DNA of 64,000 nucleotides, taken from positions 2,432,001 through 2,496,000 of the forward strand of contig CH464491.1 in assembly GCA_000002445.1 (NCBI GenBank), written 5' to 3'. The translations under genes and the position numbers were made by a program. Positions 1-64,000 of the stretch are shown one piece after another. The notes under the pieces are model-generated. The model was not told where the DNA came from, searched no databases, and was given only the letters and a program-made list of their open reading frames with translations. Position 1 is the first letter of the stretch. Every line of letters begins with the position of its first letter. The stretch is from Trypanosoma brucei (lineage: Eukaryota).

Positions 1-1
1 T

Positions 2-3000
2 GTGGGCAGTAAAGCGGTGAAAAAGGAGGAGTACCGTAAGAAAAAGGCGGGTATCGAACTCCAACCTAACCGTGGTAGCAATACAAAGGCCTTTCAGGGA
101 CCTACAGCCAGTAGCCGAAAGGGACAGCAGTTGCTGAGAAGTCTTGAGAAGCGGGAAACAGCATTACATGTTCCCGTAGTGGACAAGACCCTGCGGCACG
201 TCGTAGCAGAACCACCGCTGCTCGTTGCTGTTGTTGGTCCACCAGGTGTGGGGAAGTCAACGCTCATTCGCTCCATGGTGAAGTTCTACAGCAACCGTAA
301 CGTTCAGGTGGTACGGGGGCTCATTACTGTTGTTGCTGGGCGTAGCCGCCGTGTGACGTTTCTTGAGTGCCCCAATACATTGACGGCGATGTGCGACGTA
401 GCAAAAGTTGCTGATCTGATTTTATTGATGGTCGATGGTAGTTTTGGGTTTGAAATGGAAACATTTGAATTTTTGAACATCGCGCAAGTGCACGGTTTTC
501 CTCGTATGTTCGGAATCGTCTCGCACCTTGACCAATTGAAGACAGGGAAAGCTCTACGAAAAAAAAAGAGATTTTTACGACACCGCTTTTGGCATGAGGT
601 GGCTGCAGGGGCCAAGGTGCTTTGTCTGGCGCCGATGGTACGTGGGATGTACCGTTCAACTGATGTACTGAAGCTGCACCGCCTGCTCATATGTGTAGAG
701 CCGAAGATACAAAATTGGCGTAATACGCACAGTTGTGTAGTGGTTGACCGCTACGAAGACATCACAGCTCCGCAAAACGTTGTCGACAATGAGAAGTGCA
801 ATCGTACCATTGCGTTCTATGGCTACGCGCGGGGAAGGCCAATGAAGGTGGAGCAGCTTGTTCACATCCCAGGACTCGGCGATTTCCCCATCATGCATTT
901 GTCCCATCAGGACGATCCCTGTGCATTTGACGAAAAAAACGCCAGGGGCGAGAGTAAATCACAGGGGCACAAGATGCGCCACCTCGGTATGAAGCAAAAA
1001 AGAATATATGCTCCCTACTGTGATGTCAGTGGTGTTGTGTACGATGACGATGCAATTTACATTCAAGAGGATGCGGAGAAGTCCACAATTGAGCGTTCGG
1101 GTGAGGGTCTACGACTAATACGGGACCTCCAGCGCGTGAAACCGATCGATGCAGCCGCCACTGCACTTGAAGTGGTGCGCCGGCCAGTTGTTTTTCGTGG
1201 TGAGGATACTATGGAACTGGACATGGGGGATGTGAAGGGGTCGAATACTTCGGTTAGTGATGATGGAGAGGAAAAGGCAACTGAAAGCAGTGACGACAGC
1301 GACTGGGATAGCGGTGAGATGGCTAGCTCCGCAGCAGCAGTGAAGAAGGACTTGTTACTCTACGGTCCCGGTGGTGGTGATGACGGGCTTCGTGTCAACA
1401 ATCCTAGTGCTGATGATGCAGCGGGGCTGGCGCCCCGGGGGCGTGGAGCACCCGATTCCGTTCGTGAGAACACTATCCGTAACGACTGGTCTAACACCGA
1501 TTTGCTTCGCCGTTTGAAAAACCTCTTCGTGACGGGAAATTGGGATTCACCAAATGACGATGTCGGTGATGCTGCCAGTAGCGGTGCTGAGACTGAAGGC
1601 AGTAAAGGATATGAGAGCGAGGATGAGGAGTTTGATGCCATTATCCGTGGTGAAGCGCCACTTGACTCCACCAATGTGAAGGATGAGCATGAAGAGAACG
1701 TTGACGATGAGGGCAATGCCGAAACCGACGAAGAGGAGTGGGACGGTGATGGAGAAACCACCGACTGGGGTGCCTTTCGGCCGCGGGACGCACTCGCAAA
1801 CGTCGGTCATACGTCCAAGGGGACCGTGCCTCACATGAGGAATTTCAGGGCTGCCGAAGCATATGGCAGTATAACCGGAGGAAGGAAAGGTGCAGACAAT
1901 GACGATATGACTGATGGCAGCTGCTACGACATTCTTGCCGAAGAGGGCGATGATGCTGTGGTTGATAGTGCTGCTTTGTCGGACCCCGAATTAGATGGAC
2001 TTGTTGCGACATTCTTAGCACCTCATGATGCATCTGCCAAAAGGGCAGAAACATCATCTGCCGCTCTTCGTGACGACGATGATAGTGCCATCCAATTTTA
2101 TGACCCCAACCACTTTTCTAAGAAGAACGACACTGCTGACGACCACAACGACGAGATGGAGGAAACGACCGCGATAGTAGGTGGAAAGCCTCTGACGGAG
2201 GAGCAAGAACGGTTGCTTCAGAAAAGAATGGCAAAGAAGAAGGCCTTCAACGAGTTATACGACATGGGTGGAAAGAATAATACGTACTCGCACTACCACG
2301 AGATGACACGCGAAGTCGAAGCAAAGAAGGAGCGACTGGACACGGCGTTGCAGGAAGTGGGGCATGATATCACGAATAAAATAAAACTTGTTGGCCACTT
2401 TAGCGGGCTGTATGTACGCTTTGTGCTGGAAAATGTCCCTGTTGAGTTTGTGCAGCTTTTTGACCCCTCAGTCCCCATTATTGCCGGGGGTGTAAATGCT
2501 GGAGAGGACCAGTTTCAAGTTGTACACGCAAAGTTAAAGCGCCACCGCTGGTTTCCAAAGATACTCAAAGCACAGGATCCGCTTTTGCTCTCTATGGGGT
2601 GGCGTCGCTTTCAGACACAACCTATACTGGCCACTGAGGATCCTAACGGCCGCATGCGGTACCTCAAGTACACTCCAATGCACATGCACTGTGCCGCTGC
2701 ATTTTATGCCCCAGTGGCACCTGCGAACACTGGCTTCGTTGCAATCCCCGTGCGTGAGCAGCGCTCGCCGAACTTCCGCATTTCTTGCACAGGCTACACT
2801 GTTGGGAATGACCTCGCCTCGAACATTGTAAAGAAGTTAAAGTTGATCGGCACACCACAAAAGATCATGAAAACCACTGCATTTATCAAGGGTATGTTCA
2901 ACAGCGACTTGGAGGCTGCGAAATACGTTGGGGCAAAGCTGAAAACTGTCGCCGGCATACGTGGTATTGTCAAGACAGTTTTGAAGGGAAAGAATGGCCT

Positions 3001-3601
3001 CATCCGTGCAACCTTTGAGGACAAAATCTTCCCCTCCGATATCGTCTTCTGCCGAGCATGGAAAATGGTTGAGCCGCCTAAATATTGCTCAATCCAGCGC
3101 AACCTCGTGGACGCGGAATGGGTGGGGATGCGACCCATGCGGGAGTTGCGTTGGGCGCACGGTGTGCCGTTGGAATCCAAGAGCGACTCCGAATATCGTG
3201 AAATTAGGCGTCGTAACCGGGCGACTGTAGATGACGATGATGGAAAGGGCAAGACCCCTGATGTGCTCCTCTCGCGCAACCAAAGGCTGAAGTTACCTTT
3301 CAGTTTGAAGGAAGAATATATACCCCTGAAACGCAGCACCGCACTTCAGGAGCAAATTGCTGGTGCAACAACAGTTGCACCAGAGCCACGGGATATGCGC
3401 CGAACAGCGCTGCTAGACATATTAAACGAAAAAACAGAAGCGATGTGGAGGAAAAAAGTTGAGGCGAAGAAGCGAGTCCGTGAACGTCACTTGCGTGAGT
3501 CAAAGGCTGAGGAGGAAGAATACCAACGGCGACTCAAGAAGGCAAAGAAGGAAACGGCACGCCTTCGTGAGTTTCGGTCACAGCACAAGTCACGGAAGTA
3601 A
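2..3601 (+). CDS. BMS1: Ribosome biogenesis GTPase BMS1 (5'-partial: ORF is open to the window edge and the track start is a GTG; a few N-terminal codons lie upstream)
   Basis: P-loop 'AVVGPPGVGKSTLIRS' followed by the 'FLECP...DLILLMVDGSFGFEMETFEFLN' G-domain block. The C-terminal block 'YVRFVLENVPVEFV...KLKRHRWFPKILKAQDPLLLSMGWRRFQT' aligns almost residue-for-residue with the yeast Bms1 AARP2CN/DUF663 region. The middle is acidic/Ser-rich as in all Bms1 proteins. Long uninterrupted ORF (1199 aa). Confidence 0.85.
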   Translation: MGSKAVKKEEYRKKKAGIELQPNRGSNTKAFQGPTASSRKGQQLLRSLEKRETALHVPVVDKTLRHVVAEPPLLVAVVGPPGVGKSTLIRSMVKFYSNRNVQVVRGLITVVAGRSRRVTFLECPNTLTAMCDVAKVADLILLMVDGSFGFEMETFEFLNIAQVHGFPRMFGIVSHLDQLKTGKALRKKKRFLRHRFWHEVAAGAKVLCLAPMVRGMYRSTDVLKLHRLLICVEPKIQNWRNTHSCVVVDRYEDITAPQNVVDNEKCNRTIAFYGYARGRPMKVEQLVHIPGLGDFPIMHLSHQDDPCAFDEKNARGESKSQGHKMRHLGMKQKRIYAPYCDVSGVVYDDDAIYIQEDAEKSTIERSGEGLRLIRDLQRVKPIDAAATALEVVRRPVVFRGEDTMELDMGDVKGSNTSVSDDGEEKATESSDDSDWDSGEMASSAAAVKKDLLLYGPGGGDDGLRVNNPSADDAAGLAPRGRGAPDSVRENTIRNDWSNTDLLRRLKNLFVTGNWDSPNDDVGDAASSGAETEGSKGYESEDEEFDAIIRGEAPLDSTNVKDEHEENVDDEGNAETDEEEWDGDGETTDWGAFRPRDALANVGHTSKGTVPHMRNFRAAEAYGSITGGRKGADNDDMTDGSCYDILAEEGDDAVVDSAALSDPELDGLVATFLAPHDASAKRAETSSAALRDDDDSAIQFYDPNHFSKKNDTADDHNDEMEETTAIVGGKPLTEEQERLLQKRMAKKKAFNELYDMGGKNNTYSHYHEMTREVEAKKERLDTALQEVGHDITNKIKLVGHFSGLYVRFVLENVPVEFVQLFDPSVPIIAGGVNAGEDQFQVVHAKLKRHRWFPKILKAQDPLLLSMGWRRFQTQPILATEDPNGRMRYLKYTPMHMHCAAAFYAPVAPANTGFVAIPVREQRSPNFRISCTGYTVGNDLASNIVKKLKLIGTPQKIMKTTAFIKGMFNSDLEAAKYVGAKLKTVAGIRGIVKTVLKGKNGLIRATFEDKIFPSDIVFCRAWKMVEPPKYCSIQRNLVDAEWVGMRPMRELRWAHGVPLESKSDSEYREIRRRNRATVDDDDGKGKTPDVLLSRNQRLKLPFSLKEEYIPLKRSTALQEQIAGATTVAPEPRDMRRTALLDILNEKTEAMWRKKVEAKKRVRERHLRESKAEEEEYQRRLKKAKKETARLREFRSQHKSRK

Positions 3602-4837
3602 TGGTGGTGGACCACAAGTATGTATAAATATTTGTGTGCCTCACATGCGTATGTGTGCATGTTACTGCATAATAATATGATGGCGATGGTGTAACACACC
3701 CTGCAGATTCGTATTAAATGAGCGGGATTTGTTGCGATCAAGTATGGGTGCCATGACAGGGTGTAATAGATGATAGAAGGAACAGAGGAGACGGAGGTTC
3801 GCATAGCGAGTTGAGGAGCACCGATAGACGACTGCAAGAAAAGAAAGAAAGCGTTTTCTTTTTAATGTGGGGGAAGCGATGACGGCGGCTTTGTGTGAAA
3901 GTATCGGAGAACTACACGTCGGCGATTAGCTGATGTTCTTCAATTCCATTACATTGGGAATTTGTTGCCCGAGTCTTCGTTTGTGGTTGTTGCTGGCGCT
4001 CTTCTTGGGCTCCTTTTCATCCGTTCTCTCTTGATTGTACCATCTCTTTGTAACCCTGAGCCTTGGGGTGTAACAGTTTCCTTCTAACCGTTTAAACTGA
4101 GTTTCGAGTGGTTGAGTTTGAAGCAAGAAGAAATTAAAGAGACTAAAAAGAACACGTAATTTATCTATTTTAAAAAAACAATAAAAAAATAAGCAGTCGG
4201 TACCAATTTGCAGCGGCGGAGCAATGAGGTCTAAATCTCGAGCAATGCTTGACATTAGTGTGGTGCTCAGGTAGACTTGCGAAGTTAAGCGTACGGCTAC
4301 TGTGTTTCTTCCTTTGCCCCTAACCATTTCTTCCCCCCCCCGCCAGCTGACTAGGAAGTTACTAGCACACCAACCTAAATTAAGATCGGGATGGCCATCT
4401 TTCCCTGCACGGGTACAGTCGACGAGCTTTGATCAACCGAGAATCCAAAAGTTACTCATTGGTGGAGCTACCCGTACACACCTTCAGAAAGTTGTGGAAA
4501 ACAGTAAGGGGAGGAAATGATATTACGTTGCGATCAGTTCTCTCCCCTAATATATTCGGTTTTGTTTGGCTGGGGCGTTGGTGCTAATATTCACTATCAT
4601 TGTAAAAAAAACTGATGCTAGGGGTCTTATCAATCTGCACTTTTAAGTCATGTTTCTGGGGTGTCAGTTGAAAGCACCGGCAACAGGTTCGCGGAAGTCT
4701 ATCTCCTCAAATACACCTCCGCCAAAGCACGTATTCAGTATATTTTCCGTATTTCTGGAAAGTTGATGTGTGTGCGTGCATTGATCCTCAAGGTTGTAAC
4801 AACCGAGTGCTGGTTTGCTTCACCAACTTGTTGGCCC

Positions 4838-4872
4838 ATTTTCCCCGTCCTTTCATTTGTCTTTCTACATGC
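4838..4872 (+). promoter_or_regulatory. Polypyrimidine tract; candidate trans-splicing (spliced-leader acceptor) signal for the downstream methyltransferase gene
   Basis: Reads 'cattttccccgtcctttcatttgtctttctacatg' and is followed by AG dinucleotides ~80 nt upstream of ATG 4954. The kinetoplastid processing model is established knowledge. The acceptor AG is not mapped. Confidence 0.4.
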
Positions 4873-4953
4873 GCACCTCGGCGGCGTGTCTTAGAGACCC
4901 GAGCTTCTGCAGCGAAGGAAACTGGTGGAGTTTTTGAGGTCCCGTTTTCCACC

Positions 4954-6228
4954 ATGTTGCTACCTTGCACACCGCATCCGCCGGTGTCGCTGCTATTATT
5001 TCTTCAATCGGCCCCGCCTCGAAAGACTTTCGATGCTTTCATTGAAGACTGCAAGCTTTGTGGGATGTCGTGGTGCTCGCCTGCTGCGCAACAGCTCTGT
5101 GTTGCTCTGATTATCCGCAACCCACTGGTCAAGAAGTATCCACCGCGGCCGTCGAACATATATGCTTTCTTGAAACATTTCATCTTTGAGCTCGAGCAGA
5201 TCCATAGTGGTACGGCGGGTGCTGAGGATCCTGACGGAGAGGATCCCATCCATCAAGATTTAATGGAAGCATATATTGAGTACATGGAGCTTTCCGGGCG
5301 CAGTGATCAAAAGTCATTTTGCTATCGGACGTATTTCGACCCGAACGCTAGCGAGAAGTATGTTTCTGTCCGTTTGGCTGTTGGGCAATTCACCAATGTG
5401 GGACTGGCACTCTGGCCATCTGCCTTTGTACTTGTTCAACTTTTGGCGCGGGAGTTGTCGGAGCCGTCCCCAAGTGTGGTACCGTTTCCACTGGAAGGAG
5501 AACTCCGACTACTGGAATTGGGGGCCGGTGTCGGACTGCTGCCACTTTTGCTGAAGCGGCAGCGTGCGTATGAGGATAGGGTTTGTTGTTGCATACTCAC
5601 GGAGTATCAGCAGGAGCTTGTCGACAACATAACATTCAACTTGGCATTACAAGATATAGTGGTGGCGGAGGCTGTAACCTCCGATACCCCTAATAGTGGA
5701 GGACCACTTCACGCGGTGGCACTACTCGATTGGAGAGAACATGAACAAAACCAGGTTAAGCTTCGAAATTGGGGGTGCAACCTCATTCTAGCTGCTGACT
5801 GTGTATATGATGTGTCACTGATTCAACCTTTTGTTAGGACCTTGCACGATGCCCTAAGTGCTACAAATGGTTGCGGTGGCGCTGTTGTCGTGCAGACACA
5901 TCGGCAAAGGGAAACAATTCAACGTTTATTTGCGGTCCTGGAAGAAGCCGGGTTAAGTGTTTGTTCTTACCGTCTGGCGTGCGGGGTACCGTCCGCTGGG
6001 CGGTCGCACGACATCACTCTCACATTTCCACGTTCTGTGTCGGTGCACACTGGGGATGGTAGTGTATGTTGTTTTGCGCTCGAGCGGGACGAAGTGAGCC
6101 CGTCTGGAATCTTTAAAGGGCTCGAGGGTATTGAAAACAGCGTTGTGAGCGGTTGGATTGGGCCCTTTTTTACTTCGATGGAGGCCGTGGTGGGCGTCCA
6201 TGTGATTCGACTGAGGTCGATTTGTTAG
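4954..6228 (+). CDS. Class I SAM-dependent protein-lysine methyltransferase, FAM86/EEF2KMT (METTL21 superfamily)-like
   Basis: Block order matches human EEF2KMT: 'VGLALWPSAFVLVQLLAREL' (like GLVTWDAALYLAEWA), motif I 'LELGAGVGLLP', 'VALLDWRE', and post-II 'LILAADCVYDVSLIQPFVRTLHDAL' (like VVIAADVLYCPEAIVSLV). The track ORF runs from 4768, but 4838-4872 is a polypyrimidine tract, so the first ATG after it (4954, 'MLLPCTPHPP') is preferred. Confidence 0.7.
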   Translation: MLLPCTPHPPVSLLLFLQSAPPRKTFDAFIEDCKLCGMSWCSPAAQQLCVALIIRNPLVKKYPPRPSNIYAFLKHFIFELEQIHSGTAGAEDPDGEDPIHQDLMEAYIEYMELSGRSDQKSFCYRTYFDPNASEKYVSVRLAVGQFTNVGLALWPSAFVLVQLLARELSEPSPSVVPFPLEGELRLLELGAGVGLLPLLLKRQRAYEDRVCCCILTEYQQELVDNITFNLALQDIVVAEAVTSDTPNSGGPLHAVALLDWREHEQNQVKLRNWGCNLILAADCVYDVSLIQPFVRTLHDALSATNGCGGAVVVQTHRQRETIQRLFAVLEEAGLSVCSYRLACGVPSAGRSHDITLTFPRSVSVHTGDGSVCCFALERDEVSPSGIFKGLEGIENSVVSGWIGPFFTSMEAVVGVHVIRLRSIC

Positions 6229-6890
6229 ATGAACAGGGGATAATACTTCTCATCCCACAGGTCAAGTACCGTTGCGCTTCGTATACTGTGTGCGCGTGGG
6301 GAACAGCGCGGCGTGACAGAACACAACTCCAGTAACTCCCTATTGTTTTCCGGCACTCCACCCTCTGAGCGGTGCAATCACTCATGAGCAGCACATTCTG
6401 TCATTATTTGTCTATTTTTTGTACTCGTGTTGTACCTGCTAACAACATCTACATTATTCCACTTAACTTCTTTTCTCTTCGGTATTGTTGCGGTTGTCGT
6501 TTCCATCAGCTGCGCATACACAAGTGTTCGCTTGGAGGAGCATTTGTTACTTCTACCGAATCTAGCAGGTGAGGTGCAGCTCTTGCAGTTTGATTGAAGG
6601 CTTTGTTGACTACGACATAGTTGTACAAAGGAAAAATACAGAAATCGGGCAGACGTGAAAGCTGAGCCCCAAGCTTTCGTTGTCAATACCTACCGACTCG
6701 TCTAGGCCCTGTAAGTTAACCGTGTAACTGAAGATTGACTGTCCGAGACAGTGCGGTGGTAATCGGGAGGCACAACAGCCCCGCGGGGAGGAAGCAAGTG
6801 ACTAAGGTTGCCATCATTTGTGTAGTGGCCCTCCGGCCTGCACTGCTTGTTGTGAAAAAAAACAAGAGGGACAAATAGCAAGAACAGTCA

Positions 6891-7751
6891 ATGGTCTTTT
6901 CAATTCCCTCATATCTTTGCCTTGGCGATCGTCCCAAGAAGGTGGTAGATGAACGGTTGCATGGTGTAAACTTTTTGACGTCACGTCCCAAAACAGGTCA
7001 CTACCCCGATGCATTGTTCGATAAGGAATTCCGTTACGTGTACAATGGGGACCGGTACCCCGATCCTGAAACGATGGCACGTCGAGAGCAGATGGAAAAT
7101 CGTAAGCGATACATAACGGCTACCGGTTTCATAAGTGTTTTTCGCCCAAAGAAGGGCGAAGGACTTGGCTCTAACTACGGCCTACTCCAACAAGAACCCT
7201 ACATACACATGCCCGATCACCCGCAGACCCGCGGACCGCAACCCTTCCCGAAGGTTAAACCGCGGCAGATATACACATCACCCAGTAAGGCTGGGAGTTA
7301 TGGAACTCCGGGGCTAGCGATAACTGACATTGGCAATGAATACATTGCTACCATATACGATCAAGAGCGCATTAATGCGAAGAAGGAACGAGATGTGTGG
7401 CGGCAACGCATGCCCCCCGTTCCCTTTAAACCGGTGGGGCGACGGGGTTACACATTCGACGAGGGGCCAGCTACTGGCGTGTCTATGTGCTACATAATGA
7501 CATGTCCATTCAGGGAAAAACGTGTGCAGCCGGTGATGAAGCACTTCATCATTGACAAAATGTGGCTTCCGGCTGGTTACATACCAGACCGGCCACCACC
7601 AGTAGAGTACTGGGAGGATCCTTACAATGGATTTGATCCCCGTGTGGACCCCAAGTCACGCCTGAAGAAATCAGAAGATTCAATATTTAGAACAGGTTTC
7701 CGCGGAGACAACTTTTTCTACACTCGGAGTATCGTGTTTAGGCGCCTGTGA
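6891..7751 (+). CDS. Conserved hypothetical protein (G/P/Y/F-rich, charged). Composition is reminiscent of the DUF4586/CFAP96 (C4orf47) flagellar family, which is a weak guess.
   Basis: 286-aa ORF in the sense orientation of the polycistron, with non-repetitive, protein-like composition. Motifs 'YGTPGLAITDIGNEY', 'FDEGPATG' and 'DPYNGFDPRVDP' recall the Y/G/P-rich DUF4586 repeats. The family assignment is from memory only. Confidence 0.5.
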   Translation: MVFSIPSYLCLGDRPKKVVDERLHGVNFLTSRPKTGHYPDALFDKEFRYVYNGDRYPDPETMARREQMENRKRYITATGFISVFRPKKGEGLGSNYGLLQQEPYIHMPDHPQTRGPQPFPKVKPRQIYTSPSKAGSYGTPGLAITDIGNEYIATIYDQERINAKKERDVWRQRMPPVPFKPVGRRGYTFDEGPATGVSMCYIMTCPFREKRVQPVMKHFIIDKMWLPAGYIPDRPPPVEYWEDPYNGFDPRVDPKSRLKKSEDSIFRTGFRGDNFFYTRSIVFRRL

Positions 7752-7910
7752 TGGTGTGCTCTGGTTTCGAAGGGAAAAAGAAGGTGTTTCAAATGATGAC
7801 AAACAATAGCGAAACAACAAGGGGGTGAGCGCGATGCTTGATGATAATGATGATGATGTGTGAGCTAGAATGAACAAGAAGAAAAAAATAACGTGTCATT
7901 AGCTCGCATC

Positions 7911-7940
7911 TATATATATATGTATGTACATACATGCATT
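7911..7940. repeat. Imperfect (TA)n/(TG/TACA) microsatellite in the intergenic region
   Basis: Reads 'tatatatatatgtatgtacatacatgcat', located between the 6891 gene and the kinesin. Confidence 0.8.
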
Positions 7941-8982
7941 AGAGTGAAATTGAAGTAAGGAGGATGTGGCAGGTGGGAAAGCAATGGATAGTTTATTGCT
8001 TATTATTTAGAACATACCAGCTGCTGGAGAGATTCACGTTGGCTACACACCGTTGTTACAGGTGCTGCCTTCCACTCTATATAGGCCCCGTTTGTCAGCG
8101 ACCCAGAGGAGTTTCTCGATTACACTTCTGTAGGGGCCAGGTTAGACACATTTGGTGCATTGGCACAACGGAGGGTCCGGTTATGCATCCAATTGGACGA
8201 TGCGGGGCGAAGGGGTTTGGAGCAAACATGTGTGAAATGAGCAGGAGAGGGCGGATTTTTTGCTTACTAGTTTCTGGAAAGCACAACTGATATTTCCTGA
8301 CTTGGCTCAGAAAATTTTCCCCTTGCCATCGGGACTGCAACACCAATTTTGAGGCGTCCCTCTTCACGTTCCTCTCCCCCCTCCTTGCGTTTTGCGTCTT
8401 AATGTAGCCACGCATTGTCCTGAGACTCCCCACCACGCGTGAAGTTAACGGTTTATCACATGTATGCAAGAGTTTTTATACATTTGTATGGATCTGTTGG
8501 TGGGCATCCACTGAACGATTGTTGCCCCATCAGGCCACCCTTGCCGTCGTGTTTTGTTTGGCTGCGGAGTGCGTGCCGCGACTAGATAACTTTGTCGAGT
8601 TCATTTCTTGCTTTTGTCCTTACTTTTTTGGTTTCACCACATTTTTACATTCGCGGACGCTTTTAGTCGCAACTAAGAAGACGTGGCGACAGACACGAAC
8701 CTAAGGAACACAAGGGGTTGACAGAAAAAGAGTTCTAGATTTGAGCACCGTATTTTCGTATCGGGACGGGAAGTTTATATCAGCACCAGGTGTTTGGGAA
8801 AGAACCCTCTTCTTTTAAAGAAAGAAAACAAGATACACTTGCGCTGACTTCACGAACACAGATAAAGAGGTACACAGCGTGGAAGCAAAAAAAAAAATAA
8901 ATAGATTTTGTACTTTTAACGTCCTTGCTCTTATAAACATTTCCGGAGAAGAGGGGTGAGGTGGAGGCGGTTGAGTCGAGGT

Positions 8983-10992
8983 ATGCAAAGATTGGCAGGG
9001 AAGCGGCAAAGGCAACATGAAGCAAGCGACCTTGTCCCCAAAAGTGCTGAACCCGCCAGAAGTAAAAATTCCAGGAACACTGCTTCTGAACCGGGCTCGG
9101 GTTCCCTCCGGCACAACTCCATAGGAGGGGGAGATATGATGTGGAAACGGAAAACAAAGGAACTTCGGGAGCAGATTGTTCAATTAGCCGCACTGTATGC
9201 AACGAAGGAACGTGAGACCGAAGAAGTCCAAGACGCCATAGAGGAAATGGTTGTCTCACACGAGGCGGAGTTAGCGGGTGTTGTAGCGGGTGACGAATCC
9301 CATAGGCGGCGGCACGTCGATGCACTCGTTCACTTGCGGGCCCGTGAGGACGGCTGCCATTCTGAAAGGCAGCGTGCCTTGGACGAAACGGTGGTATTGC
9401 AGCAGCAGCGTACAGAACTGGAGCGAGCGCATGACCGCCTTCGGGAAGATATCGTTATTCAATCTGATGCGTTAGAGCAGCTTCAAAGGGAAATTGAAGA
9501 ACAATCAGAAGAACTGTTAGAGGAACAGAGAAAACTAGATGCGATAGTGGAGCACCACAACCTCATGAGGGATGCTACCTACGGGTTTTCCGGGGAGGTC
9601 CAGGAAATAATGAGGGAACTGGAGCGCATCAAGGTTGACAAGGAAAGGGTTGAAAGAGCCGGAAAGCAGACGGAAATATTACGGCGTCAGCTGTATTCAC
9701 AATGTGAAGAGATGAAGGGAACGATCCGCGTGTACTGCCGCGTTAAGGGTGGCTTGAACTCGGAGTCGGTTGCAGCGGGTCCGGTTCCTGATGTGCGTAG
9801 TGGGAGCAGCAACCCTTGCGGTGATCCTGATTTATGCCTCTCTGAGACCCCTCGCGAAGACTCTGTTTCCTCGCGGAGCACGATGCAAACAACCGTGAGC
9901 GCCAACCCAGCATGTATTTATGCTTCAAAGGAAATAGGGCAGATCAGAAGGGATGCTCCGGTGGGACGATTTATTTTCCCGGACGGTGATGCGACTGAGA
10001 AACGGTCGATTTGTGTGTTGCTTTCACGTAACAACGCCACCTCAACGGGAAGGCAAGAGTCGAAGGAAACATTTACTTTCGACCGTGTCTTCGACGGCAC
10101 CGCTAGCCAAGAGGCTGTTTACGCTGATGTCGAGCCCCTCGTAAACTGCGCCGTTGATGGCTACCGGGTTTGCGTTTTCGCTTACGGCCAGACGGGCTCC
10201 GGCAAAACCTATTCCATGCAGGGTGACCAACACGACGGGCAGCGCTGCGGCATAACACCCAGGGCACTACGGACAGTGTTCAAGCGGCGGGAAGAGTTAG
10301 AGGCTGATGGGTGGAAGTACCAACTTAGCTGCTATTTTGTGGAAATATACAACGAGGTTATCAGAGATTTGCTGCAAGAAGCTTCCCTGTACGAGCCCGG
10401 TGGGGCCGCGGCTTCCCAGCCAAATTATCACATCATCAAGCAAAGTAACGAAACTGGTTCAACAAGCATAAGCGGTGTTACAGAGAAGCGTATCAACTCA
10501 TTTGAGGACTTTCGGCGTTTGTATGACATCGCGATGAAGAACCGTAGCACGGCGAAGACGATGATAAACGACAGATCGTCCCGTTCCCACTGTATTTTCG
10601 TGCTGCGTATTATGGGCGAACACGCTGGTATACGTCAACGCAGTGAGGGGTCACTTTGCATGGTGGATTTGGCCGGGAGCGAGCGAGTACATGAGTCTGG
10701 TGTGCAAGGGAAACAGTTCAAGGAAGCAGTGAACATCAACCGCAGTTTGCTCGACCTCGGAAAGTGCATCAGTGCTCTTAACAAATCTGGAAGTGTGGCT
10801 CCATGGCGTAACTGCAAGTTGACATATTTACTGCAAAACTACCTGGGCGCAAAGGGTGGGAAGATGCTAATGCTCGTCACTGTGTCCGATCAGGAGGAGC
10901 ACTTGACAGAAAGTATCAATTCCCTTCGCTTCGCCAAACGCGTTAATCAGACGGCCATTGGCCCCTCAACGAAGCGTGTCGGTAACTTCTAA
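8983..10992 (+). CDS. Kinesin-14 family motor protein (C-terminal motor domain, N-terminal coiled coil)
   Basis: Motor motifs in the C-terminal third: P-loop 'AYGQTGSGKTYSMQG' (~10187-10210), switch I 'NDRSSRSHCIFVL', switch II 'VDLAGSER' (~10666-10683), and 'NINRSLLDLGKCISAL'. The long E/R/Q-rich heptad region (aa 60-250) is a predicted coiled coil. The motor lies at the C-terminus, which indicates kinesin-14/KIFC. The track start at 8956 is a GTG, and the first in-frame ATG is 8983. Confidence 0.85.
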   Translation: MQRLAGKRQRQHEASDLVPKSAEPARSKNSRNTASEPGSGSLRHNSIGGGDMMWKRKTKELREQIVQLAALYATKERETEEVQDAIEEMVVSHEAELAGVVAGDESHRRRHVDALVHLRAREDGCHSERQRALDETVVLQQQRTELERAHDRLREDIVIQSDALEQLQREIEEQSEELLEEQRKLDAIVEHHNLMRDATYGFSGEVQEIMRELERIKVDKERVERAGKQTEILRRQLYSQCEEMKGTIRVYCRVKGGLNSESVAAGPVPDVRSGSSNPCGDPDLCLSETPREDSVSSRSTMQTTVSANPACIYASKEIGQIRRDAPVGRFIFPDGDATEKRSICVLLSRNNATSTGRQESKETFTFDRVFDGTASQEAVYADVEPLVNCAVDGYRVCVFAYGQTGSGKTYSMQGDQHDGQRCGITPRALRTVFKRREELEADGWKYQLSCYFVEIYNEVIRDLLQEASLYEPGGAAASQPNYHIIKQSNETGSTSISGVTEKRINSFEDFRRLYDIAMKNRSTAKTMINDRSSRSHCIFVLRIMGEHAGIRQRSEGSLCMVDLAGSERVHESGVQGKQFKEAVNINRSLLDLGKCISALNKSGSVAPWRNCKLTYLLQNYLGAKGGKMLMLVTVSDQEEHLTESINSLRFAKRVNQTAIGPSTKRVGNF

Positions 10993-11200
10993 AGAGATGC
11001 TGTGAAAGTTCTTCTTCTTCTTTGCCTCTCGTAGCCACTAGACTCACTGTCTCCTACATATTTCTTGTTACTGACCATGTTTGTGTTGAAACTATCGGCG
11101 CGCCTCTGCCCGTTTCCACGGAAAGGCGTGCTGCTCCAGACAGGGAGGATCAGTGAGGCAGCGGGTGCATCTGGTTGTGTCTCACCTCGATGTGCGAGGA

Positions 11201-11202
<2 letters not shown>

Positions 11203-11236
<34 letters not shown>

Positions 11237-11240
11237 CGTA
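11203..11240. repeat. (TA)11-12 followed by a (TG)n microsatellite
   Basis: Reads 'cgtatatatatatatatatatatatatgtatgtgtgtgcgtatg', in the kinesin/RING-SNF2 intergenic region. Confidence 0.9.
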
Positions 11241-11792
11241 TGTTCTCTTATTAGTACATCACACTATCAGAGCGGACGTAAATCAGGCCTATATTTCGCC
11301 GGTTGGTGACCTTGGACCTGGCCAAAGAGTTTCTTCCGCCTTCTTATCATCGGGGATACGTGGTGTGTAAAATCAGTTTGCCCTACATGTCGGTACAGCA
11401 CCGCTGGAAATGGTAATTGCAGTACCGTTTTTGAATGCAGCAAGCGCACCTTTCGCTAAAACTTGGTCGACGTGTCGATGGCTACTTGTTCCCCTTGGCT
11501 TTTTCCGAATGGCGATCCCGAAAAAGGGGGGATAACGAAAGGTCGGACAGTGCTTTTACCCTTGATATTACCACATGTTTCCCTGCCCGTGCAACTCTGT
11601 CTTTTCCCTTTCTTTTCCTGTGGTGCAGTGAGGCAACCAAACAAGAATAAAAAGAAAGCGATTTTAAGGGAAGCAGGGAAGATAGTTCAAAGGGGTTGGA
11701 AAGGAAGAAAAGGCCAAGCACGAAGGGGAAGCTTCTGGCTCAGTGGGAGGCATATCGAGTACGGAAGCATCGACCCAAAGGAGTCGTAACAA

Positions 11793-14102
11793 ATGCTGCC
11801 TTGCCCAAGCGAAGGCACAACCCGTGATCTTCAAGGGGCGTGGTTTGGTGCAGCTACAGATTGTTGTTCAGATCACAATCCTTCAAGTGTTTACTCCGAC
11901 GATGGGCAGGCGCAGAATCCCGAAACCAACTTTTTGGATGAAAAAAGCGGTTGTGCTGGTGGAAGCGCGTGGGCAAAACTAACATCGGTTATCCCAGAAT
12001 TCAATGAAGGCAATGAAGAACTCCCTGAGCTTCCCGCATGTGTAGAGAAGCTCGGGCTGAGTCCCCTTGAGCAAAAGGTCTTTTCCTGGATGAGGGAGCA
12101 AGAAGAAAAACCATGGAGTTGTGAAATTTCCACCTTACTTCCCGAGGGTGCATCGCCTGTGGGGGAGCAAGTGGAGCAGGATAGGGCTAAAGGCGGTATA
12201 CTATTCGGTATCGGCAGTGATAAGCTGATGGCACCCCTGCGTGCGCTGCGTGAGGTCGATCATCAGAGAAGCCACTCTACACTGGAAACCACCGTTTGCA
12301 TCGATGGTGGTCCAATGCTTGTGTTGTGTAAGAAACGCCACGTACGGCGGTTAATGGAGATTCTGCATCATGATGGCGCCCACTCACTTTCCCGGGTTTT
12401 GGCTTACACCGGCCGAGGAAACGTTCACTTGACACCGACCCAGATAGGTTCGGATTATGATTATGTACTCTCAACGTACAGTACACTTCGGCGTGAGCCT
12501 GATCCGAGGTCCGAACTCCCAGGGAAACTGTACCTGGTCCACTGGAGGCGTGTTGTGCTTTTCGAGCCGTACTTCTTGTGTGACTTCACTCGCACTGAGA
12601 GCTACTTGTGCACTGAGTTGCAGGCAGACGCTCGGTGGATCTTCTGTGGAGAACGGTTTGTAATGCAAACACATAAACTCTACGGGTTTGTTCGTTTCTT
12701 GAACGAGCCGTCGTTAAAGTCATGGGTATTTTGGAGTGAACGAGTGGCGGACAAGAAGGGAGTGGATCGTTCGGTTTTCGATTCTGATAAAAACACGGAG
12801 CTGAAACGAGTGCTCTCTACAATGTGTCGTCAGACCCGGCGGGCATGCCTAATAAGGGAGGGTGGCCGAGGCGCCAACAGTATGAATGTGATTAAAGTCA
12901 ACCTAACGGAGGAGGAGAAGGAGTTCTACAACGCTACATTTGACAGGGCGGTGAGTAGTGTCTCCTCTTCAACTGATCAGCAAACGTCGTGCCTCCCGGT
13001 ACTCGAAATCATCAACTTGTGCCGTCTCATTACCCTTCATTTGTATGTTGGTCGGGAGACTTTTCAACGGATGAGCCCCCCGCCCCTCACTCCAGAAGAA
13101 CGCGAGGAGCAGCTAACGTCATTTTTCGACCTGCTTGCCAACGACGGATTGCGCGAGCGTGCATTCACCACAGAACTGAGGAATAAGTTACGAAGTGGAG
13201 TTCTTGACGAAGAATGTGGCATTTGTTTTTTGAGGATTAACACGCCTGGAATCCTTAACTGTGCGCACTATTTTTGCGTGGGATGCATTGACAAAATCAA
13301 GAAAAGCGGTCGCCCATACTGCCCCAATTGCAGAACTGTGCTAAATCATCGGACTGTCGTTCCACCCGGGTTGCTCAAGTGCCCTGAGGACGAACCTGTA
13401 CCGAGTGACTTTTCCCAGTGGGGTCCGAGCTCCAAGGCCGAGGTACTTGTCGAGAACTTGAAGAAACTCTCTGGCGACCACAGGGCGATTGTATTTGGTT
13501 GTTCAAGTCAATTCTTTCAATATTTGCAATGGTACCTGCGGCAACATGGGATGGATACTTACACTTTTGGCAGCTGCAAGGGACTGCAAGAAGTGAAAAG
13601 AGTACAACAATGGTTGGACAGCGGTGCCCAAGGGGCGAGTGCGGAGAGGAATGATGAAAGCAAGCATCTACCTCGTGTTCTGCTCGTCCTATTAACCGAC
13701 TGCGACGAAGACGTGCGCTTCAAGGGTATAACCCACTGCTTCTTCATGCACGCGACGTGGTGTCCCATTATCGAGCATCATGCTCTTCAATGCATTGAAC
13801 ATTGTGACGAGGAGAAAGAGTTGGAGGTGGTGAAGATTTTAGCAAATGTTGGGTTAGAACAGACAATTGATGAACTGTGCCAGAGGAAGCGGAGTGACGG
13901 TTCCGATGATTATATTACCTCAGCCGAGGTGTTTGAGGTGTTTAACGAAACTGCCAACGTCAATGATTTCATGGTTCGTACCACCACACAGGTTCCGCAA
14001 AACGAAGAGGGCGAGAACAACGAAGAGGGCGAGAACAACGAAGAGGGCTACGAGAGTGACGAAGAGTACGAGGGCGACGAAGAGGATGGTGATAATCAGT
14101 GA
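11793..14102 (+). CDS. RAD5/HLTF/SHPRH-like RING-finger SNF2-family protein with all ATPase motifs degenerate (putative pseudo-helicase). The C-terminal tail is acidic and repetitive.
   Basis: C3HC4 RING 'CGICFLRINTPGILNCAHYFCVGCIDKIKKSGRPYCPNCR' (~13214-13334) sits between two SNF2-like lobes. SNF2 lobe-1 scaffold is present but substituted: motif I 'GGILFGIGSDKLMA' (consensus GGILADEMGLGKT), 'PMLVLCKKRHVRRLMEIL', 'YDYVLSTYSTL', motif II 'WRRVVLFEPYF' (consensus W.RVILDEAH), motif III region 'RWIFCGERFVMQTHKLYGFVRFL' (consensus RW.LTGTPIQN...LFSLLRFL), then 'VNLTEEEKEFYNATFDRA' and 'LEIINLCRLITLHLYV'. Lobe 2 'AIVFGCSSQFFQYLQWYL...WLDSG' also lacks the Q..R.R.GQ arginine finger. The tail is 'NEEGENNEEGENNEEGYESDEEYEGDEEDGDNQ'. 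Confidence 0.75.
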   Translation: MLPCPSEGTTRDLQGAWFGAATDCCSDHNPSSVYSDDGQAQNPETNFLDEKSGCAGGSAWAKLTSVIPEFNEGNEELPELPACVEKLGLSPLEQKVFSWMREQEEKPWSCEISTLLPEGASPVGEQVEQDRAKGGILFGIGSDKLMAPLRALREVDHQRSHSTLETTVCIDGGPMLVLCKKRHVRRLMEILHHDGAHSLSRVLAYTGRGNVHLTPTQIGSDYDYVLSTYSTLRREPDPRSELPGKLYLVHWRRVVLFEPYFLCDFTRTESYLCTELQADARWIFCGERFVMQTHKLYGFVRFLNEPSLKSWVFWSERVADKKGVDRSVFDSDKNTELKRVLSTMCRQTRRACLIREGGRGANSMNVIKVNLTEEEKEFYNATFDRAVSSVSSSTDQQTSCLPVLEIINLCRLITLHLYVGRETFQRMSPPPLTPEEREEQLTSFFDLLANDGLRERAFTTELRNKLRSGVLDEECGICFLRINTPGILNCAHYFCVGCIDKIKKSGRPYCPNCRTVLNHRTVVPPGLLKCPEDEPVPSDFSQWGPSSKAEVLVENLKKLSGDHRAIVFGCSSQFFQYLQWYLRQHGMDTYTFGSCKGLQEVKRVQQWLDSGAQGASAERNDESKHLPRVLLVLLTDCDEDVRFKGITHCFFMHATWCPIIEHHALQCIEHCDEEKELEVVKILANVGLEQTIDELCQRKRSDGSDDYITSAEVFEVFNETANVNDFMVRTTTQVPQNEEGENNEEGENNEEGYESDEEYEGDEEDGDNQ
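14001..14054 (+). repeat. 18-bp in-frame tandem repeat (3 copies) encoding NEEGEN at the C-terminus of the RING-SNF2 protein
   Basis: Reads 'aacgaagagggcgagaac' x2, then the variant 'aacgaagagggctacgag'. Confidence 0.85.
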
Positions 14103-15105
14103 AGCGAATTCCAGCGATGATGGTTAGAGGGGCGGGTCCTTGCGACTTTAACATGTGTCCGCTACCCTCCCCCACCCCGTTCTAGTATTCTCTCATGGTG
14201 GGAAGCATAGTGTGGAAACATCTGTGAAGGTTTCTCCTTACAGTAATTCTTTTTAGTTTTGTTACTTTGAAACTGATTTTTATTTTATTTGGTGATCACT
14301 CCATACGCAGGCGGTGTGAGGTGCGAGGGGGTCGCCCCCTCCTCCACTGGCAGCACAGCCTAACACGAGGCTACCTGTATTGCTTGCACGTGCAGATGCT
14401 TTTATTTTTTAAAAAAAAAAATACTTGCCGTTGGTTTGGGGAAAGGTTCTGGGGAGGGGTTGGCAGAAGGTGGTTCGGGTTGGGTTTAAGCAAACTGCTT
14501 ATTAGCAGAGGCTTCTGTTCCTTGTGATAGGTGAGAAGCATTTTTTGTTATTTTTTTGTGCTTCGTTTAAGATAGCGGTATTACCCTCTGCTCAATGTAA
14601 TCTTTTTGAAGCGTTGGTGCCGCCGCTTAAATGCGTAAGTAAACAAATGTGCAAAACATATGCAAAATTGCTCTCTTTTATCTCGACTTTCTAAGTCGTG
14701 CCTTTACATTGGACTTAAACTATTATCTTCCACCTCCCGATATTTTCTTTTCTCCGTTGTCATTTTACACCGGACTATTTCCCCGCCTTCTGAAAAAAAC
14801 GCTATCCACGCGTGACGCCATTTCTACCGCCTTTTCCTCGTCATCCTAAGTGACAGTTGGAACAGTGCTGGTTGACCTTTTCTCATATGCTTCGATTTCT
14901 GTCTTGTGCTTATATATGCACGTGGTGAAGGGGAGCGAGTGACTCGGTGTACTTTACGGAGGGAAGGGGATTTAGTGACGATGGTAATATAATATTCTCG
15001 CGATCACTCAGGGGGGAAGGTTGTGGTTAGCTGTGCCGTCTCCCTTAACCTTAGCCTTTTGTCGGTGCTCACTTTTAGACTCGCTGTGTCAGCACTTGTT
15101 TACGC

Positions 15106-15172
15106 CACTTCTTCGGCTTTTCTTCCGTTTTTTTAATTTTTTTCCCCTTTCGTCGTTCCATGCCATTTGGAC
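15106..15172 (+). promoter_or_regulatory. Polypyrimidine tract upstream of RPA1 (candidate SL-acceptor / upstream polyadenylation-coupling signal)
   Basis: Reads 'cacttcttcggcttttcttccgtttttttaatttttttcccctttcgtcgttccatgcc', ~230 nt upstream of ATG 15406. Confidence 0.4.
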
Positions 15173-15405
15173 GGCTACTTAACGAGTATCAATTATTTCA
15201 ACTGGGTGGAGGAAGGATTTAACCAACAAGAGAGAAAGAACAAATAGAGCTCAAACAAGGCACATACATAAACCGCAAGCAGGTGTGGTGTGTGCACACA
15301 TATACACTCATTACGCCGATATAGACTCTAGCGCACAAGTAAGCAGAAAAATAGTTTACACATCAAATCGAAGGAAGTCGGAAAGTTACTTTTATTCATC
15401 ACTTC

Positions 15406-16797
15406 ATGCAGCAGCCATCACAACAACAGATTCAACCAATCGATTCCTTGTCGCCATTCCTTGGCGGCAAGTGGTGGATTCGCGCTCGCGTGACGGACAA
15501 GTCTGAAATACGAACGTGGAATAAACCAACCTCACAGGGGAAGCTGTTTTCTTTTACGCTCATTGACGAGTCTGCTTCTATCCGAGCGACGGTATTCAAT
15601 GAGGCCGTCGACATGTTCAATCCCCTCATAGTGAACGGACAGGTTTACTACTTTAGTGGGGGTCAGGTAAAAAATGCCAACCGTAAGTTCAGTAATGTGA
15701 ATAATGACTACGAGTTGAGCTTTGACAACACCTGTCAAATATCAGCAGCAAGGGATGTCGTTAGCTCGTCGATTCCCCTACAGCGGTATAACTTTGTGCC
15801 AATTGCCATCCTCAAGCAACGAGAAGTCGGTTCTTTAGTCGACGTGCTGGCTGTTGTGTTGAATGTGGAGGAATTGGGCACCATCGTACAGAGATCAACT
15901 GGTCGTGAGTTGGTCAGACGCACCGTGAAGGTTGCCGATTCCACCGCGGGGATTGACGTCACCCTGTGGAACGAAAACGCCAAAGAGTGGCCACATCAAC
16001 CTGGCACCGTACTGGCAATGCGGCAACTTAAGGTGGGGAGTTTTGATGGTGTAACGCTCTCCACAACAATGCAGTCATCGTTTGATGTTAATCCAAACAT
16101 CCCTGACGTGAAGAAGCTTCGTGAATGGTTTGAATCTACGGGTGGACGGGACGTCAGTTCACTTTCAATGCAGGGAAATAATGCTTTGGGGCTCGCGAGC
16201 AGTGGAGAAACCTACCGCGGCTACAAGTACATTGATGACATAACGACTGAGGGGCTCGGAAAAGGCCCGAAGCCGGACTACATCGATTTGCGTTGCGTTC
16301 CTGTTTACCTCAAACAGGATACACAGTGGTACGATGCCTGTCCACAATGCAACAAGAAAGTGATGCTCGAAGGGGCAATGGGTGATCGCTTCCGTTGTGA
16401 GAAATGTGACCAATCTATTGTACCAACACAACGGTACTTGGTGTCTATTCAAGTCACAGATAACGTTTCGCAGGTGTGGCTCACGCTCTTTAATGAGTCG
16501 GGAGCCGAGTTCTTTGGCATGACGGCTCCTGAACTAAAAAGACGTCAGGAGGAGGATCCCATGTTTGTGACAAAAGTGGCCCAGATGCGCATGAACCGTC
16601 CTGTGCTCATGCGTCTTCGTGTGAAGGAGGAGGGTCTCGGTGGCAATGAAGATTCGGAAAGGGTGCGCTTAAATGTTGTGCGCATTACGGAGTTTATGCC
16701 GCTGGACACCGTGACGGAGGATAAGCGACAAGCCATGGCGGCACAACTGCGGCAGGAGTGCGACGAAATGATTAAATGCATTAATGCCTACTTGTAA
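15406..16797 (+). CDS. RPA1: Replication protein A large subunit (RPA1; the short ~51 kDa kinetoplastid form lacking the 70N domain)
   Basis: OB-fold DBD-A/B blocks ('WWIRARVTDKSEIRTWNKPTSQGKLFSFTLIDESASIRATVFNEAVDMF', 'VYYFSGGQVKNANRKFSNVNNDYELSFD', 'VDVLAVVLNVEELGTIV...TLWN'). DBD-C has a C4 zinc ribbon 'CPQCNKKVMLEGAMGDRFRCEKCDQ' (~16338-16412) and the C-terminal 'VSIQVTDNVSQVWLTLFNESGAEFFG' block. Size is 463 aa. Confidence 0.9.
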   Translation: MQQPSQQQIQPIDSLSPFLGGKWWIRARVTDKSEIRTWNKPTSQGKLFSFTLIDESASIRATVFNEAVDMFNPLIVNGQVYYFSGGQVKNANRKFSNVNNDYELSFDNTCQISAARDVVSSSIPLQRYNFVPIAILKQREVGSLVDVLAVVLNVEELGTIVQRSTGRELVRRTVKVADSTAGIDVTLWNENAKEWPHQPGTVLAMRQLKVGSFDGVTLSTTMQSSFDVNPNIPDVKKLREWFESTGGRDVSSLSMQGNNALGLASSGETYRGYKYIDDITTEGLGKGPKPDYIDLRCVPVYLKQDTQWYDACPQCNKKVMLEGAMGDRFRCEKCDQSIVPTQRYLVSIQVTDNVSQVWLTLFNESGAEFFGMTAPELKRRQEEDPMFVTKVAQMRMNRPVLMRLRVKEEGLGGNEDSERVRLNVVRITEFMPLDTVTEDKRQAMAAQLRQECDEMIKCINAYL

Positions 16798-17663
16798 GGC
16801 CTTCACCATCAAACTGGATTTGAGAGCAGCCGATTGATTTCATTTGGCGCGGTGTGTTCTCAGGCCAACGGGAACCAGCCCCGGAGTTGAAGGACAAGCG
16901 AGTGATTGAGTGGGTATCTTTTTGTACGCTGAGTAAGGGGGAGGGGTGAGGGTAAATTTTTTGACAGAAATAACCAGATGCGTCATGGATTTTCGTCCTG
17001 TACCAGGCAAAAGAACTCGTGATAAAATAATTAGCTAAATCGAATGAAAGAGGAGCCGGAGAATGCCGAATGGGAGAAATTCACATGGACAAATGAGGCG
17101 ATGAATATTATAGACCCAGTGGGTGCATTGGAAGAGAAGGCGGCGAGGGATTTTCCAATCTCTGCTGAGCGCCCTCAGTTCTTCTCCTATGACGTCGTCA
17201 ACGGAAGTTGTGCGGGGCTAGAAAGTGGCTGCAAACATTTCAACCTCGCTTCCAGGTGCATTAAACCCCTGCAGATGTGGAGGGATAGTGTGGCGGCTTC
17301 GTTACTGGTATTGTTTTTCACTGTATAACTCATAGTTATTGAGAAGGGGAAGGGGGGAAGTATCACTACTGCCACGAGCGTTTTCTGATGTTGCGTGCTC
17401 AGCTGTTTTTTCTTCTATATTTTTTTAAATCTTTTCTTTCTACATGGCACTTTCGCCACATATGATATATGAGGAGGCGCATATGAAAGGGGACTTTGAG
17501 CGCCGTCGCAGGCCGGTTCGGGCAGTTGCTACTGCGTCAATCCAGCGTGACACGACTGATATTTCGCGTGAACGCAATCTTTTACGCAGCTCTTCTTTCT
17601 CAACCGCTCCCATTACGACCCATGCCGTGCAAGTGAACTAAAATAGGTAGGAAATAATTAGCA

Positions 17664-18188
17664 ATGAGGAGTAGCCGGGGTATTTTGTTCCTTAGTGGAG
17701 CTTTCGCCATACGTGGCATGTCTGCATACCACAGCTATCAACGGCTTGACACAGTATCCCACACCAGCAAGGTGTACTCACTCCAAATGCAGCGGCAGAC
17801 CGTACACTTCACCCCCATAACTCGACTTGGTGTAGAGGCAACTGCAAACCCGACAACAGCCACTAATGCAACAGGGCAGACGGGGGATGGCGACGGGGCC
17901 ACTGCCCTGGACGTGGCAATGCGTGTTAACAAACTCAAACGCCTCCACCAAACGGGAGGTGGGCCCAGTGGAAAGAAGCAGGTCGAGTTGGATGCTTGGC
18001 GAGACCTGAACAACCTCACCGAGGCACAGATAAATTCTGCTGAAGGAAAGGCGGTGTCGTTACTGCTTAATTCGTGGGCGTACTTCGCTAAGTACTGGGA
18101 AAAGGGTGCTGAAGGACCGTCTGCCAGCCTCTCTGAAGTCACTCCCTCCAATGATAGCAGTAGTGCGGGTGAACACGGTACACAGTAA
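17664..18188 (+). CDS. Hypothetical small protein (174 aa) with a presequence-like N-terminus
   Basis: Sense-strand ORF in an otherwise empty 0.9 kb gap. The N-terminus 'MRSSRGILFLSGAFAIRGMSAYHS' is basic/hydroxylated, like a mitochondrial targeting peptide. No recognisable domain. The antisense ORF 17738..18151 overlaps it, so coding status is uncertain. Confidence 0.4.
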   Translation: MRSSRGILFLSGAFAIRGMSAYHSYQRLDTVSHTSKVYSLQMQRQTVHFTPITRLGVEATANPTTATNATGQTGDGDGATALDVAMRVNKLKRLHQTGGGPSGKKQVELDAWRDLNNLTEAQINSAEGKAVSLLLNSWAYFAKYWEKGAEGPSASLSEVTPSNDSSSAGEHGTQ

Positions 18189-18764
18189 ACCCGTGTGGAT
18201 TTCCACCATACATTACTCTATGCACGGTGACGACGGTGTGAAGGGATAATGGGGGGGGGGAATCAGAAATGCAAACAAAGAGTGATAGGGAAGAAAGATA
18301 AGCGATGTCTTAAGTGCGCGTTCGGATGCATCCGGTGGAGGGGGGCTCAACCTTAGTCCTTCATATGAACTTTGTTGGATGTTGAAATTGTTAATGCTAT
18401 ATAAGGAGCATGAGGAAGGTCGTTGAACCATGATTAGGGTATGCACAATATTGAGAAGGGGCGGTATATGTAATATGGAAATGGTCCGACGGAGGGTGGG
18501 GGAGAAGAAGAGGAACCACTGCAAACTGCCGGTTGGGGGAACTTGTGGTGCTTGCGGAGCCACCGCCATTTTGGTGTATCCATCGATGCTTTAACTTGTT
18601 AGTGCTGCTTCAATGCGTTAAGCAAGTGAAATGACTTCAAAAGGTGGTGCCTATGCGGGTGATGATTTGGGTGCTTTGAGGCCGTTTTACCCGCCTCCCC
18701 TACGATTTGTCGTTTCCTGTTATTTGTATCACCTTCAAACCCCTTTCTTAGCCGCGGTCGTGCT

Positions 18765-18767
<3 letters not shown>

Positions 18768-18797
<30 letters not shown>
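18768..18797. repeat. (TA)15 microsatellite
   Basis: Reads 'gatatatatatatatatatatatatatatatatgcg', in the intergenic region upstream of the giant 19204/19477 ORF. Confidence 0.9.
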
Positions 18798-18800
<3 letters not shown>

Positions 18801-19237
18801 TGCCCGTGAATGTGGGGCTCGTGTGTGTAAGCTAATATGTGACAGGAGTATTGAATTCTCATTTTGTTTATTCACACAGAACAAAGGGATGAAGTGGAGA
18901 TGGTAAATAACGATAAAGTCAAAGAAATGACGTGCCAGTGTCTACTCTTGAGTACGGAGAAGGGGCGCCTAGACCGTTGTAGCGTGCCTTCGTGTTTTCC
19001 CCCCTTTCCATTCGTTATTCTTTCAAAACTTTTTTGTTTCCCATCTACTGTATTGGAGTGGCATCAGAGACAGATGTGTTTGCACGCAAAGGGGGAGGGC
19101 GCAACGGAGGATTGAGAGGAGGATGACGGTGTGTCGTGGACGGTTTCGCTTTCCGCAGTTTGACTCCTATCGTGCCCTGTTCCACATTTTCCACCTGTGA
19201 CAAATGGAAGGTGCGCATTCGCTTAATTTCCCCTTCA

Positions 19238-19258
19238 GTGTGTGTGTGTGTGTGTGTG
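19238..19258. repeat. (GT)10 microsatellite embedded in a polypyrimidine tract
   Basis: Reads 'cagtgtgtgtgtgtgtgtgtgtgct'. It lies inside the 5' extension of the 19204 ORF. Confidence 0.9.
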
Positions 19259-19476
19259 CTCACTTTCATTTCACAGGTTTACTAACCCTGTCATTATTGT
19301 TCCCATTTTTCTTGACCTCGCCGTCGCTCACGTCTGTTGCTTTAGCAGTTGATACATCCCGCTCTGCTTGTCTACCGAGTTCCACTGGGGGTGGTGAAAC
19401 GGGAAGGTGCGAGAAAAGCGCCACCAAGAGAGAAGGGCAAAAAGAAACAGCGTTTCTACAGGGAGGCGCCGAAGAA

Positions 19477-22400
19477 ATGCGGCGTCTTATACTTGCCCAG
19501 ACTCTGCGGGTGGCGGGTCGTCACTGCCCGCCAGTCGCCATGTTTTTACAGAGGTTTTACAGGGGCCACGGAATAAGTACAGCCCTTCCACTGCATTACA
19601 GCAAGCGCCATCGCAAGAGAGAAGGGCGGATGTACGGTAAGCCTCTCCGTCCGGTAAGTGACGGGGAGAATGGCGCAAGTGGTGACGGTGGTGTCTTGAC
19701 GAGATGGGAGGCGGTGGTGAGCTCTCGCCATCAGTGCGAGTCCCCGGTTCAGACGTTAGCGAAATCGGAGAAACCGAAGAAGGCAGAAAACACGGTAGCG
19801 GGGAAAAAGACGGGATCAAGCCGCTTTTCCCACCGTCGCGACCATTCGGCGTACCCTTCAGGTGTACAGCCTGCCCCTCTCGCAACGTCCGGTTTGCCCA
19901 CGCAGTCGTCTGAGCGCCAACAACAGAAGCAGATCGGGCAGCAACAAGTGCCATTGGATGCGTTGCACCGTCTTTTTAAGGTGCATGCGGTTATGCGAAC
20001 CAATTATGAGGCGCTTGGAAAATGCACAAAAGTGCTGAAGAGCTTTTCAACGGCGTGTGCCGAAGCACTTCTCCAACTCGGCGTGCTGCAAAAAGAGCAG
20101 CCATCAGCTATGGAAAGGAAAGGTTTTATTTATGTGCAGCTCTGTAAGTCAGGTGCCACAGAGGCCAGTAAAAATGGGACATCTTCTCCTTGTTTCGTCT
20201 TACCACCCGAAAGTCCACTTTACCGCACAACCATCAAGTTTCCAACCATCACAGTGGAGCACGTGCTGACGACAACGGTGTCGTCTGGTTGCGGTGCAAA
20301 AGATTCTGGAGGGGATATTATGTCTGTTGATATGGAAGGCGCCGCCCCGTTCCCTATGGGACATTGTGAGTCACGTCCCTCTACATCCGCTGGAAATGGA
20401 GTGACCGCGGAGTATGACTGTGAAGGGGATGTGTTGAGTCACGGGGCCGCGTGGAATTCGATCATTGAAGGGTTCGGGCAGCTTGCTTTGAATCTAAAAC
20501 AAAATGCCTCTGTATCAGACTTTGCGCAGTTGGCGGAAACGCTGGCATACTTCAAGTGGGTAAAGGATGAAGAACAGGTAGGTTGGGGCACTGAAGATTG
20601 CGTGGTGAAGAAGTTTCGTGAGGCGATGGCAAATGCCAAAGACACCTCTGCTTCTGGAAGCGATCCGAACACGAGCGATGTAAGCGCGGCCCTTGCGGCC
20701 ATTGCAGAGTCATTTCTTAGGAAAATTCCTCGCGTGGACTGTATTGGCAGCGCGGTAGCGCACAGGGGAGGTGAACGGACTGCTCCCTCTGTTCACGCAA
20801 TTGACGTAATGCTGAATTTGGCGCTCCGCATGTGTCTTTCCCAGTGGCACGCCATGTCACACTTTGAAAGGATGAATATTGTTCTGTTCTGCACATATCC
20901 ATGGTTCGCGGAGGACCTAAGCATCGCAGCGGGTTTGTGCCTCACGCAGTCTTATCTCCAGTCCCTTCTCCGCGCAGATGCTGATGTGACTTATCAGCAT
21001 ACGTTTCACTACGTACGGCGTGTCTCCCGCCTTTGCTGGCCCTGTATACATGACACGGACTCTGCCCCTGTTAAGAAACTTCTCTTCCCGAGAGACCCCC
21101 AAGGCACCGCTGTTTCTTCCCACGCTTTGGAAGCGGTCAGCGTCGAGGAGAAGGACAATCAGTTGAATCAAAAGGAGGGACTGCAAGGTGAGGAGCAAGC
21201 TACAACCACATCCGAGTCAAAGCTAATGTGGCTCCCCTCGTTCAAAGACGCCTCATGCGTTTCGTACGGTTCTTCTATGAAGCAACGTGCGGCTTATGAG
21301 CTGCTGTTGTTATGGATGACGTGTGTAAATCCATCGGGCCTTCACCGTTCCTCCCCGCACGGTCGCTACGTGAGCGCCACTGGTATCGCAATTATTGACG
21401 TCGATCTCTTTGTCACACAGCGGTTTCGTACCGGCAAATCGAAGGACGAATGGTTACTGTTGCACCCGGTAGAAGGGGATGTTGTGGCCTCCGTCACCAT
21501 TAGGACTATGGTGCAACACTGTGAGACTCCCTATACGCTGACGCGGCTTTTCTTCTGCAACTTCCACAGTGTCTTGCCCCACATTTGGGGTGGAATAGGT
21601 GCACGACGGAGAGAGATCTTATGGACAGCGTGGTGTCGGGCTGTTGCTCAGCCGCTTGTGAACACTCTCTCAGGTTCAGACGAGGGGCAGCGGGAGGACG
21701 ATGGGGGGATGCAAACACTACAAATCACAGTAGATAACGCTGATCGAACGCTGGATTATTTAAAACCCTTAATATCGGCTCTAACGTCCGACGAGTTGTT
21801 TCTGCGACTAATAATGCGTTGTGCGGATAAGTCCTTAGAGGAGATGGCCCGTGAGATAGGAAGTGGCAACAACACCTTGCCCCTTAACAAGTGGTGCGCG
21901 CAACTTGCTGGGTTTGTATACAGTGTTGCGCTTGCTTTGCATTGCAGGGCCAAAAGGGAAGGATGCAACCGAGATGGGGGGCCATCGAGACCGAATACAG
22001 CGACTGATTCCGCGAATAAGAAAGTAGTATCAGGTAAGCAGACGGATAACCTCCCGAAAGGCACGCAGGAAGATATCTCTGACCTCCAACTGCAATTCAA
22101 AGCAGCTGTATCTGCGCTTTTGCGGAAGCTGAGTGCTGGGGATACGCAGGTAGCTGAGCAGCTACTTCACCACTTTTACGAGCCACACTTCAGTGGTGAT
22201 CAGGAACGAGAGGTTGTTGAGGACATCCAGAGGCATCTTCAGCAGGTGTGTGATTCTCAATCTCGTGATGCACTGCATGCTTGGATAGAATGCAGCGCCA
22301 GGGCTTCGTGTGAGGCAACTGTGCCTCTCAAGGAGGAGTTGCTTTGCAAGTGGCAACGCACGGTGCTAGAGGCGGACGCTGGGTTACCAGTTGTGTTACC

Positions 22401-24663
22401 GACAATTGTGGAGTGTTGTCGCGGCCTTGTCGGATTGGTAAAAAAAAGGGGGCGAAACATTTCCGGCAGGCGTCAAGGGCAACAGCGGGGAACAGAGAGT
22501 ACTACTGTGGGTGAAGAGAGCTCATGCAAGGAGGTGTTCTCAAAGGAAGAACTGCCGGTAGTAATAACTGTACTTTCCCGTGCGATGCTTAGTCGCACCT
22601 CCACGGTAAGCACTGTGGGCTTGACAAAAATATCGAGCGAGATCAGTACACTTCTGTCATCATGTGGTTACGAAACGGCTGACGGCAACACGAGTGGAGG
22701 TGGCCGCAACGGCCGCGAGCTGTGCGACACTAACACAGCAACGATTACTTCAGCAACCGCAGGGGAGCGTACGGTTGAACTGGAGTTAATCTTATCTGGC
22801 GAAATTGACCAGAAAGCGGGGGAATTACCTTGGATCACCATTCTCGAAGCTGTGCAACTACAGCTGGTGCCGTACACCGTTGTTAAAAACCTGCTAACGT
22901 CCTTCAAGGGTGGGTGCGACAACGGCAAAGAGCGTCTCCGGTGGCAGGAGCTGCAGAGGGACTTTCAACGGAAACGGCACCATCGCCTTGTGGGGAACAC
23001 CTTGGTGTTTCGGTGGTACGGTTGTGCTGTACCTAATGATGAGGGTTGGGAAGACGGATCTGGCCTCATGCGTCCAATGGCGGAGGACCGCGATAATGTG
23101 CACAGCGCCAGTCACCAAGGCCGTACTTCTACCGAGTTGGGGGCCTTCACGCGGCGTTTGCTCAAAACACTTGCCCGCGCTGAGGTGACTCGTCTCAACG
23201 ACAGGAAGGAAATAACTACCCAAACATTCGTCGTGGGCCCGAGTGATGACAGTGCCACACGTCACCCCACCCCAGGGCAGGAGGAAGATGCCAGTCTCCA
23301 CCGTTTAGATCTTCTCTTCAGGGTTCATACGCTGGCTGCACACATACTTATGACAGCTAGTACGAAGAAACCGCACATGATCCATGAGCTGTATGATACG
23401 CTCTTACACCTTGTTGAGAAGGTGATGCCAACTACTCCCAATGCTCTCGGCAACGCCAGTGATTTGTTGCTCTTGTGGTTAGTTGGTAGTGCGGTTGCAG
23501 TGGGATTGCGTTTCCGGCCTAACTTTCTCATTAAGTGGCCATCAGCTCCAGAAGTGTCATCAGGTAACCTGAAAAGTTGCCCGTCCGCTGAAGAAAAAAC
23601 TGTACACATCTTGCGCGACATTGAGCCATATCTGCAAAGTGAGTTGCTTCGGCCTACAGTGCGCCTACGGTTTGTCATTAATGTGTTAGTGGCTCTTCGC
23701 AGTCTTGAGTTGTTGGGAGCTCGCATCGACGTAGAAGGTCTGCACATGGATCAACTGTTGATCAGGGCGAGCGCTGACCGCAGGCTGCTGAGCCGCCACG
23801 TGAACCTGTTCCTTATTGGTTGCTCCGCCTTACAAAGCACACAGTCTTCGATTTTGCATACTGCTCTCCACCTGCGCGAGGCGAAGTATAACTTATCCTT
23901 CGCGGAGATCGAGCGAGCTTTCGTTGCGATTGCTCTGTCAGCTGATACGTTTGCCAGGCAGCATGAGGCCCTAATGGAGCAAAACTACCAACAGCAGCAA
24001 AACCGTACACTCTCAGTCGCAGTTGCAGCCAACAACACGACCCCTGCGCTCCGTGTGTCACCCGTCCAACTCAGGCACGCTTGGAGTGCACTGGGGCGGC
24101 GCGTGTTGGAGAATGCCGGAGAATCACCGACGGATCTGTTTGTGCGTGGGCTGCAGTGCGCTGCGGCGGTTGGGTGCATTGACTCGGCTCTGTATCAACA
24201 GCTTCTTTCGTACGTGGTGGAGTTTCGCTGGAAAGATCTTCATATATTAGACTGGGTGATGATACTGAGGACGGTGCGGCAATCCTTTGAAAACAGACGC
24301 AACCTAGAGGCGTACTTGAAGGAACCACTGCAGGCATTTATGTTGACGATGACAGTCAGTGGGGACAACAGCACGGAGCAATCAGTTCAGAAGGTCAACC
24401 TCAAGAATCACGAGGGTGAGCAGCTGCTGGAGGGGCTTTGCCTTTTCGCTGAAGCTCTTCCAGGTTTGTTTATAGGTGACAGGGAACTCTGGGGACTTTT
24501 GTGGCAAGCTCTTGGTTCCCAGTGGTCGGCGTGTTTTAATGCTGCCAGCAATATTGAGGAACAACAACGCATCACGGCATGGCTGCAGGAGATTAACGCA
24601 AGCTACGCCTGGGCTGCACGGGCAGCTGGGTTCCGTGGCTTGGATGAGCCCACCGCCTTGTGA
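19477..24663 (+). CDS. Large conserved hypothetical protein (~1730 aa; the ORF is open from 19204 but its first 90 codons overlap a polypyrimidine/(GT)n tract)
   Basis: Uninterrupted 5.4 kb sense ORF with complex, non-repetitive composition. The upstream extension 19204-19476 translates the pyrimidine tract and (GT)10 repeat ('FSVCVCVCAHFHF'), so the first ATG after the tract (19477, 'MRRLILAQTL') is the more plausible start. No domain recognised by eye. Confidence 0.6.
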   Translation: MRRLILAQTLRVAGRHCPPVAMFLQRFYRGHGISTALPLHYSKRHRKREGRMYGKPLRPVSDGENGASGDGGVLTRWEAVVSSRHQCESPVQTLAKSEKPKKAENTVAGKKTGSSRFSHRRDHSAYPSGVQPAPLATSGLPTQSSERQQQKQIGQQQVPLDALHRLFKVHAVMRTNYEALGKCTKVLKSFSTACAEALLQLGVLQKEQPSAMERKGFIYVQLCKSGATEASKNGTSSPCFVLPPESPLYRTTIKFPTITVEHVLTTTVSSGCGAKDSGGDIMSVDMEGAAPFPMGHCESRPSTSAGNGVTAEYDCEGDVLSHGAAWNSIIEGFGQLALNLKQNASVSDFAQLAETLAYFKWVKDEEQVGWGTEDCVVKKFREAMANAKDTSASGSDPNTSDVSAALAAIAESFLRKIPRVDCIGSAVAHRGGERTAPSVHAIDVMLNLALRMCLSQWHAMSHFERMNIVLFCTYPWFAEDLSIAAGLCLTQSYLQSLLRADADVTYQHTFHYVRRVSRLCWPCIHDTDSAPVKKLLFPRDPQGTAVSSHALEAVSVEEKDNQLNQKEGLQGEEQATTTSESKLMWLPSFKDASCVSYGSSMKQRAAYELLLLWMTCVNPSGLHRSSPHGRYVSATGIAIIDVDLFVTQRFRTGKSKDEWLLLHPVEGDVVASVTIRTMVQHCETPYTLTRLFFCNFHSVLPHIWGGIGARRREILWTAWCRAVAQPLVNTLSGSDEGQREDDGGMQTLQITVDNADRTLDYLKPLISALTSDELFLRLIMRCADKSLEEMAREIGSGNNTLPLNKWCAQLAGFVYSVALALHCRAKREGCNRDGGPSRPNTATDSANKKVVSGKQTDNLPKGTQEDISDLQLQFKAAVSALLRKLSAGDTQVAEQLLHHFYEPHFSGDQEREVVEDIQRHLQQVCDSQSRDALHAWIECSARASCEATVPLKEELLCKWQRTVLEADAGLPVVLPTIVECCRGLVGLVKKRGRNISGRRQGQQRGTESTTVGEESSCKEVFSKEELPVVITVLSRAMLSRTSTVSTVGLTKISSEISTLLSSCGYETADGNTSGGGRNGRELCDTNTATITSATAGERTVELELILSGEIDQKAGELPWITILEAVQLQLVPYTVVKNLLTSFKGGCDNGKERLRWQELQRDFQRKRHHRLVGNTLVFRWYGCAVPNDEGWEDGSGLMRPMAEDRDNVHSASHQGRTSTELGAFTRRLLKTLARAEVTRLNDRKEITTQTFVVGPSDDSATRHPTPGQEEDASLHRLDLLFRVHTLAAHILMTASTKKPHMIHELYDTLLHLVEKVMPTTPNALGNASDLLLLWLVGSAVAVGLRFRPNFLIKWPSAPEVSSGNLKSCPSAEEKTVHILRDIEPYLQSELLRPTVRLRFVINVLVALRSLELLGARIDVEGLHMDQLLIRASADRRLLSRHVNLFLIGCSALQSTQSSILHTALHLREAKYNLSFAEIERAFVAIALSADTFARQHEALMEQNYQQQQNRTLSVAVAANNTTPALRVSPVQLRHAWSALGRRVLENAGESPTDLFVRGLQCAAAVGCIDSALYQQLLSYVVEFRWKDLHILDWVMILRTVRQSFENRRNLEAYLKEPLQAFMLTMTVSGDNSTEQSVQKVNLKNHEGEQLLEGLCLFAEALPGLFIGDRELWGLLWQALGSQWSACFNAASNIEEQQRITAWLQEINASYAWAARAAGFRGLDEPTAL

Positions 24664-25185
24664 CGCAACAGGGCGGGCGTGGTGTAGATAGTTGCAAGGG
24701 GACCAAAGTAAATGGTCACAAAGGAGCGAGTGAACGGTGTAAGCGCATGTTATGGTCGTATCTTCACATTCTCTCACAAGGTAAACACCTTTAAAAAAAA
24801 AAAAGGAAGTATCCCATCTGGTGCTAGAAGTTGGTGAGGGATGCACCCATTCATGTGCCGGGAAATCACTACGTGTAATATTACTCATTTTAAAGGCGTT
24901 TGGTGCTGTGCACGAACCTCCATTCACTTTGTACAAAGCTTTGATCTGTGTCCTTCCGCACTTTTTTTTCAACTTCTTTGCTGTTGACAAAAGCATTTTC
25001 GGGTTTTTGTTTGGATTTTTATCGCTTCCACTCTCGTTGCGCATAATTTCACCAACATACATACATACTTCAAAGGAAAGGGGAGAAAGACAAATTATCC
25101 TTGCAGCTGTACAGGACTTATCGGAGGAAACGGACTGTAGGCGCACTTCTAGCACGGACCACTTAACTTCACTAGTGGCCGAAGC

Positions 25186-26553
25186 ATGGAGGATTTCGTT
25201 GTTGTGCCGGTGGAGGTGCGGTGTAGGCAAATGTGTACAGATGCCGCTGAGCTTTCAAAGGTTATCACGAGTTTCATACGGCACCGCAACGGTGTTACAC
25301 ACCCGGGTGACATTATCCCGCTTTGGGGTGCATCCGAGCTTATCACATCAACAGTTGAGCTCTTGCGGGTATGTGACGTTTATTGCCCACTTAACGGGGT
25401 TGCAGCGGGCAGGGCGGATTACGCATTGGTGATGTACTACCTTCATGGAGATGATGTGTCTATGGCAATGCAAGGAGAGGAAACTTCCGAGTCGCAGGCG
25501 CTGTTAACCTACCGCGATTCAGACGACGAAGTGGATGCATCGACTGTCCCTTGCTCCATAGTGCAGATACCGCATGCATCGCTAGAAGGCCTGTGGGAGT
25601 CGATGCATTTCGGGGACTCTACCTGTGACACGGTGGAGCTTAAGCGTGACTTGTTGCAATATATGCACACTGCAATGGTTTTCTCTATGGCTGATGTGAA
25701 CCCACAAGTCATCGCGTGGAATCAGTTGGTGCTGCTACACGGGCCCCCCGGCACAGGGAAGACATCTTTTTGTAAAGCACTTTCACATAAACTTTCTATA
25801 CGGCTTGCGGGAATATTTCCCAAGGCGAAGCTGGTAGAGGTTAACACTCAAAGTTTGTTTAGTCGTTGGTTTAGTGAGAGTGGGAAGCATGTCATGGGCC
25901 TGTTCCGCCGTATACACACGATGGCGGAGGATTCCAAATGCCTTCTTTTTGTCCTCGTGGACGAGGTGGAATCACTAGCTGGCGCGAGGAACTCTGCAAT
26001 GAGGGGTAACGAGCCCTCAGATGCTATCCGTGTCGTCAACACTCTGTTAACTCAGCTGGACATTCTACAGAAAAAGAGGAACGTGGTGATATTAGCTACG
26101 AGTAACATCACCGGGGCCATTGATGTCGCGTTTGTTGATCGTGCTGACAAGAAGGTATTTATTGGCCCACCGGGGTTACCAGCCCGTCTGCAACTAATCA
26201 GGGCAAGTACGCAAGAGTTGGTTCAGAGGCGGTTAATTATGCTTGATCCTCCCAATGATCAGGGGTTCATAGGCGCAGGGGGGCTGATGCCGATCGGGGA
26301 AGGTCGTGTAGAACTCAATGCGAGAGAGTTGCAGCGGCTTGAGCTGGTGGCGGCGCAATGTGATACCTTCAGTGGAAGGACTCTGAAGAAGCTTCCTTTC
26401 CTTGCCTACAGCAAACACATTGGTGGGTCCCCAGTCTTCACTACCGGAGAGAGTAGTACCGCATCTGCTATCTCATTTGACACGTACATTAAAAGCTTGA
26501 CGAGTGCTGTAGAGGGAGAAATATTATCGAGGAGAATGATGGTGTCATCATAG
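25186..26553 (+). CDS. PCH2: Pachytene checkpoint protein 2 / TRIP13 AAA+ ATPase (HORMA-domain remodeller)
   Basis: Near-identical blocks to human TRIP13: 'LVLLHGPPGTGKTSFCKALSHKLSIRL' (Walker A ~25741-25770), 'LFSRWFSESGKHV', Walker B 'LLFVLVDEVESLAGAR', 'EPSDAIRVVNTLLTQLD', 'NVVILATSNITGAIDVAFVDRADKKVFIGPP', and 'FSGRTLKKLPFLAY'. The N-terminal domain (~170 aa) precedes the AAA module as in Pch2. Confidence 0.85.
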   Translation: MEDFVVVPVEVRCRQMCTDAAELSKVITSFIRHRNGVTHPGDIIPLWGASELITSTVELLRVCDVYCPLNGVAAGRADYALVMYYLHGDDVSMAMQGEETSESQALLTYRDSDDEVDASTVPCSIVQIPHASLEGLWESMHFGDSTCDTVELKRDLLQYMHTAMVFSMADVNPQVIAWNQLVLLHGPPGTGKTSFCKALSHKLSIRLAGIFPKAKLVEVNTQSLFSRWFSESGKHVMGLFRRIHTMAEDSKCLLFVLVDEVESLAGARNSAMRGNEPSDAIRVVNTLLTQLDILQKKRNVVILATSNITGAIDVAFVDRADKKVFIGPPGLPARLQLIRASTQELVQRRLIMLDPPNDQGFIGAGGLMPIGEGRVELNARELQRLELVAAQCDTFSGRTLKKLPFLAYSKHIGGSPVFTTGESSTASAISFDTYIKSLTSAVEGEILSRRMMVSS

Positions 26554-27042
26554 GCTCCCAATTCAGGCACACTAAATAGGCACTTTCGCGCGATTCCCTA
26601 TTTTTCGCGTTCTCACAGTCTAATTTTTGCAACAGATTATCATTTATTTTGTCATGGTTTTGTCTCTGACTTTTTTGCTTGATTTTTGTATATGGACTAA
26701 CATTTTTTTTTCTGGTGTGTGGGAATGCAGATGCAGTTTCTATTTGAGATCTTTTTTATTATTTTACATCCTGGTTTATTGTTTTTTTTGTTTGTCAATG
26801 GATTGGATAAGGCCCTTCATTGCAAATATCTAACCGGTAAAACTGGCCCCTCAACACATATGGACGCGTATCGTTGTAGACGCATATGCTGAAGTTGTGT
26901 ATTTAAAAGGGAAGGGGAAGGAGGGAGAGAAAACATTCCCCTTTTGTTTGGACTGCTTGCACGACGGAGTTACGATTTGATAACGGGTGTAGCACACCCA
27001 TAAGTATTATTATTTTTTTTTGTGAGCTTTGAATGGCATAAC

Positions 27043-27150
27043 CTTCTTCTTGCTTTTCTTATTCACCTCGTTTGTTCTTCAACATTTCTTCTCTCATTCT
27101 TCTAAATTTTCTCTCTACCAATCACTCTCTTTCTTTTGTCCTGCATTCAT
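27043..27150 (+). promoter_or_regulatory. Long polypyrimidine tract upstream of TOP3A
   Basis: Reads 'cttcttcttgcttttcttattcacctcgtttgttcttcaacatttcttctctcattcttctaaattttctctctaccaatcactctctttcttttgtcctgc'. Confidence 0.4.
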
Positions 27151-27295
27151 GCAAATATTTACGAATATCCGCTCAACCTTGAAGCTGAAGTGCGCGGCAC
27201 GAATTTTGGGAGGTTTCGCCCGCATTGAGGGTGTGGGGGGTGGGACGAGTAAGAAAAATTAACGGCACGCCCATAAGGGAGGAGTGGAGGGGGAA

Positions 27296-29821
27296 ATGGT
27301 CCAAACAGTACTTATGGTTGCAGAGAAACCTTCTATTGCTGAGAGCATCGCCCATCACCTCTCAAATGGCCGGACAGCGAAACACTCTCGTGCACTTCCC
27401 GTCTTCGAGTACGATGGTTACTTTCAGGGTGCCCCCGCACACTTCCGTGTTACAAGTACAACAGGGCACATTTTTTCATGCGATTTCACCCCTCAGTACC
27501 AGTCGTGGGATCGGACTGATGAGGAGTCGCTCTTCGGGGCACCAGTCGTGTGGCGGGAAGAGTCCGGACGGGTGAGCCGCCACCTTGAGCATGAGGCAAA
27601 AGGGTGTGCAACGCTCGTTTTGTGGCTTGACTGCGACCGCGAGGGGGAAAACATATGCTTTGAGGTGATGCAGGTTGTGTCGCGAAGCATACATGACATT
27701 CGATGTATTTGGCGCGCAAAGTTCTCCGCCATAACGCGGGAAGCGATAACGGAGGCGTTCGTTAATTTGGGTAAGCCAAACAAAAACCTGTCAGATGCGG
27801 TGAGCTGTAGACAAGAGCTAGACCTCAAGGTTGGCGTTGTTTTTACCAGGTACCAAACGAAGTACTTTCAGGGTAAGTATGGGAATCTTGACGCTAGTGT
27901 GGTGAGTTATGGCCCTTGCCAGACACCGACACTCGCATTTTGCGTGCAGAGGCACGACGAGATACTAAACTTCAAACCCGAAAACTACTGGAAGCTAGTG
28001 CCTACCTGCAACAGATACGGTTCACCCATTACGTTTGAGTGGGCGCGCGGTCGCGTCTTTGACGAATTGATTGCACGACTTTTACATCAAAGGGTCTCTC
28101 GTAGTAAAGTTGCCAAAGTCGTTGACGTTTCGGTGGGGGCTGACACCCGCGCTCGACCCACGGCGCTCAACACTGTCGAGCTCATGAAAATCGCTAGTAA
28201 GTTTCTTGGTATTGGGCCGCATCACGCGATGCAAATAGCAGAAAACCTCTATATTTCTGGGTATATCTCGTACCCACGAACGGAATCCACAGCATACCCG
28301 GTCTCCTTCGACTTGAAGGCCGCACTTGCAACCCAACAGGGCCATCCAGTGTGGGGTGAATACGTGCAGGAATTACTGAAAGGTCGGTACACGCGACCGA
28401 AAGCCGGCAAAGATGCTGGAGACCATCCACCAATCACACCAATGCGTGCGGCAACTGCCGGAGAGCTGTCGTCTGACTCTTGGCGTTTGTATGAGTACAT
28501 TACACGTCACTTCATTGCTACAGTATCCCCAGACTGCAAACTTTCGAGGACGAAGCTCGTACTAGAGCTTAGTGGGGAGTTGTTTACCTTCACTGGTAAG
28601 GTAGTTGTGGATCCGGGCTTCACAACAATTCTTGCCCATTTGGCTGTAAAGGACGACAAGGTACCAACGAACATCGAGGTGGGGAGCGATTTCCCCATCA
28701 ATGATGTACGCCTTCAGGCCGGGCAAACCCAAGCACCGGGGTATCTTACAGAAGCTGATCTCATTGGGCTGATGGAAAAGAATGGCATCGGCACAGACGC
28801 CTCTATTTCCCAGCATGTCAACAATATAGTTGAGCGGGGTTATTGTGCGGTGAAACCTGGGCGCGTAATGGAACCCACAAAACTTGGGGTCGTGCTGATT
28901 CATGGTATCAAAAGTATCGACCCTGAACTTGTGCTCCCCCTGGTGCGAAGCAAGGTGGAAGAGTACGTCACGTGCATTGCTGAGGGTCAAGCCAGGCTAG
29001 ACGAGGTCCTATCGAGTGTGCTTGATCTCTTCTTTGGAAAGTTTCGTTACTTCAAGGAAAACATTGAGCGCTTTGATGCCCTTATGGGAGCTTCATTTTC
29101 ACCCCTTACTTCCTCGGGTAAGCCAATAACGCGGTGCGGCAACTGTATGCGATACCTGAAGCACCTTGAGGCACGCCCGCAACGGTTGTATTGTGCCTAC
29201 TGCGAAGTTACGTACGCGTTACCACAGGGTGGAACGATCAAGCAGTATTCCAACTACAAGTGTCCCCTTGACAACTTTGAGTTGGTTATCTGCCACGTGG
29301 AGGGAGGTAAGTCATTTCCTATTTGTCCCAACTGCTATAACAACCCCCCGTTTCCAGATGCACGAGTGCAGGGCGGCCGTCAGCTCATGGCATGTGACGA
29401 GTGCAAACACCCGACTTGTTACCACTCGCTGGCCACGAATTATGTGGCGGACTGCGTTGACCCACGATGTGATGGGTGCATGGCGTTTGTTCCTCGAACA
29501 TCGGGGAAGTGGAAAATATGCTGTAACCACTGCACCATGATGATTCTCCTCCCACCAACGGCGCAACGGGTTTATGTAAGTTCAGAGGAGTGCCCGGAAT
29601 GTGGTGCCATGATGGTGGATCTACAATTTCCAGAAGGGAAATCGCCACTTCCCAACCGCAAGGATCGCATAGTGTCGTGTGTCTTTTGTGATCCAGCACT
29701 CAGTAACAACGTGTCAGAGGTACGCGGGAAACTGGGGAATTTTAGCAGACGCGGTGGTGGTGGGAAAGGAAGGGGAAGGGGTGGTAGAGGTAGAGGAAGA
29801 GGAAGAGGCTACCGAAACTAG
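27296..29821 (+). CDS. TOP3A: DNA topoisomerase III alpha (type IA), with C-terminal zinc-ribbon/GRF fingers and an RGG tail
   Basis: TOPRIM start 'VLMVAEKPSIAESIAHHL' and 'LWLDCDREGENICFEV'. Type IA active-site block 'ENLYISGYISYPRTESTAYP' (Tyr codon ~28271). C-terminal Cys clusters: 'CGNCMRYLKH...YCAYCEV', 'CPNCYNNPPF', 'CDECKHPTCYH', 'CCNHCTMMI', 'CPECGAMMV'. Terminal 'RRGGGGKGRGRGGRGRGRGRGYRN'. The track start at 27284 is a GTG, and the first ATG is 27296. Confidence 0.9.
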   Translation: MVQTVLMVAEKPSIAESIAHHLSNGRTAKHSRALPVFEYDGYFQGAPAHFRVTSTTGHIFSCDFTPQYQSWDRTDEESLFGAPVVWREESGRVSRHLEHEAKGCATLVLWLDCDREGENICFEVMQVVSRSIHDIRCIWRAKFSAITREAITEAFVNLGKPNKNLSDAVSCRQELDLKVGVVFTRYQTKYFQGKYGNLDASVVSYGPCQTPTLAFCVQRHDEILNFKPENYWKLVPTCNRYGSPITFEWARGRVFDELIARLLHQRVSRSKVAKVVDVSVGADTRARPTALNTVELMKIASKFLGIGPHHAMQIAENLYISGYISYPRTESTAYPVSFDLKAALATQQGHPVWGEYVQELLKGRYTRPKAGKDAGDHPPITPMRAATAGELSSDSWRLYEYITRHFIATVSPDCKLSRTKLVLELSGELFTFTGKVVVDPGFTTILAHLAVKDDKVPTNIEVGSDFPINDVRLQAGQTQAPGYLTEADLIGLMEKNGIGTDASISQHVNNIVERGYCAVKPGRVMEPTKLGVVLIHGIKSIDPELVLPLVRSKVEEYVTCIAEGQARLDEVLSSVLDLFFGKFRYFKENIERFDALMGASFSPLTSSGKPITRCGNCMRYLKHLEARPQRLYCAYCEVTYALPQGGTIKQYSNYKCPLDNFELVICHVEGGKSFPICPNCYNNPPFPDARVQGGRQLMACDECKHPTCYHSLATNYVADCVDPRCDGCMAFVPRTSGKWKICCNHCTMMILLPPTAQRVYVSSEECPECGAMMVDLQFPEGKSPLPNRKDRIVSCVFCDPALSNNVSEVRGKLGNFSRRGGGGKGRGRGGRGRGRGRGYRN

Positions 29822-30289
29822 GCGGGAGGCTGACTTGAAACCCTTGATTTCTTGTTTCAAATGTGTGGTGTGTGTATGTGGGAGGTTAACTACAGTTGGA
29901 GAAAGATAAGAGATGAGGGAGGGGGTGTGGAAAGGCATGTGTAGCAACTGCAACACGTGTGAACCATTTCTCCGCATCCCTCTCCTGAATTGTTTTAACT
30001 TCGTTTGCAGCGCAGTTACAAGGTCACGAAGCGGTAACTGCATTGTCAGCATTTTTGTTCCTTCTAGTCTGTCCATACTTCTCTGTATTATTGCTGTTTC
30101 TTCTAATACAAACGCATATTATAGACGTTTCTGTCCGTATACGAACGCCTCCATCAAGGCTAACAGCTCAGCTTCTAGGCTTAGTAGCAACCGACATACA
30201 CCCAAATCTAAGAAGTTTGCTTGTGCGTTACAGGAGGAGGATAAGGAAGGGTAGTGGAAGAAGGGGCGTGTGGGCAAACTTCTTAGGAA

Positions 30290-31165
30290 ATGAGTAACGC
30301 TAACGCTGCTCAAAAGCGTCGCATCGATGCCCTTCTCCGTCTCCCGGAGAACAAGGTATGTTTTGAGTGCCTAGAAAACCAACCGCGGTGGGCAAGTACT
30401 AACCTCGGGGTTTTTCTCTGCCTCCGCTGCGCCGGTCTTCATCGATCAGCAGGTACACATGTTTCAAAGGTTCGTTCGGCCACCATGGATACTTGGGAGG
30501 AGGAAATGATTAGATGTTGTGAAAACATTGGTAACGCCCGCGGTCGGGTGCTGTATGAATACAACATGCCCGACAGCGTTCGACCCAATGCATCCACAAA
30601 CGGGGCCTTGGCGGAGCGTCTTATACGGGAGAAGTATGAGCAGAGGCGGTACTTTAACGTGGAGTACGACTCACTTTTAAAGAAGTTCATGTCTGAAGGT
30701 GCGAGTCAAGGATCTTCCACGCCCAAGGACGAGAAACGTGACGTGGTAGCTTCGGTGCCAGCTCCTCCGTCGCTTTGGGTTGGAAACTCCCAACAAACGG
30801 CCCAACCAACCCTGACCGCCGGCCAAACGAAGCAAAGCGCGTCGGCAAATGGAATAAGCATAGATGATCTCTTCTCGACACCCAATGCGAAAACTAACCC
30901 CAATGTGGGAACACCGGTGTCGCCCCAACCGGTTGGAGTAGTGCCACAAGGGCAATTCCAACAAACCTCAGGAATGTTCCACCCAGCAGGTATGACGCCG
31001 TTTGGCATGGAAGTTCGCGGACCCTCTCAAGGAAACTTTCAAGCGCCTGCAGTGGATGCAAAGCAGGAGATTATGTCTTTATTTACTCCGAGTAATCAAG
31101 GTCCTCCGCACGTATATAGTGCTTGGGCCCCATCCGGTTCCTCCAAATGCTTTTCTCCTCAGTAA
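30290..31165 (+). CDS. ADP-ribosylation factor GTPase-activating protein (ArfGAP zinc finger; SMAP/AGFG-like), with a Q/P-rich tail
   Basis: ArfGAP C4 finger and arginine finger: 'NKVCFECLENQPRWASTNLGVFLCLRCAGLHRSAGTHVSKVRSATMDTWEEEMI'. Low-complexity Q/P/T C-terminal half. Confidence 0.85.
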   Translation: MSNANAAQKRRIDALLRLPENKVCFECLENQPRWASTNLGVFLCLRCAGLHRSAGTHVSKVRSATMDTWEEEMIRCCENIGNARGRVLYEYNMPDSVRPNASTNGALAERLIREKYEQRRYFNVEYDSLLKKFMSEGASQGSSTPKDEKRDVVASVPAPPSLWVGNSQQTAQPTLTAGQTKQSASANGISIDDLFSTPNAKTNPNVGTPVSPQPVGVVPQGQFQQTSGMFHPAGMTPFGMEVRGPSQGNFQAPAVDAKQEIMSLFTPSNQGPPHVYSAWAPSGSSKCFSPQ

Positions 31166-32295
31166 CACTCGCGGTGAAGGCCCTACATTAGCGAAGAAAG
31201 AGTTGAAGTTGCAAAATTACAAAAAAAAGTTACTGAAATAGAGGAGCAAGTGACTCCCGCCCGCTGATGGGCGGATCGAAACAATAAAGAAGCATAGGGA
31301 GGATGTGAGAGGCGTTCTTAACACTGGGTCATCACTGTTGATACCGCAGACTTGCTTTTTTTTTTCTGCTCTTGGGTTCTTTTTCTTTTTTTTTCTTCTT
31401 CTACTATGGTTCTTTACCACTTTCTTCTTCGTTTGCCCCACCACCTCTTTCGCTTCCTGTTTCCCGTTTGCTGTTGCATGTATGAAAAAAAAAAACAGCC
31501 AAAAGCACTACTGTAAAGCAGAAAGAAAAGAAGACCACAACTTTTCGCGGTTCCACGTCATCTGTTGATGATACAATGAACTTATGTAGTGTGAAGGTTT
31601 TGTGTGTATGTGTTTGTGTTTGTGTTTGTAAGCAAACTTTCCCTCTTTCCTTTCCCCAACCCACTTACCCTTTTGTATATTTCCCGCGGTTATTTAATGG
31701 AATGCAGCGGTGGACCGGAGAAACAACATATAATACACACGCAATAAAAGAAAAAAAAGAAACAGTTGAATATATACATACATATCTATTTGTTCAAGAA
31801 GGAGAGGAAGGGTTGTGGCGTATGGATTAATTGATGGATTAAGTTTAGCAACAGCAACGAGGAGAGAAAGACTGAAAGATATTGAGGTGAATTCAGGTGA
31901 TATAATCGAAGACTATTTTGACATTACCACGCGGGAAAATGAAGAAAGAAAGGAAGAAATCAAAAGACATATTGAGGGTAGTTGGGGAGGGAGGGAGGGG
32001 GGAAAAGAGTGAGAAAAAAAAAAGGCAAGCAAACAAACAGAAGGGAAGTGTCATGGTTTTGTGCAGGAGTGGTGGTGGTAGGGCGTTATTTGCTTTTCGT
32101 TTTTTTTGTTTTGTTTGTGCATTGAGTGAAAGGAACTGTGTGTACGTATTTCTTTTTATGTATGTGATTGTCGGTTTCCTGCCTGTGCGTGGCCGTGTCT
32201 TCTCGCGTAGCCTTCAAGTTGTCGCTTTGCCCCTTAGTTATCCACATTCTTTTTTCTTTTTGTCAAGGCTCATATCTTAAATGTTAAGGTGTGCT

Positions 32296-32368
32296 TTCCT
32301 TCTTTTTTTTTTTTCTCCCCGTTTGTTGTCACCCCCTTCCATCAGTCACACACCCCCTTCCTCCGCCA
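32296..32368 (+). promoter_or_regulatory. Polypyrimidine tract upstream of VPS15
   Basis: Reads 'ttccttcttttttttttttctccccgtttgttgtcacccccttccatcagtcacacacccccttcctccgccag' and ends in CAG. Confidence 0.4.
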
Positions 32369-32732
32369 GGGAGAAAAAAAAAGGAGGGGAATAATGTTTT
32401 TTTTTCGCTCTTGTTGTTTGATATGTTTTTTTGATAAACTTTTTGCAGCACTTTTTCTCGATATTTCTCGCGGCTTGGAGAACCTGTTAGTAAGTTAAGT
32501 GAGGAAAGGCGAAAAGAGCAACGAAAGGTGTATGAATTAGACGAAGATGAAAGGGCATACATCCGTAAAAAAAACCGAAAGTTTGAAGGTTCATGAAGTT
32601 AACAACAAAAGCTGCGGTTTTAATACCCCCTGTGGTGCCGCTGGCCGGTAACAAACACTGCTTTTGTAAAAGGTGGCACCTGTTTCTTACTTCCACAGGT
32701 CAAAGCTTTTTTTTTCTTCAAATCCCTTTTTT

Positions 32733-32746
32733 AAATAAATAAATAA

Positions 32747-32786
<40 letters not shown>
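32733..32786. repeat. Composite (AAAT)5-(AT)17 microsatellite
   Basis: Reads 'aaataaataaataaataaatatatatatatatatatatatatatatatatatatta', in the ArfGAP/VPS15 intergenic region. Confidence 0.9.
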
Positions 32787-32788
<2 letters not shown>

Positions 32789-32908
32789 TTTAGTTGCAGG
32801 ACGTATCGAGCCCCGTAGGGAAATTGAACCGTCGGGTGAGACACGGTTTAGGAAAAACAATAAATACAGAGGAGAGAGAGAGAGAGGGAGTAAGAGGGTG
32901 GAGCAGTT

Positions 32909-35900
32909 ATGGGAAATCAGCTCGCAGCAGCCACCGTCGTAAATGTCTCCGATGTGACGTCATCACTAGAACTTATCGCTCCACTAAGTTGTATGCACCG
33001 CAACTACTTTCGTTCCTTCCGCTGCTCCAAGGAAGCGAGTGCAGCTGTACCCTCCGATACCCTTCGCTCACTTTACTCATTTTCTCGTGGTGACAATCGG
33101 GACCAATCCGCCCTGCACCATCGTCCGTCCAACCGCGGTGGGAGCACGGAAGTTGTTTTGAAGGTTTTCGTTCGCACACTTTATAATGAAGAGGAGCAGA
33201 AAGTTGTAGAATTTTGCTATAATCATTTGTTGAGTATTGAAAGACGAATGGCGGGAGCGAAGCCAGCTAACATGCAAAATACGGGGTCGTGTGAAACCGC
33301 AGCCAGTAACGGTTCTTCCCATGATAGCAGCAACTGCGGGGTTGCGACAACCCCGCCCCCGTGCAATGTGCTTTTCTATTCGTGTATGGAAATACAAAAT
33401 GATAGGTTTTGCATGCTTCAGCGGCCCTACGTTGCTTTTTCACTCGCTGAGCGCCTTGCCACACGACCATATTGGAGCACCGCAAACCGTCTCTTCGCCA
33501 CCTACCAGTTGTTGCAGGGTACAGTTCAGCTGCACGAAGTATGGGGAACCGTTCATGGAGACCTCAAGGTTGACAACATTCTGGTCAACACCTCTGGCTG
33601 GCTTTACATTACAGATATTTGTCCCTTTAACCCCGCACTGCTCCCAGCGAACAATCCAGCACTCTTCAACTATTTCTACGATACAAACGAGTCCCATATT
33701 TGCTCATTGGCACCAGAGAAATTCGTGGATCATCCAACCAACGTTAACACATCGAACCTCAACGCGACTGTTCACACACCTGGTATGGATATTTTCTCGT
33801 TGGCGTGTGTCGTGGTGTATATATTCACCGAGGAACCCCTCTTTCGCCTGTCAGAGGTACTCGAACTGCGCTCTCTGCAAACACAACGAGAACGTGAAGA
33901 AATGATAAACAGTATTCTGCAGGAGCGGGGTCTTGCACCTAACCTTTGCCGCATGCTTTCGGATATGTTGTGCACCAATCCAAATTCTCGCCCAACGTCA
34001 CGGCAGCTTCTTGAGAGGTACACCCCAACTGTGTTTCCTCCTTATTTTGAATACCTCTACCGTGACATACTACCGGCTCTGCTGCCGCGACCACCAGAAC
34101 ATCAGGTACAACTGCTGTGGTCTCGGCTGGATGACATTTTTGCTGAAGTGGAGTGCCGTGGCAGTTTCAATAGCGGTGGTGGTAGTGGCCACAACGGTGA
34201 AGCTGATGACGGTGAATTTCCTCCACTGGTGCCGTCAAGTGACGCCAAAAAGGTTACTGTGCTAGTGCTTATTCCAATAATTCTTAATGCAGGTCTACAC
34301 CTCATGGCGTCAGAAACATGTTGTCGTGTTGTCTCCATCGTTCAGCGGATACTGCCGCATTGTACGTTGGAAGTTCAAGCGGACGTAATTCTTCCATACA
34401 TGCTGCGTTTTTTGAGGACAGAAACGTTGCCTGTTGTGGCCCGCGTTCTCGCACTTCGTACGCTGTCTACGATCTGTCATAACATTCCCTTCTCCACAGG
34501 CGAGGCAACTGTCTTCGATGACCTTATCCTTCCGTGCGTGGAGGACCTCGTGGCGAAAGCAGACACTCAGAACGTTACACTTTTATTGGAAGTGGCTGCT
34601 CAACTGCCATCGTTATTTTTGATGGCACGGTCTTTTATGGAGCAGCAGCAGGCTCTTGTTACATCAAATGAACGACAAAGCACGTATGGGGAGCAACTGA
34701 ACAGGTTGCTTGAGCGCGGCTGGGATGCTCTGCGGACACTTTACAAGCACAATCATTCGGCTGTTGTCATTGCCGCACTTCAGCGTAGTGTGGACGTGGT
34801 AAAGTTTCTGGGTGAAGAGAGGACACAGCATGATTTTATTCCGTTCCTCACTACAGCTATTGCCTCCACCATTGATGTCCAAAGGGAATTATATCCACAG
34901 GCTATATTGTGTCATACAAACCTACAACGACCTCCACTAAAGACGCTGCGTTTTTTTGTGGAGGAAGCGTTGAGACGGACTGATGCGATTATTCTTCGGC
35001 GTGCTATCGAAAGTGTATCTGTCGTGGCTTCGAGCAAATTAGTTGATGTGAGTGATGTCATGTCACTTGCGGAATGCGTGCTTCCTCATATATTGGACAA
35101 AGATAAGTGGGTGAGCCTTGCTGCGCGTCAGCTAGTGGAGGTGGTCGCTCAAACTTACCGCATGAGTGACGTGTGCACGAGACTGCCAAGCACCCTGATA
35201 CCGTTATTACGATATAAGGTACCCTTTTCAACTCTTACATCTCTTCCAGAGGAACTGGTGAATGAAATATCACAACGACCATCTTTTTCCTTGAGGCATC
35301 GGGACGAGCGACCGACGGTTCGGGTTGTCGGCGGCGATTCGAAACTGTCTCGGCGTTTCATGAACGGTTCACGCAGTAGCGACAATAGCATCACTGAAAG
35401 GAATGTGATCAACGGTGGTGCGGGTGGTTTTGTCCAGTGTCAGTCAAATTATATCCTACAACATGGGACAACGAAACGTTTCCCGCCAAACTTTCCCTTA
35501 CGTGCGGCGTTTTTTGATGTAACGTTTGACCCTAGTGTGAGGGCCGGCACCCCTTCGGCACTGGACGCAGCCGCAGTTCACGACAGCAGTGACGCCACGG
35601 CAGCCTACGCGTGGGGGTTGACTTTCAAACCAACTCATCGTGAGAAAAAGCGGCTTTTACTTCGTCAGCAAACGTACACGAATCGTGTTGACAGTAACGG
35701 TGATATCGTTGGCGGCGCACTCTTTACTTCCACTACTGAGAGCACAACTGGAAGAAGACCGTGGTTACTAGGTCCTCCGACTGGATCCCTGAGTGTCCAA
35801 CCGTCCCCTGCTTTGTACCCCGGTGTGACTTGGGCTGATAAGGAACTAAAACCTATCGCTGCTCCGTACTTCACGCGACGGGCCCATAGTGGCGCCATCT

Positions 35901-37021
35901 ATAGTTCCGCCACAGTAGGGAGTGGAACACTGGTGACCGCGGGTGGAAAAGGTGAGGCGTTGCTCTGGTCTGTTACTGCTACGGGCGTAAACCTCTCCTC
36001 ACGCCTTAATGTTGGTGACGCCTCTAGCAAAAATACGTTTCTTTTCGTACACTTTGCTCGAGGCGGTGTTAGCCCGTTGTTGTGCATCGGAGGCACAGAC
36101 GGCACGTGGCAGCTCTGTGACATAGCGAGCAATAAAGTCGTGCAAGAGCGCAAACTTGACGGCAGCCCTTTGACAGCAGCATGCGCACTTAGCGAAGACG
36201 TGATGCTCGTATCAAGTGCACTGGGAGGACTGTTTGCTATGGACTATAGAGCGGGTCGAGAGGTGTGGAAGAGTGGCAGCATATTACCGGTGGAGTTCGG
36301 TACAATAAGCGGAGTGTACCCACTTTGCAGTGAGTGCCGAGCCTACGGCGCCGCGGTTACGACCATGGGGGGAGGTGTTGCCTTGTTCGACCTCCGCTTT
36401 GAGTTGCTTCTGCAAAAACACTGGTTACACGGTGCACCTATACAAGGTAGTCGTTCGATTGATAATCCCTATGCTATTTTGTGTGTCAGCCCCGATGCCG
36501 CCTGTAAGCCCGTACATCAATTAAATGAACACCCTGGGCTTTTGCTGGGAACTCGCTCAGGAATGGTCTATCACATGGATCTTATATCCGGTAGGTCGTG
36601 TGTGAGCCTCCGCCCTGCCACGCCCAACAATCCAACACGAGCTATGCTCCTTCAGCCGAGACACCGTCTCCTTTTCACTGCTGGAGATGATATGCAGATT
36701 CGAAGGTGGTGCCTTTCCAACTCCGCGCTGTCGTCGACTGTTGTCTTCCCCCCATACAACTCGTATGCGTATGCAAGAAGGACTAGCGGGTCTACAATGG
36801 AAGTTAGGCCATCATCGAAGTCTTCTAACGGACAGTTAGCTCCAACTGCTGCTGGCGCAACCACTGCGGTTAGCGCACCGCTGGTCCGACCTGTTGTACC
36901 CCAACATCATAGTGACGCTATTCTTACACTCTGTGGAGTCAGTGTGAGTGGTGGGGACGAGACCTACTTGGTGTCGGGATCCCGGGACGGGCAGTTGACA
37001 CTGTGGTTCAACGCTGAGTAA
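32909..37021 (+). CDS. VPS15: Phosphoinositide 3-kinase regulatory subunit 4 / VPS15 (N-myristoylated pseudokinase-like domain, HEAT region, C-terminal WD40)
   Basis: Starts 'MGNQL' (myristoylation consensus, conserved in Vps15). Kinase catalytic loop 'HGDLKVDNILV' (~33552-33584) and 'ITDICPFNP'. Long helical middle. The C-terminal ~350 aa are WD-repeat-like ('SGAIYSS', 'LLWSV', 'GTDGTWQLCD', 'SGSRDGQLTLWF'). 1370 aa. Confidence 0.85.
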   Translation: MGNQLAAATVVNVSDVTSSLELIAPLSCMHRNYFRSFRCSKEASAAVPSDTLRSLYSFSRGDNRDQSALHHRPSNRGGSTEVVLKVFVRTLYNEEEQKVVEFCYNHLLSIERRMAGAKPANMQNTGSCETAASNGSSHDSSNCGVATTPPPCNVLFYSCMEIQNDRFCMLQRPYVAFSLAERLATRPYWSTANRLFATYQLLQGTVQLHEVWGTVHGDLKVDNILVNTSGWLYITDICPFNPALLPANNPALFNYFYDTNESHICSLAPEKFVDHPTNVNTSNLNATVHTPGMDIFSLACVVVYIFTEEPLFRLSEVLELRSLQTQREREEMINSILQERGLAPNLCRMLSDMLCTNPNSRPTSRQLLERYTPTVFPPYFEYLYRDILPALLPRPPEHQVQLLWSRLDDIFAEVECRGSFNSGGGSGHNGEADDGEFPPLVPSSDAKKVTVLVLIPIILNAGLHLMASETCCRVVSIVQRILPHCTLEVQADVILPYMLRFLRTETLPVVARVLALRTLSTICHNIPFSTGEATVFDDLILPCVEDLVAKADTQNVTLLLEVAAQLPSLFLMARSFMEQQQALVTSNERQSTYGEQLNRLLERGWDALRTLYKHNHSAVVIAALQRSVDVVKFLGEERTQHDFIPFLTTAIASTIDVQRELYPQAILCHTNLQRPPLKTLRFFVEEALRRTDAIILRRAIESVSVVASSKLVDVSDVMSLAECVLPHILDKDKWVSLAARQLVEVVAQTYRMSDVCTRLPSTLIPLLRYKVPFSTLTSLPEELVNEISQRPSFSLRHRDERPTVRVVGGDSKLSRRFMNGSRSSDNSITERNVINGGAGGFVQCQSNYILQHGTTKRFPPNFPLRAAFFDVTFDPSVRAGTPSALDAAAVHDSSDATAAYAWGLTFKPTHREKKRLLLRQQTYTNRVDSNGDIVGGALFTSTTESTTGRRPWLLGPPTGSLSVQPSPALYPGVTWADKELKPIAAPYFTRRAHSGAIYSSATVGSGTLVTAGGKGEALLWSVTATGVNLSSRLNVGDASSKNTFLFVHFARGGVSPLLCIGGTDGTWQLCDIASNKVVQERKLDGSPLTAACALSEDVMLVSSALGGLFAMDYRAGREVWKSGSILPVEFGTISGVYPLCSECRAYGAAVTTMGGGVALFDLRFELLLQKHWLHGAPIQGSRSIDNPYAILCVSPDAACKPVHQLNEHPGLLLGTRSGMVYHMDLISGRSCVSLRPATPNNPTRAMLLQPRHRLLFTAGDDMQIRRWCLSNSALSSTVVFPPYNSYAYARRTSGSTMEVRPSSKSSNGQLAPTAAGATTAVSAPLVRPVVPQHHSDAILTLCGVSVSGGDETYLVSGSRDGQLTLWFNAE

Positions 37022-37341
37022 CCTCATACTGGAATACGCCAAACAAAAAAAAAGTCAGATACGAGCCTAATGAGATACAATGGAGTTTCCTCTGCCTGGT
37101 TTCGCGACGAGAGAGTTGCGTCTCGTTACACAGCCATTCGGTGGGCGGACAGATAGTTGGTAAGGGGGGGAAAGGTGGAGGGCAAATGATTTTTGCTGGG
37201 CGATACACAAACCTGTGCACACATGTAAGCTTGCGTTTTGAAGGGACCAAATTTGTCTTTGAAAGCAAGCTTCTCAATTTTTTTCTCTTTACGTTGCTGT
37301 TTTTCTTTGTAATCCATTAGACCCCGCCTGCTGCTCGCATT

Positions 37342-39084
37342 ATGGTGAAGTTGAAGGATGTTTCCCGGAAGGGGGACACGCAGTCCCCAACAACCACTGT
37401 CATTGGTAAAAGTTTGGGTGGGCGGCATGAGGATGCACTCGTGCGCGCAGTGGAAAAATACGTCCCCGATGAAATAGCACGGCACCTCAGCAGCTTAACG
37501 GTGTACGCTCAGTTACGAGCCGGGCTCTGTCCTGGAGAATGCAACGGTGGTCACAATAACAATGCTAATGTTGGTGCTATATCCTGTAGCGGCAACTGCA
37601 AAAACGGTAATGCTGCTGTCTCGTGTGACATGCGTAGAAGAAACTGTGGAATAATGAGTGGTTGTAAAAGGGATGTTCATTTGGAGAGTTGTGTTTCCCG
37701 TGTACTTTCATGTCGAGTGTGTCATGTGTTGCGAGGCTACTGTGCGTTTTGGGTAGAATCAATGCTCACCATACGCACTGTTACTTCTGCATCGACAAAT
37801 TTTTCGAGACACAAACGCTTGCGTAGGAGTGATGACGTCGCCGTAGTTGCCGATTGTGTGGTGTCGAGCGGGCTTGATGGTGCGGGTGGAAACCGTCGGT
37901 ACAACGTCAAACTTCTCACACTTCATATTGTCGATAACGAAGCTTACAAGAATCCCGGAAATTATGTCTTTGTACTTCAGTCGGTTTGCCAGCCCGGTCG
38001 TGTGCTGCAACTGGAGTGCTACCCCAACCATATGATTCGATTTGGGCTGCTGATGCACTTCCTTTGGCAGTGTCCCTGTGAAGCTTTCGCTGCGTCACAA
38101 GCGAAAGGTGGCACCGGTAAGGAAAAGGATTTAAGGCGACTTCAAGTCAACTCAGCGTTTTCCTCAACTGATGTTGACATCCTCCCAGTCACTGATTTCA
38201 ATGAGTGCAACAGTTGTGGCATGTCGTTACATCTTTCCACATCACCAGCTGCAAAGGAAGTAGTTGTGGAGACTCAATCCGGAGCTGTGGGCCCCTCTGT
38301 GTTAGTGCTTGGGCTTGGTGCCAACGTAATTGGTAACTGGCTGGATGAGGCCCTCCCACCCAATGTTCGCATTGATGTCGTGGAAGTGGAGCCTACCGTC
38401 CTGCAGATTTGTCGGGATCACAAGCAGGTGCCGCCGTGCGACGAATTGGTGAACGAGGCGAACGAAGGCACAGGAGTGTGGTGCGTAACGCGTGGGCACA
38501 AGCGTTATCCAAATTATCGTTTCATTGTTGGAGATGCAAGGGAGGTCCTGAAGGAGAGTAACGACGATGGTCGATCCGAAGGGCGCAACAAGAAGTGCAT
38601 TAGCCTTTCCTATGATGTTGTGTTTCTCGATTGCTACGATCCCGCAAAGGAATGTATGATGCATGACGCCAATCTTGTCGATTTGTGCAGGGTGCGGCTG
38701 AGGCCAGGTGGTGCGCTCATCGTCAACGCTCATATTATCCCGGAAAAGGAAATGTTGCAGGAGCAATTTCTTGATCGCGGCTTCAGCTCTGTGCAGGTGC
38801 TGCGTGTGTCGTCCTGTAACCAGAGTATTGTGGTGTGTCTGGCCTCTCATAGCGGCTCTGCAGGCAAAACGGCTGAAGAGGTGGATGGTGAAAGACTGTC
38901 GGGTCGCTTTACCGTACTGTCCGCTGGTCGAGCAACAAGGTACATTCATAACATTATTGAAGCGGGCAATAGGGTGTATCTTCACAAACCGAACACTTGT
39001 TATTTTGGAGCAGGTTGGCTAAAATCATCAAAAGTGTTGGAGAATGATACGTGTTTTGTTAAATTATGGACTCATGTCGATTAA
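37342..39084 (+). CDS. Spermidine-synthase-fold SAM methyltransferase, METTL13 (eEF1A-KNMT) C-terminal-domain-like, with a Cys-rich N-terminal extension
   Basis: 'VLVLGLGANVIGNWLDEALPPNVRIDVVEVEPTVLQICRDH' (GxGxG and acidic loop), 'FIVGDAREVL', 'YDVVFLDCYDP', 'LRPGGALIVNA'. Same order as the METTL13 C-terminal MTase. N-terminal ~280 aa are Cys-rich with no recognised domain. Confidence 0.6.
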   Translation: MVKLKDVSRKGDTQSPTTTVIGKSLGGRHEDALVRAVEKYVPDEIARHLSSLTVYAQLRAGLCPGECNGGHNNNANVGAISCSGNCKNGNAAVSCDMRRRNCGIMSGCKRDVHLESCVSRVLSCRVCHVLRGYCAFWVESMLTIRTVTSASTNFSRHKRLRRSDDVAVVADCVVSSGLDGAGGNRRYNVKLLTLHIVDNEAYKNPGNYVFVLQSVCQPGRVLQLECYPNHMIRFGLLMHFLWQCPCEAFAASQAKGGTGKEKDLRRLQVNSAFSSTDVDILPVTDFNECNSCGMSLHLSTSPAAKEVVVETQSGAVGPSVLVLGLGANVIGNWLDEALPPNVRIDVVEVEPTVLQICRDHKQVPPCDELVNEANEGTGVWCVTRGHKRYPNYRFIVGDAREVLKESNDDGRSEGRNKKCISLSYDVVFLDCYDPAKECMMHDANLVDLCRVRLRPGGALIVNAHIIPEKEMLQEQFLDRGFSSVQVLRVSSCNQSIVVCLASHSGSAGKTAEEVDGERLSGRFTVLSAGRATRYIHNIIEAGNRVYLHKPNTCYFGAGWLKSSKVLENDTCFVKLWTHVD

Positions 39085-39413
39085 ACTGTTTCCGCTAATA
39101 CAGTTGCCGGGAAGGCAGGGGAGCGGGCACCGATCGTCTCGCTAATCCTCCCGGTTGCAAATTTAAAGTTGGGCTCCTATGTGGCAGCCCACTCGTCCAC
39201 TTGCGCTCTCTCAGCTGAGGCATCCCCTCGTCCGTCTTAAACCCCGTAGCAAACTCCCCTTATTATTATTAAGTTGTTTTGAGTTGATTCTCTCTGTCCC
39301 ATTTATATTCCTACTAATTTGCTTCTTATCGGATCAATCTATCTCGTTACGGATGTGGAGTGCCTCAGTTATTGGCGGGGGGCAGTGATCAAGCAAGAAG
39401 GAAACAATTGGCG

Positions 39414-41114
39414 ATGGATGTTTATCGACAAGCAAGTGAAATTGTGCGGGCTGTGCGTGAAGGAACCGGCACTGCCAAAGCGCTGTGTTTGCGTAAGGAA
39501 ATGCAGAAGAAGCGCCAAACGTACGCTGTTGTGTGCGAGACTCTGCGGCATTATGACCTTCTCCAGGATGTCCTCGAGCAAGCAGAATTCTTTCAATATT
39601 ACCCACGGGCCAATAGAGATTTTGCGATTTGCATGGCTTATGACGCTGTGCTTGGAAAGGGAGTCAACACCAACCGTGATACGACCGCGCAGGCTATTCA
39701 AAAGTCGGTGTCCTATCTTCAGGAGGCATACGAACGTGTGAAGAAGCACCATGTTATTCCCCCACGCGCCGGGGAGCTATTGACAGACGAGGAAGCTGGC
39801 CCCTGTGCACGCACCGGCGATCATAATAATGATGGGGGAAGGGTCAAACACAACGGTGTTGATGGCGGCTCGCTTGGGAAACATTTTGTTTCTGATGGTG
39901 AAGGTGCCGGTGACAACACCCAGGGACTGGGTTGTCTGATTCCGCGTTATGCGCGAGTGAACACGCTGAAGATTGATGTGGACAGCCTGGTGGAACGTCT
40001 TCGCCGTGCCTCCGCGAAACGCGAGCGTAACAATACGGAAAACTGTACAGGAAACGATCATAGTAGGCGCGATCATCGACATCGTGCAGCTGGAATTCGT
40101 GTACTGCCACCCTTTACCTTGGATCCTGTTGTACCGTCACTGCTAGTTTTCCCACCAGGTACCGATCTACACGCCCATCCGGCCGTTCGAAGTGGACAAC
40201 TTGTGCTACAGGACCGTGCATCGTGTCTTCCTGTTTGTGTGCTCCTTAATGCCGTGGAGGTTATCACGTCCTTCTCTGCTTCTGGAGAAGGTGAAGGTGA
40301 TAGCAAACCGGCTGAACCATTGGAATATGTTGTTGACGCCTGTGCGGCTCCTGGGAATAAGACAACTCAGCTGGCAGCCCTGGGTGCGCCTCATGTGAAG
40401 ATAATGGCGATTGAACGTGACGACAAGCGAGCTGAGTTGTTGAGGCATCGCGTGCAGAGCTTGGGGGCCGCTGATTACACAAACGTGGTTAATATGGACT
40501 TTCTGAAGATGGCACAAGACGATCGTGAGGTGACGGAAGGAATTTTGCTGGACCCAAGTTGCAGTGCCAGTGGCGTGCTGACAAGAGTGGATGTGGCCCT
40601 TTTGCGGAAGCAATGCGTTGCTGTGGATGGCAGCGGTATCTACACTAACGATGTTGTTCGTCAAGAAACTGCTGAGGAAGGGGTGAGCGAGACCGCTGTT
40701 GGTGGGGAAGTGGGCACCATAACTGCAGAGGCTCAAGGAGTCGGGTTTGCAAGCAACATGGAGCGCGTGATGGGCCTTGCCCGGCTTCAGCGCAAATTAC
40801 TTGCCCACTCACTTCTTTCCTTTGACAATTGTCGCACGGTTGTGTACTCCACATGCTCAGTGCATGAGGCAGAAAACGAGGAGGTAGTGCGGCAGGTTCT
40901 ACAGGACGAGCGGGTACAGGCTCGTGGGTGGGCACTTAGCAACATCATGCCGACGACGTGGCGGACGCGTGGGTGGAGGAACGACAGTGATACGTTTCCA
41001 CTTGAGTACACCATTCGGTGTGACCCCGAAGTGGACGCAACCAATGGTTTTTTTGTCGCTCGTTTCGACCGTGTTGTGGCGACGCCGCAGAAGAGGTCGA
41101 AGAAGAAGCGGTGA
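39414..41114 (+). CDS. NSUN5: rRNA (cytosine-C5)-methyltransferase NSUN5/Rcm1 (NOL1/NOP2/Sun family)
   Basis: Block-by-block match to human NSUN5: 'YAVVCETLRHY', 'RYARVNTLKI', 'LLVFPPGTDLHAHPAVRSGQLVLQDRASCLPV', SAM motif 'VVDACAAPGNKTTQLAAL', catalytic 'ILLDPSCSASG' (~40548-40575) and 'VVYSTCSVHEAENEEVVRQVL' (~40839-40862), 'GFFVARFDRV'. The track start at 39360 is a GTG, and the first ATG is 39414. Confidence 0.85.
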   Translation: MDVYRQASEIVRAVREGTGTAKALCLRKEMQKKRQTYAVVCETLRHYDLLQDVLEQAEFFQYYPRANRDFAICMAYDAVLGKGVNTNRDTTAQAIQKSVSYLQEAYERVKKHHVIPPRAGELLTDEEAGPCARTGDHNNDGGRVKHNGVDGGSLGKHFVSDGEGAGDNTQGLGCLIPRYARVNTLKIDVDSLVERLRRASAKRERNNTENCTGNDHSRRDHRHRAAGIRVLPPFTLDPVVPSLLVFPPGTDLHAHPAVRSGQLVLQDRASCLPVCVLLNAVEVITSFSASGEGEGDSKPAEPLEYVVDACAAPGNKTTQLAALGAPHVKIMAIERDDKRAELLRHRVQSLGAADYTNVVNMDFLKMAQDDREVTEGILLDPSCSASGVLTRVDVALLRKQCVAVDGSGIYTNDVVRQETAEEGVSETAVGGEVGTITAEAQGVGFASNMERVMGLARLQRKLLAHSLLSFDNCRTVVYSTCSVHEAENEEVVRQVLQDERVQARGWALSNIMPTTWRTRGWRNDSDTFPLEYTIRCDPEVDATNGFFVARFDRVVATPQKRSKKKR

Positions 41115-41172
41115 GGTCCATAAAAACGTTAACTAGCGATTAAACACACCGCTGAAAGGGCAAATGAACAGG

Positions 41173-41213
41173 TGTTTTATTTTATTTTTATTTTTTCCCC
41201 TCCCCTCACTCTA
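41173..41213 (+). promoter_or_regulatory. Polypyrimidine tract upstream of RPN2 (a second T-rich tract lies at ~41395-41425 and an A13 run at 41641-41653 immediately 5' of the ATG)
   Basis: Reads 'gtgttttattttatttttattttttcccctcccctcactctacag'. Confidence 0.4.
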
Positions 41214-41660
41214 CAGGCAGTACGTGCGTCCCCCTTGCCTGCATACTGCCGTGCTATCACCACTTCAAGTTAGGGTACCATGGACATACAAACGTTCTTT
41301 TTCATCTATGTGTCCTGTTCTCTTCATCGTTCTTTTGCAAATCTGCATCACGATTCAACCCGTGCACTTGCTTTTGGGGGGCGAACCGACGCATTTATTT
41401 TTTTTCAACGTTTTACCGCTATCGGAAGAAATTGATTGACACGAGAAGACGAGAGAAGACAGGTACGCAGGAGGGAAAGTTTCTCTGCCACAAGCGTAAC
41501 AACAACAAGGGGTATCGCTTTGCACGGAGATTAAGGCACCGAAGTTAAGAAAGAAGAGGGAAGGCACGTATTTATATTTACTGTGTTGCGGAGAAGGGAT
41601 ACCCTCAAAAAGTAATATAAATTGAAGAGATAATTTTTTGAAAAAAAAAAAAAGGACCCA

Positions 41661-44594
41661 ATGGCCGTCGGACTCTCATCGTCCAAAGGTGTTTTGGCAC
41701 TACTACGAGAATCAGACTCGGATGTGCTGCAGTTTGCGTTGAAGCGCCTGCGACCCTTGGTGGACACGTATTGGTGTGAGATAAGTGATGACCTTCCTTT
41801 AATTGAGAGTCTGAGTGAATCGAGTGATTTGGCAGAAGAAACGCGGGCCCTCGCTGCTCTTATTGCTTCGCATGTTTACTTTCACCTTGGTGCGTATAAT
41901 GACTCTGTGCATTGCGCCCTCGCTGCCGGGCCCGCGTTCAGCTATGTCGAGCGCTCACTCTTCACTGACACCATTCTCAGTTGCTGCATTGACAAATTTG
42001 TGGAGTACCAACAGAAGCCAGAAGGCGCGCGTGAAGAACTCGACCCTCGCCTTGAGTCGCTTTTCACAGCCCTCACCAGCAAATGGATTGGCCAAGAAGG
42101 CATGCCAGTGAAGGAACTTGTTGGATTTACCATTCGTGCACGACGCCTGGACTTTCTTGAAAAGGTTCTGCGTCAGCACATCAAATCTACCAAGTCTGCG
42201 GCGATCTTGAATTTCACATTCGAGGTGGCGAGTGTTCTTCTACGTGATATCGCTTTCCGACGGGAAATTTTAAAACTTCTTTCCGTTTTGTACGCACAAG
42301 GTGGTTTAACCACCGTCGACTACTTTTCTCAGGCACAGTGTCTTCTCTTCCTGGGAGACTCGACCGGAACTGCTGACCTTATTGAGGACCTAATCCGGTC
42401 GGGTGATAAGGCAACTGCATACCAACTCGCCTTCGATTTGCACGAGTACGGCAATCAAGAGTTTCTTTCCGCTGTTGCGGGTCTCATAGAAAAGAGGGCA
42501 ACTCTTTCTATACCCGCGCCGTCACAAGTGCAGCGGGTGGAAACGGCTACCGAAGACAAGTCCGGCAGTGGGGCCGATCATTCGACTTCGTCACAGGCAG
42601 CTGCAGGCCAGACAACGCAGGAGGGCGACAAAAAGGACATATCTGAAGTGCATCAGAAGCTTCTTTCCGCTCTTACTGGTGAGTTAACAGCGTCACTTTA
42701 CCTCCAGTTCTTGTCCGGTCAATGCAAAGCGGATAGCAATGTTCTCAACCGTATCAAGCAGACTACCGACCAGCGCAAGGCCGTGCCCCATAATGCTCTC
42801 ACAATAGCCCATGCACTGATGTACTGCGGAACTACGATTCACACATTTTTGCGCAACGATATGGAATGGTTTGGTGGTGCCACTTACTGGGGTAAGTTCA
42901 TCGCTACAGCCTCTATCGGGGCACTCCACTACGGACATGTTAATGAGGCACTCAAAATAATGGATTCATATCTCCCTAAGGACAACATCGGGGTGCTCCC
43001 ACACTCGGAGGCGGGTTCGCTTTATGCTCTTGGACTCATTCATGCCCCCGTTGGCGTGGGCCGCAATCAGGAAATAATTCTTTACTTGAAGGAAATGCTT
43101 CGCAAGTTCAGCGCAAGTGAGCACATTATTCACGGCGCATCGCTGGGCATCGGCCTTGCAGCCATGGGGTTGAAGGACGAGAAGTTGCACGATTCCCTCT
43201 TCACCTGTGTGGGCGGATGTGATGCCGTGGCCAGTGAAGGAGCGGCGCTTGGTATCGGTTTGCTCATGATGGGAAGCGGCAACTTGGGCGCCATTGGAAA
43301 CCTCAGGGCCCTCGCTTCTGAGGATAACCAAAAAGAAAAAACTATCCGTGGCATATCCATGGCTATGGCGCTGATGATGTTGGGTCGTGAGGATGAGTGC
43401 TGGTCTACGGCGAACGAGCTCCTCGAAGACTCCGATCCATGGGTACGGTTGGGTGGTTGTTTCATGCTCGGCTTAGGTTACGCAGGGGCTGAAAACACAA
43501 AAGTGTTGGAACGCCTTCTTAGTGTAACGGTGAAGGACACCTCCGATGACGTCCGCCGAAACGCTGCTACGATGATCGGATTTCTCACAATAAAGGATCC
43601 CGCATTGTGCGTGGAGCTGACCCGCGTGCTTGTGGACAGCTATAACCCACACATAAGATATGGTGTAGGAATGGCGCTTGCCGTCGCCGCTGCGGGAACT
43701 GGAATGCCAGAAGTTATTGATATACTGTGGGGACTGAAAGATGACATTGTAGATTTTGTTCGTCAGGGAGCGTACATTGCCCTTGCTCTGGTTATGGTCC
43801 AAGTAACGGAAGTGGAGAATCCAAAGGTGAAGGAGCTACGCGATATTTTTACTAAAATAATCGCGGGCCGCAAGGAAGATATGTGCTCCAAGTTCGGTTG
43901 CATTATAGCCACAGGTCTCTTAGACGCAGGGGGGCGCAACTGCACCTTTGCTCTTCATCGGCAGCGGCATCGTCTCGATAAGGCTGTTGTGGGCATGTTT
44001 GTATTCCTGCAGCACTGGTACTGGTTCCCGTATCTCCTGATGATCACACTAGCCATGCGTCCAACCTGTTTCATTGGCCTTAACAGCGACCTTGAGGTGC
44101 CAGAGTATGTCTTCAAATCCAATGCACCCGCAAGTCGCTTCGCCCTCCCTAAGAGTGTTTTGGCTGAGAAGAAAGAAGCAAAGGCCGCTGCTGTCAAGGC
44201 GGTGATCCTGTCTACAACAAAGAAAGAAGAGGAGTTTGTACGCTTAAAGCGCTCGGCGGTGGCTGGAAAGAATCAAGGAACGGGAGGGACTGGTGGTGCC
44301 GCTAATGCCGCAGCATCGCAATCCGGCGCCACCAAGGAGCAGGAAACGGAAAAGAAGAGGGAGCCGGAAGCTAATTTCGTGATACTATCGAACCCGGCCC
44401 GTATAACCGCACGCCAGTTTGCTGTCATTACTCACGACGTTGACAAGCGGTTCGTACCACTGAAGGAAAATCCTTCGTCTATATGCCTTCTGCGGGACAC
44501 AAACCCTGCGGAAGGAAAACCCAAGGTCATAACGGACTTGGGATGGAACAGCAGTGATGACGCGCCACCGCCAGAACCGTTTACATGGCCCTAG
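41661..44594 (+). CDS. RPN2: 26S proteasome regulatory subunit RPN2 (PSMD1)
   Basis: N-terminus 'VLALLRESDSDVLQFALKRLRPLVDTYWCEISDDLPLIESL' parallels yeast Rpn2 'LLALLRENQDSVKTYALESINNVVDQLWSEISNELPDIEAL'. Central proteasome/cyclosome (PC) repeats: 'GASLGIGLAAMG', 'GAALGIGLLMMGSG', 'GISMAMALMMLG', 'GGCFMLGLGYAG', 'GVGMALAVAAAG'. 977 aa with a K/E-rich C-terminal region. Confidence 0.9.
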   Translation: MAVGLSSSKGVLALLRESDSDVLQFALKRLRPLVDTYWCEISDDLPLIESLSESSDLAEETRALAALIASHVYFHLGAYNDSVHCALAAGPAFSYVERSLFTDTILSCCIDKFVEYQQKPEGAREELDPRLESLFTALTSKWIGQEGMPVKELVGFTIRARRLDFLEKVLRQHIKSTKSAAILNFTFEVASVLLRDIAFRREILKLLSVLYAQGGLTTVDYFSQAQCLLFLGDSTGTADLIEDLIRSGDKATAYQLAFDLHEYGNQEFLSAVAGLIEKRATLSIPAPSQVQRVETATEDKSGSGADHSTSSQAAAGQTTQEGDKKDISEVHQKLLSALTGELTASLYLQFLSGQCKADSNVLNRIKQTTDQRKAVPHNALTIAHALMYCGTTIHTFLRNDMEWFGGATYWGKFIATASIGALHYGHVNEALKIMDSYLPKDNIGVLPHSEAGSLYALGLIHAPVGVGRNQEIILYLKEMLRKFSASEHIIHGASLGIGLAAMGLKDEKLHDSLFTCVGGCDAVASEGAALGIGLLMMGSGNLGAIGNLRALASEDNQKEKTIRGISMAMALMMLGREDECWSTANELLEDSDPWVRLGGCFMLGLGYAGAENTKVLERLLSVTVKDTSDDVRRNAATMIGFLTIKDPALCVELTRVLVDSYNPHIRYGVGMALAVAAAGTGMPEVIDILWGLKDDIVDFVRQGAYIALALVMVQVTEVENPKVKELRDIFTKIIAGRKEDMCSKFGCIIATGLLDAGGRNCTFALHRQRHRLDKAVVGMFVFLQHWYWFPYLLMITLAMRPTCFIGLNSDLEVPEYVFKSNAPASRFALPKSVLAEKKEAKAAAVKAVILSTTKKEEEFVRLKRSAVAGKNQGTGGTGGAANAAASQSGATKEQETEKKREPEANFVILSNPARITARQFAVITHDVDKRFVPLKENPSSICLLRDTNPAEGKPKVITDLGWNSSDDAPPPEPFTWP

Positions 44595-45245
44595 CTTCAG
44601 TGGCATACCTTGTTAGGCTGAGGGATGGTAAGATTAAGGGGAAAGGGTGAAGAAGTATATATGTATGATTAGGCGCAGGGACGGTAAGGGTGTTATCGGC
44701 TCTCTCAGTCTTCCGTAGTTCTCTCCACTTTAATTATTGTTTTCAATGAAGTCAAAGACTCTTCTGTGCTTGTTTGTCTTTGTATTGGTGAGGGCGTGTA
44801 CGATTTGCGAGCAAACGAGTAGTTGACAAAGACCCTACCAGATTTGTGCGCTGCCCTCTGTCACGGAAGTTTTTTGAGCTACAGGTAGTGCGACAGAAGA
44901 GAGGAAAAAGAATAGAAGAAGGATGACATGAGAAACAAAGTGAACGAGGAAGGAACACGTTTGTTTGCTTCAAGAAGTTTCGCGAAATCAGCAGAAGTTT
45001 AGAGAACCTCCCATATTTTTTTGTTATTCGCCATCCGAGCCCGGTGACAGAGGGGCTACGTGAGGGGCAAAAGCGACGCCGTCTTGCCAAATCTGGTACT
45101 CTCTTTGTCAACCTGTCTGCACACTGCCCTCAGGTTGTTGATTCGTGGATATTGTCAAGCTTTCTCGTTACTGTTTTGCTCTATGTTTCTTTGTTGGTCG
45201 CCGAAGGAATTGTAGTGCAGTGAGGAAGACGAGCTGTTTTGTAGT

Positions 45246-46307
45246 ATGCTTCTGCAATTCAACTGGGACCGTCTTGACGTGACGGCCGCAGAGGCGATAT
45301 GCGCCCTTCTTAATGCAAAGCTTGAGGAGGAGCTTCTGCTGCGGCGCGCTGCGAACCAATCTGTCAATGCAAGCGGAGGTCAAGAGACTGCGAGTGCTGA
45401 CGCCGCTTGTGGCGTCGAATCACTACGAGTTACAAACATCGAGTGGGGAAATGTTCCTCCCTTCATTGAAGTAGTTGAGTTGGACGACGCTGTGGAGTTT
45501 GCCAGTAGCACCCCTCTATCTTTTGAGGCCCCACTAGGGCAACAGGACTTTGGGGGAACCATCTCAAGCGGTACATGCGGCGGTGGAGCCACGACACCTT
45601 TCTTTCTTCGTCCCTCACCTGCATCATCTGTCACTATGATGGATGGGATTAGCGAAACGGACTCAGGCATTGTGGGCAACCATGGTGGGATGCCGACTCC
45701 GTCAGTGCCGCCGGCGTCCGGGATACGCCCGGGAAACGGCCAGTCTCCGATCAATAGCTCAAGCGCACCGGTGAAGGACGCCTTCGCCGCGTATTTTGGT
45801 CCAAAGGGGTTGTACGTTTGTTTACATGTAACATACGGTGGACCCATGCGGGTTTCCGTGGCCTCCGTGCTGCGACACGATGTTCCACTGGGGCCCATCG
45901 CCATCCCCGTGCGGATGCCACTGCAGTTACACTTTTCGAAAATGGATATGGACTTCCACTTGTGCATTAACTTACATCGCAACACGTGCCGCGTATGGAT
46001 GGAACCGGGAAAGCTATTCACATCACCACTTAATAGAATGAATGTCATGGCGGTGTTCGGGGAGCGGCGACCGAGTTCTCAGCACATGGCAGAATTTCCC
46101 ACCAGCGGTCAGAACGCCGGTGACGACTTAGATACATCGGATGCATGGACGCATGTAGGGAGCAGCCGCATAGGCTCGGATGATGCAGAAGACATGGTGT
46201 TCATAGATGAGAGCATCATATCTCAGTTCGTTTTGAAGGAAGTACGGGCGATTCTGCAAGAGAAGATAATATACCCCCACTCTGTTGTGGTGCCACTGTC
46301 CCTTTAG
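45246..46307 (+). CDS. Hypothetical protein with an Mdm12-like SMP (synaptotagmin-like mitochondrial lipid-binding) domain architecture
   Basis: N-terminus 'MLLQFNWDRLDVTAAEAICALLNAKL' and 'ESLRVTNIEWGNVPPFIEVVELDD' parallel yeast Mdm12 '[28 protein letters not shown]' and '[25 protein letters not shown]'. Central 'GLYVCLHVTYGGPMRVSVASVL...IAIPVRMPLQLHFSKMDMDFHLCINL' parallels 'DLLVTIGADLVLNYP...[20 protein letters not shown]'. C-terminal 'ISQFVLKEVRAILQEKIIYPHSVVVPL' parallels '[26 protein letters not shown]'. A G/S/P-rich disordered insertion sits where Mdm12 has its acidic loop. This is a memory-based alignment only. Confidence 0.5.
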   Translation: MLLQFNWDRLDVTAAEAICALLNAKLEEELLLRRAANQSVNASGGQETASADAACGVESLRVTNIEWGNVPPFIEVVELDDAVEFASSTPLSFEAPLGQQDFGGTISSGTCGGGATTPFFLRPSPASSVTMMDGISETDSGIVGNHGGMPTPSVPPASGIRPGNGQSPINSSSAPVKDAFAAYFGPKGLYVCLHVTYGGPMRVSVASVLRHDVPLGPIAIPVRMPLQLHFSKMDMDFHLCINLHRNTCRVWMEPGKLFTSPLNRMNVMAVFGERRPSSQHMAEFPTSGQNAGDDLDTSDAWTHVGSSRIGSDDAEDMVFIDESIISQFVLKEVRAILQEKIIYPHSVVVPLSL

Positions 46308-46881
46308 CTCCTTAACGCACTTAGCGTCTGCCTGCGAGTCAACTCCGTCGGTGGGTGTTGTAAAGTACGCATCGGCTAAAAAAAGAAAGCCGGCAACGGT
46401 TAAGTATAAAAAACAGAAGGTGGACCGGATTCACAGAGCGCTAACCCAAGAGTCATTATCGCTACAAAGCAGAGGAAGCGGGTGAATTGCGGTTAGGGAA
46501 GTAAAGAGGAACAGTACTATTTTTATTCTTTCTGCAAGGTGTGGGTAGAATATTATCTGAACTGTCCAGTTCAGTTCGTGTGTCTTCGAATTCGCTGTGG
46601 CTTTGGGCGGTGCGTTTGGCCGTCGTACTCTCCTCCTCCTCTTACATAGCGGGCACCAGTAATTTTTTTTTTGCTTCTTCTTTGTTTTGCTACTTTATGC
46701 AATAGTAGTAATAAGGAAGGGGGTGCTAAAGTTGAAAAGTTTCTTAATCGTGATTCAACAACCAAGCGGAAGCAGAAACACCGCTCAGAGTTGCGAACAA
46801 ACGTGTGCATTCCTAGTGACGAAAGAAAACAAAAGGTTTACATTGGAGAGGCAGCATTGCATATACTTAGAGCAAGAACTC

Positions 46882-49800
46882 ATGCTAGAGTTTAGGCCCC
46901 AGCATACACCGGATTCAGCGGCTCACAAAATCAACCAGGTAGCATGTGCAACTCCAGACTCGGTGCCTACGAGCGTCTCCTGGCGCAAGGAAGAGGAGAC
47001 ATCCGGAGAGGTGACTAGGGCAACAATGATTTCATCAGATGCGCGAGAGGTGTCGCACATTGCGCGCATGGCGTCAGAACGGGGGCGAGTCGACATTTCT
47101 CAGGCACGCAATAGTTCACCTAGAGGAACAGCTACCGCGGTTAACGCCGTTGAGGTTGAACTTCAGCGGCGGCTTGATGTAGTGAAGGCGGCTGTTGAAA
47201 AGGCTGACAAGGTGGTCGACGTTGCACGCGGAAGATGTGCAGAGGTGATATCCCGAGAGGAACGTCGACGCGCCATGGTTAAGCTGGAAATTTCGAAGTT
47301 GATTCTTTTCGTTGGACGGAACTACAACATACTTGACGAGTTAGAGCTTACATTGGGTAGTGTGCTCGAAGTATCCGAACTTCCTGTTTACCACAGCGAC
47401 AAATATTCTGAAGTTCCCTTTTCCGCGCGGGAGATACCTCCATATTTGTCTCTGGAAGATCTGGAGCGGGCTAACAGAGAAATGATGGCCCGGTTGATGA
47501 AAGAGCGAACCAAGCGGGCAAACGATCCGCCTCATGCCTCGTTGCTGGGGAAACGGGTCAACTCTAATTTGGATGAAGTGATGTGGCTCATAGACTCCCT
47601 TGAGGAACCTCCCTGTTCTGAAGAGCAGTTCGGGGAAACTGTCGGGACAGGTGAAGAAGAAGAATGTGAGAAGTCACCTGTGGCTGTGTCACAGCGAAGG
47701 AGTCAGGCTATAACTTCTACCAGTGCTGCGAGAGAGACTAGGACGAGCGGAGTACGCGGGGCATCCTCGTCAGGGAACGCAACTCTTTGCTCGTCACGCG
47801 TGGAGATGGACAGCAGCATTGTTAACTTCTCCTTAAGTAGTGAGTCGTTTCCCATTGCCACGGGGGAAACCAGGGATCTGAAGCTGCTGAAATTCATGTA
47901 TGATGCTGCTAAGGCTACTGTGGAGGAAGCTGCGGCGGCGGAAGCGTTTGGTGCGTTCAGTGGCGCGCAACTCGGAACGACCTTTCGAAGCACGTCCAAT
48001 AGGTTGCAGCCCGCGAGAGACTCTTTCTGCACGCAACAATTATCCGGTGCGCTGTCGGGCACGATTGGTCTTAACTCACCCAGTAAGATTGACAGCGGGT
48101 GCAAAGAGCTGTCGTTTACTTCTAGTCGGCCGCCATCGGGGATGTTTGAAGACCGGGAATCATTTAGTTTGGAGCAGCATATTTCAGATAGGGCGCTACC
48201 GACGGCGGCAGCACCGTGGCGAGGTTCACATAATCCAAGTACAGTCGTTATAGATCATCTTGATCCCGAAGTGTTCACCGTTCTGGGGGAGCTGTACAAA
48301 GCCTATGACTACAGGCAATTTTTCCGCGATATCCAAAACAAGCACCTAATGAGGGGTAAGACGGATGACGAGTACGAGGCGGAAATAGAAAATCTGCTTA
48401 CACAGCACATGGATGACAAGCGCAAACGAGCTGCTAACAGTGTTAAGGACGAGTTGATCATCAAAAAATGGGGAGGGGTGGCCAGCGAAGCATCTCGGGC
48501 ACCGACACCAAGACAAGAGGTTGAGTTTGTTTTACCAGCTCGTCGGGAGGAAGAGGAGGAAACAGAGGAAGCAGAGAAAAAGTCCTGGTTGCAGTCAGTG
48601 GTAGAAAGTATGTCGCCACTTTCCTCCGCGCCGACCCCAGTGGAGGAAGTGCCGTCCCCATCTTTTCTCTCACAAATCCCTGTCGATGCGTTGGTGTTTG
48701 CGAGAGACATGAACAACGGTGTTGTTTTCTTCATTAGAGGTCGAAACGAGGAAGCTTCGAACGATGAAAAGACTCTGGAAGGTAAACGAAAGGGGAAGAA
48801 AGGTAAGGCGAAAAAGGATGGTGATCAAGAGGATCGCAATGCAGCAGGAGGTCCTCCAGTATATGACAGTTACACCCTGTATGTGACCAATCAGTCAGAT
48901 ACGAATCTGACGGTGGTGGTGGACATTGAGAAGACTAAGGCCCGCAAATTGAGAATGAGTGCACACGTGAATTATGCAATCCCGCAGGAGTGCATCGTTA
49001 TAGCTCCACCACCCGGGAGTCTCAAATCACTACTTACATTCTGTCCCAAAAAAAGGCAACAAATTGATTTTGGTGAAATACTTAGCTTTCGTGAGGGGAC
49101 GGCCAGGGGTGAGGTAGGCGGTACAGTAGGCGAGGAAGAAAAGCTTCAACTAAAAGCTTCATCTGGTGTATCCGCTCGAACTAAGGTTTCGGGTACTACC
49201 AAGGACTCCACAGTGAAAGAAGCTGGCGAGCCGGTAGCCGCCACCGAAGTTAGTAGCGAACGAGAGACCGCCGGCACCAGAGCTGAAGTCAGCGATGCGG
49301 CACCCACTACTCAGCCTTCAGTGACTGCCACCACAAAGGAGGAGGTGTCCCATAAGGAAGCGGACGCAGGTGAAGTGGTGAAGATCCTCGATGAGGAAGC
49401 TGACAGCTATGTAGCAGTTGGAGGTGGTAGGCGTACTAAAAAGAGGGCCGGTTGTGCGGCGATCTTATCAAAGTACCCTTCTACACGGGGTGCGGAGTGG
49501 GAGGCCAATGCACCTGAGAGCACCACCGCTGAGAGCGCTGGCTTTACTGAAGAAGGAGAGGCTTCGATACCCCCTGGTCCACCGCGTGGAGAAAGGGAAC
49601 CGAAGGGTGAAGAGGCCTCATCGCGTTCAAGAGCACGAGCGCGCGAAGCGAGTGGAGCAGCGAATAGGGCCTCTTTCCAGCAAGCAGTTGGTCGTACCCG
49701 TGAAACAGTTGAAAAGGTTTGGCCCACAGGCACTGCGCCTGTTGATCACTGGGGTGTGCCCCTCTCTAACGAAGAGGATGAGGCATTTGAAAAGAATTGC

Positions 49801-52590
49801 GTTGCGTTGACCATACTGCAGGGTGGCATGTGGTCAGAAGTGGACCCTTCGCATGGGATGGTTGGTGAAGAACCATTTGGTGGGTCGGGTGAAATTCCGA
49901 AGGAAGAAGCTGACAAACTCCTTGATACAAGTAATGCGGATGAAGAGGAACTGGTTAGCAAAATTCTTAACGCTCCCACCTCTGGTGACATGCACACACT
50001 GTCTGGTGGGCAACTGACTGAAATGGATAGCGCCGAGGGGATGGCAGCGGCCTTTCTCGGGCGCATCGCAGCCGAAGAGCATTTGGATGCGAGTAATTTT
50101 GAGCGCGGAGGAGTTTCGCCCCGTCGGTTGCCCTCTGACAGTTCGGGGGTGCCACAAACGACTTCGCACGCTGAGCAAGTCGGCGACGAGGCTGCTGTTT
50201 CTTTAGCTAGAAAAGGCAAACGTGTGAAGAATGCTACTTCCTCTGCTGATGGCGAACATACACCCAGATCGCCTACCAGGGCGCGAAGAGGAAGTGGAGA
50301 GAGAGAAGGTGTATCCCGTTCTAGCGCTGTAGGGTCACAAAGACTCAGTCCTGGTGCTAAAGGGGGAAAGGGTCGAAAGGAAGGGGTTGAAGGCAGCGCA
50401 GCTCAAGGTGGTGAAAGTTCTATTTCAACCAATGAGACCTCTGAAGCCAGGACGGGCGTTGGTTCCGGGAGAAGAGCTGATGGCAAGGTGGGAGCTGATG
50501 CCGGAAGAAGAGCTGATGGCAAGGCAAGGGCTGATGCCGGAAGAGGAGCTGATGGCAAGGCAAGGGCTGATGCCGGAAGAGGAGCTGATGGCAAGGCAAG
50601 AGCTGATGCCGGAGGAAGAGCTGATGCCAAGGCGGGTGCTGGTGCCGGAGGAAGAGCTGATGCCAAGGCGGGTGCTGGTGCCAGGGCGAGGACAAGTTCT
50701 GATGCTCGCGCAAGCGCTGATACCGGGGAAACCTCTGATACTGAGGCAAGCATTGGTGCCGGTACCTCTTCAAGAGAGGTTGAACACGGTGGAGTGAGGA
50801 AGAGCAAACTTCGGAGCTTGTCGAAGACGTCAGTCTACGGGAGTGCGAAAATGAAGAGGTACAGCCTAAGGACTCCACCCACCAGCGGCCGTTTCCAAGC
50901 AAGTTCAGGCACAGTGACAGATGGTGAACAACACGGTGATACCACTGCAACCGAAAGTTGTAGAGGAAGCGACAGCACTTCCCACACCCCACGCGGCCAA
51001 CCGTCCCATAGGGGGGTCCTCAGCGCCACGAGAAGCTCCTTTATTGCATCAGTCGATGATAAGTCATCGTGGAGGTCGTCAGTAACGCCTCGTGCCGATA
51101 GTAAGAGCGTTTCAGCATCAGCGCTGAAACATCTATTGGACCAGGTTAGGGTGAGTGAAAAGAAGGACGCAGAGGCACCAACGGGCTTCATTATGGAAAA
51201 GGGGGTTACAGAATATAGTTCACTGTTGCGCAAAGGTGTGCAGGGCGTACAACGCCACCTCTTTCCGGATCGTCAAAAAGTATGCACCAAGTCAAACACC
51301 CACGGCCGTGTGGCTGTGTACGTTCCCGACGACATGGTTGCAGGCACGCTAGTATCGACCGCTGCCAGGGACAATTACTATGGGAAGATGTCGAGACTGT
51401 CCGGCGCATTAACCTCCAATGGTCAAGCCGAAAACATTGTAGAATCACTTCGTGATGATCTTCACGACGTGGCGAAGACGTGCTTCGTCCGCAACAGGAG
51501 GGGGAACCAGAGAGCAGTATTCGGACAGCAAGGAGGTACTGGAGTCTCTGGAGGTAGCAAACGTGCCTCCAGTTATGCGGATAAGGCAGGTATCACATCC
51601 CTCCCCTTACTTTGTGCTCCTGATGTTGTGGAAGAGGTAAGAGACCTCAAAGTTGCGGGGGAAGAGGCACGGGACCTCTTCATTCGAGACCCCACTCGCT
51701 ACGACTGTGTCATCGACGACATCGTTCAACGTGCCATTCAGAGGGTGAACGGGGACGATACCAACTTCACGGCTCTAACAGGAGGCAGAAACGAATTCAG
51801 CATCAAAGGAACTGGGTTAGGGGGGGCACGTGAGACATTTGTATCCTCCAACTCCACCACTGGCGGTTCCCTCTCGGGTCACGGTGTCGGTGCAGTGCGA
51901 GGTTTCAGAGATAACAGAGGGAGGGATGTTGCGCACTCAAACGGCTTGGGTGCTTCTCCCCGTGGGGGCCCGAAACGTGGCGGCGGGTTGGAAGCTCAGT
52001 TGGCAGGAAGTTTCCAGCGGCTCCTCGACGAGCAAAACCGAGCGAAAAGGATTATCGCGTACGTGCTTATGGAAATGAGGCGCATGTGGAGGTTGAGGAG
52101 GCTGGAGGGTGACATCGCCCTCCGCGCGGCTGTGGATCGCTTTGTGTTCCGCTCACTTTCCTTCACCTGGCGCATCGAGCGCCGCCGAGTCCTCAACCTC
52201 AACAAACTAATCAATCTGCTGGACCGTCGCACAGGTCGCGTGAAGGGCTGGGTGCCGTTCTATACCAAAGACAATGTTTTAGTTGACCATTACCTTTGGG
52301 AACCCGTGCCACCGGAGCTCTCACACCAGATGAAGGTTGTCCATCATGCCATGTGTTTAGCACGGCGGCAGGAACTGCTTCCTCTGCGAACGGTGCGACA
52401 TCTTTCTACGTCGGATCAAAGCTCGCACCATCTGATGTTCGGTTACTCAAGGAGGTTGCTAGACCCCTTTAGAAACACAGCAGTGCAACTGAGGAATGAG
52501 AGGCGTGCACGTCATGCTGCATACTTCCAAAGGTCTTTGAGGCGCTTTTCTCCACAAACTGAATATCTGGTGGGGACGCCAAAGAACTAA
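46882..52590 (+). CDS. Giant hypothetical protein (~1900 aa), largely low-complexity/disordered, containing six 12-aa Ala/Asp/Gly/Arg tandem repeats
   Basis: 5.9 kb sense ORF. The track start at 46687 is a TTG inside a T-rich tract, and the first in-frame ATG is 46882. S/T/A/E/R-rich throughout. Repeats 'GRRADGKVGADA/GRGADGKARADA/GGRADAKAGAGA' are encoded at 50467-50682. A more ordered, basic C-terminal ~300 aa ('RLRRLEGDIALRAAVDRFVFRSLSF...') follows. Confidence 0.6.
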   Translation: MLEFRPQHTPDSAAHKINQVACATPDSVPTSVSWRKEEETSGEVTRATMISSDAREVSHIARMASERGRVDISQARNSSPRGTATAVNAVEVELQRRLDVVKAAVEKADKVVDVARGRCAEVISREERRRAMVKLEISKLILFVGRNYNILDELELTLGSVLEVSELPVYHSDKYSEVPFSAREIPPYLSLEDLERANREMMARLMKERTKRANDPPHASLLGKRVNSNLDEVMWLIDSLEEPPCSEEQFGETVGTGEEEECEKSPVAVSQRRSQAITSTSAARETRTSGVRGASSSGNATLCSSRVEMDSSIVNFSLSSESFPIATGETRDLKLLKFMYDAAKATVEEAAAAEAFGAFSGAQLGTTFRSTSNRLQPARDSFCTQQLSGALSGTIGLNSPSKIDSGCKELSFTSSRPPSGMFEDRESFSLEQHISDRALPTAAAPWRGSHNPSTVVIDHLDPEVFTVLGELYKAYDYRQFFRDIQNKHLMRGKTDDEYEAEIENLLTQHMDDKRKRAANSVKDELIIKKWGGVASEASRAPTPRQEVEFVLPARREEEEETEEAEKKSWLQSVVESMSPLSSAPTPVEEVPSPSFLSQIPVDALVFARDMNNGVVFFIRGRNEEASNDEKTLEGKRKGKKGKAKKDGDQEDRNAAGGPPVYDSYTLYVTNQSDTNLTVVVDIEKTKARKLRMSAHVNYAIPQECIVIAPPPGSLKSLLTFCPKKRQQIDFGEILSFREGTARGEVGGTVGEEEKLQLKASSGVSARTKVSGTTKDSTVKEAGEPVAATEVSSERETAGTRAEVSDAAPTTQPSVTATTKEEVSHKEADAGEVVKILDEEADSYVAVGGGRRTKKRAGCAAILSKYPSTRGAEWEANAPESTTAESAGFTEEGEASIPPGPPRGEREPKGEEASSRSRARAREASGAANRASFQQAVGRTRETVEKVWPTGTAPVDHWGVPLSNEEDEAFEKNCVALTILQGGMWSEVDPSHGMVGEEPFGGSGEIPKEEADKLLDTSNADEEELVSKILNAPTSGDMHTLSGGQLTEMDSAEGMAAAFLGRIAAEEHLDASNFERGGVSPRRLPSDSSGVPQTTSHAEQVGDEAAVSLARKGKRVKNATSSADGEHTPRSPTRARRGSGEREGVSRSSAVGSQRLSPGAKGGKGRKEGVEGSAAQGGESSISTNETSEARTGVGSGRRADGKVGADAGRRADGKARADAGRGADGKARADAGRGADGKARADAGGRADAKAGAGAGGRADAKAGAGARARTSSDARASADTGETSDTEASIGAGTSSREVEHGGVRKSKLRSLSKTSVYGSAKMKRYSLRTPPTSGRFQASSGTVTDGEQHGDTTATESCRGSDSTSHTPRGQPSHRGVLSATRSSFIASVDDKSSWRSSVTPRADSKSVSASALKHLLDQVRVSEKKDAEAPTGFIMEKGVTEYSSLLRKGVQGVQRHLFPDRQKVCTKSNTHGRVAVYVPDDMVAGTLVSTAARDNYYGKMSRLSGALTSNGQAENIVESLRDDLHDVAKTCFVRNRRGNQRAVFGQQGGTGVSGGSKRASSYADKAGITSLPLLCAPDVVEEVRDLKVAGEEARDLFIRDPTRYDCVIDDIVQRAIQRVNGDDTNFTALTGGRNEFSIKGTGLGGARETFVSSNSTTGGSLSGHGVGAVRGFRDNRGRDVAHSNGLGASPRGGPKRGGGLEAQLAGSFQRLLDEQNRAKRIIAYVLMEMRRMWRLRRLEGDIALRAAVDRFVFRSLSFTWRIERRRVLNLNKLINLLDRRTGRVKGWVPFYTKDNVLVDHYLWEPVPPELSHQMKVVHHAMCLARRQELLPLRTVRHLSTSDQSSHHLMFGYSRRLLDPFRNTAVQLRNERRARHAAYFQRSLRRFSPQTEYLVGTPKN
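50467..50682 (+). repeat. Six tandem copies of a 36-bp coding repeat (three variant pairs)
   Basis: Units are 'ggaagaagagctgatggcaaggtgggagctgatgcc', '...ggcaaggcaagggctgatgcc' and 'ggaggaagagctgatgccaaggcgggtgctggtgcc', phased at 50467, 50503, 50539, 50575, 50611 and 50647. They encode GRRADGKxxADA-type 12-mers. Confidence 0.9.
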
Positions 52591-53165
52591 ATGTAAATAT
52601 GGGGGACGGATGAGGGGGCGCATGTCTGAAGCTTGTGATCTGCGAGTGATGCCCATGTGTATACAACTCAATGGAGGTGGGTTGTATTTATTTCTGTCAA
52701 GAGGAAAATTGTGTCTAGATTGTGCAGCTCACATGTAGTTATGTAAGTTTTTCAACGAAAAGAAAAAATCTTTTTCTTTTTTGCTTGTTTCCTTTTTTTA
52801 TCGTGCTTTTCACATCTGGTGACTCGCATTGTTTTGGTATGCGCCTGCGAAGTACTCACTGGAAAAGGAGTAACAAAAAGTAGTGTACTGGAATTTTTAA
52901 AAGCATGAACTTCTCTCTCCTCATCCTTTCCCTTAATATGAGTGATTGCAACTACGCAGGTAAACAGCCCCCTTGCCTATGTTTTGGTTTTCCTCCTTCT
53001 TTCTGTTGTCGTGAAAGTTTCACAACTGCTCCTATTACATTTAACGTGCGGCATACCACCTGACCGCAGCAACAGACGAAGTCAGTAACCGACCTTCTGT
53101 TCTCTGGTCGAATCACACGAAAGCAGAAGGTTAGAGAGGGGGAAAAAAAATACAAGTCTTCCCAT

Positions 53166-54590
53166 ATGCTGCCTCGCACAGCATGTTTCATGCTTCTGTT
53201 AGCCCTGGGCAGCGAAAAATTCCGTTTAGTGAGTGGTAGTGCTGACGATCATGAAGAACCGAATGGACTGCCTGAATATCACGATGAAGAACTGTTGGAT
53301 GATGTTGGTGAAGGACTGGACCCGGGGGACGACCCCTCACTGTCACCCGATGGCCTTCCACCGGATGGTTTGGACGATGATGACGATCTTCCACCGCCAT
53401 CGGACACAAACACGAGTACAGTTTTTCCCCCAACCTCATTGGGACGGGAGCTCGTTCCGGACGTATCGTACACGCAGGCGGAGAAGTGCGGATTTGAACA
53501 GGTGGGCACGTGCGCAGAAAACTTCTGTAAGTGTCTCTCAGGGAATTTAAGCAGTAAGGGAGTTGAACCCCTAAATGGTATGACGGGTGGCGCGTGTGGC
53601 AGTGGTCATGTATCAAACTGCTACCTGCTGCACCACTGCGCAAGGGAGAGGACGATGTGCATTTGGGCCGCATCGAGGAGTTATGAAGATGCTGCCAAAG
53701 ATGCGATGTGGGACATGTCACGGATGCCGGAGAAGTGGAGGACAAACAGTGGTACAAACAGCAGTTTTTGTCGCGGGCTGCTCAGTATTAGCAGAAATCT
53801 CACCAAGGCTTCCGCGGATGTTAACTTCTACGACACGCCCTTTTACACGGATTGTGCCGAGTATATGTCTTTCCTCTTCAAGAGAAGTGGTGGATACATG
53901 TGTCTCGCTGGCTCTGTGCCCATGTATGTCTGCGGCCCGCTTCTCTTTCCAACGCCCGCACCTCGGCAGATTGGTTATGCTCCCGTAACAAACGGATCGC
54001 GGCGGTTGCTGGTTACTGTAGCGGCCTATTTTGTTGGGAACTTCGCTGTGCTTTTCAATGACCGGACACGAGGTGAAAACTTGCAAATCGGTAGTGGTTT
54101 CAACAAAGAGTTTGGCAACGAGTTGCACAAGTGTTTCCGTGAGTATGTGGGAATTGATGGTGAGTTTACCATGGTTCATGGTGGCCCTAATCTTATTGTG
54201 AAGTATGTTATCGGCCTCGGTGAAGCAGATACATGGGTCGGTGATTTAATTAAGGCAAATGCACTTAATCTTATGGTTCGACCCCCAGGATGGATGGCAA
54301 CAGCTCAGGACATCCTTAGGACTATCGACAGTAACGCTGAGCTTGTGGCTCCTATTGTGAAGTACACAGTCAACTTTGACCCAGGCAAAGGCCCCGTCTT
54401 CACGGAGCTGTGTGATGTCGGTTGTGCAGCGGCCCTTTCTGTTTCTGGCGCGCTTAGCGCCGCCGTTTATTTATTAGCGGGAATTTTTTGCTGTCAGCGA
54501 AATAAACGGACGCTCGCCAGCGTTGATTCCAGCAGCGACGTGGATAATGAAACAATGGAAACTGCTAATGGAGCTCTATCAAAACCGTAG
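53166..54590 (+). CDS. Predicted type-I membrane (surface) glycoprotein: signal peptide, acidic Pro-rich stalk, Cys-containing ectodomain, one C-terminal TM helix and a short cytoplasmic tail
   Basis: N-terminal hydrophobic signal 'MLPRTACFMLLLALGSEKFRLVSGSA'. Acidic segment 'DDHEEPNGLPEYHDEELLDDVGEGLDPGDDPSLSPDGLPPDGLDDDDDLPPP'. Several N-x-S/T sequons (NLS, NSS, NLT, NGS, NET) and 14+ Cys. C-terminal 'AAALSVSGALSAAVYLLAGIFCC' TM followed by the basic 'QRNKR'. Confidence 0.6.
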   Translation: MLPRTACFMLLLALGSEKFRLVSGSADDHEEPNGLPEYHDEELLDDVGEGLDPGDDPSLSPDGLPPDGLDDDDDLPPPSDTNTSTVFPPTSLGRELVPDVSYTQAEKCGFEQVGTCAENFCKCLSGNLSSKGVEPLNGMTGGACGSGHVSNCYLLHHCARERTMCIWAASRSYEDAAKDAMWDMSRMPEKWRTNSGTNSSFCRGLLSISRNLTKASADVNFYDTPFYTDCAEYMSFLFKRSGGYMCLAGSVPMYVCGPLLFPTPAPRQIGYAPVTNGSRRLLVTVAAYFVGNFAVLFNDRTRGENLQIGSGFNKEFGNELHKCFREYVGIDGEFTMVHGGPNLIVKYVIGLGEADTWVGDLIKANALNLMVRPPGWMATAQDILRTIDSNAELVAPIVKYTVNFDPGKGPVFTELCDVGCAAALSVSGALSAAVYLLAGIFCCQRNKRTLASVDSSSDVDNETMETANGALSKP

Positions 54591-54837
54591 TGGCGGCTTG
54601 CTAATTTTCCTTCAGCAAACTTCCACTTTTTCCCCTTCTACGCGGTGCTTACGGCCTGGGTAGAAAATTAACAAATCTGTGCAATCGTTAATTTATGCAT
54701 TAACGCATCATTTATGGAATAGTTACTACGTGGGGAAAACGGTGAATATGCTTTTTGGGTTGTTACTATTAGCTTTTTTGGGGGGGGGGGTGATCGCTTT
54801 AACGTAGGTAGAGTCGAGGCGAATGAATGGGTTGGTT

Positions 54838-55030
54838 TGGAAGAGGAGGAGAAGGAGAAGGAGAAAAGAAAAGAAAAAAAGAAATGCAAAGGGAAGTAGA
54901 AAAGGGAACCCCTTTGAGTTTGTTACTGAAGGGAAAATACATAAGAAAAAAAAAGAACAAGGAATGAAACGGTGCGATCGAGGAGGTAGAGAAGGAGTGA
55001 AGAGGAAAAGGAAAGAGGCTCTGAATGGAT
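54838..55030. repeat. ~190-nt polypurine (GA/GAA-rich) tract on the + strand
   Basis: Reads 'ggaagaggaggagaaggagaaggagaaaagaaaagaaaaaaagaaatgcaaagggaagtagaaaaggg...gaggaggtagagaaggagtgaagaggaaaaggaaagaggc'. It is preceded by a G11 run at 54780-54790. Confidence 0.8.
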
Positions 55031-56038
55031 TTGTGCGGCTTTCGCGTAATTTCACGCGTGGTGCATAGAATAGAGTAGGATAGCGTTGCCGGTTGATCAC
55101 GTTATTTTTGTTTTTGGTCACAGGAAGTAACATACGCATGCGTGTATATGTGTAGGTGAGACGGTACAAGGTTAAAGTGGCGTTAGAAAGGTAACTCAAC
55201 GCCAAGTTTTATACATAATAATATAATCATGATGAGTGACGGAAAAAAAAAAGACGAGACGAAAACATGTTACACACCATTGCAATTGAGGAGGAGAGTT
55301 ACGTGTGGGAGGCGACATATAATGATGTGCAAAGCGCAGGCGAACATCCGTTTTTTCTTTTGTTCCAACGTCCCTTGACCCTTCCTTTCTTTTTTGAACT
55401 TCTCTCCCTACTACCATTACTATTATTTAAGTTTGTTCGCTAAGTCACGCTCTCACACGATTACCTGCCTCCCCCTGCCGCCGCAACAGCCTTTGGGTGG
55501 CAAGGCACATATATTTATTTTTAGAATTATTGTTGTAACGATTGTTATCACTATTTATTTTTTCTCCTAGCACTTTTTTAGCTTACTTTTTTTTCGTGTG
55601 TGTGTGTGTTTCTGAAGGTTTTCCTTGCTTTTTTCTTTTATTATCCTTCTTTTGTGCCCTTCTTTGGTTCATTTGTTTTTGTGTGTCTAAGTAACCCTTC
55701 ACAGGGGTTGGACAAAACGCTGCCAAACCCAGAGCAGAACTAAGAGAAATGAAATGTAAGTCAGAACGTTAATTATTAGGAAACCAATAAGCAACGCGTC
55801 GGTTACGGACGTACAATCATGTAGATATTTTTATGGCAAACTTCCTGTGAAACTTTGTGCGCTGATGTGTCATTTCCTTTATGCTTTCTTTTTTCCTATA
55901 GCATTGCCATGTTGCTCACTTCCATTCATCCAACCCCATTCGTCTTTTTTTTTAAAAAAAAGTGGTTTTTGTGAAAGCGCTGGTGTGCCTCCCCTTTGCT
56001 CGTATGTTTGTCTTTTACTTCTTTCGCCATCGAAAGGT

Positions 56039-56072
56039 TAAATAAATAAATAAATATATATATATATATATA
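56039..56072. repeat. Composite (AAAT)4-(AT)9 microsatellite (same composite type as at 32733)
   Basis: Reads 'taaataaataaataaatatatatatatatatataac'. Confidence 0.9.
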
Positions 56073-56930
56073 ACACATCAGATTGTTAATACTACTTGTG
56101 CACGTGCAATTACTTGGCAGAGCGCAAGCCGACGATGATAAATAAATCAACTACCTTTCATTTAGTCGGTTTCTAACGGCTGCGGTTACACTGCTAACTC
56201 TTGTGTATTGCAGTTTCCTTTGTTTTTGGTGCCGTGAACCTTTCTCTACTGCTTTCTTTTTCCCCCCTTCATTCCCCATGTTATCATGTCTTTATTGTGT
56301 ATTTGTTGCATACATTTGTGGTTTCTCTCAAACACCCACAAACCCTCACCTTGTTCCACCTTTTACTCCAGCTGCATACCCGTGCGCTCCCGCACTTCCA
56401 TCGGCACGTGCATCTCATCGATTATCCACAGGTGATGCGTTTGATGCACTAACAGACCTTAGCGCAATCGAGGTATTGGTGTAAAGTCGGTCAATTGTAG
56501 GCGAGTATGCATCAGTGCAAGGGCTGACAAATATTTCCCTGCAGCTGCCATGTTCGGCTGCCCTTTTGATCATCCAAACGGGTCAGTTAAACCATAGAGC
56601 GTGAGACATGCGAATAAACGTAAAGCTTTGGAGGTATATCTCCGTTACACGCTGCCCATGTGATAGGATGGCGCCTGAATGGATAAGGAAAGCGAGCTGA
56701 TGGCAGGAAGAAATGTGAATCCCATTATTTGTTGTGTGGAAATTATATGTGGATGTGAGAGTGAGAGTGAGGTTGGTAAGTTGATAACTGTACGTGTGGC
56801 GGTGATACGACACCCCACTGAATAAGATGCTTCATCAGTATCTCCTTCCTCTTCATGCCAATTCAAACCAGCTGCATATATACGCCCGTCTGCGGAGTAG
56901 GAAACGCAAGAAAGAGAGACAAGAGACAAG

Positions 56931-58175
56931 ATGGGATGTCAACAAAGTGGAGTGCGAATGTCTCCTCAGGACCTTAGTGATCGCACTCCCAGTGGTCAAC
57001 ACGGGTTTACAGGGGATGCCAGCAACACGGCACTTCCCACTGTTCCAACAGACTCATGGTATGGTAAAAACTTTAGTGAAACATCACGTATGGCATTTAC
57101 CGAGTTTCACTTAAAGCAGCGGGGAAACATCGTTTTCGCCGGGACCCCCGTTCCTGTTGGCGCCTCGGAATTGGGTGAGTTCCCTGGCAACTCCCCACCG
57201 CTGCTCACAAGGGCAGTTATTGGCAAGGACAATGTGTACGGCATGGCGTACCTCTATAGCACTCCACTTTCCATTGAGCATCAGTGGAGACTGCGTGTAT
57301 GCCACTACCAAATAGCGTGTTCACCCTCTGGACAAACGCTAGGGGAAGTGCCGGGGGCGCTTTCTACACTTCCTGAGACCCCAACGACAGATGAGCAGAA
57401 AATCAGACTGTGGAACTTCGCTAAACAAGTCTACGACCGGCCGCTTTGCGACACTTTTGTTGGGATCAAAGTGTATGTTGACGGAGAGCTTGTGCCCGAC
57501 CGTTATCCGAGAGCCAAAAGTCTCCCAAACTGCACAGCTACACTCGAATCTAGTGAAGTGTTTAATAACTGGACCTGTGTTCCTTTTGTACTTGTTGGTT
57601 ACGTGAACAGTCCGATGATAAGTACTGTTACGATGTACAGGCACCTGTCCCTTAGCTTCGTTGAGTACTTGTTGGGCAAAACCATCACGGGTGGAGAAAC
57701 CGACAGAACAAAAGATGAAGAGGTGGCGGAATGTAAAGACGAGAATACCGTTGGGGATGGACGTAGTGTGGACGCGCCCGATAAGCCGAAGGAGGAGGTC
57801 ACCCAGTCTTTCAATGTTTCTGTAGAGGTTGTGTACGGTTGTGAGGCGGAGATGAATTTCTGCACAGCCCACATTGCGAAGGGGAACATAGAACTTGTTA
57901 TGGGAGAGCACTCAGACGCAGCTTTACGAAAATATAAGGCTTCACTTGAGGAGTTTCTTAGGAAAAGCGGCAACGAGCGTCATCAGGTAGTTGCGGTGGA
58001 TCCTTTGACACTCAAAGGGCGGAACTCGGCATTATGGACTTGTTTGTTTTGCGGGTCTCCCCTGCAGTTCACGTGTACGATTTGCGGCGCCGAGCTGTGT
58101 GGAATGTCTTCGTGTGTGTGGAAGCCCTTCACGGGGTATCCGCTTGGCTGCTCGTCTCATAAGGCGCAGGCGTGA
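56931..58175 (+). CDS. Hypothetical protein with an N-terminal dual-acylation motif (MGC...) and a C-terminal Cys cluster
   Basis: Starts 'MGCQQSG' (Gly2 for N-myristoylation, Cys3 for palmitoylation, Ser6). C-terminal 'CLFCGSPLQFTCTICGAELCGMSSCVWKP' resembles a small zinc-binding module. Complex composition, 414 aa, sense orientation. Confidence 0.55.
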   Translation: MGCQQSGVRMSPQDLSDRTPSGQHGFTGDASNTALPTVPTDSWYGKNFSETSRMAFTEFHLKQRGNIVFAGTPVPVGASELGEFPGNSPPLLTRAVIGKDNVYGMAYLYSTPLSIEHQWRLRVCHYQIACSPSGQTLGEVPGALSTLPETPTTDEQKIRLWNFAKQVYDRPLCDTFVGIKVYVDGELVPDRYPRAKSLPNCTATLESSEVFNNWTCVPFVLVGYVNSPMISTVTMYRHLSLSFVEYLLGKTITGGETDRTKDEEVAECKDENTVGDGRSVDAPDKPKEEVTQSFNVSVEVVYGCEAEMNFCTAHIAKGNIELVMGEHSDAALRKYKASLEEFLRKSGNERHQVVAVDPLTLKGRNSALWTCLFCGSPLQFTCTICGAELCGMSSCVWKPFTGYPLGCSSHKAQA

Positions 58176-59009
58176 GGGTGACTCCCCAAGTTTTTGAGAT
58201 TCAGTTTCTGTATACGTTTCGTTTCGGTGTTATCATTCACCATTACTACTGTTTTCTCAACATCAACCCACTGAGCACGGATGTGCATGTGGGGTATTGT
58301 ATGTCTCTGGGCACTGGCAACGACGCAGGGGGAACAAATGTCCGAACTGGCCGGCTGCATATTTGGCAGATTCGGCTCTACTAAAAATGACGCGAAATGC
58401 AAAAAGGGATATACGTTATCTCCGTACTAATCTTTGCGCCTCCTTACGTGGTGTCAGTTATGAAGCTAATCTGCCTACCGCCCCCCCCCTCTTCCATTGA
58501 AACCCCGGTGTATACTTTTCGTTTTCTTTGTACTTTTCCTTTACTTCTTTTGTTTGTATATTTTATAATAAGGAAGTGGCTAACCTGTTGCTTATGGAAG
58601 TCAGTCGCGTTTTGTGCATGCAACATTGTGCTTAAACTTCAAAAACATTAAAGATAAAATAACGCATTGCACATCCTTCTTTTGCTTTTAATATGGTGTT
58701 GCATCTTGCCGACTGTCCGCCAACCTCGTTTTGCGCCACCAGCCTGTTTTCATTCTTCTTTTCTTTTATGTGTGTGTTATACTTCTCATGCGTTGTTAAC
58801 ACCACTGTAGTTTTCCACCTGTAGGAAACGCCAGGTGCGCCACGGCATCCAAAGGGTTACTCAGCAGAAACCTTACAAGGAAGCCAATTGTCTAACACGC
58901 TGCTGTGGAGGTTTCTATCTGCACCATTTTCCATTCATACATATACGTATACCGATTTCTTTACCCGAATATTTATTTTAAAAAAAACCGTACTCGGGCG
59001 GTTCTTGAA

Positions 59010-61586
59010 ATGCTATCCAAGTTATTCCGGTATGACACGAAACTTCAGGGGAAGCAGGAACTCAGTACCGCTGATCACAGGTCGTTACTTGAGCTTAGTA
59101 TGACAGACAACATTACATCCGTAGAGATTCCGCAGTACAGGGTGCGGGGGACGTTTGTTGAGTATGTGATTGAGTGCACAAAACGAAACATGACGTGGCA
59201 GGTGTTTCGGCGTTACCAGCAATTTAAGGCACTTGACCAGAGTCTGAAACAACTATGCTCACGCGGATCCTCAAGGCACTGTGACTACGGGGTCATTCCT
59301 GTCCTCTGCGGTAGCCACTGGACGGAAGTAACTAACCAGTCAATCGACCTCGTAGAAAAACGGCGGAGGCACTTGGAAATTTACCTCCGCCAGTTGCTCG
59401 TCCCGGGGAATGTATTTTATGTTGCTAAAACCGTGATTTACGATTTTCTTCACGATGGCGCGGTTCCTGCGCAGCACCAAAGGAGGGCCATACGACCGCT
59501 AATTGGCTTTGCAACGCCAGACTCGTTGGCAGACCTCCACTTGGAAAACAGGAACGGCGAAGGGAGTGCGAGCCGGTTAGGGGCGGCCTCAACTCTCAAC
59601 GATAAATCGATTTCTATGCTTGGGCCATCTGCTGTTGGTGAAAGTGATCGAGTGGATGATGGTGTCGGGGACGAAGAAGAGGAGCCCTGCAAATCACCTC
59701 CAGGAGAGACCGTAGAGAGCGGTGAGGAATGTGAAGATTTACCATCAGCTGACAACAGTGAAGCTGAGGACGTGCGTGTGCCGCCACCAGGCTCCTTGTG
59801 CAGGCAATGTAACGCTGAGTTTTCTTCTGTGCTGTATCCGCATCGTTGTTTCTTCTGTAGGCAACAGTTTTGTCGCGACTGTTTGCACCCAGTCGAACTT
59901 GAAGAAGGAGAGGTCGCTAGATCATGTGTTCAATGTTATGAAAACTTTGCTCGAAAGACCTGTAAACCCCAATATCCCCCAACTCCCATGGCTTCAACAC
60001 CAATACTTCAGTGCGCACCTGCTGGTGGTGCGTTGGACCCGTTGAACTTACTCGGTAGTACGTCCCACGTGCGAACAGATGTAACACTTTCTGACTTTAA
60101 GTTAGTTACAACTGTGGGACGTGGCACGTTTGGCAAAGTGATGAAAGTTATCTTTCGTGAAGATGGCAAGGTTTATGCTATGAAAGTGCTCAACAAGTGT
60201 GTTATTCACAAGCGGCGAATGATCGAGTACATCAGGGAGGAGAAGAATATCATGTCCTCTTTACCCTCGCATCCGTACATTGTAACATGTCACTTCGCAT
60301 TTCAGACTGACTACCATCTTTTCTTCGTACTGGACTACCTCCCTGGTGGAGACATGCACTCGCGTGTTTACCCTAAACTCAAACTAACTGAATCGGATGT
60401 CCGTTTGTATATTGCTGAACTTGTACTCGCACTCCAACATCTGCACCGTCACGACATTGCCCATCGTGACGTCAAGCTCGAAAACATTGTCTTGGGAGAA
60501 GACGGACATCTTAAACTGACAGATTTTGGGCTGGCACGCATGAATTTCTCACGGCAACGCCGTCGCAGTTTTGTGGGGAGTCCGGAGTACCTTCCGCCAG
60601 AAACGATTCAGGGGAAGTACCAAACGAAGGCTGTGGATTGGTGGAGTGCGGGGGTCATGCTGTACGAAATGCTGAGTGGGAAGACGCCGTTTTACTCGGC
60701 GTACAATTGTGAAATCTACAACAATGTGTTGAAGGCGGAGTTGGACCTCACAGCCCCGTGTTTCACGCCAGAGGCCGCCTCACTCATTGAACAACTGCTT
60801 CAAAGCCATCCAAAAGCAAGGTTGCAAGACGCAGGGGCAATAAAGGCTCATCCTTACTTTGCATCAATCGATTGGGCTGCTCTCGAAGGTAAAAAAATAT
60901 CTGCCCCCATACAGCTTGATCTTATGGGAAATGATATGAAATACATCAAATGGAAGTTCACGGCGGAGTGGGCTGTTATATACAAACCTCCTGGAGTGAC
61001 ACGTGCTACAATTGACCTTTTGATTAATCGCTTTAGTAACTTTGCTCATGTGAGCGAGGGGACGCCGCCCACGCCGCATCTGCCGATAGGGCAGCAGCAG
61101 GAAGAGGTATCTGACGGAGTGACAAACCCACCGGATATAACCGGCGTTTGGAATGTTGTCAAGGTAGAGATGCAAACGGAGGATGGAAAGATCACGCATC
61201 CTTGGGGAAGTGCAGTGTGTGGAGTGCTAGCGTACTTCCCAGAGGGTCAGTTCAGCATGCAGCTTACATCATATATGCGTCCACATTTGCGGCAACAGTT
61301 CGTGGATCGTGCCGTGAGAGAGGATCTGGTAGAAATGTGCAACTCGTACGCGGGCAGTTTCGGAAAGTATCAGATCAAGCCAGGGAGCAATATCATTACT
61401 CACAGGCTTCACGGCTGCCTCTGTCCGAATCTTACAGGAAGTACACAAAAGTATTTTTTTGAGGTTCGTGAGAGGAAAGAAAATGGGGCTAAAGTGTTGA
61501 AACTTTTTACCGCGTGTAACGCGCTCCCAGGTGAAGACATCTCCGCACAAACCGTCCTCACATGGGAACGGACGGGTTCCTGCTAA
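59010..61586 (+). CDS. PX-domain AGC-family serine/threonine protein kinase with a FYVE-like zinc finger and a C-terminal lipocalin-like domain
   Basis: PX: 'IPQYRVRGTFVEYVIECTKRNMTWQVFRRYQQFKALDQSLKQL' (R-Y-x-x-F-x-x-L signature). Zinc finger: 'CRQCNAEFSSVLYPHRCFFCRQQFCRDC...CVQCY' (~59800-59935). Kinase: 'VGRGTFGKVMKV...YAMKVLNK', 'HRDVKLENIVLGEDGHLKLTDFGLAR', 'GSPEYLPPE', 'DWWSAGVMLYEM', and AGC-type 'HPYFASIDWAAL'. C-terminal 'GVWNVVKVEMQTEDGKITHPWGSAVCGVLAYFPEGQFSMQLTS' fits the Lipocalin_5/DUF1794-type pattern. The track start at 58905 is a GTG, and the first ATG is 59010 ('MLSKLFRYD'). Confidence 0.85.
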   Translation: MLSKLFRYDTKLQGKQELSTADHRSLLELSMTDNITSVEIPQYRVRGTFVEYVIECTKRNMTWQVFRRYQQFKALDQSLKQLCSRGSSRHCDYGVIPVLCGSHWTEVTNQSIDLVEKRRRHLEIYLRQLLVPGNVFYVAKTVIYDFLHDGAVPAQHQRRAIRPLIGFATPDSLADLHLENRNGEGSASRLGAASTLNDKSISMLGPSAVGESDRVDDGVGDEEEEPCKSPPGETVESGEECEDLPSADNSEAEDVRVPPPGSLCRQCNAEFSSVLYPHRCFFCRQQFCRDCLHPVELEEGEVARSCVQCYENFARKTCKPQYPPTPMASTPILQCAPAGGALDPLNLLGSTSHVRTDVTLSDFKLVTTVGRGTFGKVMKVIFREDGKVYAMKVLNKCVIHKRRMIEYIREEKNIMSSLPSHPYIVTCHFAFQTDYHLFFVLDYLPGGDMHSRVYPKLKLTESDVRLYIAELVLALQHLHRHDIAHRDVKLENIVLGEDGHLKLTDFGLARMNFSRQRRRSFVGSPEYLPPETIQGKYQTKAVDWWSAGVMLYEMLSGKTPFYSAYNCEIYNNVLKAELDLTAPCFTPEAASLIEQLLQSHPKARLQDAGAIKAHPYFASIDWAALEGKKISAPIQLDLMGNDMKYIKWKFTAEWAVIYKPPGVTRATIDLLINRFSNFAHVSEGTPPTPHLPIGQQQEEVSDGVTNPPDITGVWNVVKVEMQTEDGKITHPWGSAVCGVLAYFPEGQFSMQLTSYMRPHLRQQFVDRAVREDLVEMCNSYAGSFGKYQIKPGSNIITHRLHGCLCPNLTGSTQKYFFEVRERKENGAKVLKLFTACNALPGEDISAQTVLTWERTGSC

Positions 61587-62015
61587 TCTCTTGCCTATAC
61601 GCTTCCCTGCCCCGTTAAATAATGGGCTGTTGCTGGGCCTCTCCCGTTGCTACTCTTCCCTGTTGCCTCCAATGTACCCAAACACGCTCATCTCACTGTT
61701 GGAGCCGTACAATGTGCTTCCATCTGCTGCTAGTGACTGATAAGGTGGGACAGTCTGGCGGCACCTTTTTTCTATCTCTCTGCCGTGGCACGGCTGCTGT
61801 ACAGTTCGGGGTATCGATTTCTCATAGCGCATCTTTTTCTTTTTTTCAGAAACACCCCTCTGTTATTGCCATTTGTCGAACGAACTCTTACCTTCATATG
61901 CTATTAATCATTCTCTGGTCACAAGTTGACGAATTTCTAGGACAAGAGAACGACAGAAGTAGAGGTAAAAAGAAAAAGGTGACCGCGGCACTCTTCTCTT
62001 TGTGCATCGTGTAGC

Positions 62016-64000
62016 ATGCTCTCCAGTGCGCTGAGGTTTGTAAAACCCGTCAAGCGGATGACGGCAACTGCTGGAAGGATCGTTTTTTCTAGCATCACAA
62101 ACACCCAGAAACGCGTAAGCACATCATCACAAGCCACAACCAAGTCGACTTTGGTTCTCTCTGATGAGGACCGCAAGCTAATGCCTCAGGGGATCGCACA
62201 ACCTACCATAGCGGAGCCCGGTGGAGTTAATGCACAGCAAGAACCAAGGAACGCTTCAGATACCATGGATGCAAGTACCGCTGTAGGGATCGGGAACCTT
62301 CGCAGAGGAAATAGCGGTGCATCCACACATGCTGGTGGTTATGCACCGTGGGAAATCCGCGCGCTCCTTGTTCCACTGTTGCCTGTAGGCAACACCTTTG
62401 TTCACATAAGTAGCGTCATCCACCTTCTTCCTTCGGCAGCACGGAAGGAAATGGAGCGTGAGGGGACACCCCTTCAGTACATAGAGAAATATCTATCGGA
62501 CAGTGTTATTGTCAGGGGGAGCCTGCTCTCGCGCATCACAACAGGTGCAAGCAGTTGTGACAAGGGGAATGGATGTAACAAAGCTTCTGTTGCGCCGCCA
62601 CCGCCTCCCATTTCCGTTGGTCGTGCAAGCGGTCCAGCTTCACAGCAGCAGCAGCAGCAGCAGGGCTTGCCTCCGCGAGGTGGTGCGGGTGCGAAAACAA
62701 CTCTTGAAGTGTTGGATATGTTAATTGAATTCATTCCAACCTTCTTTGTACAACACCAGATGGTAGCCGACCAGTTGCCGTCTGAAATTACAAAGCAGTT
62801 TGCTGACAGTAGTTTTCTTTATTATCTCAAGCGGTTCCGTCACTACATTGACATACGTGCCAGCCACGGGAACACTGAAATCCGGCTCCGCCCCGATTTT
62901 TCACACCCTAAGCGGGGTGCAGCTGATTCTCTCTACACCACTGGACTGAGCAGCAATGACATATTGAGCCAACTCGCCCGCGGTCGAAGGCCACCACGAC
63001 ACTCAGAGGCCAACTTAATTCAATTCATAGTGCCACGAATGCCCATCGAATACACTCCAATAGCTACCGTCCTGCAGGATGTGTCAGATATCGTCTCCCG
63101 CCATCCCTCCTTTGATCCTCGTCTCGGGGTAACGGGTCTCTTCGAGAAATACCCAGAATATTTTCAGATCACTGACTCCAAACTGCGAGTTCGGCCGTTT
63201 CGCAGTGCGCCAAATTCATTGGATGATTTGAACGCTACTACCTCACCCCTACCTGCTATATACGAGAAGGTTAAGCAACTGGTGGATGCACAGGCCGAGG
63301 GAAAGGACTACAGTAAAGAGTCAGAGAAGGCAGCTGCCATTGTGCCGACTGGTAAACTATACGCGCTACTTACTAACGTAGAAAAAACGGAGGTAAAAGC
63401 AAAATGTCGCTCCTTCCCGCGTTTCTTGCGGCTGCACGGCGAGGAGATTGTGGTATCTGTGGACAGCATGAAGGTGTACAAGTTCCGGCCAACGTATGAA
63501 CCCTGCGCAGAAACTCTTATGGATCAGCGGCTTATGATGAGTTCACTCTCCCCTAGTGACCCCGTACTAAAGATACCAGCCACAATGGAGGAAAGCAGTT
63601 CTGCTGACTGGGCCGTACGGGAGCTGTACGACGCGTTGCCGCTTATGCAGTGTGCTGAACTTAGTGAAGTGATGTCGCTCGTTCCGCCCTCCATAAGGGA
63701 TGCACTGCCAAAGGAGCTGGAGAAGCTTGTGGAACATTTGGCATTGTATCCCGACTACTTCGCCACCTGGCCCTACCCCGACGATCCCACTGTGATGGTG
63801 GTTCAGCGAGCAAAGCTGGAGCCGTTGCACTTAAAGAACGAAGACATTGTGAGGATGGTTCTTTCGTTTATTCCCCAGGGCGGTATTGAAGCGCACAAGC
63901 TGATGCGTCGCGTCCCGCTTCCTCTTCAAAGACACTTCTACCGCCACGGGTTGAAGAGGGTGCTTGGCGAACTTAAGGACTACTTTTTGATTGTTGGTGA
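62016..64000 (+). CDS. Hypothetical protein, 3'-partial (ORF is open to the window end, so it is absent from the supplied ORF track). It has an N-terminal presequence-like segment and four repeated OST-HTH/LOTUS-like modules.
   Basis: Manual translation from ATG 62016 gives >660 codons with no stop up to the last base ('MLSSALRFVKPVKRMTATAGRIVFSSITN...GELKDYFLIVG'). Four ~60-aa modules end in G..L...YP.YF-type motifs ('GLFEKYPEYFQI', 'FPRFLRLHGEEIVV', 'LVEHLALYPDYFAT', 'LKRVLGELKDYFLIV'). Includes a (Q)7 stretch and 'PPPPP'. Confidence 0.6.
   Translation, partial: MLSSALRFVKPVKRMTATAGRIVFSSITNTQKRVSTSSQATTKSTLVLSDEDRKLMPQGIAQPTIAEPGGVNAQQEPRNASDTMDASTAVGIGNLRRGNSGASTHAGGYAPWEIRALLVPLLPVGNTFVHISSVIHLLPSAARKEMEREGTPLQYIEKYLSDSVIVRGSLLSRITTGASSCDKGNGCNKASVAPPPPPISVGRASGPASQQQQQQQGLPPRGGAGAKTTLEVLDMLIEFIPTFFVQHQMVADQLPSEITKQFADSSFLYYLKRFRHYIDIRASHGNTEIRLRPDFSHPKRGAADSLYTTGLSSNDILSQLARGRRPPRHSEANLIQFIVPRMPIEYTPIATVLQDVSDIVSRHPSFDPRLGVTGLFEKYPEYFQITDSKLRVRPFRSAPNSLDDLNATTSPLPAIYEKVKQLVDAQAEGKDYSKESEKAAAIVPTGKLYALLTNVEKTEVKAKCRSFPRFLRLHGEEIVVSVDSMKVYKFRPTYEPCAETLMDQRLMMSSLSPSDPVLKIPATMEESSSADWAVRELYDALPLMQCAELSEVMSLVPPSIRDALPKELEKLVEHLALYPDYFATWPYPDDPTVMVVQRAKLEPLHLKNEDIVRMVLSFIPQGGIEAHKLMRRVPLPLQRHFYRHGLKRVLGELKDYFLIVG

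Follow-up and report, generated by a model that had tools for sequence, protein, structure and literature searches.

The window, i.e. the 64,000-nucleotide stretch of Trypanosoma brucei DNA analysed here, contains Tb927.11.9120 (strain TREU927, chromosome 11), a complete open reading frame of 769 codons plus stop on the + strand, flanked by Tb927.11.9110, which encodes a kinesin, and Tb927.11.9130, which encodes RPA1. A preliminary description of this DNA had read the 769-aa frame as a candidate SNF2-RING pseudo-helicase, and the frame as well as all peptide strings quoted in it are present at the positions given there. The following features were assigned:

11793 to 14102, + strand: whole open reading frame of Tb927.11.9120, a putative SNF2-RING pseudo-ATPase (ORF list; gene ID and annotation from a nuclear proteome table)
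11793 to 11987, + strand: N-terminal region, aa1-65, predicted to be disordered (pLDDT <50 for residues 1-65; alignment)
12084 to 13031, + strand: SNF2 lobe 1 with helical insertions, aa98-413 (Pfam SNF2-rel_dom, profile positions 7-284 of 290)
12192 to 12230, + strand: degenerate motif I (Walker A), GGIL---FGIGSDKLM versus GGILADxMGLGKT, with a 3-residue deletion (alignments)
12312 to 12365, + strand: motif Ia region, PMLVLCKKRHVRRLMEIL versus ATLIVCPxSLLxQWxxEI (alignments)
12549 to 12575, + strand: degenerate motif II (Walker B), RVVLFEPYF versus RxxLDEAHx (alignments)
12633 to 12668, + strand: degenerate motif III, RWIFCGERFVMQ versus RWxVTATPxxN (alignments)
13215 to 13331, + strand: C3HC4 RING inserted between the lobes, aa475-513 (Pfam zf-C3HC4 5.4e-07, zf-C3HC4_3 6.5e-07)
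13428 to 13907, + strand: SNF2 lobe 2, aa546-705, fold retained (Rad5 phmmer alignment to 703, BLASTP to 700, confident β/α elements at 564-702)
13692 to 13730, + strand: degenerate motif V, LTDCDEDVRFKGI versus xxxCGVGLNLTxA (alignments)
13773 to 13814, + strand: degenerate motif VI, EHHALQCIEHCDEE versus EEQALNRIHRIGQx, both arginines and GQ lost (alignments)
13989 to 14099, + strand: acidic low-complexity C-terminal tail, aa733-769 (translation; pLDDT <50)

Part of the acidic tail is encoded by an 18-bp tandem repeat (14001 to 14084, TRF). Acidic C-terminal tails are also seen in the alignment of the kinetoplastid orthologues.

The similarity of Tb927.11.9120 to Snf2 proteins is far above chance. 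Pfam SNF2-rel_dom matches the protein with E=3.9e-13 (49.6 bits, cut-off 24.9), phmmer aligns it with K. lactis Rad5 (6l8n, E=4e-11) as far as residue 703, and in BLASTP a fungal HIRAN-SNF2-RING protein (P0001, E=3e-35) is co-linear with aa66-700. In the AF2 model (pLDDT 78, pTM 0.75) the β-strands of lobe 1 alternate with helices, and Foldseek finds Rad5 as best match to the model (9e-28), followed by CSB, Mot1, SMARCAD1 and ISW1, the top 50 matches all being Snf2-family motors or close relatives. Hence two RecA-like lobes and Snf2 helical insertions matched by the family profile, the structural hallmarks of the Snf2 (SF2) proteins, are found together, and the SNF2-RING (Rad5/16-like) scaffold proposed in the preliminary description stands. 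The Pfam set predicted there was recovered in part: SNF2 and zf-C3HC4 were found, whereas Helicase_C has no match in the protein, lobe 2 being still recognisable by the Rad5 alignment and in the predicted AF2 model. Relatives were gathered by an exhaustive HMMER search of 1.84 billion representatives, which gave 1,023 matches; a word-index homology search gave one fungal match for the full protein, the acidic tail having probably swamped the candidates, and the same type of search with the T. brucei/T. congolense alignment gave no match.

All five of the canonical Snf2 helicase motifs (I, GxGKT; II, DExH; III, [ST][GA]TP; V; VI, QxxxRxxRxGQ) are replaced in Tb927.11.9120. The Walker A region reads GGILFGIGSDKLM (aa134-146), with FGIGSDK aligning to GLGKT, and motif I of T. 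congolense is GGVLCSASCDELM. In motif II, i.e. VVLFEPY at aa254-260 (12552 to 12572), FEPY aligns to DEAH, and the exchange D257F is common to T. brucei and T. congolense, where the motif is RVVLFHPPF. Motif III has become CGERFVMQTH (aa285-294), CGER aligning to T[GA]TP; N642R in motif V is common to both species; and in motif VI QCIEHCDE aligns to [DN]RxHRIGQ, the first arginine being replaced by cysteine (R667C) in 3/3 Trypanosoma species examined. The placements of motifs I, II, III and VI agree among three independent alignments, which bears out the earlier claim; motif V is to be added to the list. GK[T/S] is absent throughout the protein, D[DE]x[HQD] matches in the terminal tails only (aa36 and aa762), and the other two + strand frames contain neither G[LIVM]GK[TS] nor [LIVM]DE[AGC]H, so that an intact motif concealed by a frameshift or by use of a different frame is ruled out; the intact GKT or DEAH elsewhere that would have spoken against the earlier reading was not found. 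Judged by its motifs, Tb927.11.9120 would be without ATPase or translocase activity. That it is still an ATPase or a nucleotide sensor using a non-canonical site, e.g. via Lys144 (GSDKL) and Glu258 (FEPY), is barely credible to us: K144 lies near the old P-loop and E258, the Glu of DEAH, is retained in T. brucei, but T. congolense conserves neither of them (CDELM, FHPP), the P-loop is shortened by the 3-residue deletion and lacks Ser/Thr, Phe stands in place of the Mg-binding Asp in both species, and motif VI has lost its two arginines.

The RING, for its part, is intact and at its canonical position, as had been described. It is located between SNF2-rel_dom (98-413) and lobe 2 (546-705), the arrangement of Rad5/16-like proteins, and its placement is co-linear with that in Rad5 and in the fungal HIRAN-SNF2-RING protein. 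The zf-C3HC4 and zf-C3HC4_3 matches exceed the Pfam cut-offs with scores comparable to those of intact orthologues, and all eight Zn ligands (C475, C478, C490, H492, C495, C498, C510 and C513), which show the C3HC4 spacing of RING-type E3 ubiquitin ligases, are invariant in an alignment of 16 sequences. Moreover, Ile477, Pro511 and Arg514, which we take to be the positions that usually contact E2~Ub in RING E3s, are present in both T. brucei and T. congolense. The retention of the ligands and of the E2-engagement residues argues for a working E3 surface, and the RING may thus bind an E2 and have E3 activity.

Rad5 (S. cerevisiae and K. lactis, 6l8n) and HLTF also have a C3HC4 RING embedded between the SNF2 lobes, and among solved structures Rad5 matches Tb927.11.9120 best in both sequence and fold, with an identity of ~18%. 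Nevertheless, both differ from Tb927.11.9120 in that they possess HIRAN and the catalytic motifs, whereas here HIRAN is absent and the motifs are replaced. HIRAN has no match at E<=10 in Tb927.11.9120, and the kinetoplastid orthologues scanned have none at E<=0.01. As an N-terminal HIRAN defines the Rad5/HLTF subfamily and the genuine T. brucei Rad5 homologue, TbRAD5 with HIRAN, is encoded elsewhere (Tb927.7.1090), Rad5/HLTF orthology is ruled out, which corrects the label RAD5/HLTF-type given earlier; the layout is of the RING-in-helicase kind.

By synteny (kinesin - X - RPA1), Tb927.11.9120 is orthologous to an SNF2-RING protein that occurs throughout the kinetoplastids. The kinetoplastid orthologues likewise lie between the genes for the C-terminal-motor kinesin and RPA1, which was established for T. 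grayi and Phytomonas EM1 only, and the order AARP2CN, CFAP96, kinesin, (Aldolase_II), SNF2-RING, RPA1, RESC7 is identical in T. grayi and Phytomonas. In T. brucei the Aldolase_II gene is missing from the locus. The orthologues comprise T. grayi XP_009306434 ('DNA repair protein-like protein'), Phytomonas EM1 CCW62310, a Phytomonas Hart1 protein and Leishmania/Porcisia proteins labelled 'RanBP-type and C3HC4-type zinc finger-containing protein' or 'DNA repair protein, putative'. Because kinetoplastid proteins with an intact VTATP are syntenic with Tb927.11.9120 at the same locus, their interpretation as paralogues was rejected. In the orthologues, as in Tb927.11.9120, lobe 1 is followed by the helical insertion, the RING and lobe 2, and the C-terminal tail is acidic. 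Leishmaniinae and several other relatives additionally have N-terminal RanBP2-type zinc fingers, which are absent from the N-terminal region of Tb927.11.9120; Zn_ribbon_RanBP was matched in one of five orthologues scanned (P0004 only).

GKT, DEAH and Helicase_C, which are missing from Tb927.11.9120, are preserved in the orthologues from T. grayi, Phytomonas and Leishmaniinae, and in all but that of T. grayi [ST]ATP, GVGLNL and QAxxRxHRxGQ are preserved as well. The T. grayi protein is intermediate, its motif III being TPTP and the first Arg of motif VI being Cys. Accordingly, the earlier expectation that other kinetoplastids carry the same substitutions holds for T. congolense and fails for T. 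grayi, Phytomonas and Leishmaniinae. For Tb927.11.9120 and five orthologues the SNF2-rel_dom scores show a graded decay (199, 188, 174, 132, 50 and 36 bits), Helicase_C being lost only in T. brucei and T. congolense, and among the best 150 of the 1,023 matches all motifs are missing only in Tb927.11.9120 and T. congolense TCIL3000_11_9470. The motif comparison covers T. brucei, T. congolense and T. grayi as the species of Trypanosoma, together with Phytomonas and Leishmaniinae; within this set D257F, N642R and R667C are derived changes common to T. brucei and T. congolense, and the catalytic residues appear to have been replaced in the lineage leading to these two species.

Evolution of the T. 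brucei and T. congolense proteins was accelerated relative to T. grayi (143 versus 49 unique changes, p=1e-11), with no difference between the two. The identity of Tb927.11.9120 to its orthologues is 29-33%, compared with 53-78% for neighbouring genes, and T. grayi and Phytomonas share 33% for the SNF2-RING gene and 46-71% for neighbouring genes. The gene is thus fast-evolving in all lineages, which implies modest constraint. Between T. brucei and T. congolense 66% of the 4-fold sites differ at an amino-acid identity of 33%, i.e. synonymous sites are approaching saturation. In spite of this, the reading frame of T. congolense continues without a stop over 647 codons, up to the contig end (annotated product 718 aa), and 51/188 family-conserved positions, the whole RING included, are kept in both species. 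The protein was measured in 8/8 samples with 17 peptides in one fractionation study, in which it is ~4-fold enriched in procyclic nuclei and passes the study's nuclear thresholds (enrichment score 2.07, p=0.009) (PMC5519215). As both frames are open despite the near-saturated synonymous divergence and the protein is detected, Tb927.11.9120 is not a pseudogene; fold, RING and reading frame are maintained by purifying selection. The gene shows what characterizes a pseudoenzyme: motif-intact orthologues in the syntenic position, loss of the catalytic residues, and retention and expression of the gene. A relic that is heading for loss, expressed without selected function and open by chance, would fit the strong acceleration relative to T. 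grayi, the low identity to the orthologues, the missing neighbouring Aldolase_II gene and the fact that Tb927.11.9120, unlike both its neighbours, is not among the rows listed in an MMS RNAi-screen table; yet we consider it highly improbable in view of the complete 769-codon frame and its open T. congolense counterpart, the retained family-conserved positions, and the peptides and nuclear enrichment.

Since the motor residues are lost, fold and RING are kept and the protein is enriched in nuclei, Tb927.11.9120 is most likely an ATP-independent RING E3 or E3 adaptor on a dead SNF2 scaffold. According to this model, replacement of the residues for ATP binding and hydrolysis (Walker A GKT, Walker B DEAH, motif III, motif V and both motif VI arginines) would have left a nuclear-enriched protein with a two-lobe fold, an inserted RING and an open frame, and the dead SNF2 lobes would serve as a rigid scaffold that binds a partner, a substrate or the E2 instead of translocating on DNA. 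The state we propose corresponds to that of rad5-QD, in which the E3 function of Rad5 is independent of ATP hydrolysis, this ATPase-dead variant being fully competent for PCNA polyubiquitination (PMC4357696). However, the Walker B region of Rad5 itself aids the interaction with PCNA and Ubc13, and rad5-AA is E3-defective (PMC4357696), so that the replacement of motif II could have impaired the ligase function of Tb927.11.9120.

The possibility that ATPase and RING are both silent, i.e. that the protein is a pure scaffold or regulator pairing with an active partner, e.g. a second RING protein or an SNF2 paralogue such as TbRAD5, comparable to BARD1-type RING partners and to many pseudoenzymes that modulate active relatives, seems unlikely to us, but has several points in its favour. 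Pseudoenzymes often regulate paralogues, at least one active-looking RING-SNF2 paralogue exists in T. brucei (TbRAD5, Tb927.7.1090), the motif loss is complete, and changes in Rad5 Walker B can disturb E2 and substrate contacts; what speaks against it is that the eight RING ligands together with Ile477, Pro511 and Arg514 are kept in both species. The role suggested in the preliminary description, an E3 adaptor at chromatin instead of a translocase, is plausible, backed by the nuclear enrichment and the Rad5 precedent. As the canonical DNA-contacting motifs Ia and V are altered, motif V now being acidic (CDEDV), binding of DNA or chromatin is doubtful, and the 'chromatin adaptor' is the weakest step of the model.

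No paper came up for Tb927.11.9120, Tb11.01.0860 or Q384B6, a search by gene-ID prefix returned only RPA1 papers and unrelated genes, papers on SWR1 and R-loops do not cover Tb927.11.9120, and a match to the L. mexicana BDF7 literature concerned an unrelated gene. The text of the TrypTag supplements contains none of the three queried gene IDs. A Snf2 pseudoenzyme or pseudohelicase was not found described in the literature search, nor did we find a paper on Tb927.11.9120 itself. The concept as such is represented by Utp25 of the yeast SSU processome, which is reported to be a pseudohelicase whose sequence resembles those of helicases (PMC9539457); as presented there, it differs in its similarity to RNA helicases rather than Snf2 proteins, in being without a RING and in its role in ribosome assembly.

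In Rad5, HLTF, SHPRH and Rad16 a DNA motor and a ubiquitin ligase are united in one protein, and the extent to which the ligase depends on the motor is debated and has been studied via engineered point mutants. Tb927.11.9120 would be a variant that arose in nature, is under selection and is expressed, and that has lost the motor chemistry but kept RING and fold; the syntenic, motif-intact orthologues of related parasites can serve as internal controls. The protein would thus be something other than the 'SNF2 helicase' of its annotation, and caution is advised in deriving its function from Leishmania orthologues. More speculatively, and in our opinion rather improbably, an ancestral kinetoplastid SNF2-RING motor of DNA repair became, in the salivarian trypanosomes, a nuclear ubiquitin-ligase adaptor that works without ATP and has taken on a novel role specific to this lineage, perhaps in processes of chromatin or replication stress that only African trypanosomes have. 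If this were true, Tb927.11.9120 would be a natural separation-of-function allele, an E3 without motor, fixed stepwise by evolution, with the motif VI Arg lost first (genus Trypanosoma), followed by motifs I, II, III and V in the ancestor of T. brucei and T. congolense. Taken together, the gene may offer a tractable system for what an Snf2 scaffold gives an E3 in the absence of ATP and would date the transition to a pseudoenzyme within one genus.

The window derives from chromosome 11 of T. brucei brucei TREU927, and the translations of 8 neighbouring ORFs match TREU927 proteins exactly, among them RPA1 (EAN79866/Q384B5) and Tb11.01.0900. All large window ORFs lie on the + strand, as predicted for a trypanosome polycistronic unit. 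The ORF of Tb927.11.9120 is complete and is flanked as follows:

8956-10992, + strand: Tb927.11.9110, C-terminal motor kinesin, one flank
11793..14102, + strand: Tb927.11.9120, SNF2-RING ORF, 769 aa in the ORF list
15406-16797, + strand: Tb927.11.9130, RPA1, other flank

An intergenic (TA)13.5 microsatellite upstream of Tb927.11.9120 (11203-11229) accounts for the string YIYIYIYMYV in a spurious 101-aa ORF (11065-11370). Elsewhere in the window, the CFAP96-like/DUF4586 gene (6891-7751) has 225 aa in the T. b. gambiense DAL972 annotation vs 286 aa in the TREU927 ORF, and the ATPase-like gene (25186-26553) 399 vs 455 aa; both are probably start-codon annotation differences.

A preliminary description had proposed that Tb927.11.9120 is a pseudo-helicase carrying a RING, and all peptide strings it quoted are found where it had placed them. 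Of the Pfam matches it predicted, SNF2 (SNF2-rel_dom, E=3.9e-13, aa98-413) and RING (several models; zf-C3HC4, 5.4e-07, aa475-513) were obtained, but Helicase_C was not. Despite this missing match, lobe 2 aligns to Rad5 and is modelled confidently. K. lactis Rad5 (PDB 6l8n) matches aa223-703 (E=4e-11), and P0001, a bona fide fungal HIRAN-SNF2-RING protein, is co-linear with aa66-700 in BLASTP (E=3e-35). In the AlphaFold2 model (81 sequences; mean pLDDT 78.2, pTM 0.75) strands and helices alternate on both sides of the RING, and Foldseek against the PDB returns Rad5 as top match (9e-28), followed by CSB, Mot1, SMARCAD1, ISW1, Chd1 and others, with modest global TM-scores, as expected when the relative lobe orientation differs.

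On this Snf2/Rad5-like fold the residues for ATP binding and hydrolysis are lost. Motifs I, II, III and VI are replaced, as had been claimed, and so is motif V; the placements agree in the BLASTP/P0001, Rad5 and 16-sequence MAFFT alignments.

Motifs of Tb927.11.9120 vs their intact counterparts
Motif I: GGIL---FGIGSDKLM vs GGILADxMGLGKT
Motif II: RVVLFEPY vs RxxLDEAH
Motif III: FCGERF vs VT[AG]TP
Motif V: CDEDVRF vs CGVGLNL
Motif VI: HALQCIEHCDE vs QALNRIHRIGQ

The whole protein contains no GK[T/S], D[DE]x[HQD] occurs in the terminal tails only, and the other + strand frames hide no intact motif I or II. Judged from these residues, we infer that Tb927.11.9120 does not hydrolyse ATP; the retained fold might house a non-canonical nucleotide site, a reading that is highly improbable next to the loss of these motifs.

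HMMER, run exhaustively against 1.84 billion representatives, yielded 1,023 homologues. The top match, T. congolense TCIL3000_11_9470 (33-34% identity to the T. brucei protein), is equally motif-dead (GGVLCSASCDELM, RVVLFHPPF, LLHLVHV, LECINWQYGQ). The expectation that other kinetoplastids share the substitutions held for T. congolense but not for the others compared: the second match, T. grayi XP_009306434 (29-31%), keeps GKT and DEAH, while its motif III reads TPTP and its motif VI SCLQRIGQ, and the motifs are fully intact in Phytomonas, Leishmaniinae and several further related proteins. Among the best 150 of the 1,023 matches all other full-length proteins retain the motifs, apart from exceptions that are mostly truncated entries or single-motif differences. 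The Leishmaniinae orthologues (~1,300 aa) are named 'RanBP-type and C3HC4-type zinc finger-containing protein' or 'DNA repair protein, putative'.

Pfam SNF2-rel_dom scores and Helicase_C matches
P0004 (kinetoplastid orthologue): 199 bits; Helicase_C present
Leishmania orthologue: 188 bits; present
Phytomonas orthologue: 174 bits; present
T. grayi orthologue: 132 bits; present
T. brucei Tb927.11.9120: 50 bits; absent
T. congolense orthologue: 36 bits; absent

Pfam RING scores are comparable in these six proteins, and Pfam finds a HIRAN domain in none of them. The gene order AARP2CN, CFAP96-like, kinesin, SNF2-RING, RPA1, RESC7 is common to the window, T. grayi (locus L001) and Phytomonas EM1 (locus L002), and these shared neighbours settle orthology, i.e. 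Tb927.11.9120 is a degenerate orthologue of the motif-intact kinetoplastid SNF2-RING proteins, synteny ruling out that it is their paralogue. It is not the Rad5/HLTF orthologue either; in T. brucei the genuine homologue of Rad5 is a different gene, Tb927.7.1090.

The locus differs in other gene content. An Aldolase_II gene (class II aldolase/adducin domain; 221-227 aa, 67% mutual identity) sits between kinesin and SNF2-RING in T. grayi (L001 8789-9454) and Phytomonas (L002 8067-8750). In T. brucei this position holds no more than an 800-bp intergenic stretch (window 10993-11792), tblastn finds no match to the gene anywhere in the 64-kb window, and the gene appears to have been lost or moved. 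In T. grayi a 423-aa gene without Pfam match (L001 979-2250) separates the AARP2CN gene from the Methyltransf_16 gene; tblastn likewise finds no counterpart of it in the T. brucei window (corresponding stretch about 3601-4768).

To date the motif loss, we considered the 188 alignment columns constant in at least 9/10 non-Trypanosoma orthologues. Both T. brucei and T. congolense keep 51 of the 188, among them all the RING ligands together with core hydrophobic residues, and both are altered at 84, at 41 of which T. grayi retains the ancestral residue. T. brucei and T. congolense have many of the altered residues in common (e.g. D257F in Walker B, N642R in motif V, R667C in motif VI), and therefore decay started before their split; the first motif VI Arg-to-Cys change is shared with T. 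grayi and so is older. In Tajima relative-rate tests, unique changes are ~2-3x as numerous in the T. brucei and T. congolense lineages as in T. grayi (143 vs 49 when Phytomonas is the outgroup, p=1e-11; three further outgroups are similar), with no difference between these two lineages (60 vs 64). The SNF2-RING gene is fast-evolving in all lineages compared, with 33% identity between T. grayi and Phytomonas vs 46-71% for neighbouring genes, and 29% vs 53-78% between T. brucei and T. grayi. Within the species compared, from which T. vivax, T. cruzi, T. rangeli and T. theileri are absent, only a narrow clade has lost the motifs.

Rapid change would suit a decaying relic. At four-fold degenerate sites in identical-residue codons, T. 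brucei and T. congolense differ in 66% of cases, i.e. near saturation, yet the T. brucei ORF is complete and the T. congolense one stays open over 647 codons up to the contig end (annotated product 718 aa). Protein identity is 33% over 635 aligned positions and higher (40%) in the RING. Open frames and protein identity at such divergence require purifying selection on the protein, and the protein is made, so that pseudogene status was rejected and we regard a relic as very unlikely. The procyclic nuclear proteome lists 17 peptides for Tb927.11.9120, quantified in 4/4 nuclear and 4/4 whole-cell samples, and its nuclear enrichment score of 2.07 (~4-fold; p=0.0089) passes both thresholds (NES >= 0.7, p <= 0.05) (Goos et al. 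2017, PMC5519215, Table S1A).

The RING, described beforehand as intact, indeed keeps all Zn ligands and scores in Pfam like those of motif-intact orthologues. The alignment shows that Ile477, Pro511 and Arg514 are retained, at positions that in RING E3s generally contact the E2~ubiquitin conjugate. Their retention is the first of two reasons why Tb927.11.9120 probably acts as ATP-independent RING E3 or E3 adaptor, for which the dead SNF2 lobes would serve as scaffold. The second is a precedent, rad5-QD, an ATPase-dead Rad5 whose PCNA polyubiquitination is fully competent (PMC4357696). According to the same paper the Walker B region of Rad5 contributes to PCNA and Ubc13 binding, so the replaced motif II could mean changed partners or weakened ligase function. 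The latter would agree with a wholly non-catalytic scaffold, or with a partner of another RING/SNF2 protein, which we consider rather unlikely beside the retained RING residues. The least secure step of the E3/adaptor reading is DNA binding: contacts in motifs Ia and V have changed, the latter motif now being acidic.

T. grayi P0003 (L001 10001-12376; RING aa498-535) has C-A-T-C-N in its RING vs C-P-x-C-[RK] in T. brucei, T. congolense and most orthologues, i.e. T. grayi combines retained ATPase motifs with the less canonical E2-binding surface, and the species that lost these motifs have a canonical one, a contrast that rests on one species per side and may be without meaning. The acidic C-terminal tail of Tb927.11.9120 has NEEGEN repeats, for which an 18-bp tandem repeat codes at window 14001-14084 (2.7 perfect copies, up to 4.4 degenerate). 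The orthologues of T. grayi, Phytomonas and Leishmaniinae likewise end in acidic tails, so the tail may be functional, e.g. as histone- or partner-binding element or phosphorylation region. At the N-terminus, many kinetoplastid orthologues (P0004, P0008, P0010, P0013, P0182-P0185) carry one or two RanBP2/NZF-type zinc fingers (W-x-C-x2-C-x3-N-x6-C-x2-C; columns 130-300 of the 16-sequence alignment; Pfam Zn_ribbon_RanBP E=9e-5 in P0004), which the three Trypanosoma proteins examined lack in this alignment, as does Phytomonas. Ubiquitin is a frequent ligand of NZF fingers, a hint that the ancestral protein may have been both reader and writer of ubiquitin marks.

Structurally, Tb927.11.9120, annotated by domain content, belongs to the Snf2 fold and the RING-containing Rad5/16-like grouping; by its motifs it would fail the enzymatic definition of the Snf2 family, and we classify it as a pseudo-ATPase derived, in this lineage specifically, from a Snf2-RING E3. 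The literature searched yielded no paper discussing the protein and no description of a Snf2-family pseudoenzyme, the nearest concept in it being the pseudohelicase Utp25. A motor-dead Tb927.11.9120 would be a mild surprise for a Snf2 or pseudoenzyme specialist, and together with its motif-intact orthologues as controls it constitutes a clean natural system.

Follow-up and report, generated by a model that had tools for sequence, protein, structure and literature searches.

The zinc finger kinase ZFK of Trypanosoma brucei: a PX domain, a degenerate FYVE-related finger and an AGC kinase fused to a C-terminal Lipocalin_5 barrel

Gene identity and domain layout

A single uninterrupted open reading frame, opening with GTG, was found at 58905..61586 (+) of the window, that is, the whole 64,000-nucleotide stretch of DNA that was analysed. 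The GTG-extended product has 893 aa, whereas translation from the first ATG, at 59010, gives a protein of 858 aa. UniProt entry Q965D1, the T. brucei "zinc finger protein kinase", has the same length, and the sole mismatch is at residue 52, which is Y in the window protein and N in Q965D1. The gene is T. brucei ZFK (zinc finger kinase, Tb927.11.9270; gene ID from PMC3957582) and encodes four modules in one polypeptide (Table 1). The initial annotation had mixed two numberings, since its range 700-893 for the C-terminal region fits the GTG-extended frame and its range 260-320 for the finger fits the 858-aa protein. Its approximate start of the C-terminal region, 61136, was accurate; the quoted segment, ITGVWNVVKVEM..., opens at residue 710, nucleotide 61137.

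Table 1. Features of the ZFK gene, with positions in the window
Feature	Residues	Position	Strand	Evidence
Complete ZFK coding sequence (858 codons + stop), Tb927.11.9270-type		59010..61586	+	ORF, Q965D1 comparison
PX domain	58-148	59181..59453	+	Pfam PF00787, Nischarin/KIF16B PX alignments, orthologue alignment
FYVE-related eight-Cys zinc finger, degenerate	263-313	59796..59948	+	Pfam sub-threshold, Cys alignment to solved FYVE
AGC-group kinase catalytic domain	364-617	60099..60860	+	Pfam Pkinase, PDB matches, motifs
AGC C-terminal tail: NDMKYIKWKFTAEWA (641-655), hydrophobic motif F675-S-N-F678	618-683	60861..61058	+	Orthologue + RSK2/AKT alignment
Hydrophobic motif-to-barrel linker, poorly conserved	684-711	61059..61142	+	Low pLDDT, orthologue variation
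Lipocalin_5 (PF13924) calycin-type beta-barrel, G712-x-W714 N-terminal motif	712-854	61143..61571	+	

The PX domain and the FYVE-related finger

The PX domain proposed in the initial annotation was recovered by Pfam (PF00787) with 34.7 bits, above the gathering cutoff of 21.6, and the closest solved PX domains in a PDB sequence search were those of Nischarin, KIF16B, SNX16, p40phox and CISK/SGK3. Binding residues were assessed against the four "RYKR" PI3P contacts defined in PMC10380299 (RR[YF], the PPK-loop Lys and the alpha2 Arg). By sequence alignment, three of these canonical contacts are kept. R67-R68-Y69 and the alpha2 Arg cluster at 118-120 (EKRRRHLEIYL) are retained, and the PPK loop reads IPVLCGS, in which Ser replaces the canonical Lys and Cys the second Pro.

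The finger contains eight cysteines in four CxxC pairs (C264/267, 280/283, 288/291 and 306/309), which match the FYVE domains of WDFY3, ZFYVE16 and FGD5 Cys-for-Cys in the PDB sequence search. Of the two readings offered earlier for this C4-C4 finger, a FYVE or a RING variant, the former was thus borne out, and the RING-type reading was dropped because FYVE domains are the best matches. The basic signature is missing, however. The finger has no WxxD or upstream Trp (PPPGSLC), and YPHRCF and RSC stand in place of R(R/K)HHCR and RVC, so that the PI3P-binding signature is absent. The PF01363 score of the T. brucei finger was 20.1 bits, under the 27.8 cutoff, as compared to 27.0 in T. cruzi, 24.5 in a Bodo-like orthologue and 62 bits in the diplonemid orthologues, which have a canonical FYVE. 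Across the ZFK family, the domain is canonical in diplonemids and degenerate or absent in kinetoplastid lineages.

The AGC kinase and its tail

The catalytic domain was identified by the Pfam Pkinase model (residues 364-617, E 5.6e-63) at 60099-60860, close to the span of 60090-60870 given before. The top 60 PDB matches were all AGC kinases (RSK, AKT, SGK, PKC, PKN, S6K and PKA; E 1e-65 to 1e-57), with RSK2, AKT2, SGK1, PKC-iota and PKN at the top (E about 1e-65), and the alignments extend into the AGC tail. The catalytic motifs are intact, including the Gly loop at 370-377 (GxGxxG), K392, HRD at 485-487 and DFG at 505-507. In the T-loop, RRRS520FVGSPEY, residue S520 aligns with the T-loop Ser of RSK2 (KKAYSFCGT, AYSFCGTVEY). 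These matches and motifs agree with the AGC assignment of the initial annotation and with the classification of ZFK in PMC1266030.

The tail is of the AGC type and carries NDMKYIKWKFTAEW and an FxxF hydrophobic motif, F675-S-N-F678; the orthologue consensus is NDTKYF.R(E/D)FT.EWA ... RFSNF. Since FSNF is followed by Ala, the hydrophobic motif has no phospho-acceptor. Pfam Pkinase_C gave no match in ZFK, and the tail is therefore atypical. In an AF2 model of kinase plus barrel (overall pTM 0.61), pLDDT is 78-90 in the tail helix and in FSNF, and 27-45 in the linker at residues about 685-705. The linker, of about 30 residues, also varies in length and sequence among ZFK orthologues.

The C-terminal Lipocalin_5 barrel

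The Lipocalin_5 model aligned over profile positions 2-141 of 142 with 156.3 bits (cutoff 25, E 6.1e-46), a match that, judged by its sequence score, lies far beyond chance. A confident structure model of the C-terminus displays a calycin-type up-and-down barrel of eight beta-strands plus one helix. Thus, as modelled, the C-terminal domain is a genuine Lipocalin_5 barrel, in agreement with the bacterial-type, lipocalin-like barrel proposed at the outset. Two contrary outcomes had been named, the lack of any barrel match and a C-terminus consisting of AGC tail only, and neither was found.

The relationship is to Lipocalin_5 and not to the kernel lipocalins. PF00061 gave no match in ZFK at E<=1, with only the SCR1-like GxW motif present, and in Foldseek comparisons TM reached only about 0.4 against RBP4 and similar proteins. 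Structural neighbours include the lipid-binding barrels APCDD1, YceI and BT_2261. The PDB sequence search with the barrel returned nothing meaningful and no close solved homologue, and neither the barrel nor its stand-alone relatives are covered by an NCBIfam model. In the literature on PF13924/Lipocalin_5, we found no member with a demonstrated function or ligand.

Distribution and conservation of the barrel

The C-terminal module was retained in 43/43 orthologues examined, which answers the earlier question of whether other trypanosomatids keep it. These orthologues range over Trypanosoma, Leishmania, Phytomonas, Bodo, Diplonema and Lacrimia, and the PX-kinase-barrel fusion is present in both diplonemids, Diplonema papillatum and Lacrimia lanifica (the latter from a TRINITY transcriptome). 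Neither the 2023 survey nor the named matches of the full-length search contained such a fusion outside kinetoplastids and diplonemids. The arrangement of four modules was already present in the common ancestor of these two groups.

Relatives of the barrel were collected by an exhaustive profile search, whereas a word-indexed search with the barrel alone gave no match. The nearest ones beyond the kinase fusions are stand-alone metagenome proteins of ~145 aa and one protein from a Bacteroidetes MAG. Family residues kept in the T. brucei barrel are G712, W714, E720, P731, G733, Y742, Q751, R757, Y780, F784, G785, Y787, H798, P806 and N807. Seven of them (E720, Y742, Q751, R757, Y780, H798 and N807) are conserved both family-wide and within the ZFK clade, which argues that a functional site was kept rather than a bare scaffold. 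In the genus Trypanosoma, three near-invariant positions of the stand-alone relatives have changed: an Arg (100%) to Y815, a Tyr (97%) to S783 and the Trp of PNW to L808. In T. brucei, these changes may have modified or abolished the ancestral site.

A search for related loci with the stand-alone protein P0129 recovered a single bacterial locus. A PKS-like ORF stands 3 bp upstream of one bacterial member of the family. This neighbour is a single hint of a lipid or polyketide association.

Relation to earlier work on ZFK

As cited in PMC3827541 and PMC4403954, ZFK was described as a PX/FYVE-related kinase by Vassella et al. 2001 (Mol Microbiol 41:33). According to passages in PMC3957582, PMC4403954 and PMC3827541, slender-to-stumpy differentiation of pleomorphic T. 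brucei is faster in vitro after loss of ZFK, and these papers regard the kinase as a "slender retainer", which negatively regulates the formation of stumpy cells. The knockout phenotype was observed in vitro and not in vivo (PMC4403954). The Leishmania orthologue is named zfk or "differentiation inhibitory kinase", and L. mexicana zfk mutants show reduced fitness as amastigotes and in mice (PMC7902614).

The domain fusion, called unusual in the initial annotation, is real and comprises four modules by Pfam, but it had already been catalogued. The PX-kinase-Lipocalin_5 combination is already known from the Pfam annotations of Q965D1 and from PMC10380299 (IJMS 2023), where "subfamily D" has the architecture PX-Pkinase-Lipocalin_5, confined to Kinetoplastea. 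The lipocalin-like C-terminus goes unmentioned in the ZFK papers searched, and no paper was found that links ZFK with lipocalins. What is added here amounts only to refinements: a distribution that extends to diplonemids, the degeneracy of the FYVE finger, a hydrophobic motif that cannot be phosphorylated, and changed barrel residues in Trypanosoma.

Proposed mechanism and alternative explanations

With moderate confidence, we favor a model in which ZFK is recruited by PI3P and carries a ligand-binding barrel that tunes the kinase, with "stay proliferative" as its output. The PX domain, by its sequence, would bring the kinase to endosomal membranes rich in PI3P. In the ancestor, the finger would have read PI3P as well, and in trypanosomatids it may now serve mainly as a structural or protein-contact zinc module. 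The hydrophobic motif would dock in cis onto the N-lobe of the kinase, and the tethered barrel would bind a small hydrophobic, lipid-like ligand and thereby tune how active or stable the kinase is or where it is localised. In this way, a cue from a metabolite or lipid could be coupled to the "stay proliferative" phosphorylation output. We consider it unlikely that the barrel is a true ligand sensor in the full sense, in which a small hydrophobic molecule of parasite or host would gate ZFK on PI3P endosomes. Such a sensor would provide a direct metabolite-to-kinase input to the slender/stumpy and Leishmania stage decisions, through a module of bacterial origin acquired before the kinetoplastid-diplonemid split.

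A possible, though doubtful, alternative is that the barrel has no small-molecule ligand and instead makes protein-protein contacts, whether to dock substrates, to dimerise or to pack against the kinase and inhibit it. Many polar barrel residues conserved across the family are nevertheless still conserved in the ZFK clade, and the AF2 model, with its pTM of 0.61 and its low-pLDDT linker, weakly suggests that kinase and barrel may have no fixed arrangement. That the barrel is instead a membrane or lipid-headgroup module, acting with the PX domain in coincidence detection on endosomes and offsetting the degenerate trypanosomatid FYVE, appears to us quite improbable. The loss of the canonical FYVE in kinetoplastid lineages and the presence of lipid-binding barrels among the structural neighbours are consistent with such a role, but diplonemids carry a canonical FYVE as well as the barrel, and the barrel therefore did not arise as a FYVE replacement. 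We give very little credence to the idea that the barrel is a lipocalin-like enzyme, for instance an isomerase or a cyclase, joined to the kinase. Two further proposals are refuted: that the C-terminus is an AGC-tail extension only, and that two genes were wrongly joined in the gene model or the assembly. Nothing was found in their favor apart from the atypical tail, unmatched by Pkinase_C. Against them stand the full-length Lipocalin_5 match (E 6e-46), the confident barrel model, the continuous ORF and the same fusion in 43 orthologues from independent genomes and in the Lacrimia transcriptome.

Few "slender retainer" kinases are known in T. brucei, and ZFK is one of them; in Leishmania, its orthologue affects fitness in the mammalian host. 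If the favored model of a ligand-binding barrel is true, the barrel would offer a handle for chemical control and for finding the signal of the kinase. This handle would be parasite-specific because of the restriction of the fusion to kinetoplastids and diplonemids in the named matches and the 2023 survey.

Comparison with known systems

The "subfamily D" of Kinetoplastea (PMC10380299) shares its architecture, protein family and Pfam models with ZFK. The name ZFK is absent from that study, and FYVE is not among its PX-protein domains. The fusion was limited there to Kinetoplastea, whereas we observed it also in D. papillatum and L. lanifica, together with a canonical FYVE.

The stand-alone Lipocalin_5 proteins belong to the same Pfam family as the ZFK barrel (138 bits for P0129 and 156 bits for the barrel) and have the motifs GxW, PxG, Y..YFG.Y, H and PN in common with it. 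They are ~145 aa long, consist of one domain or a tandem and often carry a signal peptide, whereas the ZFK barrel is fused to a kinase, and they retain Arg, Tyr and Trp at the positions where T. brucei differs. Nitrobindin and the C-terminal domain of THAP4, compared as examples of domain-fused calycin barrels, belong to another Pfam family with a 10-stranded barrel that binds heme via a proximal His; the PDB sequence search showed no sequence similarity to the ZFK barrel.

SGK3/CISK shares the N-terminal PX domain and the AGC kinase with ZFK, as seen from the CISK/SGK3 PX domain and the SGK1 kinase among the PDB matches. Its hydrophobic motif is phosphorylatable, whereas that of ZFK is FSNF-A, and it has neither the zinc finger nor the C-terminal barrel. 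The ZFK kinase scored equally for RSK2, AKT2 and SGK1 (223-221 bits), and orthology with SGK3 is not established because RSK, AKT, SGK and PKC score about equally. By analogy, endosomal recruitment through PI3P is a plausible logic common to ZFK and SGK3.

Gene identity and domain architecture

A single open reading frame spans window positions 58905–61586 on the plus strand, and its first ATG, at 59010, opens a protein of 858 codons. The gene is the already named and studied kinase ZFK, Tb927.11.9270 (PMC3957582). The encoded protein differs from UniProt Q965D1 ('Zinc finger protein kinase', Trypanosoma brucei brucei) at one residue, Y52N. Codon 52 (window 59163–59165) encodes Tyr, as at this PX position in all other orthologues, and Asn is present in Q965D1. 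Thus, the window probably represents a strain other than the source of the original ZFK clone, or else Q965D1 contains a variant or error. All ORFs of at least 286 aa in the window lie on the plus strand, a layout that looks like a trypanosomatid polycistronic unit. No Pfam domains were found in the three upstream neighbours scanned. The upstream neighbour, a 414-aa ORF (56931–58175, plus strand) without Pfam match, has a Cys-rich C-terminal end (CLFCGSPLQFTCTICGAELCGMSSC) resembling a small zinc-binding motif.

The initial annotation, made from the sequence alone, had read the gene as a fusion of PX, FYVE-like finger, AGC kinase and C-terminal lipocalin-like barrel, and all four modules were recovered by domain analysis.

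Domains and segments of ZFK, with residues counted from the ATG at 59010
Feature	Residues	Strand	Evidence
PX	58–148	+	Pfam 34.7 bits (cutoff 21.6)
FYVE-related finger	263–313	+	Pfam FYVE 20.1 bits (under cutoff 27.8)
AGC kinase	364–617	+	Pfam E 5.6e-63
AGC tail	618–683	+	contains NDMKYIKWKFTAEWA; orthologue consensus NDTKYF.R(E/D)FT.EWA
Lipocalin_5 (PF13924)	712–854	+	E 6.1e-46, 156 bits (cutoff 25), profile 2–141/142

PX domain and zinc finger

By PDB sequence comparison, the closest solved PX domains are those of Nischarin, KIF16B, SNX16, p40phox and CISK/SGK3. R67-R68-Y69 and the Arg cluster of alpha2 (EKRRRHLEIYL) are kept in all aligned orthologues. The PPK loop reads IPVLCGS, so that Ser replaces the canonical Lys of the 'RYKR' contacts with PtdIns3P (PMC10380299). 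The eight cysteines of the finger form four CxxC pairs and align one for one with those of the FYVE domains in WDFY3, ZFYVE16 and FGD5. The finger lacks WxxD, and YPHRCF and RSC replace R(R/K)HHCR and RVC, respectively. 'FYVE-related' is the apt name, and the original ZFK paper already carries this wording in its title (Vassella et al. 2001, in the reference list of PMC3827541).

Kinase domain and AGC tail

The Gly loop, K392, HRD and DFG are all intact. The best 60 solved relatives in a PDB search are AGC kinases throughout (E about 1e-65 to 1e-57), including the RSK2 N-terminal domain, AKT2, SGK1, PKC-iota, PKN, S6K and PKA. The T-loop RRRS520FVGSPEY pairs with the RSK2 motif AYSFCGTVEY, and the alignment extends into the AGC tail. 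The tail terminates in the hydrophobic motif F675-S-N-F678, and the next residue is Ala, with Val or Pro at that position in orthologues, so there is no phospho-acceptor. The TriTryp kinome lists one T. brucei kinase with PX and one with FYVE, both AGC (PMC1266030).

T. brucei and T. vivax ZFK carry HRDVKLEN (window 60474–60476), whereas most other orthologues have HRDLKPEN. In both species PPE replaces the APE motif (60594–60596). These appear to be minor departures from otherwise canonical catalytic motifs. The Bodo saltans orthologue P0008 has 1135 aa and repeats the C-terminal half of its kinase domain, with …RNIVLDEDGHVRLTDFGLARANFSRGRRRSFVGSAEY… present twice. The repeat seems to stem from assembly or gene modelling and not to be biological, and P0008 was omitted from the second alignment.

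The C-terminal barrel

An AlphaFold2 model of residues 701–858, based on a 22-sequence orthologue alignment, displayed eight strands and one helix (mean pLDDT 85.2, pTM 0.77). The C-terminal module is a real barrel, as proposed. A tail extension only is excluded by the Lipocalin_5 match and the model, and an artefact by the continuous ORF and by the recurrence of the fusion in 43 orthologues. Foldseek returned only weak retinol-binding-protein matches and no sequence relatives were found in the PDB; by these searches the barrel is without close structure or characterised homologue. The linker ahead of the module is about 30 residues long and poorly conserved. A second AlphaFold2 run on kinase and barrel (residues 350–858, 14 sequences) reached pTM 0.61, with pLDDT values of 78–90 for FSNF and the tail helix and of 27–45 for the linker 685–705. 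This pattern is suggestive of in-cis docking of the hydrophobic motif, with the barrel held on a flexible tether.

We aligned 22 ZFK-clade barrels with 109 stand-alone relatives. Most of the family-wide conserved set is kept in ZFK: G712, W714, L716, E720, P731, G733, G738, Y742, G746, Q751, R757, Y780, F784, G785, Y787, H798, P806, N807, W852 and R854. T. brucei departs from the stand-alone relatives at three positions that hardly vary among them. The Arg of 109/109 relatives (100%) is Y815 (window 61452–61454), with Tyr/Phe throughout the genus Trypanosoma, whereas diplonemids and most other kinetoplastids have Arg. The Tyr of 97% of the relatives is S783 (61356–61358), Ser being found across the ZFK clade, and the Trp of PNW is L808 (61431–61433). 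The site thus appears mostly conserved yet remodelled, and the three changes suggest a remodelled putative pocket.

Distribution and history

The barrel lies at or near the C-terminus in 43/43 full-length orthologues recovered, with insertions within it in Leishmaniinae and Phytomonas. Orthologues range over Trypanosoma, Leishmania, Leptomonas, Phytomonas, Bodo saltans and many environmental sequences, and include two from diplonemids, Diplonema papillatum (KAJ9454853.1) and Lacrimia lanifica (EukProt transcriptome). The diplonemid finger scores 62 bits as a FYVE of canonical type, with RKHHCRxCG and RVC, whereas the kinetoplastid finger is degenerate, and missing in some environmental clades. 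The four-module protein therefore predates the kinetoplastid–diplonemid split, with later decay of the FYVE in kinetoplastids.

When 1.84 billion representative proteins were searched exhaustively with a profile, 3631 barrel relatives emerged. Beyond kinase fusions, the best matches (E about 1e-28 to 1e-19) come from metagenomes and are stand-alone proteins, about 145 aa in length; signal peptides or tandem barrels occur in some of them. One relative was placed in a Bacteroidetes MAG, which supports the 'bacterial-type' label given initially.

The metagenomic relatives P0132 and P0235 include tandem double barrels (329 aa) that follow a signal or lipoprotein-like N-terminus, and Lipocalin_5 joined to a putative Kelch-type repeat propeller (522 aa, by eye), which indicates that Lipocalin_5 is modular in prokaryote-like proteins too. 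In the MAG contig RDXI01000139.1 (locus L001:153-4441), a stand-alone Lipocalin_5-type ORF (3968..4441, 157 aa) begins 3 bp past a putative type-I PKS-like ORF (153..3965, 1270 aa; by eye, KS/AT/ACP/TE-like sequence). This single hint raises the possibility that bacterial members act on lipid or polyketide products.

Possible function

[quoted passage not shown] It is established that ZFK has this architecture, that its AGC catalytic machinery is intact, that the barrel is real and that conservation is deep. With SGK3 as the model, the PX domain would recruit ZFK to PI3P and endosomes, and the finger would now be structural.

The barrel may bind a small hydrophobic ligand and thereby modulate the kinase, a reading that we hold tentatively, at somewhat below an even chance. 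A protein-interaction or autoinhibitory module is rather unlikely, a membrane-binding coincidence detector clearly more so, and an enzyme highly improbable.

Comparison with known systems

The fusion was read correctly but was already known: ZFK is a named kinase, its PX and FYVE-related domains have been in print since 2001, and PF13924 is assigned to ZFK and its orthologues in public databases, where the T. melophagium copy is named 'Lipocalin-like domain'. Our analysis adds the FYVE finger's history, a hydrophobic motif that cannot be phosphorylated, the barrel residues changed in Trypanosoma and the presence in diplonemids. [quoted passage not shown]
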